Assembly: GCF_041956535.1 (NCBI RefSeq)
Contig: NW_027192198.1
Location: 566,714-630,713 of the forward strand
Origin: Calcarisporiella thermophila CBS 279.70
Lineage: Eukaryota > Fungi > Calcarisporiellomycota
DNA: 64,000 nucleotides
Direction of reading: 5' to 3'
Part shown: positions 1 to 64,000 of the stretch, one piece after another
How positions within the stretch are numbered: position 1 is the first letter of the stretch
Layout: every line of letters begins with the position of its first letter
Translations under genes and position numbers: made by a program
Notes under the pieces: model-generated
Database searches by the model: none
What the model was told of the DNA's origin: nothing
The model's input: the letters and a program-made list of their open reading frames with translations, nothing else

Positions 1-836
1 AGACCGAAGGTATAGAAGGCATGGAAAATACCCATCCTCATAAACGGAATCGTAAGCACTCGAGAAGCGACGAAGACTCGGACGAGACGGATGGGCTCGA
101 TTCGATATCACCCATTGTTTCCGCTAGATCTTTCTCCCCGTCACAGAACTGCGATCCGGTCGAACCTTTCCGACCTGAGCGCTTATCCACCCCTCCTCTA
201 CCCCATAAACTTCATCCGCAATCGCCTATTTCATCCCATTATCCCAGTTTATCCCCCACTTTACGACCGCTACCATTCCCTACCGTTTCAGAGCGACCTT
301 ATTTACTCCCCCCAATTTTACCATCTTCTCACGAGCGCAGATACTTTTCCCGGAATGCTTCGGACACTAGCTTGCCTTTACCTTGGACGCCGTATCCCCC
401 ACTGCATTCTATGCATACTCCATTGGCCAATCTCCCACGCACTCCATTTCCTCGTACCCCTTCTCTCTCGACACAAACCAATCCAACCACTCGAGAAAAT
501 CTCCACCCCTCTTCCGAATATCAACTGATGAGCCCTGCTCGGCAGCTACCGAATTTTTTCCCTTCATCCTCCTCCCTATTTCCCTCATCATTGGACAGTA
601 GTACTGAGTACCGACTCTCCTCTGCATTGAACCCCTCCATGTCCCAACCCGGTAGGTTCAATCTCCCGCCACTCAGACCCCAACTATTGCACCAGAACTC
701 GACTAGGAGAGTTCCAGAATCTACGCCATGGGTGGGAATGGACCAACACACAAAATCCCAGTTCTCAGACATTTCGCAAAATCAATCCACAGCTGAAGCT
801 GAGTCTCTAAAACTGCCTCCGCTTAAACCTCCTTAA
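1..836 (+). CDS. 3' part of a Pro/Ser-rich, probably disordered protein (5' end lies outside the window); possibly a transcription-factor C-terminus
   Basis: Frame is open from the window edge through ORF 21..836. GC-rich coding-like composition, repeated LPPL/LPPI motifs, then an AT-rich 3' region. No recognisable domain. Confidence 0.6.
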   Translation, partial: TEGIEGMENTHPHKRNRKHSRSDEDSDETDGLDSISPIVSARSFSPSQNCDPVEPFRPERLSTPPLPHKLHPQSPISSHYPSLSPTLRPLPFPTVSERPYLLPPILPSSHERRYFSRNASDTSLPLPWTPYPPLHSMHTPLANLPRTPFPRTPSLSTQTNPTTRENLHPSSEYQLMSPARQLPNFFPSSSSLFPSSLDSSTEYRLSSALNPSMSQPGRFNLPPLRPQLLHQNSTRRVPESTPWVGMDQHTKSQFSDISQNQSTAEAESLKLPPLKPP

Positions 837-1309
837 ACAACATCCCAACGCTTTTCTGGTTCTATTTTTTATTCTTTTATATCACTCATATAAATATCTT
901 TTTTTTTGACTTCATGGATATTCTTGTTCATATATCAACCCTTTTTATCCATTTTCCTGTAGATAAAGCTTCTACTGGAACATATTAATCACCTTTTTAT
1001 ACTTTTAGTTACTTACAGTTAGTTTAAATTCCAAATTAATTCCCCATTTTTTTTAAAAAAAAAAAAGTGAATTGCTTTTTTGGTATTTTATATAACCGCG
1101 TTTAAGTGTAAACTAGTTTTCTGCTTTTACTTTTTAGAGTCTAAAATTTATAAATCGATGCAGTGGATATCAAACGAATGCAACTCTATTTCATTTTTGG
1201 ATGATCCGAATCAGAAACAATTCTGATAAAATCACATCTTCACTTCGTAACGTTGCCAGACTTTTGCGATCATTATTCAAACTTATAACATTAGTTTGTT
1301 TTTAAAATA

Positions 1310-2251
1310 ATGCCAGCATCCTCACTACTCCTAGAAAATCATGCCACCGTCCTCACATTTGATTTTGAAGAATTCATCAAAACCGAGCTTGGACTCGATC
1401 TAAACAAAGAATTTAACCGATCTGGTACATTATAAGATCTAATCTTTTCTCTGATTTTCTTTTTTTCCCCCGTACTAATAGTTCCTTAAAAATGCAGAGG
1501 AAGTATGTCGGTTCTATATTAAGGGGCAGTGTCAACGCGGCTCGGCCTGTCCTAATCGCCATGGTCTCCCCCGAGAGAAAGCAGTGGTTTGTAAGCACTG
1601 GCTCCGTGGTCTATGTAAAAAAGGCGAGCAGTGCGAATTCTTGCACGAATATAATTTACGCAAGATGCCCGAATGTTGGTTTTATTCAAAGTATGGAGAG
1701 TGCTGCAATGGAGACGAATGCATGTATCAACACATTGATCCGGATAATAAGGCAAAGGAATGTCCTTGGTATGCAAGAGGATTCTGCAAACATGGTAATG
1801 TTTTTCTTCAGAGATGATTTTCATCACTTGCTAATATGTTTATTGATATGAGTAGGGCCACACTGTCGTAATAAGCATATTAGGGCGATAGCTTGCCAGA
1901 ATTATTTAACTGGATTTTGTCCCCTTGGGCCTGAGTGTCCCAATGGTCATCCAAAGTATGAGCTACCAAAGTTGGAGAATGAGGTAACCAGCTCATCCAA
2001 CGAAAACGCGGCTTATTCAATACCTGAAATGCACAATGGACCCATAGAATCGGTATGTTTCTATTATTTGTGCCGTATGAATGGGGTGCTAATTTTTTTC
2101 CTCTTAATAGCCGCGCAACCCATCTCAACATCATCAGCAACAGCCGAGGCAGTACCGTAACATAGAAGACGTTACATGTTTCAAGTGTGGACAAAAGGGC
2201 CATTATGCTAACAAGTGTCCAAATCAGCGCGTACATGGGATAAGAAACTGA
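1310..2251 (+). CDS. YTH1: Cleavage and polyadenylation specificity factor subunit 4 (CPSF30/Yth1), CCCH zinc fingers plus C-terminal CCHC zinc knuckle; 4 exons
   Basis: ATG 1310 (MPASSLLLENHATVLTFDFEEF). VCKHWLRGLCKKGEQCEFLHEYNLRKMPECWFY, CPWYARGFCKHG, CQNYLTGFCPLGPECPNGHPK, then TCFKCGQKGHYANKCPN. GT-AG introns near 1425, 1795 and 2053. Confidence 0.95.
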
Positions 2252-3601
2252 TAAATTGTAAATAAGAATAGCATATATAAAGAATAGTCTTGATCATGTA
2301 TTTCTCATTATGTATGGTCCAGAATCTATGAAAAGTACCGCAGTAATTTAAATAGAAATTTTTGAATATAAAGCGATAACAAACTTTTGAAAGTTATTAT
2401 CAATTTAATCGCTACCATCCCCTACATTTTTTCACCATGAAGAATATTAAACATGGGCACATGCTTGCTTGAAGTATGCAAAACATTGCTGCAGCCTTTG
2501 AACTGGAAAGCATCGCAAATCTCATTGCAATAATGGCCAAATTTGTTTTTGATTTGTCTTCCTGAATTTATCTTTGATTCTCAACTATAATGCCATAGCA
2601 GTATTCAAATTCCAGTTTATATTAATTGCGAAATCATTTGAAAAATTAAAATTTTCATGTCAAGGCAAGAATATCCTTTTTTCGTCAATTAGGTCATTAA
2701 GGAAAGTGGATACCACAGTATATATAGCGATAATAATTAGAGCTGTCGTTATACTATTTAACTTTGGTCCATTTGGAAAGATATATACTGTAGCTGTTAA
2801 AAAAAAGAAACCAGATGATTCTTAGGATAAAAATAGATCAAATGCAACCGTTTTTAACATTTTCAACATTTAAATTGCAATATGCATATATGTGATATTC
2901 TAGTTCTACGGTTCTTCCAAATGTTTCAGGGATGCAGTAAGTAACATAAATGTAGACATTCAGTTGATACCATAAGTAAAAAGTAAGACATTAATAATTG
3001 TAATTTTTAACTTGAAACAATTGATCTTTTGCTATTCGGTTTGTCATTGAGAGCTAATAGATATCTATACTTTTTTATTATTTTCATGAATAAAAAGGAA
3101 TGGCTCGCAGTCTTCGCCAGATCATCCTTCCTCCTTTACAATTTTTGTTTGCTCACTTTTGCAGCAATAATTATGTCATGGGATTTCGCACTAAGAATGC
3201 CTTCAAAGTTTGGAGTGAAAATAATATAGCTGGTTTGTTTAATCATAAATTCGACACGAAAACTTTATAACTCAGACAAATAATTTAGTTGAGTATTCAT
3301 GCCCCCACAAGTAATTCCAAAAAATAATACCGGAATATATAGATTTTGCCTATTATTCAATTACAAACCAGTTCATGGTGAATAATTGGATTTTATTTTT
3401 TATTTTTTATTTTACACGAGGTACTAGATAATCTGTTGTGTCCAAATTGGATAATGAAATTCTTGATATATTTGCCACCATTTTATGATTGGATATATTA
3501 GTGCCTCAAACACATAGTGTTTACTACAATTGTGGGGATGTTCTCGCCACATTTTATACATTTGCTGTCCGGGCGACTTATTTTTTTCAATTTCGCCAAC
3601 A

Positions 3602-4159
3602 ATGAAAATTCATCTGCTCCATCTTTTTCTGACAATTACGATGGTTCTTGTGGCAAATGCTCTCTATGAAAAGGATCCTAAAGAAAAGCGGCAAGAGATA
3701 CAGCCAGCTGTTTCTATCACCTTGACTATCACTATCACATCCACTCAAAGTGAATCACCTGAAGCTACAACCGTAGAGCGCGCTACCAGCACTAGCACCG
3801 TTACAGTCAAACCTCGCACCAGTAGTATTATTACAGTATATCTTTCGTCCCCGACACGCATCTCTACCACCATACCATCGAGTACAATTCTTGCTCAGCC
3901 AACGCAATCTGAGGTAGAAGACGCTGGAAATTCGCAATCGATAATAATCGCTTTGTCAATCGTAGGTGGGGTTATTATCCTGGGAACGGGTGCGTACATT
4001 CTGGCGCGTAGTTTGCGGAATAAAAAGAGACAATGTGGATGGGATGAAGAAGAAGCGACTACGAGTAGTAAGTTTGTTAAGCCAAGTGGACAAGACGGGG
4101 CTGATGTCGGAGATGCTCTTATTCAGCATAATCGATATAAGAATTGCATCCAATTCTAA
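3602..4159 (+). CDS. Single-pass type I membrane protein with Ser/Thr-rich ectodomain (Mid2/Wsc-like cell-surface protein)
   Basis: Signal peptide MKIHLLHLFLTITMVLVANA, S/T-rich stalk, TM helix IIIALSIVGGVIILGTGAYILA followed by RSLRNKKR. The 3' end may be altered by a possible GTAAGT donor at about 4068. Confidence 0.75.
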   Translation: MKIHLLHLFLTITMVLVANALYEKDPKEKRQEIQPAVSITLTITITSTQSESPEATTVERATSTSTVTVKPRTSSIITVYLSSPTRISTTIPSSTILAQPTQSEVEDAGNSQSIIIALSIVGGVIILGTGAYILARSLRNKKRQCGWDEEEATTSSKFVKPSGQDGADVGDALIQHNRYKNCIQF

Positions 4160-4906
4160 CATAAACGGCAACGAATCACCCTGTCCGCTGTGAGGTATTC
4201 AACTCCATCAAACACGAGCATGCTCATCAACCTGCAAATATGGCATATATTTCGATATCAATACCCTCCAATATATATTAGGCACAATATTTATATTTTT
4301 ATTATATTATTTCATGTTGTAATTTAATGAAATTTTACTTAATAATACATCAGATATTGAATTACCTCGGCCGCATTCTATTAGGAGAATATAGAATGCT
4401 ATTATAGAATGGCCGAAGATTTTTATTAAATAAACCGTTTTCGATTTTTGAAAATACTCAAAAAACTCATTTTAGCTTCACATTTCATCAATAAAATAGC
4501 ATTCTATTCTGCACCCGTCCAATAGGACTCTATAATCGGAGATTCTGATTAGTCTCTTAATCTTATGAGATACCTTTTTACTCTAAGCTGGTTGTTTGCT
4601 GCAGAGCTATTAAAATGTTAATAATGAAATGATATGTCAAAAATTGATTATCCGTTTTAAGCTAACGGCAAGATTTTATGGCTCTTTATTTTACATTTAG
4701 ATACTTTAGAGAGGAATAACAAGGGGGTAAGAGGGGGAGAGAGGAAATTCATTATAGTTACAATATAAAAAACAAACAACGCGATAATTTACACGCACAC
4801 CTTTCAATCCATCCTCCGAGACTATTTGTGAAATATTAGAAATAGCTCGTCATCGCCTGGTAAACCCAGGTTCGAAAACCAAGTGGGAATAGCGCAAAAG
4901 AGAAGA

Positions 4907-5407
4907 TTAATCCGAAGACTGTGAAGGCGAGCATGATTTCAGACTAAAGTTCTCTATTTTCAACCCCTCATTTTCCTTGCTTAGCTCATTGACCCTACAT
5001 TGCAACTCTTTGATATAAAAACAGGCCTCTTGCAACACAACAGCTCGGTGGCACTTGTCTCCCTGACCCGCGGTGCTCGGAATGACCTTCACAAGTTCAC
5101 ACAAGAGCTGATTAATAAGATCGCGTCGCTTGCGCTCTAAACGGCTATGGGCTTCGCGGCGTTTTTTAATTCTCTCGAGTGCAACATGGCTATCGACATT
5201 TTTGCGGTTCAAGAGGGAAACCCCATTGACGGAGAGACTCTTACGTGTGCGCGACTGGCCCGGGAGATTATCCGGGGAATAACAGCGCATTATGTCGTCG
5301 ATGGGGTGAAACTGCATGGAAACAGTATTCTCGTGAAATGAGGGCGATCCCTCGGTGGCCAGAGTCGTCGCGGGTGATCCAAAGAACGGGTTGGCCCAAC
5401 TCTCCAT
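4907..5407 (-). CDS. Basic helix-loop-helix transcription factor (H-E-R basic region, CACGTG class), intronless
   Basis: KKRREAHSRLERKRRDLINQLLCELVKVIP...KCHRAVVLQEACFYIKELQ followed by a coiled-coil tail. Confidence 0.9.
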   Translation of the reverse strand: MESWANPFFGSPATTLATEGSPSFHENTVSMQFHPIDDIMRCYSPDNLPGQSRTRKSLSVNGVSLLNRKNVDSHVALERIKKRREAHSRLERKRRDLINQLLCELVKVIPSTAGQGDKCHRAVVLQEACFYIKELQCRVNELSKENEGLKIENFSLKSCSPSQSSD

Positions 5408-5724
5408 CTTAACTGAGCAATGCGAATGTCTTTGTATTATCGGCGAGCAGTACTAGTTTATGAGAAGCGAGAGAAGGGGACGAAAGCAGAAAGCCATATT
5501 TATATATTCCGCGAAATGAGCCAATACGCTGCACGTGAGCCTTGTTGTGCGGCACGCCAAGAATATTGAAAGCAAATCCTTCCATATAAGCGATTGTTCA
5601 ATCACATATGGGCTCGCACAAATTTTAAAAAGCAAACCAGGGCAAAATCAGGTGGGTGGACTAACCCATTAAGGTTAACATATTTATTTCTCTACTCTTG
5701 GCAAAACTATTTAAAAAAAATAAT

Positions 5725-7916
5725 TTATATGACCGGATTATAATAGCCATCACTGATAGTATTGTCATTCTCGTAGGATGCCGCAAAGAGGTTGCTATAA
5801 TCGACAAACGCGTCGTGTCTTTGGATGCGCGGCTGGTCGGAAGCGAGGGCGGTGAGTGCGTTGAATGGCTTGCCTTTCGTTTCAAACAGTCTCAAGTCAG
5901 CTCCAGCAGCAAGGCGTTTTCCTTTGGAATAAAGCAGCAAGCAAATCAGATTACGGCTAAATATTGTATGTATCATGAACCTAAGAGATACTTACCACTA
6001 CATCCAAATGCTTTCCACTGCCCGTTAATGCACTGATTAGCTTGTACTGCGTTTCCAGCGCAGCTTGTGTATATAATCGCCCCATGAGCCCCTATAGGGA
6101 GTTGGCCTGCGGGGGCGCAGAGGTGTGTAGCTGCGTCAGAAATGTAGCGCACTAGTCCAGGCATCGCGAATCCGCCGGCCACTGGGCCTCCCTCGAGCGA
6201 ATCCTGATCCACCGACCATATCATAACCCCTAATCAACACAGGGAAAAAGTTTCTCCCTAAGATGGCTATTTAGATTTTAGTTTGATAAAACTATTTACC
6301 GTTCAACTGATACGCAGCAGCGAGCTGAATCTTGAGCAAGAGACTGCTCCATTCATCATAACCTATCCACTGGTTCTTGTCGTAGACAACGTAGTACGCA
6401 TGGCCCTGATAGGATTGTTGAGTTGAGAAGTTTTTAGAATCCCGTTTGTCCGACAAATCTTTAAAAATATATTACATTTTCCGTGTATTTCGGCATCGCC
6501 CCTTTGCGCACGATTTCCGCGATATCGGCATACGAGATAATTCCTGGAGATTTAGAGCAGCGCCCGGGTTTCCCGGGCTTCGACCAAGTGGCCACCCCAG
6601 GCTCCGCGTTATTGGGGTTGTCCAGCGTGAATGAGCGCCCATACAGTGCAAGTCCTAAGATATTAGTGAGCATGGGGGAGAGGGTTTAATTTTGTTTCTT
6701 GGCAAACTCAGAAACCTGCGTACCGATATTGATTTTATGCCGAGGTACACCCTGAGCAATGTAATAATCGATGGCAGCCTTGGTACTCCAGACTCCGTTC
6801 TTCTCTCCGCGAACTTGGTCAAGTGGAGAGTTCAGGTTGACGGTGCCATGTTTATCCCACGCACCATAGTAATCTAATAGGATAATTAGTATTTATTATA
6901 GCGATAAACAAATGCATCCACTTACCATAAGCTATGCGTAAATGATGAGTTACAGATAAGGTCAAGATTTGTTAGCAGTTGCACTTGCATAAATTAAAAA
7001 AATCAGGATTTACTCATGACGTTGAAGTAGTCCACTGCAAAGAGGTATAGGATTAATTTAATTTTATGAAGGGAAAAACATTTATACTGGCAAAGAATAA
7101 TAACCATACCGTATCGTGAGACAGCACCTAGGTCATACCCGCCGAAATTATCGCCCCCACCAGGCGTGGCTGCAGCTATGATCAGGCGTGGGCCAGCAGC
7201 ACGAATCGCTTTAACCAGCTCGACGAAATTTTGGCGATCTTTCCCAGTTGGCTTTTTGACGAAGACAACATTAGTTATCGCAGAGAGATAAAAAAGAGAT
7301 TTTAGGCTATTACATATTCCCAATCCAGATCAACTCCATCGAATCCATGCTTATTCACGAACTCAACCACGGATGCAGCAAATACTCTCCTGTTCTTTTC
7401 GTTCGACGCTAATGCCGGAAATATCTTCGATGTCTTTGCATCTTGACTGAAAGACCTATATTTAGCGAAAAGTAAAGCAGGTCAAAGAATACGTTTTTTT
7501 TTTGGTTCAAAGCGCAAAGCCAAAGAGGGTGTTTACCAGCCTCCAATAGAAATCAAAGTCTTGGTGCGTCCCTTGGCCGAATTAAGCTCCTTCATCAGTC
7601 CCTCGTCTTCTTTCTCAAGCGTGCGAATTTTGAAAGTTGCAGGATCGATTCCAGCAAAGGCATAGTGCACATAATCTAAATGGGGAAAATCAATCTGGCT
7701 CGGACGCATATATTTACAGCTAGTGTATTTGGCCCTGCAAAAGAAGAGGTGAGCATGATGTTCGGGTGTTCACGAAAAAGAGGCTTACCAGTTTGCATAA
7801 TATCCGACTCTTTTTAAAGTTCCTGCTCCTCGTTTTGACACGTTAGCGTGTACATAAGTGAAATAAGCTGTGATGACGATAATAAGCAATAGAAAGCGGT
7901 GGAGTTTAAAAGACAT
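5725..7916 (-). CDS. Secreted GH18 chitinase, many exons including a 21-nt exon (7014-7034) and a 6-nt micro-exon (6926-6931)
   Basis: Signal peptide [19 protein letters not shown]. Motifs [29 protein letters not shown] (intact DxxDxDxE), [29 protein letters not shown], plus a small Cys-containing C-terminal module. The last exon (to 5725) is inferred. Confidence 0.93.
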
Positions 7917-8463
7917 TATACAGATAATGTACTGAGAAAATGATACAATATGGTAAAAAATATTGGTGACTATAGTAACATCAAAATATATAGATTAGAT
8001 ATTTATCTATGCTGAAATTGCACACGCTCTAGAAACTTCAAACGAAATAAAAAAGATCGAAAAGAGAAAATACAGAGAAATGGCTACGTTAGGTTCGCTT
8101 ATATATGTCGTGAAAAAATATCCGTCTCAAGGGGGAGCTATGTTGCTATCATTTTGTCATTGAAAAAATAAATCTTCCGATAGATAGAGGAAACAAACAG
8201 AGCATTTTTATTTTTCACAGTGTTGAAATATATTCACCGTTGATCCGGATATTATTTGATAAGTAAAATAGCCGTGCTATCTTTCCAGATTTTCAGTAGC
8301 ATGCACGTGAGCTATATCAAAAAAGCAATAGTCGATTTTATAAACGTATATGATTCTGAATTTCCTAGTATGGTTCTTATTTCAAAGGAACACTGATGAG
8401 ACACGACTGGCAAAAATTCAACTGCTAATATCATTGATTATTCTCAATTCATAATCGCACCAA

Positions 8464-9132
8464 ATGCATACGAACACAAATCTTGGGAAACCCATGTGGT
8501 CACATAATGTTGAACAGGTGGGGGAGGGGATCTTTAAAATCTAATCTCGTTTTTTTCTCGAGAGCAAATTTTCATTCAATCTTGATATTTTCCTTATAGA
8601 AAACAATAAATGAAACGTGGTTTAATGAGAGTTCTCTTCCGCAACCAACACAATGGACTCTCAAAACTGACTCAGAAAGACATATTATAAATCTAGGTAA
8701 TATTCCATGTGGAATAAATGCAATTTCAATACAACTATATGGCTATAGCACCATTAGAAAAAAAACTACAAGCACTACGTGAACCAGGGAGACAGTTTGA
8801 ATATAGAGCTGGATGGATGGCAAGAGAAGGTGCAATACCATTTCAAAGGGTTTTGAGATTTTATAGTAAATTATTAATGCCGTTTTATAGTTTATCATGC
8901 ACCCATAGATGAGGATAATGAAAGTCAATCTTCTATAGTGGAGGGAGCAAAAGTAGACGAAGAAAATGAGGGGCTTTGGTTATTATGGCGAGAACAACGC
9001 GGAATTGCGGATAATTGCTCGGATGACTATGACTCTTTTGACGAGCTACATAATGCAGTGAAAAAGACAGAAAATATGTACACACGAAGCTGGAGAGACT
9101 GGCTTTGTTGTTACGGGTATGAAGAGAGTTAA
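8464..9132 (+). CDS. Hypothetical 4-exon orphan protein (~157 aa)
   Basis: Exons 8464-8517, 8600-8696, 8749-8829, 8891-9132. Three GT-AG introns join with consistent phase into one stop-free frame ending SWRDWLCCYGYEES*. Confidence 0.6.
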
Positions 9133-9752
9133 CTATTATAAAATCTACATATAAAATGTTTGCTCCATCATACCTTTTTGAACTATAGTTTAGAATGTAA
9201 ACCATGGATATCTATGTTATTTCATGCCTTTTCAATGAATTTTTTGATATTTATCGTTTTGGATAGGAACTTTAAATAGACATCACTATATACTGTAGAA
9301 TAGGTAGTGGTCGGTCGAGTATGGAACTTCTCTTGAGAATACCGAATTAATCCAGTGGAAATTTGCCAAGTCCTGGATATAAAATACGATGGGATTCTAC
9401 TCATGATGGTTCTATGAAAATGATATTTTCAACATGGTAGGTATAATTCCGTAACTTTCTGATTTAATCACCTTTGTCGATACCGAATCCCATTCTTTTA
9501 CAATCTTTCCGGATTTTATGATGAATTGCTATAGTATGTAGCCAATCAATATCCTTAACTCACATATTCACGTCACGTAAGAATTTCTGTTCCGCAGTAA
9601 CCGGGGCTTATCTTTTTTAGCTTTTTCTTTTCTCGCGAGGGTTGTCTTCAGAGCTCATCCAAAAAAAATTATAGTATATTCTTCAATTCTTATTTTTTAG
9701 CTGTTTTGAATATCCCACCAATTCATAAAAGAAGCATTAGCCCATCTTACGC

Positions 9753-12700
9753 ATGATGGGAGAAAATCTTCCGATCCAGTTTCAGGAGCATCTCCAGGTA
9801 AACGCGACTTATTTAGTTTCCATATCGAGTTTCTGCTTTAATTAAGCACCAACTATATTAATTCAATTGATAATGAATTCCAAGAACAAGCACACAATCA
9901 AATTCCTTTTTCACGATTTTTTCTATTTGAATTAAACATTGTATATATGTGTATTCTAATAGCTCCAATCTCTTGGGATTAATGTTGCGAGTATCAGCTT
10001 CAACACGCTAACTCTTGAATCCGATCGCTTTATCTGCGTTCGTGAGAAAATTGGAGAACAGAATCAGGTTGTAATCGTCGATTTATCTGATCCAAATAAT
10101 CTTATTCGACGACCCATCACTGCTGATTCTGCTATCATGCATCCTACAACCAAAATAATTGCTTTAAAAGGTTCGTATTAAGAAAATGAGAAATAGATGC
10201 TTATCACAATAACTGATTTGCCCTCCCCATAATAGCTGGCCGACAACTACAGATATTCAATCTGGAAACAAAATCCAAGATAAAGGCACATGTAATGCAT
10301 GATGATGTCACATTTTGGAAATGGATATCCGTCAAGACTATTGGTATCGTGACTGAGTCGTCAGTCTATCACTGGTCAATTGACAGCGACTCACAGCCCA
10401 CAAAAATGTTTGACCGCCATGTTAATTTAAACGGCTGCCAGATTATCAACTATCGCGTCAATGCTGATGAAAAATGGTTCCTACTTAGCGGAATTTCTGC
10501 TAGAGTAAGTCTACATTTATTGCAACTTCTATTTGCAATAATAATGGGTATATATATATATATATATATTTTCAGGATGGAAGAGTGGTTGGTGCCATGC
10601 AGCTCTACTCGAAGGAACGCGGAATTAGTCAACCAATTGAAGGTCATGCCGGTGCGTTTGCAGAGATAAAACTCGAGGGAGCCCCAGCGCCGACAAAGCT
10701 TTTTAGCTTTGCTGTCCGCTCTGCTACTGGTGCCAAGGTATGCGATTAGTTGAATGTGTGGAATTTTCGATCATATCGTTGAAACGATTTTATTTTAGTT
10801 GCATATTGTCGAGATCGACCACAAGGAGCCCAATCCTGTTTTTCAAAAGAAGGCGGTCGACATCTTTTTCCCTCCTGAAGCCGCCAATGATTTCCCGGTT
10901 GCAATGCAAATTAGCCATAAATACAGCATTATCTATTTAGTAACTAAGTACGGGTTCTGTCACCTTTATGACCTTGAGACTGGCGCGTGTATTTACATGA
11001 ACCGGGTCAGCGGTGAGACGATCTTTGTCACGGCGGAGCATGAGGCTACCAGTGGCATTATCGGAGTGAATCGCAAGGGGCAAGTTCTTTCAATTAGCGT
11101 GGATGAACAAAATATCATTCCGTACATTGTGAACAACCTCGGCAATACAGAGATGGCATTAAGAATTGCCTCGCGAAATAATCTGCCTGGAGCAGATGAG
11201 CTTTGCGTCGCAAGATTCCAGCAACTTCTTCAGACTGGAAACTATAATGATGCTGCCAAAATTGCCGCTACCTCACCAAGAGTAAATAATTTTTGTCTTT
11301 TCTTTTTCTCGTGCTTTATGTTAAATTTAGCTGTATGCTATAGGGTATTCTACGCACTCCACAAACCATTGAGCAATTTAAGCATTTGCAAGGGCAACCT
11401 CCTCCAATTCTTCTTTATTTCGGATTCTTACTGGAATCAGGCGAGTTGAATAAGCACGAGTCAATTGAGCTTGCTCGTCCCGTCTTACTGCAAGGTCGTA
11501 AGCAGCTTCTTGAAAAATGGCTCAAGGAGAACAAGGTATAGCTATGAGTTTAACGGTATAATGAAAACTGGCACCCATTGAAATTTCGAATGTTGTGTTA
11601 TATTAGCTCGAATGCAGTGAAGAGTTGGGTGATATTGTAAAGCAGCACGATGTAACACTTGCACTATCCGTTTATCTTCGTGCAAATGTACCAAACAAGG
11701 TTATCGCTTGCTTCGCTGAGACACAGCAGTACCCTAAGATTATACTCTACGCCAAGAAGGTTGGCTACACACCCGATTACACTTCACTCTTGCAACATAT
11801 CATGCGCATTGACCCTGAGCGCGGGGCAGAGTTTGCAACTATGCTAGTTAACGATGAAAGTGGACCTCTAGTAGAGGTTGAACGAGTAAGAATTCATCAA
11901 ATTCTGTACTTTGAATTCTTTGAATGTGATTTTCAACAACACTTTTTTTTAATCAACTTCAGGTAGTAGACGTTTTCCTTTCTCAAAACATGATACAGCA
12001 AGCAACATCTTTTTTACTCGATGCTCTCAAGGACAATAAACCTGAACAAGCTCATCTGCAAACTCGCTTATTGGAGATGAATCTTCTTCATGCTCCCCAG
12101 GTTGCCGACGCGATTCTTGGCAATAACATGTTTACACATTATGACCGTAACACTATTGCTCCCCTATGTGAACGTGCTGGCCTTTATCAGAGGGTTCCTA
12201 TTTTTTCTTAATACTCAAATTGGATTAGACGTTAACCATCTGTGTATACTTCTTGGATAGGCTTTGGAGCATTACACTGATATTAAGGACATCAAGCGAG
12301 TGCTAGTTACTTTTGGCCATACGATAACTCCAGAAGTAAATATTCTGAATAATTCAGGGTACAGATGTCAAAATCTTATCATTCTTTATATTTTTTTTAC
12401 TTTAGTGGTTTGTCAATTACTTTGGGCAACTTTCTGTGGAACAGACGCTCGAGTGCTTGAAAGAAATGTTGTCAAACAACCTTCGGCAAAATCTGCAAAT
12501 ATGTGTGCAGGTCGCGATTAAATACTCAGAACAGCTTGGACCACAAAATCTTATTGAGCTATTTGAGTCTTTCAAGAGTTTCGAGGGTATGTCTGCGATT
12601 ATGCATTTTCATTGTAATTTTAGCTTCATCTGAATTTTTACTCGTATTTTTCCAGGTCTATATTACTATCTTGGCTCCATTGTTAACTTAAGTCAGGATC

Positions 12701-15700
12701 CAATTGTGCATTTCAAGTATATTGAAGCCGCATGTCGCACTGGTCAGATGAAGGAGGTGGAAAGAATCTGCCGTGAGAGCAATTACTACGATCCCGAAAA
12801 AGTGAAGAACTTTTTAAAGGTTTGTACACTTACCACTTTTTTTTATATTTTATGGTTTATGCGGAATCAATATTTCTGATTTTCTCAACTATGGTAATTG
12901 TATTTTCAGGAAGCTAAACTCAGTGACCAGCTGCCGCTAATTATTGTGTGCGATCGATTTGATCTGGTGCATGATCTTGTCCTCTATCTTTACCAAAACA
13001 ATCTCCACAAATATATTGAAGTTTATGTGCAACAAGTGAACTCCTCGCGCACTCCTGCTGTTATCGGCGCATTGCTCGACGTGGACTGCAATGAATCTAT
13101 CATACAAAGCCTTCTTATGTCTGTGCGAGGTCCAGTTCCAGTCGACCAGCTTGTGGAGGAGACGGAAAAACGCAACCGGCTAAAGCTTTTGCTCCCGTGG
13201 CTAGAAGTGCGCGTAAACGAGGGCAGCCAGGACCCTTCGGTTTATAACGCTGTAGCCAAGATTTATATTGACACCAATAACAACCCCGAGCCATTCCTCA
13301 AAGAGAATCAGGTAAATTGCAAAAACTAGGAGCTAAAAATTCAACACTTATAATTGTAATTCAAAATAGTACTATGACTCTCGTGAAGTTGGAAAATATT
13401 GCGAGAAGCGCGATCCTTATCTGGCGTTTGTGGCGTACCAGCGTGGCCAATGCGATTATGAATTGGTCAATGTCACCAACGAAAATTCCATGTTCAAGCA
13501 TCAGGCGCGCTATCTGGTCAAACGCCGTGATTTGGATCTCTGGGCTCATGTACTCAATGAATCTAATGCATATCGCCGTCAGCTCATTGACCAAGTTGTT
13601 GGGGCTGCATTGCCCGAGACTTCGGACCCTGAAGATGTTTCTTTGACTGTGAAAGCTTTCATGGCGGCGGATCTACCTAATGAACTGATCGAGCTTCTTG
13701 AAAAAATTGTGCTGGAGAATTCTGCCTTTAGTGACAACCGAAACCTTCAAAATTTACTTATTTTGACGGCAATCAAAGTACAGCGGCTCTTTTTTATCCT
13801 TTTAATTTCACTTTTACTAATCTCAACGCGTATTTTGTTTAGGCCGATCAATCCAAGGTTATGGACCTAATCCAGCGTCTAGACAATTTTGATGCTCCCG
13901 ATGTGGCGACCATTGCTACTGGCGCTGGCTTGCATGAGGAGGCATTTGCTATCTACAAAAAATACAAAGTTAACACTTCTGCTGTCGATGTTTTAATTGA
14001 TAATATTGGAAGCATCGATCGTGCTTATGAGTACGCTGAACAAGTCGAAGAGCCTGAGGTTTGGAGTCGTCTTGCAAAAGCACAGCTTGAGGGCATGCGC
14101 ATTAAAGATGCCATTGGTATACCTTTTTTTTTTACTTCATTTCTTTTTATTGTTTTGATCTAGTTAAACTCTCATTTCAGATTCTTATATTCGCGCGAAT
14201 GACTCCAGCAACTATCTCGAGGTAGCTAGCTATGCGTCCCGTGCTGGCAAATATGAGGATCTTGTGCGCTTCCTACAAATGGCGCGCAAGAAAATGCGTG
14301 AGCCTTTTATTGACAGCGAACTGCTTTTTGCATATGCGAAAATCGAACATATTGCAGACATGGAGGAATTCCTTAATAGTCCTAATGTTGCTCAGATTCA
14401 GAATGTTGCGGATCGCTGCTATGATGAGAGACTCTTCGAGGCTGCTAGGATCTTGTATACTAATATTTCTAATTGGGGAAGGCTTGCTTCAACCCTCGTA
14501 CATTTGGGTGAATATCAGTCAGCTGTTGACGGTGCCCGTAAGGCGAATAATACCAAGTGAGATAATGTTTTTCTGTTATACTGCCCACCAGTTGTTAACT
14601 TTAATTTTCTGCTTCAGAGTATGGAAGGAGGTCAACGCTGCCTGTGTGGAGCATCGTGAATTCCGTCTCGCACAGATTTGTGGACTTCACTTGATAATTC
14701 ACGCTGAAGAATTGGAGCAGCTAATTAAAGTGTACGAAAGCAATGGCTATCTTGAAGAGCTTATGCAGCTTCTGGAAGCTGGGCTTGGCTTGGAACGCGC
14801 GCACATGGGTATGTTCACCGAACTTGCGATACTCTATGCTAAGTACAAGCCCGAGAAAATGATGGAGCACCTGAAGTTATTCTGGTCGCGTATTAACATT
14901 CCTAAGGTGATCCGTGCATGTGAGGAGGCACATCTATGGCCTGAGCTTGTCTTCCTTCACGTGCACTATGACGAATACGATAATGCTGCGCTGGCCATGA
15001 TGGAACACGCTGCAGACGCGTGGGAGCATGCTTCATTTAAGGACATTATAGTTAAGGTGTCCAACCTTGAAATTTGTTATAAGGCGCTGCGCTTTTACCT
15101 CGACGAGCAGCCACTTCTGATCAATGAACTCCTCTCTACACTCGCAAACCGCCTCGATCATACACGGGTAGTGAAAATGTTCCAAAAATCGGATAACATT
15201 CCCCTCATCAAGCCTTATCTTGTCTCCGTGCAACCGGTCAATAACCGCTCGGTGAACGATGCCTACAATGACCTCCTTGTGGAAGAGGAGGACTTCGTCA
15301 CCCTGCGTGATTCCACTGAAAACTTTGACAACTTTGACAGCCTGGAGCTCGCCAAGCGTCTTGAGAAACACGAACTCCTGGAATTCCGACGCATTGCTGC
15401 GCATCTTTATAAGCGCAACAAACGGTGGAACCAGTCAATCCAACTGTCAAAGCAAGACAAGCTCTATAAGGATGCCATGGAAACAGCGGCTGCATCGCGT
15501 GACACTGAGGTAGCGGAGGAACTTCTGCGGTACTTTGTCGAAATCGCGAACCGCGAATGTTTTGCTGCATGTTTGTTTACTTGCTATGATCTCCTGCGAC
15601 CTGATGTTGTGCTTGAGACCGCATGGCGCAATCAGTTGTACGATTTCGCAATGCCATATATGATTCAAATCACACGGGAATATATTGACAAGGTGAACAC

Positions 15701-15932
15701 GCTAGAGCAGAAGGAGGCTGAGAGGGCAGAAAAGGAAAAGGCAAAAGAAGCTCAGGGTAAGTCTTAGGCTCAAATTCGTTGATTCGAACCAAATCTCATA
15801 TCATTTTCTCGCTTTTTTCTAGAGCAAACTGTTGTTCCTCCTGCTGGAGGATTCAGCGCTCCGCTGATGATCACGCATACTGCCATGCCTCCCAACAATA
15901 TGGGATATGGTGTGCCTCCAGGTGGATTCTAG
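9753..15932 (+). CDS. CHC1: Clathrin heavy chain, multi-exon
   Basis: [15 protein letters not shown]...[30 protein letters not shown] repeats ([32 protein letters not shown]), ending YGVPPGGF*. Confidence 0.99.
10549..10568. repeat. (TA)n microsatellite in a clathrin intron
   Basis: About 10 TA units within the intron at ~10505-10575. Confidence 0.85.
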
Positions 15933-17319
15933 TCGAAAAGGATGGGCTGAAATTAGTATGTGAAAACTGAATCTATTTTCCTTTGTTTTTGCATATTTTA
16001 TACTTTTTTTTTGTGTGTTCATTTTTATACATATATATCTTTGTGGGCATAGATTTAATTGGGAAAATAAAATTTTTTCTTCCTGTTGTGGTTGGTAATA
16101 TAGTATGTATAGGGATAGAATGTGGGCCTTGAAGATGTTCCGGGAAGCTGAATAAGTTTGATCTACCTTGTCTGCTTGCCTCAAAAAAAAAACTAAAGTT
16201 GATTTTATTTCATCACACCACTTGTTGGTTGTTGGTGGGTAGATAGTATTGTGGTTTGCTGGAGTTCTTTTTTTCTTTCATTTAATAAAAAAATTACCTT
16301 GACTATTCATTGAGTAAATTTTTACATTGATGAATGAAATCAATTGGTTTTCATTTGATGATTATGGAGGGAAATGAAATCCTGATATAGATGATGACGA
16401 ACTATCAATCTCGATGGTGCCTGTAAGGGTAATGAGGATATTTAGATGCATCCATCTGATGGCACTCAATTATTTAATAACTGACATTACTTTGACTATT
16501 AATCCATTCTATATTTACCTTATATTAATTAATAATATTATTCCGTTTTTGTTTAATCCTCATATTTTAGGAGGCAGGGTGACGCATACCGCGCTGACTT
16601 TCAATCGTATGCACATCATATGAAAAAGGTGGCCCTTCCCCTTGGCCTTGCAGAATAATGGTGGGAGCGCATCCGTGATAAAAAATCTTTAATATGAAAT
16701 GCGTGGATCCATTTTACCATGGTTTTAATAAAAGCTCATCATTCTCTGCATCCAAGACCAATATTGCTACGGGGCAATGTTCTACCACAATGGAAGAGGA
16801 TTAATTGCGTCGATTTTGTCTCGTCCTTCTGATTTTCGTTTATATGCCAGCAAAACATATACTGTTATCATCTCACATTTCGATTCTTGATCCATTCTCA
16901 CCATCACAAACCATCCAATTTGCGACTGGTCAGAACCATCAACCCTAACCAGCGTCGCTCTCGAAATAGAAACTTAATCTCACTTATTGCTCTGCTCCTG
17001 CATCTTGTTTTAGTTGATTCTACACGTGGTAAGTCGATTGCACTCTATTTGCACTCTATATTAACTTTCTCAGTAATGTTGATTATATACAATTCTGGTC
17101 TTAATTGTGCACAGCATTTACAAACATATAAACTTTGCTGTACAAAGTTGCTTCTGTTACCTCCCCTCCCCTCTCGTTTCACTATACACTAAGAATTTCC
17201 CTACTTTATCTCCGCACATCCGAGCTGAAGGCACAGAAGAGCCCTGCAATTGTACTGTGAGTTAAGCACTAAGAACATCGAAGAGTAACGTAGTTGAGCG
17301 AAACCAGCCAAGCCTAGCA

Positions 17320-19763
17320 ATGCCCCGCACCTACACTGCTGGTTATCTTTCGGTAAAGGAAGATGGATTAAGAGCATGGATATGGAGCCGGCGATATATT
17401 GTACTCAATGAAACGACGCTCAGATTCTTCCGCAATGAGGTAAATTTTATATTGATTACCATGGGCCTTCTCTATATACTCAATCGCTTATTCAATGTGC
17501 AGCAAACTGGTCAGCCTATGACGACCTTGAACCTCTCTGATGTCGTTAATGTCACACGTAGTGAACTCAAGCCTTATTGTTTCGAGGTATCAACTCGCGA
17601 CAAGAAGACATTCTACTTTGCGTGTAAGAATGATGAAGAATTATACTCATGGATGGACGAGGTTTATCGCTTATCTCCGCTGGGAGCTTCGGGACCAACC
17701 AATTTTGTGCACCAAGTGCACGTAGGCTATGATCCATTGAAAGGGACCTTTACGGTAGGGATCTATTGTTTCAAGGTGGTAGCGGGTTAAAACCTAACTT
17801 AAACTTTCATAGGGGCTTCCGGATGCATGGATGAAATTGCTGAAAGGCTCAGCAATCACGAAGGAGGATTATGCCAAGAACCCGCAAGCCGTGCTCGATG
17901 TCCTCGAGTTTTACACCGATCAGCAGCGACGGGAAAATGAGGGATATGGTTCAAATGGCATCATGCGTTTATTACCTGAAGACGACAATCCAATGTCGCG
18001 CACACCAGCTTCTTCTAAATCTCCTTCGCCATACTTGGATGATTCTGACGGGTTTGATCGCGACTTTAGCGACCTCAGGCTGAACGATCACCCATCGAAA
18101 ATTAAAAGCCCATACGGGCGGAGTGATGCAGCCGATATGAGCCGCCGAAAGCAGCATGAAGATTCGCGCGGAGTCCCCACTCGCCCTCCCCGTCCTCCAC
18201 TTCATTTGGAGTCCTCTGACAATGGCATGCTTCGGCCTTCTCCCCCTTCATACGCGCCTCCGGTACCATCACAAACATGGGGTTGATTCGAATACTGGAC
18301 AAAATTTCTTAATTTTTCTTACTGTTATATTAGTCTCCACGACCCTCGCCTGGGAGCCCATATTCCTCGCTGCATTCTTCGTCTTCCCAGCTCCCTCCTA
18401 TTCCAAGTGGAGATCAAACCCGAGATCGCCCCAAAGATACCTCTCCCGCTCTTCCCGCTGTAAAACGCGACCAGCGTGAAATTATCCCCAAGCGTTCCGA
18501 AACGGAAAAATTAAGTTTGTCTCCGTTCAAGACAAAACCGAAGGAGCTACCCGCCGTGCCCCCTATAGCCCGCACCCCCACCGCGCCTGCTACTTCTGAG
18601 CCGCAACCCGTAAAGAAATCTGCGCCCCCCGCCAACACAGTACCTAAGAAAATTGAACAGCGGATTAGCACTATGACCGAAGCGCAAATTATGGAGAAGC
18701 TCCGTACGTGAATCTTTGCGACTCTGATTGGATATATGCCTCATTCTTGAATTATTTGCCTTTTTCTTTAGATTCGGTGGTATCCAAAGGCGATCCCAAC
18801 GCGATCTACACCAAGACCAAGAAAATTGGTCAGGGAGCATCCGGCTCAGTCTATGTTGCGAAGCACCTGGCGACAAGTAAGAAAGCAGCCATCAAGCAAA
18901 TTGATTTATCTCGTCAGCCCCGCAAAGAGTTGATTGTGAACGAGATTCTTGTGATGAAAGAAAGCCAACATCCCAACATCGTTAATTTCCTCGATTCCTA
19001 TTTGATTGGGCGCAACGAGCTGTGGGTGGTGATGGAATATATGGAGGGGGGTGCGCTGACGGATGTGATAGAAAATAACACGATGACGGAGGAGCAGATC
19101 GCGGCAGTATGTCTCGAGACGTGCAAGGGACTCTGTCACCTGCATGCACAGAACATCATCCACCGCGATATCAAAAGTGACAATGTGCTTTTAAATGCTC
19201 AGGGGCAGGTGAAGATTACCGACTTCGGATTCTGTGCGAAACTTACTGAGCAAAAGAATAAACGTGCGACCATGGTTGGCACGCCTTACTGGAGTATGTA
19301 TATTCTTTCCCGAATTTTCTTATCAACAGAATGTAACAAGAAACTTTGTGTATTTTTTTCAGTGGCTCCTGAGGTAGTGAAGCAGAAGGAATACGGTCCT
19401 AAAGTGGACATCTGGAGTTTAGGTAAGCACAAAGTTTGCTTTTTTCTTTAAAATGGTGTGCAGAGCTGAATATGTGATGGCATATTCTTAGGCATCATGG
19501 CCATTGAGATGATAGAAAAAGAACCACCTTACCTAGATGAGGAGCCCTTGAAGGCGCTCTATCTCATCGCCACAAACGGCACACCCACCCTCAAGAGTCC
19601 CCAGACTTTGAGTAGGGAGCTTAAGAGTTTTCTTGCGGTGTGCTTATGCGTCGATGTGAAAAGCCGTGCTACAGCAGACGAATTACTAGATCACGAATTT
19701 CTCAAAAAATCCGCGCCACTAAGCTCCCTGGCGCCTTTGTTAAGATTCAAGATGAATCAGTGA
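17320..19763 (+). CDS. CLA4: Cla4-type PAK (STE20 family) kinase with PH, CRIB/PBD and kinase domains
   Basis: PH ([19 protein letters not shown]...WMDEVY), CRIB ([15 protein letters not shown]), kinase ([32 protein letters not shown]). Probable 5'UTR intron near 17029-17114. Confidence 0.93.
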
Positions 19764-21853
19764 ACAAATCTGTTACAATTTTTTCCTGCCTTTTTCAGCT
19801 TCGCTTTTTCTCTTCACCGCCAGATACCTTCAATTCTTTGAAGATTCGGACAATTTGGCTTCGCATTCTGTAGCTTTCCCTTTAGTTAATGGTTTTTTTT
19901 TTGTAAGATCAAAGTTAATACATAGTGTTTTACACCACTCCGTATATTATTATTTGGTTTTTCTTTTACTATCAGACTTTCGTTATATATTTTCTTTATT
20001 TTCAGTGTTCGTGTGAATATGGTGGTATTTTTTCTCTTTGCTATGGATGAAAATTTTTTTTCGAGTGGACTTGACTGTAATCCTTATGTTTTTTTTTATA
20101 ATAATTCAATCTTTCATCCGATTCTGAAGCTTGACTCGAGTGCTCGCCATCATCAACTATTACAGACTTTCAGATAGTGCTAGAAGCTTGCCATAATCCG
20201 AAATAAGAAGAACCACTTTAACGAGAGCTGAGCTCCAATACTTTTCGTCAGCTTTTTTTCTATATAACCTGATTGCATAAACTACGCCATCACCGCTTGC
20301 ATTTGCAATTAAAGATAGAATGTTTCACGTAGAGAAAGCGTGACTAAAGATCAAGTTGAATTTGGGTAAGTAGAACTACTAGGAAAGTTCTTCGGAATGA
20401 ACATTTCTCTGCGGGCAAAACAGGTTGAAGTGCTATTTCAATAGCCGGTTCCAAGGCGATGAGGATTCGCTTGTTGGATCACCTATAATTAGCATGCGCC
20501 ATGGTTGGCTAACAAACCGGTTGGAATAATATGAAAATTAAAGCCAGATAATTGACTCTACCAGAGAAGGGTGCAATCTGCGACATAGAGTAATTTAATG
20601 AAATCAGGGATGGATCACGAAAGTTAGGCATTTGACTGACGCTATTTCCGTAACCAATGCTAATGACATTAAAACTGGCCAGATGCAGCTTTTCGATTGA
20701 ATCCAATGGGCGTGTTCTTCCCCCCCCCCCCCCTCTACAACTCATTTTGTCATGTTTAGGCGGAACTTGTAACCTGAAGAAACCAACTTCGACGCTGTCC
20801 ATGACGCATTGGGATTGCGAAGATATAGAGCGTCTACTCTCTCGATTTGGCCCACGGATAATCTGCGGGATCTATAGACACCCACATACCTTGGAATGAA
20901 ATCTTTTCCGCCGTTGCTCCTCTGGTTGAACTACGCATTTTTCTGTGTTTTCTGAGCCCAAGATTGTGGATAAGCGGTCTAAGGGCTACATTGTTTCATA
21001 CCACGTTATCGAGGTGGAACCATCGCATTTGTCGCAGGCCTTTGACTAACGAGGCTGTTTTCCACCTGGGCATTGTACATGGTGCGGTGACCAAGGACAG
21101 CCGTAGCACGATTAAAAGAATCCTGGGAACAAGAGGATGCAGTTACATATTGCATGACACGCTGTACAGATTTGTAAGAGCTTTTTTCCAATGTGACTGC
21201 AAGATTTGCATAAGCCATCTGCGCAATCCCATGCAGGTCGGTGTCCGAATGATGAGGGGGAGGGTGGGAAGCGAATCGCGTGGAAATGGGCGGGCGAAGG
21301 AAGGGCCGGATATTCGCGGAAGACAGCTTGGCTTTATTTTATGGGTGCAGGCAGTTTCGTCCAAACGTGGCCTAGATGGACGTGGGCCGTCACCCGTGAG
21401 GAGAGCAACGAGGTCGGCCGACGCACCCGTGTTGAGAAGGTTGGTGCTAACCTCCTGGTGCTGCTGCTTGAACGATGGCGTAAACCCTTTTTGCGCGCCT
21501 CTATCCCTAAAGTAGTGCACATGGCTTGCAGCTGTTCCTGTGCGCGGTGTCAGCAAGAGGAGAGAAGGGGAGGGGAAATAGAGCCGAAAGAGGGCGATGG
21601 AGTACCCTACCGCAACGAGTTACCAAAAAATTTTTATTAAAAATAGTGACGCACAATTTTCACTGGGCGATTGCCACCCTCCCTCTGCCCCTGGAAATAT
21701 ATATTCCTTGGAAATAATTTTTTTTCCCCTTCCCTGCCTCCCTCTTCTCGCGCCCCTTCCACCGTGGACTTAAGCTCTGCGCGCTTTTCTGCCTTTTTGT
21801 CTATTCTCTCTCCGGTCTGCGGCCGTCCTGCCCCACACAGCAAGAACCCTCCA

Positions 21854-22935
21854 ATGTCGTCGGATATGTTCAGTCTACCGTTTTCTCTTGGCCATGCTTG
21901 GCCAACAGTTGCGAGTGAAAAATACGCCCCACCTTCGGCCCAGCCCTTCGCCTCAGCCATCCCTGTTCGCCCTCTTATGGAGGAGCGCTCCTATCATGCC
22001 CCATACAGCGAGGCCGACTTAGCTACCAGTTCGGCCGATTGGTACGAGAACGCCTCTATTCATGCCCCTGTTCCCGCCGCAATATCAACCCCCGCCTTCA
22101 CCGCCATGCTCCCGTCTCCCCCACCTCGATACTCTTCTCAAAACCAGCTCTTGCTTTCATCGGTAAAACAGGATCCATCAATGCAGCGTAGGCGTGAATT
22201 GATGAGCGGACCAAAGGCATGTTCAAACTCCTTTTCCCTGACTAGCCCCCCGCTCTCTGAGGGCGAAGAGCCGACCAAACGCCATCCATGCACATCCGGA
22301 GGCCGCCGGGGAAACACAGGGAATCGTCCACCGAATTCCTACACTGCTCTTATCAAAGAGGCAATCGAGTCTAGTCCGCAAAAGAAAATGACTGTCTCTG
22401 AAATCTACGACTACTTTCTGACACATTACCCCTTCTTCAGAACAACAACCTGCACCTGGAAAGTAAGTATCATTCACCTTATTACTTGGTGGGGTATTTT
22501 TGCTTGCACTTGCTCTGACTCAGTCAACTGTGCCATACACATTGCTTTAACCCTGTCTTCCATACAATTCCAATGTAGAATTCAATTCGTCACAATCTTA
22601 CAATGAAACGCATATTCGTTCGGGATGCAAGACCAAGCAATGAGCCCGGAAAGGGGGGTTTCTGGACTGTGGACACAAGGATAAAGGAGGAGGCGAACAC
22701 AGAGTCGCGACGAAAGCCTTGCCATTTCATAACAAACCGGAGGGATGATGAGGTGAATATCACCGCCTCTTCCTCGGCCCCTTCCCTCAGCTCTTGCTAC
22801 TACCATAACTACCTTTCATCGTCGGAAGACACGACTGGGGTCTCCTACTTCGCCTACGCCTCTCCAACTACAAACTCCACCTCATCCGGCTACTCATTAA
22901 CTTCAACGGTACCTCTTACATCCCAGTTTCAATAG
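21854..22935 (+). CDS. Forkhead-box transcription factor, 2 exons
   Basis: RPPNSYTALIKEAIESSPQKKMTVSEIYDYF...WK|NSIRHNLTMKRIFVR...PGKGGFWTVD. Intron 22462-22578. Confidence 0.93.
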
Positions 22936-23857
22936 CTTTCATCGGTTCTATTTATACATGATATATCCTATATTTGTGTGTATAGTTTCTCGCTCTTGGA
23001 TGTATGATATATAAATATACATATATATATATTTATTTATTTCTGTTATGACTGGAGAGTGTTATTTATCAATATTAATTAGCCATATAGCATTTAAAAG
23101 CTGTAATAAAGTGGATTTGATCGAATCAATTGCTCTCAGACATGGGGCGGGGAAATTGACGGCGGCGCTAATGTCTTTCCGCTTGGTCCAGCAGTGTTTC
23201 TAGCCTCGCTACAAGTACACAAAGGAAAAACTAGTCGCTAAGGCATAGGAGAAAATCAACCACTCTTATGTAGTATATCTCAAGCAGCGAAAGAATCGCC
23301 CGCCTCGTTGGCTTTTAATTTTTATTGGCCTTCTTATTCGATGTTCTAGTATCTCGTCTGTTTGTGGCAGGATGGAGATGGCAAATAAGGACATTAGGTT
23401 GGGTTAGGTATTTTGCTGCGGGAAATGTTGCCGCCTTTTTTCATCCAGTGGGGAAAAGTCCCAAGTCAAAGCGACAGCAGTCTTTAAATGTAGCTGATTC
23501 TTACCATTGATTTTGTTTTACATCCCCAGGTTGTCTATCCTAATTCGCTATTTCTTCTATTTTTTTCTCCTTTTTTAATTAAGAATGCAATTCAGCATTG
23601 CTGCAGAGCATTTTTTTTTATCCTATCTCTAGCTATATTTATCGCCTTTTCATTTGCAAACTGGAATTTTTAAGGCAAGTCATGTGTGAGAATTGCTCGA
23701 CCCATTGATGCAATTTGCTGTTCAATCTGATCCTTTAAAGCGAATCCATTGGTCTAATGCATTTTGTTTGCATGCTTGAAATCTACAGGAGAGGTGTTCC
23801 GATCCCAGGGATTCTTTTGTATATTTTGCATTTATCTGTCGTCTTCTTTCTACGAAG

Positions 23858-26800
23858 ATGAGAAAGTGGAAACGTGATCCATGTACTTCAAAATCTTCAC
23901 TCCAGCAGGACATTTCCCACAACACTGAAAATCAAGCAAGTACCAATGTGCAGCCATTGATTGCTCCAGATCATGAACCATCTCCCTCTACCCAGCATCC
24001 AGCATTCACGCCCTCAACCCCTGTCCGAATCCCATCAGAAAAGGTGCTTATGGGTGGACGGCCTCGCTCCGGATCGAACGAGAGCTGCCCAGAGAAGGCC
24101 GGATCATCGCGACAGAAAAAGAAGAAAAAGCGGCGCTCTTCTCCCTTGTTTGAGGCACACTCTCAACACAATGGCCCAGCCTTCCATACAATGGGCCCAT
24201 ATACACCTCCACCGCACTTTTCCGCTGCAAATGCGCATCCGTCAACCATCGACATGCCGCCGGGGAGTGCCGAGGAGGGCAGAATGCCCAATCCTCCCAG
24301 CCAATCTGGAAATATTGGGCAAGCCTCCACTGAGCTGCCCAGTGGCAAAGAGGGTGGTACTGTATTTGCAGCTGCACTCCCTGGATCTCCACTAGATACT
24401 GCTTACGGTGAACCTGTGAAGCAGCGACGGCCGCACCGCTCTGATAAAGAAAGCAGATACGACCCATTTTCGGATACTTCTGCTCTCCCGTTGAAAGAGT
24501 CACAATCCTCTTCCGTTTCCCCTACTGAGTCACCCAAAGTGAAGAGTGTGCCTATCCCGCACCCTCTCCTGATCAGTCGGACCGGCCGATCCTCATTTTC
24601 TTTGAGCGATGATGTGGGCGACGCTAGTTCTTTGCTCTCTACCGAACACTCCTCACTGCCCGGCTCATCAAGTTATCAATACAGTGGTTCGGCAGAGAGC
24701 TATGGACGCGCTCCGGCGCTTATGCGCCGGAACACGTCTGTTCTGTGTGAATACGGTAGTAGCCCCAGCAGCGAGTTGGATGCCTCGCCCCGGTCCATCA
24801 ATATACCCGGGAGCGGTGGCAAATTTTTGGTGAAATCGCGTCGTACTTCGTGGATAGATGCGAGCGCGCGCCCCGAGGCAGGCATGAATGCTATGTCTGG
24901 GATACACGGTGGGGGTAGCTCACCTTGTTCACCGAGCCAAATAAACGCACGTGGAATGCATCGCCAAAGGAGATCCTCCATGGCTGAAGGTATTTTGAAT
25001 ATCAGAAACCCGACCTTTGCTCCAGCCATGTCTTCTCTCTCGACTCTCTCTTCGGGCGCGGGAGAGGACACGCCGACTTCCACCCCTCCACACCACCAGC
25101 GAAGCATCTCGTATTTTGGAGATACAAAGTCATCCGGCTTCTATGACTGGGGCTTTGTCTCGAAACCCCGCCCCCCACAACCCCTTGCTTCCACTTCATC
25201 CTCAGCCGTCGCTCTGCCACCTAAGCTCGGTGACAACGAAGCTTGCAGGTCGTCAGAAGATGCAAAAATGTCCGACTTTGGAAGTATTGAGGCTGGCTCT
25301 TCTAAATCTAAATCCGATAGCGACTCTACCGGTTCCAAATCCCCCTTGTACGCAAGTCCAATCCCAAATGTCACCCCAGCAATGGCTCCGTTCCGAACCC
25401 CTTTACGCTCATCGGTATACAATGATGGGAACATGTCGGATGTTGAAGATTTGGAGGGGACGACACGGCATACCCCATCCAGCATCAATCCCGTTTCAAT
25501 TTCGCGTACATCTGCTTCGTCCAAACCCGCGCCTGGATTTTTGTCGCTTCGTCCCTCTAGCCCGCTTGCTGCCCCGCCGATTAATCGTCCCGAAATGGAG
25601 GGTGACCTGGCTAAATTGAAGCGACACATTCCAGGGATGCTCTCACTCGCTAGACCACCTTTTCCTCCACCTACTCTTGATTCTTCACCAATGGAAAGGC
25701 ACCATCGACGTGCTCGCTCTTGTATTTATAATTTGAGACAAGAGGATAGTACTGGGCATGATTCCGCCAATTACGGGGATAAACCTCGACCAACCGGGCG
25801 TTCTTCTCAGGCAACCCATACATCCGTTGAGCGTCGAGCGCAACGCCGACTTTTTGGAGATGAGCCTGGAAACTCTTTGCCTTCGCATGCACGTGTTGGA
25901 GCCAATGCAGAGCCGTTATATTCTCAGAGCGAAGAGCAGAATTGTATTTCCATCCCTGAGGATGTGCAATTCCTATTGGGATCACGGTACATGGAGTTGA
26001 GCAGTTCATCCCCTTTTCTATTGGATACTCAGTCATCTCAGTTCACCGATTTCAAAGCTCTGTCACTTCAAGGTATGCTCTATAATTTATGTGCATTTTT
26101 TTTTCTTGCAATTTAACTCGAGATGCTTTGAACGTCCCCCCCTCCATTATCGATAGACAATCGAACAGAAACCCACGGTGAAAAATATGGAGCAAAGCTG
26201 GAGATAGAAGCAGAAACTTGTGCGCGTACCCTCCTCTGGTCACGCTCCGTCAAACTTATACGATGGCGAGATCGGCTACAGAAAAGAATTGGACATTCTT
26301 TGGAACCGTCAAATTCGATTGCAAACAAGTTGCCGCTTGAGCCTAATTCTGACAAATCATCAGCCGAAGCATTCGTTTGCGAGTTGGATACCATCATGTG
26401 GGTAGATTGGTCGGATTGCTTGAACAATTCCAAAAATCACCGCGAAAAGCGTATTAAAAGAGACGCTCATGTACAATCCGAGGAACATTTCGGCGATGAA
26501 GGTCGAAAGCAAAAGCAAGATGTTGACGAATTCCCTGAGCACGTGATGCATTGGTGGGCCGAAGTGAGAGAAAAATATAAAAAACTGTGGATGTTTTTCG
26601 CAGGAAATCTACCCGGAGAGGGGAGTATACAGCCACGCATCTTACCTAATTTCATGAAAGGCTCTGTACCCGACATGGCTTCTACCGAGATTATGGGCGC
26701 AGTTATGCAGGGAGAGCAAGAAACCAACATCAATCTCTCTCAGGGGCTGCGAAGACGACTATCGCAAAACTGGCGACCTCAGCTGACCCTCGACTTCAGT

Positions 26801-29800
26801 CATTTACCCCCGCCTAGTTCTCCACTTGCACCGCCATTGCATCGAACATTTTCTTATACGCCTTCCAGTGCATCAGCTTCAAACCGCGGAGCTTTTTCAC
26901 ACGCGAAAACGACATCCATTACCACCGGGACTGCTCTCCAGGACTCTGTGGCGAGAACCGAGCGTACCATTCGTGAGCGGCTGGAGCAAGCAAAAAATGT
27001 TTGTGACAATGAATTGCGTCGGGCTATTGATGGCCTCAATGAATATGTAGAGAAGGGACTGCAGTACGTTGAGGATGCGGAAGATGCGTTGAGACACGAC
27101 GAATCACACTCAGAAAATGACGAGGAAGAGGAGGAGAGAGAGGACGAAGAGGTGGGCGAAAGCATTTTCCAAGATCCCACAGAATATCCCGATGATTTCC
27201 GAGGCGTATCAATGCGGTTAGATCCACCCATAGCACCATCTCCTGCCGTTACCACTCCTGCTCTGCCAGCTCAGCACTCCCAACATCCTTTGCAATATTC
27301 AACACATGAGCATAGCACTATTTACAATCCAAAACCTTCGCCCCGATCCGCGTCCCTCGCCCATACACAAGAGACAAGAGTGACCGGCAATGAGCAATCG
27401 AACTTGAATACAATCAATAGTATACCCGTTGCCTTTTGGTCACCTAGTTCTCGGAATCAAACAGCCACTTCTTCCGCTCGCACATCACCCCGCTACACTA
27501 GCCGTTCCAATTCACTTGTCGCTATGGTTGCGGAAGATTCATATTTGCCCACCCCGTTTATTCTGACACTTCAGGACCTTATTTCAGTCGCGCAGGATGT
27601 CATCGATACTTCGCTCTCATCCTTTCTCGCCAATCCTAGTGCATGTATCCAAGCCGTACACCAAATACAGACATTAAGTGCGCGATGGGACACAAATCCG
27701 GACTGGCCGTGCAGGAGATGGTGTGTGCGTATGCTCCTGGGCGTTGCTGCCCTCAGTCGGGTGTTGGAGTGGTGGGAGGCAGAGTGTTCATTCTGGTCAG
27801 CATGGGATGAGCCAGAGAGTTTCAACCTTGAGGAGCAGGTGGAGGGTGATGGCGGAATGAAGGGGCCAGCATATATGAAGTCGCCCTCCATTGCGGATAG
27901 CCCTATGGACGTATCCTCACCTGCTCGGCCACTTAGCGATTTGCCCGACTCGGGTATTCAGAGTGATATGTTTATCCATCGACGGTCATCGATTGTGCCG
28001 AACGATGCCATGGATATATCACCTGCTCTGACTCCGAAGTTGAGCCCTGTGGTGGTTGCTGGAGATGCTTCAAACATTGAACCAATCGCTGTTGAAGAGG
28101 GTTCAGTGACTGAAGACGACAGCCAACAATTGCAACTAGCAGTGGGGCAAGCACAAGGGTTGAATGTTCTAATGGAGTTGAGCCTTGGAGATGTTCGGGT
28201 GAAGTATTTAAGTCCCACTTGGACAGACGTCGTGGGGTAAATATTTAATCGTTGAATTGCATGTTTGTATTTGTTGTTTAGCTTAATTACTTTTGATCTA
28301 TAGCTCTAATCCTCAAGATCTGTTGAATTTACCCATTAATCATGTCCTCTCGGAGGAGGATCAAGGTACATTTGAAGTGGCGACTCGGAGCTTGATAGAG
28401 GACGATTCGAGGACCCTTGAGCTACGATTTAAGTTAACGCGGGACAATGGTGAGGAATTGGAGATGGAAGGCAAAGGTATGTTAGTATATGATCGGATAA
28501 GCGGTAACCCCAGTCACACGATGTGGGTGATAAAACCGTGTGCAGCATCGGCGCAAATAAGGCAGTGGAGAGAGAGCACGATATCGGGTGTCGACTCGAA
28601 CATTGAGGCGGGTAATGCGCCCGATGAAGATATCTCAATGACTATGTCCGAACCTGCTCCTCCAGCCCCGGAGTTTATCCCACCGCTTCATATGCTCCCT
28701 CCTGTTCTTTGTAATATTTGTGAGCGTCATGTGCCGCCTCTATTCTTTGAACGACATTCAGAAATGTGTTCGATGGTTCACCGCGCCGAATCGGATGTAC
28801 AGTTTTGCAATGACAGTTTACGGGATTTGCGGAAACAGCTTGAGGATTTACTTAAAGAATGCACCGGTACTAATGACCGAGATCAAGGCGATGCAAGTGA
28901 GAGAGGCGTAGATGAAGGCGCTGGCGAAGCTGAAATGGAGGGCCTGTTGGGCTCCTTGTTGCGCGTAAAGAATCGGGAGCAGGTTGCAGCTTTTCTACGC
29001 GAGATAATCAATCTACTTGAAAATGCCCTAACAATTTCAACCCCGGGAGCTTATGCATCCTCTTCGGAGCACGAGGATGAGTCTTCTCATCCGTACGCCT
29101 CGAACAAACAGCTCAAAATACCCGTTCTCCACTCGCCCACTTCAGAAACAAAGATCATTCAGATCATTCACTGGAGCCCAATGACACAGCCTCCCGATTC
29201 CCCCGAGGCCACACAGCTGCTAGAAGAGACCCGCACACTAGCTCAGGCCAAAGTGGATGCGGTTCGACGAATGCGTGACACAGTGGAAATGTCTGAGAAG
29301 GTACGGTGCGAGTGGCAACAGCGGGAACATCTGCCCACCTTCATTGAGGACACACGGACCTATATGGGTCATGATGCAGTTGTGGGTAATAATCCAAATG
29401 AGCTCAAGGCTCCACACACTGACCATACGTTGCGCTCAGATTCCGGCAGTGGGACACGCAGAAGAGCGAGCGAGGTTTCCATTTCAAATTCGAAGCCGGA
29501 ACAAACTTCGCAACCATCGGCCAGGCGTCTTTCGTTGCCTAAGGATAAACCCTCTTCCGACAGCAAGCTGCACAATAAGAAGCCACATAACCTGCATGTG
29601 AACATCTCGACTCCCACAATGGAGTTTGCAGAGGTTATCAACACACCAATCGACTTACCAATGATGCGCCCACGACTCCTACACCGCCCAAGCACCATCT
29701 CAGAAGAGGACGTAACACAGAGTGATCGAGGAAGCAGTCCTCTGAACACGGGAGCAGCACGAAATAGCCCATGGAGTTCCCCGCGCGCGATTCCCTCTGC

Positions 29801-32563
29801 CGCCCCTACTTCCCGGCCAACACCCCCCAGCATTAAAGACTTCGAAATCATCAAGCCTATCAGTAAAGGTGCTTTTGGTTCCGTATACCTGTCGAAGAAA
29901 CGGTCGACGGGCGAGTACTATGCGATCAAAGTGCTCAAGAAAGCTGATATGATTGCCAAGAATCAAGTGACGAACGTGAAGGCAGAGCGCATTATTCTGA
30001 TGACCCAGAACGATTCGCCGTTTGTCGTCAAACTCTACTTCACATTTCAAAGTAAGGACTACCTCTACCTCGTGATGGAATACCTTAACGGTGGTGACTG
30101 CGCTGCCCTATTGAAGGCTATCGGGTGTTTAAGCGAAGCATGGGCACGTAATTACTTGGCAGAAGTGGTGTTGGGATTGGAGTTTTTGCACAACCGTGGC
30201 ATTATTCACCGGTAATACTATCTCTAGCCGTGATTAGATGCATTTTTCTTGTTTACTAACGTGATAATGCATTCTGACTATAGTGATTTGAAACCCGATA
30301 ATTTACTCATAGATCAGAATGGCCATCTCAAGCTCACCGACTTCGGTTTATCCCGAATTGGATTCCTAGGGCGCCGTGGTCGAGGCGATCTTGCTCCCCT
30401 TCACACGTCAAGTCGGGATAACACGAGATCCGGTTCTCCTGCCCCTTCCTCAGGAACTTCCGCTCCGACTTCACTAGTTGGCACTCCTCCAATGACGCCC
30501 GCCGACCACTCATATTTTTCTCTCCGATTAATGAACGAGCGTCGTGACTCAAACGGTAGCGCCTCGTCTGCCGAGGATAGCCTTACAATGACGGCATGGC
30601 AAAATAGCCCATTGGATACCTTTACGAACCCCTTCCAACTCTCACCTGCTCAACCATCCACTTCTAGCGGCGCTTATGGGTCCTTTGATGAGCGTTTGGG
30701 CGGACTTGGTTGCTCATTACCTTCCAATAATGGCATCTCGCACCCACCTCCCAGTGGCTATGCCCCAAATCCTCCTAGTCTATTGACCCCTGGTTTCTTA
30801 TTCCGCGAGAATAGTCGCAAGAAAAATAAGACCTGCGCTGGCACTCCAGATTATCTTGCACCGGAGAGTATTTTGGGAACAGGACAAGACGCTATGGTTG
30901 ATTGGGTAGGTTAAATCTACTTTTTAATTCTCCAATAATACAGTTTAATTTAATTGAATACTTGCATTCGTCGCTTCTCCCTTCCTCCTCTCGATTTCCT
31001 CTTCCTCGTAATCATACTGAACAGTGGGCTTTGGGAGTCGTTTGCTATGAGTTTCTCTATGGAGTTCCACCTTTTCATGCGGATAAACCCGAAAGCGTTT
31101 TCGAGAACATCCTTTCTCGAAATATCGACTGGCTCGAGGACGAAATGAATATATCGAGTGTGGCGCGTGATTTTATGGAGCGGCTTCTCTGCCCCGACCC
31201 AGCGCGACGATTGGGAGCAAACGGGGCGGAAGAAGTTAAATCGCATCCATTCTTCAAGGGCGTGCAATGGGACGCATTGCTTACCGAGACGCCATCATTT
31301 GTGCCGCATACCGAAAACGTCGAAGATACTACCTATTTCGACTCAAGGGGGGCCGAGATCGAGAAAGGGGTGTCTAGCTCTTTGGCTACTTTGCCTCCCT
31401 TGTCTTCCGCGAAAGCAGACCAGAAGCTTCCTCTAGAGAATGAGGAAATTCGCCAGGCAATTGAAATGATTCAGAACAAAAGCGAGTCCAAGGACAATGC
31501 TTCCCACACTTCTTCTTTGTTAGCAACGGAGGAGAGATCAAGGCGAGCACGACCCAAGTCTATGGGACCTGGTGAGCTCACTAAGGAGGACGATTTTGGA
31601 TCATTTATGTATAAGAATCTCCACTTGTTGGAGCGAGCAAATCATGAGCTCATCCAAAAGATTCGGACCGAATTGGTGATGGCTGGTGGCGGACGTGAAG
31701 ATCTGTGGCGGCGAACCCTAGTTGGGCGAACACGTGTGAACACAGTGTCTGACATGCCGGTCCGAAGCGCATTCAATGGCGCGCAATCGCCAGGTTCTCC
31801 GCAACCACTGGCTCCATCGCCTGCATCAAACTCGAGTTCCTCAAGTGCTCCGGCAGCAATGGAGCCAACACTCTCTATGTCACCAGTTACATTTAATTCC
31901 AGGAAGAAGTCGGCCGATTCTCTCGCGCGCCAGCTCGCTAAAGGCTCCATTCAGCAACCAGATTCAAGTTCGGCAATACCTGTTCGTTTACGTGCTTGTT
32001 CTCTCGGAGGCGTCGATCGTTCTTCCCTTCGTAATGAGATTATGAACCGCTCAAAGGCCCGCCAACACCGTTCAAGCTATGATGACGAATCTATCCTCAA
32101 ACCACAGGACATAACGATGAACTCTAAACAGGCGAGCTTGCGCCGTGCTGCCACCATGGCGAAACGAACAAATAAACGCCCTCTTGACTGCCTAGTCGCG
32201 GATGACAATCCGATAAGCTGCAAGATTATGGAAACCATCCTTGGTAAGCTGGGGTGTCGCTGTGTTGTGGTACGGAATGGAGCAGAGGCGATCCGGTGTT
32301 CAATGGGTGATGTTAAATTTGATATCATTTTCATGGACATCCGAATGCCGATAATTGATGGCGAAACAGCGTCGCGCATGATAAAGTCCACGAATAACAC
32401 CAACCGAACCACCCCCATTGTGGCGGTGACTGCCTACGAGCAGAATGAAAGGATCGCACGAGCCTTTGAGGATATACTTTTGAAGCCTGTGACGCGGCAG
32501 GACATTTTGCAGCGCCTAAAATACTACTGCTTCTACAGGGGACAGGGCGAGGAGGCGAAATAG
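23858..32563 (+). CDS. RIM15: Rim15/Cek1 (Greatwall-type) AGC kinase with PAS, C2HC zinc finger, split kinase domain and C-terminal receiver domain; ~2,787 aa, 5 exons
   Basis: Exons 23858-26072, 26157-28236, 28304-30211, 30284-30905, 31025-32563 join in phase. PSIKDFEIIKPISKGAFGSVY, HRDLKPDN, DFGLS + long insert + GTPDYLAPE, CNICERH..H...C, and REC domain LVADDN...FMDIRMP. Confidence 0.92.
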
Positions 32564-32987
32564 CGTCTTTCAGAGTTGAACGGTCGAAACCAGGATTTCC
32601 ACGCTCTAATCTTTTAATTAATTCTCAACTATTTTTTCCTTTTCAATTTTTATTATTTAGATTTTACGCACACATATATTTCTTATTTTTTTTTTAATGT
32701 TCTTTTATTTTTCTCTGGAAATACCTTGTAAAAATAGTATCCAGTGTTATTTTCTGTTTTGTGACTAGAGACATTGAATGTCTCCTTTTTTGACTATATC
32801 TTTTCTGGCAGCTAATATTATTTAGCATTTTCGATGCTCATATGGGCGGGCTAAAACAAATTTTCCTTCTGCTGACTATAATAAATATATATATTAATTT
32901 CGCAATTCTATAGGTGAATTGAGCATTTTGTTGAAGATAATATACACTGCAAAGAAGTAATAGAACATTTGAAAGACAAGCCTAATT

Positions 32988-33604
32988 TCAATCGACCATC
33001 ATCTCCTGCTTCTCTCCCTCCTCCCCCTCCTCCTCTCCCTCTTCTCCCTCTTCCTCCTTGGCCTCTTTTTGGCGCATAAGAGCCTTTCTCAACGGGATGG
33101 TTTTTGGAATCACATCTATAGTACAAATTTAAGTAAAGCAGCCACAAAGTAATGTATATTTTTCGGTTTTACCAGAGAGAAATTCAAGTTGGTCTATTTT
33201 GCTGACGGCATTGGCTATTTCGACAGATATATAAATGAAGGATTTGAATTTTGAATCGATACTATCAAATGTTTTCATATATTACCTAAATCTTTATACT
33301 GGATAGTTTTCCTCTTGTCTGCAACTGCATAGTTAACCGCATTGTTAGCGAAGAATTCAATGAATAACTCCTACCCAATGCAATTATCATATAGAATCAA
33401 ATTAGAATATGATTTTGTGGTCATGAACATTGTCGATTATCCAGCTCGAAAGAAAAGAGGGCAATCGATCCAGAATAATTTTACCGTTGCAATAGAAATC
33501 AAAAAAACCGCCTCATTACTACAGAGACCGACGTCTTTGTCCTCTTTTATGATGCGTTTTACGCGAGCGAGCGGTAGCTGGGAAGTGCCGGAATGTTTGG
33601 ACAT
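32988..33604 (-). CDS. DPB3: Histone-fold protein of the NF-YC/POLE4/Dpb3 type (DNA polymerase epsilon/CHRAC subunit), 4 exons, Glu-rich tail; absent from the ORF track
   Basis: MSKHSGTSQLPLARVKRIIKEDKDVGLCSNEAVFLISIAT|ELFIEFFANNAVNYAVADKRKTIQYKDL|ANAVSKIDQLEFLS|DVIPKTIPLRKAL...EEEGEEGEKQEMMVD*. Confidence 0.88.
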
Positions 33605-34084
33605 TTAAAATCGTGTTATTTTACTTAATAGTGACAGTCGCGTTCGTGTTAAATTTTTCAATACTAAGCCATCCTAGATATTTTTTAAGGGATCAGAGCT
33701 CTGCAAGTTAAATTTGCCACCACTATCACATGGTTTAGCTATTTATTTTGAAAATTGGCATAGCGCTCTAGTATTCTTTTTTAAATAAATACGCACCATA
33801 TCCTAATAATATATATGTATCACTAATAATTATTATTTTATTCCAAAAACTGCGTAGATGGCATATGCGAAATATTATCTATTATCTATTTTATATCATA
33901 ATACTTGCAAAGCCCTCGAATCGAAACTGATGTTATTTCAGTAAAAATGGTTGAATTTACTATCTCCATTTGACGCTATTCGGGACCAATTTCGATTTTG
34001 CTCGGCCAAGCATTATAAGAATTAAAACCCCTATTAGCTTCCACTCTTATTATTATTTGCTCTCGAATCGAATAAGATATAGAA

Positions 34085-34720
34085 ATGTAAGTATGCATTC
34101 TCAATTGTAATATATTTTGTTGTGTTGTTATTTTGATGGAGTACCATGAGAAAGTTGGAGTATTTCGATGTTGATGCTTCTTAATCAATTTTTTCACCAT
34201 TAACATATCCTTTACAGGGCCTCTAAACCTTATGATCCTCATCTCCCAAATTACGAGCCATCGCAGCCCAGTAGTAAAACGCAGCGTGTCCAGGAGCAGG
34301 TTTGTATATCTTCAATATATATACATTTTGTTTAATCTAAACACGTAAAACATCCTGCAAGGTGGCCGAAGTAGTGCAAATTATGCAAAATAATGTGAAT
34401 AAAGTGATGGAGCGCGGCGAGCGACTGGATGATTTGCAAGGGAAAACCGAGGATTTGTCAAATACTGCGTCTCATTTTAGACGCGGAGCTAATCAAGTGC
34501 GAAAGCGTATGTGGTGGAAAGGTGGGTTATGGTTAAATCGTTACATCCTATTATTGACTAAATTTGAATGATAATATTAGACATGAAAATGCGCTTATTA
34601 ATCATTGCGGCCGTCATTATTTTGCTCATTATTATTATCGGTAAGTTGCTTTTGCTGGGATATTCACTCTTCATATACTTACCATTTTTTCCTTTAGTCC
34701 CTATTGTCGTACATAAGTAA
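34085..34720 (+). CDS. SNC1: Synaptobrevin/VAMP v-SNARE (Snc1-like); start codon split by first intron
   Basis: AT(34085-34086)|intron 34087-34217|G gives MASKPYDPH...; [29 protein letters not shown]...RKRMWWKDMK plus C-terminal TM helix. Confidence 0.92.
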
Positions 34721-35222
34721 TTCGCGTTTGAAACATATTAGAGTAATATATATAATATACATAAATCATTATATGTAACCCCTGAGATACCCTGGCAGAA
34801 TCATAACAAACTACTACATCTATGAAATTACATTTAAATATCGAAAGCATAGATAGAGCAGCTCATGTCAAAGCATACAATAATATTGACTTTAGAAAAG
34901 TAAATTATTTATTTTTCCTTAGAGTCAATTTCAACATTTGAAGTAGAACTAAACATACATGGGCGTTAGAACACTCGAAATGATAAAGAGAGAATACATC
35001 AATAGCACACTCTTATTTTCAGCAGTGAAACTCAATAATCTAAAGGCCTGTATTCCATTAACCAAGACTGTAAATAAACCTTACCAACCAATATCGAAAT
35101 AGACTCGATTTAACTGCGTATCAATAAATAGTTAACACAAAAATATGGCAATCAGTTGGCAATTACTATACAGGTTTAAAAAAACAGTGAAGTATGAATA
35201 GGCGAGTATATGTTAACAAGAT

Positions 35223-37292
35223 CTAATGGAAGACTGCTATCTTAGATATATGTACTGCTGGCTCGTCATAGTGTGCCTTCGGAAGCTGAGGCTGCTCCAA
35301 TAACAAAAGTGAAAGGAAGCCTATTCCCCATAAGATGATGCAAGTTCGAAAACACCATTGAATGCCCGCGACATATTCAAAGATAACTTGAGTTCGCAGC
35401 TCTGGAGCCAATCTATGGATTTCTCCCATATTGTTCTTGAGTTCCACGAGCGGAATAGGTAGGCTACTCGATCTAGACGCAAGCTGATTGTTAATGATAG
35501 TACCGCCAAGTGCAATGCCGATTGCCATGCCAACTATTTTATTGTATATATCAATGTTTGATTTGGCAAACCTTGTTTGCAATAATATCTACTCGCTCTG
35601 AAAAACAGTGTTACACCTATAGATACTGCAGTATCCTGAGCAGGCACAGAGATTTGTGCGATTAACAGGAGATTTTGGATATTCAATCCGAGCCCAAAAG
35701 ATGGTATAATTGTGTATCCAATCTGCTCTGCTCGACTACTGTTCTGATCTAAAGTCGATAGCATTCCTGCTCCCACTACCATTGCAACGAAACCGACCCA
35801 CATAAATATACGTGGACGCCCCGTTTTCGAGACAAAAAAACCTCCAATTATGCTGAAAGCTACTAGAGTTACCGAAGAGGGTATAAGCTGAGCGCCACTA
35901 GTTGTGGCATCTTCCGAGAGAACAACCTGAAAATATACTGGCATCTAAGTCGAAACTTGTTATGTTAATTGGGCTCATGTATATACTTATAGATATTTTC
36001 AAAGAGAGGCCTACATAGAAAAGGTAAAGCAAAAAACCCATGCCATAAATCAACGATACAAATGTGGCGATAGAGAAGTTACGGATACGAAAGAGTCGCA
36101 AAGGAATGATAGGATCAACAGCCAATTTGGCCTCCACGGGTAGGAAAACTAGAATAGCCGCGAAGCCTACTACCAATTGCACAATAATAGTAGGAGAACT
36201 CCATGCTAAATTATTTCCCCCGAGACTAAATGCCAAAAGTAAAAGAATAACAGCCACACTCAGAGTGAAGCTACCGATAAAGTCGATGCGCTTGATTTTT
36301 GATTTAAAGTCGCCCTTCACAGGAGGAAGATGAAGGACGGATACAACCATAGACAACGCAAGTGCTCCAATCAGCAAATTCACGTAGAATATCCACCGCC
36401 AAGTCGCTTTGTCTGCAATAACCCCTCCTAGAAAAGGGCCAGCGACACTTGCGACTGCCCACGCGGCTGCTATTAAACTCTGATACTTAACACGATCTCT
36501 AGGAGGGATTACATCTGTATAAAGAACCTTTGGCCAAAGATTCAAGAAAAATAGCCAGAAAATTGGCAGATTACCGGCGATTATGATCAGTGCTAGTGAA
36601 ATCACTCCTCCTCCTCCAATTCCCTGAACAGCTCGGAAAGCAATCATCACTGCTATACTATTGGTGGTACCACATACAGCTGAAGCGCTCATGAATATTA
36701 GTTTAGCAAAAATGAACATAAGACGCCGACCGAAAATATCTAAATTATAAACAAGCCAATTGATAGATAAAATGAGATATTATCGACAAAATGTATCAAC
36801 TACCAGAGAGCCGCCCGTATAGAGGTTGAAAGAGAGTCAAGGTAATTTGATAAGCTGTCCCTACCCATGAGATGAGGCTAAGTGCATTGAATCTGTGAGA
36901 AAAATAAATTATTAAATGAGTATAAGAAAAAGGAGAAGCATCACATACTCTGAAGCGAGTTTCGGTAAGGCGGTGCTAATAACGGTTTGATCGAGAGAAC
37001 ACAAAAACACAGAAATGCAAAGACTAATAAAGTATTTTAATTAGCATGTAGACTTTCAAAAATGATTGTCAAACTTAAGATTTTACCCAATAATAATGAA
37101 GAAAACATTTTTAAAGGGTAAATTCACTGATTGTTCGTCAATTCCATTAGCTAAGTTCTTTGTCGAATTCTTTTCCAAGTCAAAATTCTCCTGCATCTCG
37201 ATTGCAGCCCTCTCGTGGTCATCATTTTTTATTTCAGACCTATTCATCTGGCCATCATTTGCTGATGTCAATGCTAAACTAGATTCTGGCAT
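35223..37292 (-). CDS. Major facilitator superfamily drug:H+ antiporter (DHA2-like, ~14 TMS)
   Basis: LDQTVISTALP, LYGRLS/DIFGRR, FRAVQGIGGGG, GPFLGGVI, WRWIFYVNL, many hydrophobic helices; multi-exon. Confidence 0.92.
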
Positions 37293-38204
37293 ACCCTCGT
37301 GGTATTAATCATGAGCTTCAAAGCAGAATGTATCTTGACATAAATTGTATAACTAATACCACTTTCTATTATTATAAATGGGCGTACCAGTATTCAACCG
37401 CGAACCTGGACATATTAAGTTAATCCAAATCGGAAAATCTGATAACCATCTATCCTACGAGGATGCCTAAAAAATTAATCTAAATAATTTTCAAGCTTAA
37501 ATTAATAAGCATGTGTCTAACTAGATCCTTATGAAAAACCTATTTGCCCTGAGGTTTCATTAAGAAAAATGTATTCCACAAGTAAAAAAAAATCGATTGT
37601 CTATTATTATTCAGCACATGAAAACCCGTATTAGCAATTTTAGAAGTGATTGAGTATCTAACAGTGAACTTAAGATTGCCATAGTTGAATGGCACTATGT
37701 AATATAATTCTCTCTACTTCCAGAAACAGGCGCTTATATATCTCTTTATTTACTTGAAGCTATAGCACAAGCAAGAATAGCAGAGAACCAAGGAAAGTAA
37801 ACTATATATCCTGCAATGTTCGAGATAAAAACCACTAGATATAATGCCTAGATCTTTTAGAACAGTAATAGCAATAATTTCCATTTGCACTTGCATTTAA
37901 CGTACGATACATCAATATCGCATTTGCAAATAGATACTTGCTATTACCAACCATATTTAAATCGCTACCTCTTTCCAGAGTAATATACTTATACTGTCTA
38001 CTTGGAATAATATATTCTTTATATGACGCTTCAATGGTGAATTTTTTTTTTCGAACTTGCGGTTGAGCATAAATAAGTAAATTTAATAATTACGAATAAA
38101 CATTTACTCAAGGAAATAGTCTGAAATTAAGTTGCCCTCAACCTGAAATTTTACAGGGTTAACGATTGCAAAGCAGTCATTTTCTTTACTATTTTATCAA
38201 CCAA

Positions 38205-39226
38205 ATGACTTCCTTATCGTACCGCCTGTTGGCACGCAACTTCCGTTCTCTTCGTTGCTACACACGCCCGCAATCGCTTGTCACTAGGTACTATTCATCA
38301 GCGAGCAAGGAGCAAGAGCAAATAACGCATTTTGGGTTCAAAAACATCCCTGAGAGTCAAAAGGAGGAATTAGGTAAGAATATATTATCGAGATGATTCA
38401 TAATGTCTTCGGAGAATACTGATAATTTAAAAAAAAATAAATTCATAGTCGGTAAAGTGTTTGCTAATGTTGCCAACAAATATGATCTGATGAATGACGC
38501 GATGAGCTGTGGGATTCACCGTATATGGAAGGATCATTTCATTCGTGAATTGGCACCTGGCCCCGGTACGAAGTTGCTTGACGTTGCAGGTGGCACTGGA
38601 GATATTGCCATGCGCTTTTTAGATTATTGCCATTCAACACACGGAGATGACACGGCCCAGGTGAAGATTGTAGATATTAATCCCAATATGCTTGAGGTGG
38701 GCAAGCAACGTTTTGCCAATACCCGATATCATGGAAGTTTGTACTCTCTTTGCCAAAAACAGTTTTTTTTTAAATATTGAATACTAGTATCTTTTATAAT
38801 CTAGCACCTCAGCTCGAGTTTCAAGTCGACAATGCTGAACAACTGAATATCCCCTCTGAGAGTGTGGATGCATATACGATTGCCTTCGGCATTCGCAACT
38901 GTACGCACATCGATCGAGTACTTCGTGAGGCGCACCGCGTCTTAAAGAAGGGAGGACGCTTCATGTGTTTGGAGTTTAGTCAAGTAAATAATCCCGCTTT
39001 AAGAATGTTATACGATGCCTATTCGTTCAACGTCATTCCTCAACTTGGAGGCATCCTCGCAAACGACAAGGAATCATATCAGTATCTGGTTGAATCAATA
39101 AGAAAATTCCCACCCCAACCTGAGTTTGCTCGAATGATAAGAGAGGCAGGGTTCACAACAATAGGAAAGGGATGGGAAGACCTCACTTTTGGTGTTGCAG
39201 CCATTCATACTGGCTTTAAGCTGTAA
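38205..39226 (+). CDS. COQ5: Coenzyme Q biosynthesis C-methyltransferase (UbiE/COQ5), mitochondrial
   Basis: Arg-rich presequence, THFGF, YDLMNDAMSCGIHRIWK, LLDVAGGTGDIA, YTIAFGIRN, YQYLVESIRKFP; 2 introns. Confidence 0.97.
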
Positions 39227-39440
39227 ATGCACTCGCTTTATTTTTCCTTTAGAAAATCTGTTTGCTCTAGCGAATTCAGAAGATCCTTTTACTTTTTCTT
39301 TTTTTATAAATTGCTATATATGATAGATATATAACTCTATTCTTTCGAAAGGTATCGACCCATTAACAAAATTTTTCTATCTAATACTTCATTCCAAAAA
39401 AAAATGATTCGCACCACATACAAGATGTTTTCATGTGATA

Positions 39441-42400
39441 TTATGCGAAGCAGTTATCGTAAATGCTAGCGACTTCTTTTCGGTGAATTACCGCAATACC
39501 TACTGCAGGTGCAGCAGAAGGCCCACGCCCAACGTAGTCAAGCTATTCAACAAGAGCTTTCATCATCCTATTCTCAAACGGGTTTACAAATTAATCGTAT
39601 ATACCTTGTAACCTGAGGGAAGGAGCTTCTCTAGTCGCGGTGCCATGAAAGTATATGCTCCACTGTTCTGAGATTCCTCTTGGCACCAGACAAATTCTTC
39701 GGCGTTTTGATATCGCTCAATTTCGGCAGCCAAGCCCTGAGCAGGGAATGGGCACAATTCCTAGAATCAAAATATAATGAATTGGGATGTGGGAATTAAA
39801 AGCAGTCTATTTATACCAATTTTACCTCAACTCGGACAAGGGCCACTTGATCTTCCATTCCCCGGGCCTGACGCTCTTTCACTAGGTCATAATAGAGTTT
39901 TCCAGATACAAACACAACCTTGCGAACACTGCATTTTGAAAAATAAAAATAATAAATTAGCTAGCGAGCCTAGCGAACTAATTATCTTAATGAATTACTT
40001 GAACGCGTTGATATTATCTCCAATGACAGGCTGGAAGGAAGTGCCTGGTGCCATGTCCTCAAGATTAGAAACTGCAACCTAAAATTCAGGCATCATAAAG
40101 AAGCTTTGGTTAAGATTGTACTATGAGAAGGACATTTAGTTTAAAATACCGGTGACCGTAGCAAGGCCTTGGGTGAAACAACAATCAGCGGTTTGCGGAA
40201 ATCACGCTTCATCTGTAATAAACGCGCGTATATTTAATATTGCATCTTGAATGATAGTTATATATAGAGTACCTGACGGCGCAGAGCGTGGAAATACTGA
40301 GCAGGCGTGGTACAATTCACGACATGCATGTTTACATTGGCTCGACCAATATCCGAGGCATCGAATCGATCATTGCAGAGCTATAAATAAATTATGGGTC
40401 AATTTTGAAGGAGCTTGATTGGCGTAAGATTCCGTTACTTGTAGGAATCGCTCAACACGGCAGGACGAATGTTCAGGACCAGCACCATCATAACCATGGG
40501 GAAGAAGCATAACGATGCCAGATTGACGATTCCATTTAGCTATAGCAGCATCGGACTCGTTATAATTGAAAGAAGAGAAATTGGTAGAGGTTACTAAAGC
40601 TTACCTTCACTGCTTGAAATATAAGTATCAATTACAACCTGGGCGCCGTTGAAGAAATCTCCAAATTGAGCTTCCCAGATGCATAGTGTGTTGGGTGTCT
40701 CCCAAGACATTCCATATTCGAAGCTGAGCACCGCAAGCTCAGATAGATTGCTATTGGCGACCTGTTTCAACGAAAAGGGAAAAATTAATAAAGGCCGAGT
40801 TTATAGGTTTTCTAGCAATTACCTCCAAGGAGCCCTGGCCTTCTCCCAAGTTATTGTTCAAGGGTACTACAACTCTCTCAGTATCCTGACAGACCAGCAT
40901 TGCATGTCGCTGAGAAAATGTGCCTCTTCCAACATCCTGACCGCTAATACGAACATTGTATCCCTCTTGCATCAAAGATCCGAAAGCCAAACTCTCCGCA
41001 GTCGCCCAATCTATGCGCTGGCCTTCAGCTATGCGAGATAACCTCGCCTGAACATGGTATTTCTGAAGTCGTGGATGAAGGGAGATATCTGAAGGAACTT
41101 GTACTGAAGCTTTGCCAACATGGACGAGTTGGTCAGTTGGCACACCCGTCTCAACCACTGATACTGTTTCTGATGGTATTCTCATGTCCTTCCATTTTCC
41201 ACGAAGCTGTTCGGTTTCTGGCTGGAACGAGGCAGCCTTTTGGAGTTGATCATTTAATACATCAAAGTACTGTTGACGAAAGGCATTGACTTCATCCGTA
41301 GATGTAAGAACTCCTTCATTTAAGAGTTTTTCTTCATAAGCATTTGGAACGGATTTACGCGAGCGTATATTACGATACATAAGTGGCTGAGTATAAGCTG
41401 GTTCGTCAAGTTCATTATGGCCCCAGCGACGGTAGGTAATAAGATCAAGAATAACATCCTATCAAGGAGAGACAAAAATACTTTGGCAAATTAACCCAGG
41501 CCGTGAGCTTCAGCTATGGTAGTGCTTCTTCTCACCTTGCGGAATTTATCTCTATATTCAAATGCCAGAGAAATAGCGGATATAACATCTTCAGGGAAGT
41601 CTCCATTCACGTGAATCACAGGCGCGTTGATCATTTTTCCAACATCAGAGCAGTATACCGTAGAACGCGCGTTTTGTGCGGGGGTTGTATAGCCGAGCTG
41701 GTTGTTCACAACAATGTGCAAAGATCCGCCGGAGCTAAAGTGAGGAAGGTTTGATATTCCAAGTGACTCCATAACTACACCTTGTCCTGTAAATGACTGC
41801 AGAGCATCATGAATATCTCAAGTAAAAATGTTCACAGAGGAGCACTCTACTATTTACCGCATCACCATGGAGCTGTACACACATCACCTTGTCACCAAGC
41901 TCGCATTCTGTCTCAAATTTCATCATGTCCATCTGCTTAGCACGTGCCTTGCCCATGGCAACCGGGTTTACTGCCTGTCAATTAAAAAAAAAATTGAGAA
42001 ACCATTAAAGTAAAATATTTACAAATCCATTTACCTCTAGATGGGAAGGATTAGGCAGCAGGGTAACCTTCACGGACTTTGAACCGTAGTTTAATTTTGG
42101 AGAATTTGCTACGACAGAAAGAAATTTTGGTAAGGAGAACTCTACTTCCAAAAGAACTAGAGATACTTACCAATATGTGATAAGACATCACCAGTCGCCC
42201 CTGCAGCGATCAGTTCCTCAGAAAATTCGGAATTACCCTTAACTTTATGGAAGAGGGCAGTGGGAGGATACTGTAAGAGGCCAGTAAGCAGATTGAGTCG
42301 ACCACGGTGAGGCATGCAAAGAACAACTTCCCGAATACCGGCTAAAGAGTATGATATATGAATAAAAGTGTAGTTTACCAGGTATTTTGTGAATGGAATA

Positions 42401-43437
42401 CATACATGAGCTTGAAAGAGCAAATAGTTGATCTAGAGCAACCATCATACTTTCCGCTCCTTCCAAACCGTAGCGCTTAACTTGTGTGAATTTCTTTGCC
42501 ATAAAATGATCGAAGACCTAGCGAATGCAAGATTTAGAAGAGATCATTGAAATAGTGAGAGCAAAATGGCAGAGCTACCTCTGACTTGGTCAAAATCTCA
42601 AAAATTCGCTTCTTATCTTCGTGTGACAGCTGTCTCTTTTCAAATGACTCCACTCTGCGCGCAAACCATCTACGTTCACTTGCATTCTACCCGATAGGAG
42701 GGGGTCAGTGAGCAAGAGATAGAGTAAAAAAATTATTATAGATGAGTATTTACAGGAATATGCATAAATTCATAGGCAATTTTGCCGCAATAAGTCTTCT
42801 TCAGGTGTTCAACAATGGTCGATAGCGTTGCATCATTCCGCGATTCTTTGTTTTCCCTTGACTCGTTTACATGGAGAATGCCTGAGAGAATAATGTAAGC
42901 GATTTTGTTCACTTTAGGCGACTCCAGTGCTAGCAAGAAATCTACCTGCTAAATTATATGATTTATTCATATCCGTCAGGCCATATCTTGCTGGATCTAG
43001 GTCAGTGGCTTCTCTTCAGGTTTTTAGAAGAAAATTAAAGGTCAAGTTCAATGAAAAATACAAAAAAAAAATTTACTCGCGTTGCATAAGATCCAAAGGG
43101 TCAAGGTATGCCCCACGGTGGCCATAGGACCTGTAGGCAGATACTAATCTGACCAAATTAGAATTTTCGCTACGGTTTGCCAGTTCTTCTGGAGTATCTG
43201 TAGGTAGATTGAAATAATGTAAAATGGTACCAGGATTTAGAAAACTCGTAAATAGATTGAAGGTTTACAATCTGGAAGTGAAAACACTCTTGGGACACGA
43301 TATCCGTATACCCCATCGTCGTGATAGTGACGGGCTAGTCCCAAAAGCGTAGGTATCCGCTTGGAAACCACATTCGGTCGAAAAGAGGGGCGGGATAAGT
43401 AAAGACGAGGAAGTCGGCTGATGTGTAGGATGGTCAT
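39441..43437 (-). CDS. DHTKD1: 2-oxoacid dehydrogenase E1, DHTKD1 (2-oxoadipate dehydrogenase) type, mitochondrial, many exons
   Basis: Presequence then [34 protein letters not shown] (not the GDVKYH of KGD1/OGDH), HGDA/SFTGQG ThDP motif, [45 protein letters not shown]. Confidence 0.88.
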
Positions 43438-43839
43438 AATAAAGGATATAATGAAGTCGCGCCCCGAAGTGTATAAAGTGCAAGTAAAAAGAGTTGTGAG
43501 AAAAAGTGTGAGAATTTTCTTGTTCAAATTTAGAGAAGAAACCCCGCAAGATCGGGTTGTATTCCGCATGACCCCAGTACCGGAGGTAGGCTTCGCTTTT
43601 TTTGCTTTTATACAAGCATTAGTCACAATCACTCGAAAACGGAAAAAAATCCAATTGCACTAAACATAAAGATGTCAGTGTAGAGACGAACTTTAATGAG
43701 GTGCATTATGACATTTTTTAAATCTAAATAATATATATTTCTTTTCCACATTTAATAAACTCTAACAAGAGTTTAAGGATGAATGCAAAGAAACAAGAGA
43801 ATCCTTCAAAAAATGGAGCAATTTTCAGCCTTGGAATGC

Positions 43840-46478
43840 TTAGGGCTCCTCCTTGGGCACAATTAGATCCTTGTACGCTTTGATGTCTCCTGAGAATTTT
43901 TGAACACTTCCCTTGTCGCACACCCACAGCTCATTACAAACAGTGTTTATAAACCGTTCGTCGTGTGAAACAATAACAACACCGCCACCAAAGTTGCGTA
44001 GTGCATTCTGCAGAGCGTCGATCGAATCCATGTCCAAGTGATTAGTCGGCTAAATAAAAATTTGAAAAAAGAGCATGAGCACAACCATTTTTATACCAAA
44101 CTGGCCTGAAAAGACTCACCTCATCCAAGATCAAGATATGAGGATTTTGCAAGCTCAGACACGCAAAAGCAACACGACTCTTCTGACCACCAGAAAGTTC
44201 GCGCATAGTTTGAAGACCCGTCTAAGAGGAAACGCTCATAAGATTTATACTTCTCCAATATCCATTAAAGCTGCCTTACCATCCCAGTAATGCCAAAGCT
44301 GCCTAAATGACGACGATATTCCTCTTCTGACTTTCCAGGCCAGTTGGTCGCCATAAAACCGACAGCAGATTGGGTGAGGTCGAGCTGGTCGATGTGATGT
44401 TGTGTGAAATATGCTACACGCAACCGACCATGGCGCTGCAACATGCCAGAAAGAGGCTCGAGCTGTCCGGTAAGCAACTTAAGCAGAGTACTTTTGCCGG
44501 CTCCGTTCGGGCCAACAACTGCAATACGGGAATCAAGCTGCATTCCAAAGTTAACTCCACGTAAAATGATAACATCCTTAGTGTAACCAAAGACGACTTC
44601 ATCCATTTGTAAAACAGGGGGATTTAGTTGATCAGGATCGGGGAATCTGTATAAACATGAAGAAAGCTTAGTGTGATATAAGCAAATATGAACTAAAGAT
44701 TTTATACCTAAACGTGACCACATTCTCATCTTCCGGTTTTTCTAGTATAGGTAATTTTTCTAATATTTTAATTTTACTCTGAGCCTGGGAAGCACGTGCA
44801 GCATTATATCTCCAGCGATCAATAAAGGCTTGCAAGTGTTGTCTATATTGCATTTGGTTTTCATATTCACGCAATTGGTTCTTACGTCGCTCTTCTTTGG
44901 TTGTATAAAATTGCGTAAAGTTCCCTTTGTAGTAATCCAAGCGCTCAGAGTGTTGGTGGAGGATGTCTGTAGCGACTTCGTCTAAGAATTCTAGATACAT
45001 AATGTGGTGTAAATTATTTCCTTAGAGAGAATGTGAGTTATAAAGAAGTGAATACCTCTATCATGTGAAACAACCAATAGGGTATTTGGCCAGGTCTGAA
45101 GGTACTTTTCTAGCCACACTACCGCAGGAATCTAATGAAAAGATAATAATATTTAAGTTGAGGTGATCTGAATAAAAATAAACACTGAACCATACATCAA
45201 GCATGTTTGTCGGTTCATCAAGCAGAAGTAAATCAGGGCGACAGAAGAGCGCACGTGCTAGTGCAAGACGCATACGCCAACCTCCAGAAAAGTTCTTTGT
45301 TGGCCATTGCTGTTTCTCTGTCGAAAAACCAAGACCACTGAGAAGCGAAGCTGCCCTGTTTGAAGCAAAGAAAACTTTTCAGATATGAGTTGGAGGATAT
45401 AGGTGAAAACATAAAAATACCTCGACTCGGCTTTATCTGCTTCTATTTCTTGTAATTTAGCGTATACTTCTCTCAGGCGTGTTCCGAGCTCTTCCTTCTT
45501 TCGCTCGTTAGCTTCCTTATTTTCTTCGTCCTTTGTGTTTTCCAGTTCACCCAATTGAGCCGATAAAGTATTCTCTTCTTTAAGCAAATGGTCACGGAGA
45601 ACATCTGCTTTCAATACAGACTCCAAAGCAGGAGTATCATCCCCAACGATCTTATTAATATAGTTTGAAAAAGCGTTAGTATATACTAAAAATAATATCC
45701 AAGAGCTTCTTACCTCCTGTTCTACATGTAAAATACTAATATGTGGTGGGATGGCAATTTCTCTTCGTGAAATTGTGCGTAGCAACGTAGATTTTCCAAC
45801 ACCATTCTTTCCCACCAAACCGTAGCGTCTCCCGTTAGCAAGTGTGAGATTTGCACCTGTAAGAATACGTACACCAGCAAAAGAAATATCAAAGTTCTCG
45901 ACCTTGATATCCTTGACTTTATCCTTTGTGGTAGTATAATCAAAAATAGGATTAACAGCACGGTACGCATCTTCAAAGCTCTGCTCTTTATCGTTAATTA
46001 AACGCGAGGCTTCATAATTTGAGCGCCGCTCTCGCTTTTCAAGCTTCTGCTTAATTTTCTGCTCCGCTTTCTCGAGCTTCTTTTTGTCAACTAGAGATTG
46101 AACGCGTTTTCCGCCTACCGATTCGAGATCAACAGAGCCAGCAAGGATCTTCGCAGCGGCATTTACACTGGACTGCGACATCATGTTAAGTGGTTGATCA
46201 AGTTTTACTAATCCATTCGCCCTTTTCGTCATATTACTCTGCAATTTCTGTGAAAACATTTCCGAAAGCTTGCTGCAAAGCTCGTTGATTCTCTCATCGT
46301 CTCCGCCCACTTCCAGAAGAATCGGGCGAACAAAATCAGCAATAGCATCTTCCTCATCCAATGCACCAGAGGTGTCGTCGAGATACCCAACGATGTAGTC
46401 AACTATGGCATCATCAGCATCGGGTACATAGCTGCGTACCAGAGTGGTGACTTCTTTAGTGTCCGGATGAGCAGGCAT
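43840..46478 (-). CDS. GCN20: ABC-F family ATPase (Gcn20/ABCF3)
   Basis: Two NBDs ([35 protein letters not shown]; [27 protein letters not shown]), no TM segments, N-terminal Gcn20-type domain. Confidence 0.95.
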
Positions 46479-46628
46479 TATTATATATTCTTGACAAGGA
46501 ACACTCTGGAGTTCACTAATCTTAATACTCTATTTTGCACGTCACAATTAATTAGCAGTCAGGGAATCGTAAACATTTAGGTGGGTATTTTTCTCAAGAC
46601 AAAGCAGATATATATATCAAAGAGAAAG

Positions 46629-47161
46629 ATGCTGTCTTCTTTGGTTAAGTGTAGCAGGATGGTGTCAAGCCAAGTGGCGAGCAAAGCTTACACACATGTT
46701 TTTAACAGCACACCTAGATCAAACCTACGCTTGATCTCAAATTTTGCTAATACTGCAAGAGATCAAAGTATTAAAAATGATCTAATATTCTTGTCGAAAC
46801 CCGCTAATGGTAAGAAAAAAAACTGTCTTCGAGTTAATATTACTTGCTAAAAAGTCTCTTCTCATTGTTTATGTATCTTATAGCTTCACTTAATTCAATG
46901 TCATTAACCCATGTAAATAAGAACTTGACACCTAGCAATTTCCCTTCGATACTATTTCAAGGTATCACGTTAGTGAATCAGCATAAAAATACCCAACTCG
47001 TCGCGAAATTCCTCGACAGCTGTTCGATCCAACCAAACTCACAAAACATCAGAATGGAGGTCACGAGTGTACGCAGGAAACGACGACTAAAGATGAACAA
47101 ACATAAATACCGAAAGCTGCGAAAGAGGACACGAGCATTGAGAAAGCGGTTGGGTAAATAA
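46629..47161 (+). CDS. COX24: Mitochondrial small ribosomal subunit protein mS38 (Cox24/AURKAIP1 family)
   Basis: Presequence-like N-terminus. C-terminal TSVRRKRRLKMNKHKYRKLRKRTRALRKRLGK; intron ~46810-46883. Confidence 0.9.
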
Positions 47162-47605
47162 GCTCATAATGATAAGAGCTATTGGTATTATAGAAGAACT
47201 CCGCTCTATGGACTTGTGTGAATATAAAATAGCTATTATATTTAACTCTGGGGCTAATTGTGCTTTGGCTGAAGTTAAAGAAACTTATAATGCAAATGTT
47301 GCTATACGTGATTCCTATTATGTTAAAATATATAGAGGAAAACGAAACTGTAGTAATGATTTCGCTCAACGATTTACAACCTCTAGCTGATAACACTAGA
47401 AATAAAACTGTTGCATGCAAACTCTACAAAATATCTGATAGGCTAAACCAATATTACTCAAAATATATTTATTACTATCGAGATGAGATATGTGGACAAC
47501 TCTCATTTTATATACAATACTGGCACATGAATACAATTATCAATACCACCACTCATAATATTGCAAAAGGAATATTATTGATTATAGCTGTAGAGTATAT
47601 ATGAG

Positions 47606-47855
47606 TTAAGATTGCTTGGGAGGCTGGTTAGCAGAAGGCTGTCCACCTTTTGGCACTGTAGGCTGTTGTTTAGCAAGCTGGTCTCTCAGCTGAGCAATCT
47701 TCTGTGCCTCCTGTAGAAATATAAAAGCCTAATTAATATACTTTTTTTTTTTCTAGCATCATTTGATGAATTACTTGCTGACGAATCCAAGCCTCTTCGT
47801 TAGCACGCTCGCGCTTTGCAAATGCATCCCCTGCTTGACGAATAGAACCATCCAT
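47606..47855 (-). CDS. F1Fo-ATPase inhibitor (IF1/Inh1/Stf1)-like peptide, 61 aa, 2 exons
   Basis: MDGSIRQAGDAFAKRERANEEAWIRQQ|EAQKIAQLRDQL matches the IF1 inhibitory motif (GSIRxAGxAFxKRExAxEE). Intron 47711-47774. Confidence 0.85.
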
Positions 47856-47915
47856 GTCAAAAAATGGTATTAAGGATACGAGAACAATATAATGTGTTAA
47901 GCCATTCATAGATCC

Positions 47916-47922
47916 TTTTATA
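47916..47922 (-). promoter_or_regulatory. TATA box (TATAAAA) upstream of the IF1-like gene
   Basis: Minus-strand GATATAAAAGG about 60 nt upstream of ATG 47855. Confidence 0.5.
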
Positions 47923-47960
47923 TCCTCCGCCAAGCACTCTTACTATTGAGACTGCGCTAC

Positions 47961-47997
47961 AAGTCACAAGAATAAAGTCACAAGAATGAAGTCACAT
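47961..47997. repeat. Tandem 14-bp repeat (AAGTCACAAGAATR, about 2.6 copies) in the IF1/AIM19 divergent promoter
   Basis: aagtcacaagaata-aagtcacaagaatg-aagtcacat. Confidence 0.8.
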
Positions 47998-48044
47998 TCG
48001 AGACATTAAAACTTACACGCTTTTCCAAAGTGAGTGATCCTACA

Positions 48045-48640
48045 ATGACTGAAGAAAAGAAGCAGAAAGCAGATGCACAGCTGGATATACTCTCAAAATC
48101 ACCCTACCCTGTCTGGGCATTGGCTGGTTTAAGTACGATAATCTTTTTTCTCCCTCCTTTAACGCAAGATTTGTAGAATTGAATTATTCGTACCTTACTT
48201 CTTATAATATTTTTCTCAGGTGCTTTGGCAACACCTTTGGCTGGAAAGGTACCCGGAATTCCATCCGCCATCCAAGGATTGGGCTTTGCAGGAATATTTG
48301 GGTTCTCTGGGTTAGGAACATTCATATCCATGCTATTTTATTTTAATACGTGCTGACACAAATCCAACATCCTTTTAAGTTATGTAACAAATACGGGCGA
48401 TTATGAGAATGGGGCAGGCATCACTACTGGTAGGGTATTTTTATTAAATGTGAGACTCTAAAGTCTTTCTAATTTGAGATAATTTTAGCATGGTGTCTTG
48501 CGTGGAGTTTTCTTAATCTTCGTAGGGCCATCATCTCTTTTCGCCCAGCATCTTTGCTTCTTGGGGGAGCAGTTATGGCTAACACGGTTATTTACGGAAG
48601 ACGGACGCTCATCGATAATGGCTATATACTGACTAGTTAG
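48045..48640 (+). CDS. AIM19: Aim19-like small mitochondrial membrane protein, 4 exons; absent from the ORF track
   Basis: Spliced product MTEEKK...SPYPVWALAG...FAGIFGFSGYVTNTGDYENGAGITTAWCLAWSF...NTVIYG resembles the Aim19 family pattern (GYxxxxGDxxNGAGxxxAW). Three phase-consistent introns. Confidence 0.78.
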
Positions 48641-48862
48641 TCAATTTTATATAATTAATGCGCTGGGTTGGTACACGAATATCAATTCATTTTAATATTT
48701 ATTTCAAAAACAGCCCCATGAATTCAATATCAAAACATATAATCTGGTAATAAAGCATTTACTATCATTGAATAAACAACTTATAACAAATAATAAAAAG
48801 TGTAGGCGTTTAACATGATACTCTAATTATAAGTGACACATACAAAAATATGGCTGAATATA

Positions 48863-49840
48863 CTAGACGCCGATCGCTAGTGACAGACCGACCTTATGAG
48901 AATTCTCATTGAGTTTGTTGGAATCGATATTACCCGAAAGAGTCAATATGACATCTGGACGAAGCCTTTGTGAGTAACAAAGGCCGATTATACCATCGCT
49001 GTTTACTTTGGCCTATTTGTGAATGGTATGTAGTATTTTAATTAATGGTGATCATCAACCCTTCGTGATAAGACATGAGTTTACCTTGACAAATGCACTT
49101 GGATCCAAAATATATTTTGCTCCAACCTCCATCGACATAGTACCCTCCTTTGAAGTATCAAGCGTTGCTCGCCCAGCCACTGCCAATTCTTCATCCACTG
49201 AATGGTAATACGATGCACTGAAGTAGTTCATCTGTTGATTTGCATTTATCGACATCACGTACTGACGATAGCGCATGCCAGCCACAAAGGAGCAAGATCC
49301 TACGCTCCCATTATGAACGCCTTCTACACCAATGAATGCCCCTTCTTCGCGGCCGACTACGACGTCAGCAGAAAGCGTCTGTGATGTGATATCAAAGGCC
49401 GTGCGTGCATTTAGAGTAGATGGAAGGCGATAGGTGGCACCTATCTTGCCGCAGGCGCCATTTGATGGGTGAAGAGTAGCAAGCACATCAAGATCAATTG
49501 CAGAGAAGACTCCTCGAACATCAGCACGAGTGCTGATAGTATTATCTGTCTCCCAATCCTCGGTAACTGTAAGCCATCCTTTTGAATATTTAGTTGAAAG
49601 AATCCCTTGCATTCCATCCTTATCATTCTTTTTCGTTCCTTTAAGAGAGAAAATCTGTTGGAGAATAGTAAAGTTACTCGGAAAAGTATTTTAAACAATT
49701 CATAGAGGTGAACGTACAACACCATTTGGAGCCTTGGTGTTCACCGCGAGTTGAACTCCGCTTGCCAAAAAATCCTCGACTAATATGTCGTCTGCCTCCT
49801 TGGCGATATTGGCGAAAGAGCGCGGGACATCCTGCGACAT
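48863..49840 (-). CDS. POR1: Mitochondrial porin (VDAC), divergent; 3 exons
   Basis: N-terminal amphipathic helix (SFANIAKEADDIL), TKAPNGV, EDWETDNT, ASYYH, EVGAKYILDPSAFVK|AKVNSDGIIGL, HKVGLSL beta-signal. Confidence 0.9.
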
Positions 49841-50416
49841 ATTCTTTTCGGATAATATGTTATGAAAAAAAAATGCTGTTAAATGTTGGTAATAGGTGTA
49901 ATTCTGGCGATTACAGAAAATTGGTAAGGAACAAAGTCGAATGCTCAATTTAAAATAAAGAAACCATTTCGAATTTCTCTAGCCACCCCACCACAGAACG
50001 AGTCACGAGATAGGACACGGGATTTTAAATATGAATTTCCGTGACAGAGAATTGAATTGCAATCTCTGGCCGATATAATTTAGAAAATAAAAAAAATTAT
50101 TATGTTCTATCAAAATTATGCAATCCAACCTATTATTCGCGAGTTCTAAGATTATAGATTGACAATTGCATACCATACTAAAGTATATTAGCCATATTTC
50201 TATTAAATTTCCTTCATGTTCTCGAACGGTGTTATGATTTTAGTGGAGCAATTACGTTATAAAACAATTTCATAAATAAATTATTATTAGATGGTTTCAT
50301 CCCAAAGGATTAAGAAGTAAAAGAAAAGGTGTACATGGAGGAAATATAAATTTCACAAGCATTAAGGGTATTTTAGTATCAATTGCTATAAAATAAAATA
50401 ATAGTACCTTTTGATT

Positions 50417-52561
50417 TTAAAGAGCGAATTGGAAAATACGAGAGCTGGAGAGGAAGCGGCGTACTACATTGTTCCCCTTCTCCTTCTTTTCGCTCTTTTT
50501 GGGGGCATCTGATAAATCTGCGACGCCCAAAGCATTGGCAAAAGCGAAGAAGATCTCAGTGTTATCCAGGACAGGGCGACCAAATAGCTCTGATCCTGGT
50601 CCTGATGCGAACACTGGGACGTCTTGCAGAGTGTGGACGGAATCTTCATGGTCTGCTGGTAGATCACCTTGGAGATTGATTCCATGTGGATCGTCATTTG
50701 GATTAGCAATGTAATTTTTAGCATTGGCTCCTTCACCCTTCACGGCGGGCGTGCGCATCTTAGCACTGAGTTGGTAGTCCTCGTGGTGGGATGGGAAATT
50801 GTTGGGGCCAGCTGCAAGGGTAAAGCGTGGAGTCCAGTTATCGGGGAATCCATCACCATTTGCGTCTACATAGTCTGGGAAACCGCTTTGCTGGTAGGTT
50901 CCAATTGCGCGACGCTTCAAGGCTTGTTGCTGCGAGTCGTCTGTGTCGGGCAGAGAGTTGAAGTATTTCGTGTCCACACTTCCGAAAACATCGAATGAGT
51001 GTGCGTGGTCAGCAGTTACAACGATAAGTGTGTTTTCCAACTCGCCATTGGCCTTCAACCAATTAATTGTGGCATTCACGGCAGCGTCGAGCTCCAAGGT
51101 GTCGGCAAGACCACGATCATAATCAAGAGGATGCATCATTTTATCGATTGATGCCGCCTCAATCATACAGAAGAACCCAGCGTCACCGCCGCGCTTCTTT
51201 AGCACTTCGAGGGCCTTGACGGACATTTCGGGCAAATTGGGCTGGTTCAACGCATCCTGGCCGTTGCCGCGCGGGTCAGATTTCTGACTCTTCAAATTGT
51301 CGGTGTACACGTTGCGATCAAGCCAAACGTTCATGTTTCCTTGATGGAAAATGCCAAGAAGGGGTTTGGAGTCCGTGTAGTTCGCAAGCTCATTCTTGTC
51401 GTAAACAACAGCATAGCCAAACTCGTTTTGATAAATGTCGTAATAGTTCTGTCCATTGAGAGACTTTCCACCGGTGTTATTATGGAAGTAGGCACCACCT
51501 CCTCCAAGGAACACATCGGCGCGAACGGGCTCCGAGAAGTTTGCAACCCCACGAATAAGCTGGTCGGTGATGATGGCCTTGTCGCTGCGACGACGGGTAT
51601 GCGAGAAAACTGCCGCAGGAGTGGCATCTTGTACCTCGGCGGTTGTGACAATACCGATAGCAGGCTTACCTCCCTTGGTGGCTGGGCGACGGCGAAGCAT
51701 TTCTGCGAGCAACTCCTGCTTCGGGTCGTCGAGCGAACTTGCAGAGGAGTCGGGATAAACTCCGAGAGCATTCACCGAAGTCTTATGGCCAGTATGATAT
51801 GCACTTGCGGAGTTTGCAGAGTCGGTGATAAGAGAATCCAAGCTGTGGGTCATAACATGGCCCAAGCGCTCCATTTGGTCAATAGTGAGTAGGCGCTGGT
51901 ATTTACCGCTAACACGAGGACGGGAAATCAAGCGGGCCGCAGTTAACGTGGCCGTGTTCATACCATCGCCGATGAAGAAAATAGCATTTTTAGCCTTTCG
52001 TGTTTCCACTGGGGCTTTAACCTCCCATTTGGCCTCTGTTGTTGTGTTCCCATTGTAGGTTACTCGCACAGTGTATGTACCTGGCTTTGGAAGGGAGACT
52101 TTGCGCCATACCCTCGAAGCCACATTAACATTGATAAGAGAGTTATTTCCATCCTGCGTGGCCCAGTAAGACGCCATATCCTAAAATAAGACGTATAGAC
52201 AATTCAGTTAGCTTTAATCATTTCGCAAAGCATCGAGTTTTCGTACCTCAGCATAAGTGAAGTTCCACTGTTCAAGCGCGGGGGGTGGCACATTTAAGAA
52301 CTGGCTAACTTCCTGAGCATTGCCATCCTCGGAGGAGATGGTCACGGAGAAATTGGTGTCTGGGGTACCTGCTGCCTGATTGGCACCGGCGCCTGGGGCG
52401 TGGACTTCAACTCGGAGATCAAAGTAGCCTCCAGGAACAAACGAAGATGCCGACGGAGGGAAGATGCACGCAAGATCAGGGCAGGCGCCCAATCGCGTAA
52501 ACTGCTGGGCGCTTACTTTCAAAGCGCATAGGGCAAGGAGAGAAACTGAAATGACGCGCAT
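50417..52561 (-). CDS. Secreted alkaline phosphatase (PhoA superfamily) with extra N-terminal domain; 2 exons
   Basis: Signal peptide MRVISVSLLALCALKVSA. FFIGDGM, TDSANSA (Ser nucleophile), DATPAA, EAASIDKMMH, TADHAH, HTLQDVPV. Intron ~52180-52246. Confidence 0.95.
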
Positions 52562-52810
52562 ATTAAGGGAATGTAGGAATAAGAGATGACGAAGGCGGAC
52601 GTTACAGTATAGATTCAATAACTTATGGAAGGACGACTCCTGATCTCGAGCATTTAAGCGCGTAATTTTAATCGAGGTTTTCCAATTTTTATACCTCAAC
52701 TTCATTTTCCCATCGAGCCAATCATGTTCCGAGATTGCCGCACATTTAATTATGCTCCGAACTTTATTTTTAATACGGCGCTGAGAGGGAATGGCAGATC
52801 GCCCCAACCG

Positions 52811-52816
52811 CACGTG
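52811..52816. promoter_or_regulatory. CACGTG E-box (Pho4/Nuc-1-type site) upstream of alkaline phosphatase
   Basis: CACGTG lies about 250 bp upstream of the ATG, with a TATAAAA-like element near 52690. Consistent with PHO-regulon control of phosphatases. Confidence 0.45.
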
Positions 52817-53491
52817 TTGCGGTTGCGGACACAGGAGACGAGGAGAGATCGAAGCCGTGTGCGAGAACAAAATAACTCAAGAGCTAAGCAAACACAGCGG
52901 CTCTCCAGACCTAGCACGTCATCGAGTATCCCAAGGCCCTCGACGGTCTTGGCACGGCTAATATAAAGCCATCGGGGAAATGTGCCGCCGCTATCAGGGC
53001 TATCTCCTAGTAGCCAGCAGCCTGTGCGATCTCTCAGAGACGGTGGCCGAGGGGGAGGCGTGGGATTTCAGATGCCGAAACCCGCAGAAGCAAAGGCAGT
53101 TTAGGGTTGTACGCTGAGTTTCAGCGGGTTTATACGAGGAGAGATTTTACAATCGTAGGGTACGCTGAAGTGTAAACATTGCCTTATTGACGTGTTCCTG
53201 ATGATACGGTTGGACGCTCACTTTGAGAAAACTTCTTCTGAATGTGCGCCCGAGCACAGAGTGGTGTTAGAAATGAGCACCAGTAGACAGAGAGGCCGCT
53301 TCTTGCCAAGATTGACGACAAGTACTACGGGGAAGAGGGAGCTCTTCCGGGCGTTTACAAGTGGATTCTGGACTTTATTGATCTAAAGGGATAAAGGAGC
53401 AAGAGAAATGATACAAGAAGAAATATTGTTATCATGAAACAGATATGTAGTATAAACAAAATATATAAATTAAAAAAAAAGTATATTACAT

Positions 53492-54980
53492 CTACAAAGA
53501 CCCACTTTGTGGGAATGGACTCACTAGCTGCCACTCCTCTCCATCTTCTGCATTGTCATCATCTTCTAACAACAGCTCGCCATATTCCTCCTCTTCTCCA
53601 TTCTCTCCACGGGGAAAATAATTGTCGTGAAGTGTAACGGTCAGTCCATTGGCGCTTCCGGCACGCCGCAACGACATAACACGCACAAGTTGTTGAAAGT
53701 CGAGAGGAAATGATTGATTAGGTATATGATAGTAATTTGTTACATGGGAATTTCTATTTAGCAAAAGCATGTCACTTAGAAACCACTATGCTGATGCTGC
53801 GTGCTCAATGATTGGGATATTTACCTTCCCAACTTTGCTGACTGACAGCAAAGCAAGAGATTATGTAGCGTATTGGGGGCGCGGTTCACAGTTATTTCCA
53901 CGCCCTGAGTATAGCAAAGGTAGGCGATGTCGTAATTAAGCATTGCCCATCCAACCATGAAAGACTGCGAATTCAAATCGTTAAGATATAGCGGGGTTTT
54001 GCTATAAAGTCATGAGGCTTCATCAGTATGTCCATCCAACTTGGAAAATGCCATTTCAGATTTAAACCTGGATGGTTTCCCAGCTAGTGCTGCCCGAGCA
54101 TAGGATTTAGTCCCACGATTCACCACTTGAAAGGGGAGTTTCACTCCAAGATAATACGACAGCACATTTGTAAAGTGGATAACATGGCCAAGAGTAGCAT
54201 TAAGTTCATGTCTTGGGAATTCTGCAAGGTACAGGATTGAGTGAGCAATTAGCTATTAAAGTAACCAGCTAACTATAAGAAATTACTAGTAAAGTCCCCT
54301 CGACTCGGAAGCCACATTCCTAAGATCTGGTATTCCATCGCCGCATCTCTACCGCGAACATCTTGCACTCGGCGAAGATCAAACAGTGACACTAATTTGG
54401 CGACGAGCTCTTGTCGCAAACCAACCGTCATCAGATGCACTTGACGCCACTTGGCCGTGAGAGGCCTAATATCTTGCTGCAATTCCTCTGATTCGAGCTC
54501 TTTCTCATATCGTTTACTCACATCAGAAAGTTCACGTCGGCGTACAATGAGCTGTGCGCGTAGTTCGTCCACCCGATCCCGTTCTAAATATTAGGGATAT
54601 AGATTAGCATGTGATCAATGAATGTTCCCCCAAGTTGGTAATATATACCTCGTTCAATTTCCTTCTTTAGTCTACCAATCTCTTGCTCAATTGTGCGAAC
54701 ATTCTGATTGCGAGTATACATCTCCATCTTCTGCGCGCCAAGGTCCCGCAGAGGACCCTTGAGTGTATCATTGACCTTACTTGAGTATTTCTGTTTATCT
54801 GCTGATATGCGATCCATATCATTACGATGTTGACAGAGCCTACAACGTAATCTCTTGGTCAATCACTTATGTCTATTTAAAATCATTTAGTAGATTTTCT
54901 GAAAACTCTGATTACCTCTCACGAAGACATTGGGGACAATAGAGTTTCCGACGGACACTGTGACATATTCCACATTCCAT
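53492..54980 (-). CDS. ATG14: Atg14/Vps38/UVRAG-family class III PI3K subunit, multi-exon
   Basis: N-terminal CxxC...CxxC (MECGICH...YCPQC), coiled coil, ATLGHVIH...SYYLGVKLPF, AMLNYDIAYLC, acidic tail with EEWQLV. Confidence 0.82.
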
Positions 54981-55201
54981 CCGTCCTAACAAGTCGATGA
55001 AAGAAAAACTAACAAACAGTTGAATGGCCTGGCTACTAGGACAGACATTATTAAAAATGACCGTGGAGCTTGTAGCTCACGTGCTGCAACGAAAAAAATC
55101 ATCGACGTAAGCAATTTAAAAATTGATAATATATTTCATGTAATATAATACAACAAAGCTCTATCTTGTATAAAGTAAATCAAATAAGTACTGAAAAAAA
55201 A

Positions 55202-55980
55202 TCAGTGATTGCCATAGCCGTTTTCACTAGGGAGTTTAAAGAAGTCATTCTCTTTGAACTGAAGATATCCCTGTCGCTGCAGCGACTGTTTAGCCACATT
55301 TATATCCATGTGAATATCCTCAATCAGTGCGTCTAAAAGTAAATGGAAAGAAAAATGAAGGTCAGCAGTAATTCGTGAAGAGAAGCCTAAGAGATTGATA
55401 TGCACCTAAAGATGTGTAGTTTTTCTCCGGGCGAATATACCCCAAGATTATGACTCGCAATTGTTCTCCGTAGAAATCACTCTCAAAAGAGTGGATCACA
55501 TGTACTTCCTGGATATAAAAATCAAAGGGAGTGACAGTCATTGTTACTAAGAGCACATTGGATGGCAAGTATCAATACAATGTATTCATACCAAGGATTT
55601 TTTTTCGTTCTTGTAGTAGGGGTTCCAACCGATAGACATAACCATAGGATAGATCTCTGGGTTGCTGCCCACGCGTGCCCATCCGAAATAGATGCCAGTA
55701 TCGAGTTCCCGTGAGAGGCTCTCGGTGGCATGTTCTGGAAGATTAGCTAATAGTGTTGATATTAAATCGGTTAAACAAGATGATTTACATGAAATAGTAG
55801 AGACAATATAAAAATCTCTCCTAAAATACCCCCATTTTTAAGGGAGAATCATCTAAACTCACCCGTCGGGATCCCTAGTTCTTTGCTGCCCCGTCCAAAA
55901 CCTTTTACGACCTCTCCTTTGACTTTGATTGCAAATTCTGGCTCCTCCGGACCAGCGATAGGTGATCGTTGTGGGGACAT
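55202..55980 (-). CDS. FMN1: Riboflavin kinase
   Basis: [56 protein letters not shown]; 3 introns. Confidence 0.97.
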
Positions 55981-56751
55981 ATAAACTATATGTAATCTAT
56001 TTCGAAATAAGAGCAGAGATTAAGAAAATAAAGAATAAAAAGAGAATAAGAGTTACAAAATAGAACAAAGAGTGAGATAGGAATACTGCAGCTTGTATAA
56101 GGTAAAATTTTTCAAGCCCCGATGTATTCAAGATTAGATTAATCATCCGAGTCACGCTTTTAAGAAATTCTGAGACATACTATATGATATGAAAAAAAGG
56201 GAGACATGCTGTTTGGCTCGCCAACATAGCATTAAAGGGGTGCGAATAAGTTGTTGAGGAATTGGATACCAACACATAAATGTGGGTGATAGTCACAAAG
56301 GATTATTTATTATGCTAGGGGGATTGCATAATCCCCAGATATCCTGCAAGCTCGAAGAGACGCAAAGCCTCTTGCAGCCCAAGAAAGTGACAATAAACCC
56401 ACTCGACACTATGAATGCTTAAGCGACGAAGTGAACGGAGGATCGTACGATGGAGAATTAACATCAGTTTGAGTTTTAAGGTATAATGAAGTTTGCATTG
56501 TCCATTTGATATTCCAGCCTAACATATGACAAGTCGTTGAATAAAATACAATAAAATTATCTAAGTAGTACAATTGCACCAAAGAAGTCATGAAAAATAG
56601 TATAAAAAAGTAAGAGTGCCATCCTCCATAGAAAGAGTAACTGTTGCTATAAGATTAGAACCATTGGAAATTTCAGACGTGAGATAAGTTGAGAAAAAAA
56701 AAATATTACAGCTCATTTAGATATATTTAATTGTTAGTATACTCTATGCAA

Positions 56752-57928
56752 CTATGCTTTTCTCGACGATCCCCAATTAATCAACTTCTTGAGACTTGAT
56801 TCTAATTCATACTGTGAGTAGGTGCTGGACACTGTGCCATGCCGAAGGCCCAATGTGCTCCCAGCCAAATCATCCTGCGACTCGCGCAACAAAGCTTGAT
56901 TTTCGTCATCCCCCAATTCGTCGGTGTCAAACCCGCGTGAATGCAGTAGGGGTGTTGTAGGTTTAGCTCGTGTCAAGGTGGAAGGGTCATCCTCGTCGTA
57001 CCTCAAACCAGATTCTTCTTCATCTTTAGGTAAAGCCATCACTTTATCAAGCTTATTCTTGACAATTGTATCGACTAACCAAAACTGAATGATATTCATA
57101 ATAAGTGGAAAGCTAGAACAAAAACATCATTGTTAGTATAAGAGGTGTTTAGTTCCCACAACAATAGCAGCGCTTACACTAGCATCACAAAGACTACTTG
57201 CAAACGGGTATTTCCCATTGTCCATGCCAACGCCCATCGCCCCACGTCTACTAAAAACGGACATATCCGGAATATGCCCAGTACGACCAGTTTCATCAGT
57301 ATCAATGCCAGAATAAACATGAAAAGCTGTTTGCTCCAGCGATATATTTGATCCTGAAGTGGCGGTTCACCATAGTCACCAGAACGCAATTCCTCTATGC
57401 CAATACGCGTTACAAGTCGATTTAGACTTTGAATGATGCACCAAAGAATGAAAACTCCAATGGTTGTGTCGATAAGGATATTAAGAAAATACCTAAAGCA
57501 ATAGGTCTTAGACTCGAGCATAATCAGAACCAGAGATAAATCATTCGAGCGATTCTTACCAAACACAAGGATTGGATCCTTCGCCCGAATTCTGGTCTCT
57601 TTTAATATAAGAGACGATAATGTTTAATGCATGGATGACTCCAGCACCGATAACCTGCTTGCTTACGTCGAATCCCCTTCATTTGTAGAAAAGATTAAAT
57701 ATTGTCGTTCTCTCTTTAAACAAAAAGATGCTACCATATTAACAAAGGTCTCTGTGGTTTCTCTTGCTGCCGCTTAAAAATTAGGGTAGAAAAAGCAAGG
57801 GATGCTAACAGCAACTGTATAATCACAGCAAATGAATCCATGAGCTTGCATCCTGCCTGCTCGTTATCGTCGCCATCGTCATTTAGCTGGTAATTTTCAT
57901 ATAATTTGGTAATAATAGGCTGATCCAT
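56752..57928 (-). CDS. STIMATE/DUF3661-family (YPL162C-like) multi-pass membrane protein
   Basis: CKLMDSFAVIIQ, KRQQEKPQRPLLIW|GFDVSKQ, NPCVW|YFLNILIDTTIG, SGDYGEPP, QVVFVML, NIIQFWLVDTIVK. Confidence 0.88.
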
Positions 57929-58228
57929 ACAAAAAAATTATAAAGTAAAACAAGATGAGAAGACATCACTTGGCGTCCTATTCACCGACGGCTTTACTAC
58001 TCAAATGTCAAATTTTATCCCAGCCACACAATTTTTGCAGGCAAATTAAGGGCCAATCTTAAATAGATCGAATAAATATATTGGAAATAACAGCGGTGAC
58101 CTTTGAAATTTTAGCAAGGCGGAGTATAAATATGTCGAAAATAGTCAGAAAATGAATAATTAAAATACAACGTTAAAGGGGATCCAAAATAGATAGGACA
58201 AGTTACATTAATGAATGAGATTCCATGC

Positions 58229-61200
58229 CTAGGCATCCAAAGCAAATGTAATATCCACATCTTGATAGTTAGCGCCATGATTATCCCCCGTTGCAAGCGC
58301 CGACAAGGCATGTTCCTTTCTTCGTTTCAGGTGAGCTAGAGTATTCTTAAAGTGTTTGATGACGAACTCTGAGATATTGCCCACCTCAATAAGCGACGAC
58401 GAGCTAGGTGTCGGCAGAGAATTGGTTTGGTCTGATCCAAGATTGGTGAGATTCGTGTTGATAAGATCAATTAAACCGTTGAGATATTTAACGGTAATGA
58501 CTTCATTGCCGCGCTGGAAGTAATAGATATAGCGATTGAGAATCTCAACAAAAAGTTCGGTGCTAGTGGCAGAATCCAGGCATGCGTCGGCGATTTTCAG
58601 AGCCTTTTGAAGGCTCTCTAGCACCCGTTTGTCATCGCGGAGAAGCGGCTAAAAAGCCAAATAGGCGCCATTAGGATGGGGGGAGAAGAAAAATTGATCG
58701 AAAAACCGCTATGCTTACCTCATCTACTTTTCCTTCCTCTTGCATACTATGCTCAGTAGCCCACGATAAGTGACTGCAAAGGTACACCGCACGGCATTGG
58801 TCTGGTTTTTTTAATAGTCTATTTCCATAGAGTGCTGCTTTGGTAGCAAGCGTGTCGTAATTCTCCGATCCAAAGCACCGCGTCGTTTGAAGTGAGCCGA
58901 TAATCATAGTAATCGCTTGGAATTGGGCATGAGATTCAGAGATGGATTCTTCATAAATCGTAAATGCCTGTACGAAAAATTCGTATGCTATCTCCTCAAA
59001 ACCCTTCTCATCCGCGGACTGAGCAGCTAACAAAAAAAGCCTGAGAGAGATATCTGGAGTGTCCACTTTGGTGTAAAGGGTTGAAATAATTTGGTGTAAG
59101 AATCGGAACAGGGTGGTACATTTTCGTTCGTTTGCTTCATCCCCTTGGTCAATTGGTTTATAGCGTCGAGCAAGCTTCATACCTGCAACAGTAAGTGCAG
59201 GATAGGTATAGCGGATGCGCTCGCCTCCCTCACTGAATTGGTTGCGGGCAATAGAGAGAAGTTTAAACTGTTGATCCACATCATCACTCTTCAACAAGTG
59301 GATCATTCGAGCTAGCCATCCCTGCTCCTCTGCACTATCCTCCAAATCGTATTCACCATGCATAAACTCACTGCCATCACCTGATTTTGGCGCATCTTTT
59401 TGATCACGCAATAGAACTCCACACAGTTCAAAAATGACTGTCGCATCCTCAGGGTCTTCAATAATAGTGGAGTTTTTCAAGATTGAAGTCACAACGGCGT
59501 GCGAAACTGTGCGACGAGTAAGGAAACTCTGGCGGGCAAGCAGCGGGGCATAGTTGGTGATGGAACGAAGGGTGAGCACAGAAGGGTAACGCTGTATCGG
59601 AGATAGGAGGAGGTTTTGTAAATTTTTCGTACTTTGAGGAGCGTTAATTTCTGGGCTTTCTGTAAAGTCGTTGAATTTTTCGAGCGCAAAACCGAACACT
59701 TGGTCGACATATGCGACCTCTTTTGGATAGCAGTTGATCGAGAGGTTAGTGAGAGAAACGAGCAGTGCGATAATATCTTCCAGGGTGAGATCTGGACGGG
59801 CCTAAATCAAGATATTTAGAGTGGATAAGTGAAACACTGAATAACCCATAATTACCTTTGTTAAAGCAACAATCTGTTCCCAAAAGACTCCAAACAAGTT
59901 TACACCCTCCGGAATTCCCCTAATTTTCTCTGATTCTTTTTTCGAATTCGCCTCGTTATCATCATTACTCGCGGTTTCAGATGGCTCACTATTGGGATTG
60001 CTCCCCTGAGCTACCTGCTGACAATCCTGATGTAAGATTTCACCATTGCCTTGTTCATTGCCCCCATTTTTATCGGCAGGAACATTGGGATCTTGGTTTA
60101 AAATTTTAGGCTCCTCGGTTTGCTCCGAATCTGCCTCTCGGGTAGCATAAGCTGCAAGTCGATCAATCAAAGCAGTAATTATCTGCCGAATATTGACCTT
60201 AGGATGAAGTTGGGCAACTGCAGAGAGAAGGGGGGCGAGGGTGCGAAGATGAAGATCATCGTGAAATACCTTAGAAAAAAAATCGGTCACACATGGTTTC
60301 GCAGTGTATAAACTAGTACCGGCTTACTTGAATTATTGCTTCTAGCAAATATTCCTGGGCGAGTGCATCTTTACATATGACTATCTGTTCTAAAATGCTA
60401 GGAAGAATTTTCTGAAAGCAAATGTATCAGGATTGTATAGTGTGTACACTAGCAACTTGTATGAATACTGACCTCCTTATATATCTTTAAGTCAACCCCT
60501 TCCAGCTGGCTTAACCGTACTAAATTCGTTCCCACCAAAATTCGTAGATCCCTACGTTCCATCTCACGCTTCTCTCGTTCCCGGGATGGACCTTGATGCT
60601 GAAGTCGTACCCAAAGTTTGTTCATTTCGGTGAAATTTGTCAAAATAAATTCGATAGAGTCGTTGAGATTGCCCTGTGGTCTATCAGCCGTAGATACGGT
60701 TAGTAACACAATAAATAAAATAACACTACGTATAATTTTTTCTGATTCTCACCCCTCATTATTTTCAGTCGGCAAATGATCTTTCGTCAACCCACTTAAA
60801 TAATGACGCAAAAATAAACCTCGCGTTGGATGCATAACTCCGCGGCACATTTCTAACATATCTCTCAAAATCTCTTTTTTTGGCGCTCCATCCATTTCCA
60901 GGTATACGCATCCGACAGTTATCATCAAATATAGGCGTGGCACTATATTGCCTGCATATTGTACGAGTTCATACAAATCTGCAAGATGATGTCTCCCCGA
61001 TGTGTGAGCATCGTGAAGGTAAGAAGCAAGATGCCGAAGCGCATCAAAAATAGCCATATCTTTTGAGATTATAAGAGAATTAATCACATAATGATCGGCA
61101 TATATATATATCAAAAATGACTTACAAAGTTCATAGTAGCTCTTTGGATTAAGCGACGAAGTGCGAAGTTCGGCTAGCATGGTGGAGCAATGTTTAAGCC

Positions 61201-61432
61201 CATCCATAAGCCTATTATTTTCCTATTTGTTAAATCGTGACATAAAAAATAAAAATTGTAAATACATTTTGAAAATATGCTCAAAGACAGCAATGGTGCG
61301 CCAAGTTATGAAAATTTCATTAGTTCATACCAGGCATTTCTTCATTTGAAACGCTTGCACTCTGACTACGCTCAAGGCATCTTCGAGCAGCTTAACTTGA
61401 TCCTCAGCCGCAGGCGGATTTAAAGCTGCCAT
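58229..61432 (-). CDS. VPS35: Retromer cargo-selective subunit Vps35
   Basis: [75 protein letters not shown]; multi-exon. Confidence 0.98.
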
Positions 61433-62508
61433 ATCAATACAAGTGGTTTGTAAATAACAAGAAGCAAATAAGGGAGTAAGAAGATATTAGGGACTAAGAT
61501 GAATATAATATTCTATAACTGAGCGATATGAAACCGAATAGTTAGCTACACCCGCTCTTCCGCACAAGAGTCGCGTTAGTATTGGAAATACATCATATGT
61601 GGCTTGTGCCAATTAATTTCACATTAGATATTTTAAAATAGACCGGTCGAAGATTCCATTTTATATTATATGCAAGTCCTAGGAGTCCGGTAGTTGACAA
61701 CAGATGGGATCATAAACTGGAAGTGCTCGCTCTACTATTGCATATTCTTCTCATAGAGTACTAATTTCTTAGACATATTTATCTTTTAATAGCTAAGTGT
61801 TTACTTCAATTCAACAATATTGAAGTATGCTAACCAATGTGTTTCGTTTAATCACGTAGACCAAGCGACTCACGGTCTATTGCAAATGTAGAATGGTCAA
61901 ACACATTTATGGCAGGCGTTGGAAACTCGTCGCAACGTTCACCATTAATTCGCATCAATTATCGTAAGACTGCAATTACTTACTCTAGATCAAAATATAA
62001 AAAATAAATCCGGTATAAGTTTAACATCAACTGACGACGACATGCTGGCGATCTGTCGTTTCCTTTTTTTTTATGCAACCGTCAACGGTTGATCCCAATA
62101 TCCAAAAGCCTGCCATATTTAGAAAGCTAATCTCGAGATTGCAAATATGACGAGCTAAAATTTTGAAATATATTGATTTCTCAGTTTGGACTGTAAAAAA
62201 GCACCAGTTTAGTTTCGAAAAAGGCTTAAAGACCTACAGTGTTCGCTTCCTATTTCTCTTGACATTTTCATCTAGGAAGACTATAAAATGATTCCTTCCT
62301 TTTTCTTTCCCGTTTTTTTCCTTTTGCTTCATTGTCATATGCACTCAGAGCACAAGTAGGATTTTACTTGAACCAAGACAGACATTGATCGAAAGTTACA
62401 GAGGCTCCATAAGCCTTTCAATATATTCAATCTACCCCCTATCTTTTCTTTATCTATCTATATACAATAATCTTATTGTAATCTTTGGCTGCATACAAAT
62501 ATTCAACG

Positions 62509-64000
62509 ATGGCGTTGAAACCTTGGTTAGTAGCTACATTGATCGTATCGGTGATAAGGCTAGGGGACGCAGCATTCAGTAAGTGGCATTAGATATGAAA
62601 TAGGAACATTATTATCCCTAATCTCTCATCTGCTCTTCCAATTCTCTGTAGTTCCATTGCACGGTAACGAGCATTTTACTGCCCAGAAATTGAACCCACG
62701 CTCAGACAATGGCCATCAACAAAGCCAAGAGATCTCACCCAACGATGTAATTCGCCCCTCCAACCACCGTGTTCATAATTCAATTGGCCCACGCGATGGT
62801 GGATTACTTAACGGTTTGCTCGGAGGCTTGTTAAATGGGAATGACAATAGCCCACAATCAAATCAGTACAGCCTCAAGTCAGGAGAAAACGGTGGGAGAC
62901 GTAATGGAGGTTTGCTAAACAACCTTCTGGACGGAGTGCTTGGCGAGATCTTGGGAAGTGATCAGGGCGAAACCTATTCATACAACAAACCCTCACGTCA
63001 TCGCCATAAACACAAGAATAAATCGAAGAAAAAGAAACACCATTCCTCGTCTCACAAGCATAAGAAGCATCACAAAAAGAAGCATGCACACAAGAAGAGA
63101 GATGTCCATTTAAAGAAGCGCGGTGTTGAGGATGGTGATACCTTTGGTGTAATCGAGGACGATTTTAATGAAATGGCTGACGAACTCGAGAAGGTATGTT
63201 TAATATTTTGTGATGAAAAACTATAGGAAAATTCGTTAAAATGGTTATCACATCCGTAGACTATGTATGAATCTTTCGGATTTTCGGTCTCAGATGAAGA
63301 CGACGATGAGGACGACGATGAAGACGACGGTGAGGACGGCGATGACGATGCCGAAGATGACAACACCGATGACGAAGATGATGAAGATAACCAAGAAGAG
63401 GATGAATGTGATGAAGATGAAGATGACGAAGATGACGAGGGTGAAGGTGACGAGGATGAAGGTGACGAGGACGAAGGAGATGAAGGTGACGAGGACGAAG
63501 GAGATGAAGGTGACGAAGAAGATGAGGATGACGAAGGTGATGAGGAGGATGAAGGTGATGAGGAGGATGAGGAGAATGAGGGCGATGAAGGTGATGTGGA
63601 GGATGAGAGTAACGAGGGTGATGAGGCCGACAGTGGAGAAGAAGGCGATGAGGAGGGCGATGAATTAGGTGGTGAGGAAGGTGGTGACGAGGAGGGCGGT
63701 GAAGGCGATGAGGAAAACGACGAGGAAGGAGGCGAGGGAGGCGACGAGGAGGGCGGCGAGGAAGAAGGTGATGAGGGCGGCGAGGAAGGCAGCGAAGACG
63801 GTGATGAAATTGGCGGCGAGGAAGGTGGCGAGGAAGGTGGCGAGGAAGGTGGCGAGGAAGACGGCGAGGAAGGTGGTGAGCTAGGCGGTGAGGAAGGTGG
63901 AGAGGAAGGTGGAGAGGAGGGAAATGAAGAAGGCGACGAGCTAGGCGTGGAGGAGGGTGACGAAGGAAGCGGTGAAGAAGGTGGTGAGATAGGCGGCGAG
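62509..64000 (+). CDS. Secreted low-complexity protein with GGLL repeats, His/Lys-rich block and very long Asp/Glu/Gly-rich region; runs off the window
   Basis: Exons 62509-62578, 62652-63193, 63260->64000 join in phase. Signal peptide MALKPWLVATLIVSVIRLGDA, dibasic sites, and a third exon open for 247 codons of mostly D/E/G. Confidence 0.85.
63293..64000 (+). repeat. Coding low-complexity repeat: GAY/GAR codons grading into 12-nt (GGEE) and DEG/DEGDE tandem units
   Basis: e.g. ggcgaggaaggt x4 at ~63815-63860 and gacgaggacgaaggagatgaaggt x2 at ~63464-63511. Confidence 0.9.

Follow-up and report, generated by a model that had tools for sequence, protein, structure and literature searches.

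A single gene of Calcarisporiella thermophila CBS 279.70 probably codes for a pre-pro-protein in which a polyacidic arm is joined to a beta-helix carbohydrate-enzyme-like protein that is itself probably secreted. Of the explanations weighed below, this is the one that we favour, with reasonable but incomplete confidence. The gene lies at the end of the window, i.e. the whole stretch of 64,000 nucleotides that was analysed, and the window end falls inside it. Once contig G000:C8 was read beyond this point, the whole gene, 4.8 kb long, was found to comprise eight exons and 1,432 codons. Its modules succeed one another in the following order: a signal-peptide-like exon, a disordered part of 180 residues, an acidic tract of 643 residues, a Pro-rich linker and a right-handed beta-helix of about 500 residues.

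Gene structure

A preliminary description of the window had read three in-phase exons at this locus. That reading was borne out and all the features described were found where they had been placed. The exons and introns are as follows.

62509 to 62578, + strand: exon 1, with the ATG at 62509; 23 codons plus 1 nt, phase 1; signal-peptide-like segment
62579 to 62651, + strand: intron 1, 73 nt, GTAAGT..TAG; position and phase common to the annotated paralogue P0001
62652 to 63193, + strand: exon 2, 180 full codons; disordered N-terminal region, candidate pro-region
63194 to 63259, + strand: putative intron 2, 66 nt, GTATGT..TAG; in-frame stop inside
63260 to 64000 in the window, ending at window-equivalent 66001 (L002:1261-4002), + strand: exon 3, a single 914-codon open reading frame
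L002 4062-4156, 4264-4294, 4354-4629, 4702-4939 and 5008-5309, + strand: exons 4 to 8, from alignment to P0001; stop codon at 5310-5312

The start codon has an A at -3 and a G at +4. Intron 1 is in phase 1 and lies directly 3' of the signal peptide both here and in P0001, a C. thermophila protein record that is the exact translation of a gene on contig C2 of the same genome. With P0001 as tblastn query, the remaining exons were recovered at 57-74% identity (42% for the short fourth exon), which fixed the splice sites. All seven introns have GT..AG ends and measure 59-107 nt, and intron 2 matches the other six in size and ends. On these sequence signals and on the logic of the gene, intron 2 would be removed. 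Exon 3 contains, uninterrupted, the acidic tract, the Pro-rich linker and the beta-helix domain up to its residue 186. The Asp/Glu/Gly frame is free of stops, whereas the remaining forward frames contain 11 and 106. It was confirmed that the open reading frames listed for the window give wrong-frame products only, because the true frame runs past the window end.

Should intron 2 be retained, two products would be made: a secreted protein of 215 residues encoded by exons 1 and 2 and ending in the intron, and a cytosolic polyacidic beta-helix protein started within exon 3. The second codon of exon 3 is indeed an in-frame ATG, some fungal members of the family have no signal peptide, and a length-matched protein search (503-1600 aa) returned no annotated full-length protein identical to the product of this gene. 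The stop created by retention is, however, separated from that ATG by 36 nt only, so that there is no room for a separate gene, and the ends and size of intron 2 are canonical and typical. The closest paralogue, moreover, begins with the same arrangement of a signal-peptide exon and a phase-1 intron, and the protein annotated for it includes the beta-helix. In the present gene, the composition turns acidic already at the end of exon 2. We regard two separate products as highly improbable. Public annotation seems either to be without the single-gene model or to draw it differently.

The acidic tract

The tract occupies the following position.

63290 to 64000 in the window, continuing to window-equivalent 65218, + strand: acidic Asp/Glu/Gly tract, 237 of its 643 residues inside the window

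An acidic domain of more than 230 residues without Lys or Arg had been noticed in the window. Its presence, its lack of basic residues and its character of extreme polyanion stand, and its extent is corrected to 643 residues. It contains 264 Glu, 134 Gly, 81 Asp, 59 Ser and 26 Asn, with neither Lys nor Arg, for a net charge of -345 (fraction of charged residues 0.54, net charge per residue -0.54). Basic residues are absent from the first 658 residues of exon 3 as a whole.

Such a tract could in principle be functionless: a short acidic linker would have expanded in frame without restraint and would be tolerated as disordered, with selection acting on the reading frame only, so as to preserve the domain that follows. 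Many nested tandem repeats are present, each with a period divisible by 3. The N-terminal region of P0001 contains a short patch of acidic residues, EDEDAD. Runs of at least 12 Asp/Glu codons are common genome-wide (450 overlapping matches vs 71 for the control), so a mutational tendency contributes to tracts of this kind. Codon counts speak against this explanation. One-step G-to-A changes at the first codon position turn Asp into Asn and Glu into Lys; 26 Asn were counted for 81 GAY codons, against 0 Lys for 264 GAR codons (Fisher p = 8e-16). For Gly, the same change has left 52 Ser(AGY) for 79 GGY codons and 0 Arg(AGR) for 55 GGR codons (Fisher p = 4e-10). The Asn codons stand in 23 distinct sequence contexts and the Ser(AGY) codons in 49, and their counts therefore do not stem from one amplified unit. 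All four bases are well represented at third codon positions (A.31, T.24, C.20, G.25), which indicates that the repeats are old and diverged, yet still purely acidic. Finally, a search of the rest of the genome with the tract gave no match at E<=1e-3. The codon counts point to selection against basic residues in the tract, and we hold a functionless arm to be rather unlikely.

The tract is missing from all four paralogues encoded in the genome, and among the best 150 relatives none exceeds 33% Asp plus Glu in any 100-aa window. The arm would have grown by in-frame tandem duplication after the split from the closest paralogue, and selection would have kept it free of basic residues.

The beta-helix domain and its family

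P0001 is 61% identical to the product of this gene over the shared exon (E 2e-78), and the exons align along all of P0001. The fold assignment comes from a model of this paralogue, this gene having been searched exon by exon. An AF2 model of P0001:130-687 (pLDDT 85, pTM 0.87) could be aligned over about 275-310 residues with polygalacturonases, alginate epimerases and phage capsule depolymerases at Z 24-28 (VIA-align), and Foldseek gave E values down to 3e-12. The modelled C-terminal domain is thereby assigned to the right-handed parallel beta-helices of the pectate-lyase-superfamily type. It was suggested earlier that the contig be extended to look for a GPI signal or other domains at the C-terminus; what was found there is the beta-helix domain and no hydrophobic tail of the kind seen in GPI signals, and GPI anchoring was rejected for this reason.

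Curated profiles match this domain weakly (PF12708, DUF4955, DUF6298 and the BT3328 family). For PF12708 the exon-3 part reached 14.3 bits vs a gathering threshold of 27, and 8 of 34 relatives matched at E<=0.01. With the profile of the BT3328-family hyaluronan endo-lyase (NCBIfam NF058554), relatives scored at most 38 bits over a partial profile vs a cut-off of 1100, and P0001 did not match. A sequence search of the PDB returned only noise with P0001 alone; the family profile matched 7chu, and this at its N-terminal cap only (E 5e-9). A literature search on DUF4955 and DUF6298 returned no paper.

Relatives number 1,969 at E<=1e-3 and 1,033 at E<=1e-10, and are mostly bacterial or metagenomic. 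The beta-helix is also carried by the four paralogues in the genome and by Lichtheimia homologues. Family members share the motifs GDD..IQ.AI, GPNVF, GSGHGW and VQ.PP (alignment A1); a conserved PH-x-R/K-W reads PH-x-H-F in this copy and in the C2 paralogue, and these two are sisters in a quick tree (100% SH-aLRT). From these sequence comparisons, the domain is placed in an uncharacterised beta-helix family common to Mucoromycota-type fungi and bacteria. Secretion is not general in this family, since the paralogue on contig C1 and the Lichtheimia members start without a signal peptide. As a separate observation, the genome contains many NodB-type deacetylase loci.

The N-terminal region and its predicted processing

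The signal-peptide-like start proposed in the preliminary description withstood inspection. Exon 1 has a Lys at position 4 and an 11-residue core of mean Kyte-Doolittle value 2.6 followed by G-D-A-A, so that n-, h- and c-region features are all seen. Such a segment would bring the protein into the secretory pathway. Exon 2 then carries the following features.

62792 to 62839, + strand: Gly/Leu segment 1, RDGGLLNGLLGGLLNG; GxxxG spacing, predicted helix 50-60
62897 to 62956, + strand: RR site and then Gly/Leu segment 2; RRNGGLLNNLLDGVLGEILG
62993 to 63100, + strand: His/Lys block with KR at its end (HKKR|D); the 35 residues preceding the last Arg have a net charge of +17, with 11 His in addition
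63110 to 63121, + strand: LKKR, best Kex2-type site (P4 Leu, P2 Lys, P1 Arg); predicted cleavage before GVEDGD

The His/Lys block of about 35 residues and the two KR sites (KKR-D and LKKR-G) are thus present as first described. Pfam matches of the block to ZIP and EOS1 were rejected as compositional noise (E about 0.1). Of the basic sites said to precede each Gly/Leu segment, PR and RR are both present and only the second is dibasic. The amphipathic character of these segments finds weak support, the Eisenberg helical moment being 0.25 for each. The AF2 single-sequence prediction for exon 2 (mean pLDDT 56) is mostly coil; the only helices coincide with the two Gly/Leu segments and with residues 163-179.

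Searches for relatives of this region, which had been recommended for the N-terminal 200 or so residues, yielded neither a homologue nor a homologous precursor of exon 2: the genome itself gave only a compositional match (E 0.14), a search of 5.8 billion proteins none among those of 99-315 aa, and the ESM Atlas features no usable match. Comparison with the N-terminal region of the paralogue revealed no significant similarity (BLASTP E>1). In shuffle tests of the same pair, the counts were 45/300 for the whole region, 143/300 for the tail, 162/300 for the head and 2/300 for the middle segment alone.

Three dibasic sites occur in exon 2. Kex2 sites follow the rules of an aliphatic P4, Lys at P2 and Arg at P1 (PMC8528282), to which HLKKR conforms. 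Six kexin P-domain loci were found in the genome, which establishes the presence of this protease family, and the N-terminal region of P0001 also contains a candidate site, AAKR|D. Proteins of the K2PP class have a disordered N-terminal region in their first half, followed by KR, RR or LxxR, and the mature secreted form no longer contains this pro-domain (PMC8528282). The low pLDDT of exon 2 accords with such a region, HKKR and HLKKR standing at about residues 172 and 179 of 1,432. The sequence thus fits a Kex2-type pro-domain with predicted cleavage at HLKKR|G.

A different use of these sites had been proposed at first. Kex2 would cut a single precursor into Gly/Leu surface-active peptides, a polycation consisting of the His/Lys block and an unattached polyanion, and these would form a coacervate, an adhesive, a wall coat or a mineral template. 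The dibasic sites and the kexins are compatible with it, as are the presence of oppositely charged blocks in one chain and the conservation of the two Gly/Leu segments, both predicted helical, as protein rather than as codons (9 of 14 aligned residues match, with the same codon in only 1 of the 9). The proposal is nevertheless not borne out. Within one exon the acidic tract runs into the beta-helix domain of about 500 residues with no KR or RR between them, and the polyanion should therefore stay attached to the domain. The opposite charges are far from balanced (about +17 to +28 vs -345) and, as reported above, no homologous precursor was found. Nor does the region conform to the KEPs, defined by at least three repeated motifs interspersed with KR, RR or KK sites, by repeats making up at least 15% of the protein and by a signal peptide, i.e. 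presence in the predicted secretome (PMC6339444). Here there are two segments; the first follows Pro-Arg, only the second follows a dibasic site and neither has one after it, and together they amount to about 31 of 1,432 residues, or about 2% of the length vs the 15% of the definition. Membership of the KEPs was thus rejected on both motif count and length share. The multi-product precursor is in our estimation distinctly unlikely.

The same modules could also act uncleaved, with the Gly/Leu helices and the His/Lys block binding anionic membrane or wall polymers and the repelled polyanion forming an extended spacer or brush that keeps the beta-helix domain at a distance from the surface. The order of the modules (a hydrophobic plus polybasic end, a strong polyelectrolyte, a globular domain) suits this arrangement, and any anchoring would have to be N-terminal given the absence of a GPI-type C-terminus. 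Against it stand the good Kex2 site HLKKR|G, situated precisely where the proposed anchor would meet the spacer, the six kexin loci and the shortness and weak amphipathicity of the Gly/Leu segments. An uncleaved anchor of this sort is given a low probability.

Proposed maturation and role of the arm

In the favoured explanation, a single secreted protein with a polyacidic arm, the disordered N-terminal region of about 155 residues that follows the signal peptide would probably be cut off as a pro-domain in the Golgi by kexin, at HKKR|D and HLKKR|G. The mature product would then consist of the disordered polyanionic arm of 643 residues, covalently joined via the Pro-rich linker to the C-terminal beta-helix domain. 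The likeliest role of the arm would be electrostatic: it may retain or guide the enzyme-like domain on polycationic matter (the chitosan of the wall or bound metal ions, for instance), help to keep it soluble, or both. A more elaborate version, which we consider rather improbable, makes of the protein an electrostatic targeting device. The selected arm would dock a glycan-active domain on the polycationic chitosan wall of this thermophilic fungus of early-diverging lineage or on a metal- or chitosan-rich substrate, and the Kex2-released pro-peptide with its His/Lys and Gly/Leu parts would shield part of the charge during secretion or serve as a peptide in its own right, active on membranes or metals.

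Should the model be correct, few disordered appendages described on secreted proteins of the carbohydrate-enzyme type would be as highly charged as this arm (net -345 in 643 residues), and there is internal evidence for selection on charge itself. The arm would offer a natural test case for polyelectrolyte arms on extracellular enzymes, be it for retention on wall or chitosan, for metal binding or for solubility at high temperature. The gene also points to the uncharacterised beta-helix family described above. On present evidence, it represents an unusual variant of a known protein type and does not reveal a new peptide-processing or coacervate system.

Comparison with known proteins

The C-terminal fold, as modelled on the 61%-identical paralogue, resembles that of pectate-lyase-superfamily proteins such as GH28 polygalacturonases, AlgE mannuronan epimerases and phage capsule depolymerases. 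Its N-terminal 'GDDT..IQ.AI' region resembles PF12708, and there is a weak likeness only to the BT3328 hyaluronan-lyase family. Unlike this protein, the relatives examined have no polyacidic arm, and no curated-family threshold is reached here.

Extremely acidic secreted proteins are typical of biomineral matrices and Ca2+ stores, e.g. Aspein, phosphophoryn and calsequestrin. These have in common with the present protein a very high Asp/Glu content in a product of the secretory pathway, but there is no sequence relationship and the tract is here an appendage of a beta-helix domain. We know of no mineralising biology in Calcarisporiella thermophila.

The KEPs, among them the alpha-factor precursors and Ustilago Rep1 (PMC6339444), are similar in their dibasic sites and related short segments, of which there are two here, and their signal peptide would have its counterpart in the signal-peptide-like start. 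They differ in that the present protein has fewer than three repeats, without regular flanking sites, and has a large globular domain attached. The likeness is greater to the K2PP class (PMC8528282) and to fungal secreted pro-enzymes, in which a disordered region after the signal peptide ends in a canonical site. The candidate pro-region is here unusually long and contains two Gly/Leu helices together with a His/Lys block of 35 residues, and the site is followed by 643 residues of polyanion instead of a folded domain. The C-terminal disordered regions of LPMOs (PMC8615602) likewise place long low-complexity disorder on a secreted domain of carbohydrate-active type. Those regions are weak neutral polyampholytes, with a mean fraction of charged residues of 0.13-0.18 and a net charge per residue of about 0, whereas the tract described here is N-terminal, 643 residues long and strongly polyanionic, with a charged fraction of 0.54 and a net charge of -0.54 per residue.

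Gene structure

The gene starts within the window (contig C8 of genome assembly G000, positions 566714-630713, i.e. G000:C8:566714-630713) and reaches beyond its end, occupying window-equivalent 62509-67311. It was completed on L002, a 10-kb extension of the contig in which position p is window position 61999+p. The model comprises 8 exons and 1,432 codons (4,296 coding nt), and all seven introns, of 59-107 nt, have GT..AG ends. The signal-peptide-like start, Gly/Leu segments, His/Lys block, KR sites and acidic frame of the preliminary description were all recovered in place.

Features of the gene and of the downstream region
From ATG at 62509, 70 nt, + strand: exon 1, signal-peptide-like start
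73 nt following exon 1, + strand: intron 1, GT..AG
62652-63193, + strand: exon 2, with Gly/Leu segments, His/Lys block and KR sites
62792-62839, + strand: Gly/Leu segment 1, in exon 2
62897-62956, + strand: Gly/Leu segment 2, related to segment 1, in exon 2
62993-63100, + strand: His/Lys block with a KR at its end, in exon 2
63110-63121, + strand: second KR, within LKKR, in exon 2
63194-63259, + strand: intron 2, 66 nt, GTATGT..TAG, with an in-frame stop inside
From 63260 (L002:1261-4002), + strand: exon 3, Asp/Glu/Gly frame, unbroken 914-codon ORF
L002:6679-8382 (window-equivalent about 68678-70381), + strand: ORF fragments with AMP-binding signature YTSGTTGFPK
L002:9527-9796, - strand: further ORF

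In the exon 1 product, residue 4 is Lys, and a hydrophobic core of 11 residues (mean Kyte-Doolittle 2.6) is followed by small residues. Exon 3 encodes 10 residues, an acidic tract of 643 residues, a 75-residue Pro-rich linker and the start of a globular domain. The borders of the five further exons were fixed by tblastn with P0001, the annotated protein of the closest paralogue on contig C2 (57-74% identity, 42% over the short fourth exon). Because the true frame runs past the window end, the ORF list of the window gives wrong-frame products only, as had been described. Of the C-terminal elements for which extension of the contig had been proposed, a GPI-type signal is absent from the extended model, which has no hydrophobic tail, and another domain is present, namely the globular domain after the tract.

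Judged from sequence, with splicing of intron 2 inferred, these exons very probably form one gene. Intron 2 has canonical ends and a typical size, if it were retained, the stop and the following in-frame ATG would lie just 36 nt apart, and the end of exon 2 is already acidic in composition. The signal-peptide exon and phase-1 intron are common to this gene and the C2 paralogue, whose annotated product includes the beta-helix. The competing reading of two separate products draws on the C1 paralogue and the Lichtheimia family members, which begin without a signal peptide. A length-matched search with the beta-helix exon among public proteins of 503-1600 aa returned the C2 record and no identical full-length protein; this counts against the single-gene model, and the gene may be missing from public annotation or be modelled differently there.

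The downstream AMP-binding ORFs resemble a fatty-acid transport protein or very-long-chain acyl-CoA synthetase. Neither they nor the minus-strand ORF suggest a functional link to the gene.

The C-terminal beta-helix domain and its relatives

The portion of the globular domain encoded by exon 3 identified four paralogues in the genome, the closest at G000:C2:1468590-1472285 (L004, 61% identity), followed by copies on C17 (L005), C1 (L006) and C3 (L007). P0001 is an NCBI/UniRef record from Calcarisporiella thermophila and the exact translation of the C2 sequence. The species holds five paralogous copies of this uncharacterised beta-helix family. In an exhaustive HMMER search, the relatives numbered 1,969 at E<=1e-3 and 1,033 at E<=1e-10, the majority unnamed metagenomic or bacterial multi-domain proteins, with one cluster from Lichtheimia species (Mucorales). 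A quick tree built on the shared region unites the seven fungal rows with a single unlabelled one at weak SH-aLRT support (84). It pairs this copy with C2 as sisters at 100% support, the longer branch being on this copy. The proteins of the C1 locus and of Lichtheimia open with MAG... or MGG... and lack a signal peptide, so some members of the family may be intracellular and possibly lipidated at the N-terminus.

Curated profiles match the domain below threshold: PF12708 scores 14 bits where 27 are required, DUF4955 and DUF6298 are likewise sub-threshold, and the BT3328-family hyaluronan lyase profile reaches at most 38 bits against a cut-off of 1100. The fold was modelled on the paralogue segment P0001:130-687, from a 34-sequence alignment. 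The model (pLDDT 85, pTM 0.87) has the shape of a right-handed parallel beta-helix and matched phage capsule depolymerases and lyases in Foldseek (E down to 3e-12). VIA-align gave Z of 24-28 against polygalacturonase 1bhe, 7chu, alginate epimerases, rhamnogalacturonase and tailspikes; these matches are effectively tied, and it is the fold class that is clear. Only this copy (exon 7, L002:4702-4939) and its C2 sister have PH-x-H-F-S-T-G in place of the motif PH-x-R/K-W-S-T-G found across the family, possibly a change at a functional site.

The acidic tract

The tract contains 264 Glu, 134 Gly, 81 Asp, 59 Ser and 26 Asn, for a net charge of -345, and the earliest Lys or Arg of exon 3 is at residue 659. 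The Asp/Glu/Gly-rich domain described previously is this tract, whose 643 residues lead within the same exon into the beta-helix domain. The coding frame has no stop in 643 codons, against 11 and 106 in the other two forward frames. Tandem Repeats Finder detected 29 overlapping arrays, all with periods that are multiples of 3, whose copies are mostly 60-83% identical (90-94% in a few short arrays of two to three copies). The even mixture of bases at third codon positions shows the repeats to be old as DNA.

Selection was assessed through single-step G-to-A changes at the first position of codons. Asn and Ser are frequent against their GAY and GGY sources (26 Asn vs 81 Asp; 52 Ser vs 79 Gly), whereas Lys and Arg are missing against GAR and GGR (0 Lys vs 264 Glu; 0 Arg vs 55 Gly), with Fisher p = 8e-16 and 4e-10 for repeat copies that are not fully independent. 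The Asn codons lie in 23 distinct five-codon contexts and the Ser codons in 49, and they thus do not stem from a single amplified unit. This argues for selection against basic residues, i.e. on charge itself. The rival reading, a functionless expansion, gains from the frequency of runs of at least 12 consecutive D/E codons across the genome (450 overlapping matches vs 71 in a reversed control; e.g. C2:1346005-1346093, C3:690558-690616 and C5:210921-210970), which is a caveat for charge selection. No other stretch of the whole genome matches the tract at E<=1e-3.

None of the four paralogues carries the tract, and among the best 150 relatives Asp+Glu stays within 33% in every window of 100 residues. 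Since this copy and C2 are sisters and the paralogues lack it, the tract arose after their duplication.

The N-terminal region and probable Kex2 processing

Exon 2 has no detectable homologue in the genome, among public proteins of 99-315 aa or in the ESM Atlas, and its similarity to the paralogue N-terminus is not significant. Single-sequence AF2 predicts it to be mostly disordered (pLDDT 56), with short helices only at both Gly/Leu segments and at residues 163-179. With a helical hydrophobic moment of only 0.25, the segments are no more than weakly amphipathic. Segment 1 has G at i, i+4 spacing. The segments share 9 of 14 residues, only one of the nine by the same codon; this small sample would fit a duplication of some age, constrained at the level of the peptide.

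Kex2 favours sites with Arg as P1, a basic P2 (Lys or Arg) and an aliphatic P4, and often cuts off disordered N-terminal pro-domains (PMC8528282). HLKKR↓G is a good match, HKKR↓D and GGRR↓N are poorer, and the N-terminal region of P0001 likewise contains AAKR↓D. The genome contains six kexin P-domain loci (G000:C5:1110032-1112179, G000:C7:757755-759762, and others on C17 and C19, two closely spaced opposite-strand pairs included), an unusually large set of kexin/furin-type convertases for a fungus. These sites and loci are consistent with the Kex2-processed precursor proposed in the preliminary description. Its release of several products including a free polyanion is not supported: no KR or RR lies between tract and beta-helix, so the polyanion should stay joined to the enzyme-like domain. 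Kex2-processed repeat proteins are defined by three or more repeats that have KR, RR or KK between them and make up 15% or more of the protein (PMC6339444); membership was rejected, with two repeats, one preceded by a dibasic site, and about 2% coverage.

Proposed function and comparison with known systems

The product is most likely a secreted pro-protein whose N-terminal region would be clipped off at the KR sites, the mature form being a polyanionic disordered arm on a beta-helix glycan-active domain. The alternative, an anchor, spacer and enzyme left uncleaved, has the well-matched HLKKR↓G against it. Overall, the features described earlier are confirmed and their interpretation is supported in part; the gene would encode a secreted beta-helix protein that carries both a pro-region and a disordered arm of extreme acidity. 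Plausible roles of the arm would be binding to polycationic chitosan, metal binding or solubility at high temperature. The Polysacc_deac_1 profile (NodB, chitin-deacetylase-type) has 29 matches in the whole genome, probably more than 15 genes, a number that fits a chitosan-rich wall. The disordered extensions of LPMOs have been described as weak neutral polyampholytes (PMC8615602). In contrast, this arm is a strong polyelectrolyte far outside their range: its fraction of charged residues is 0.54, and its net charge per residue is -0.54.
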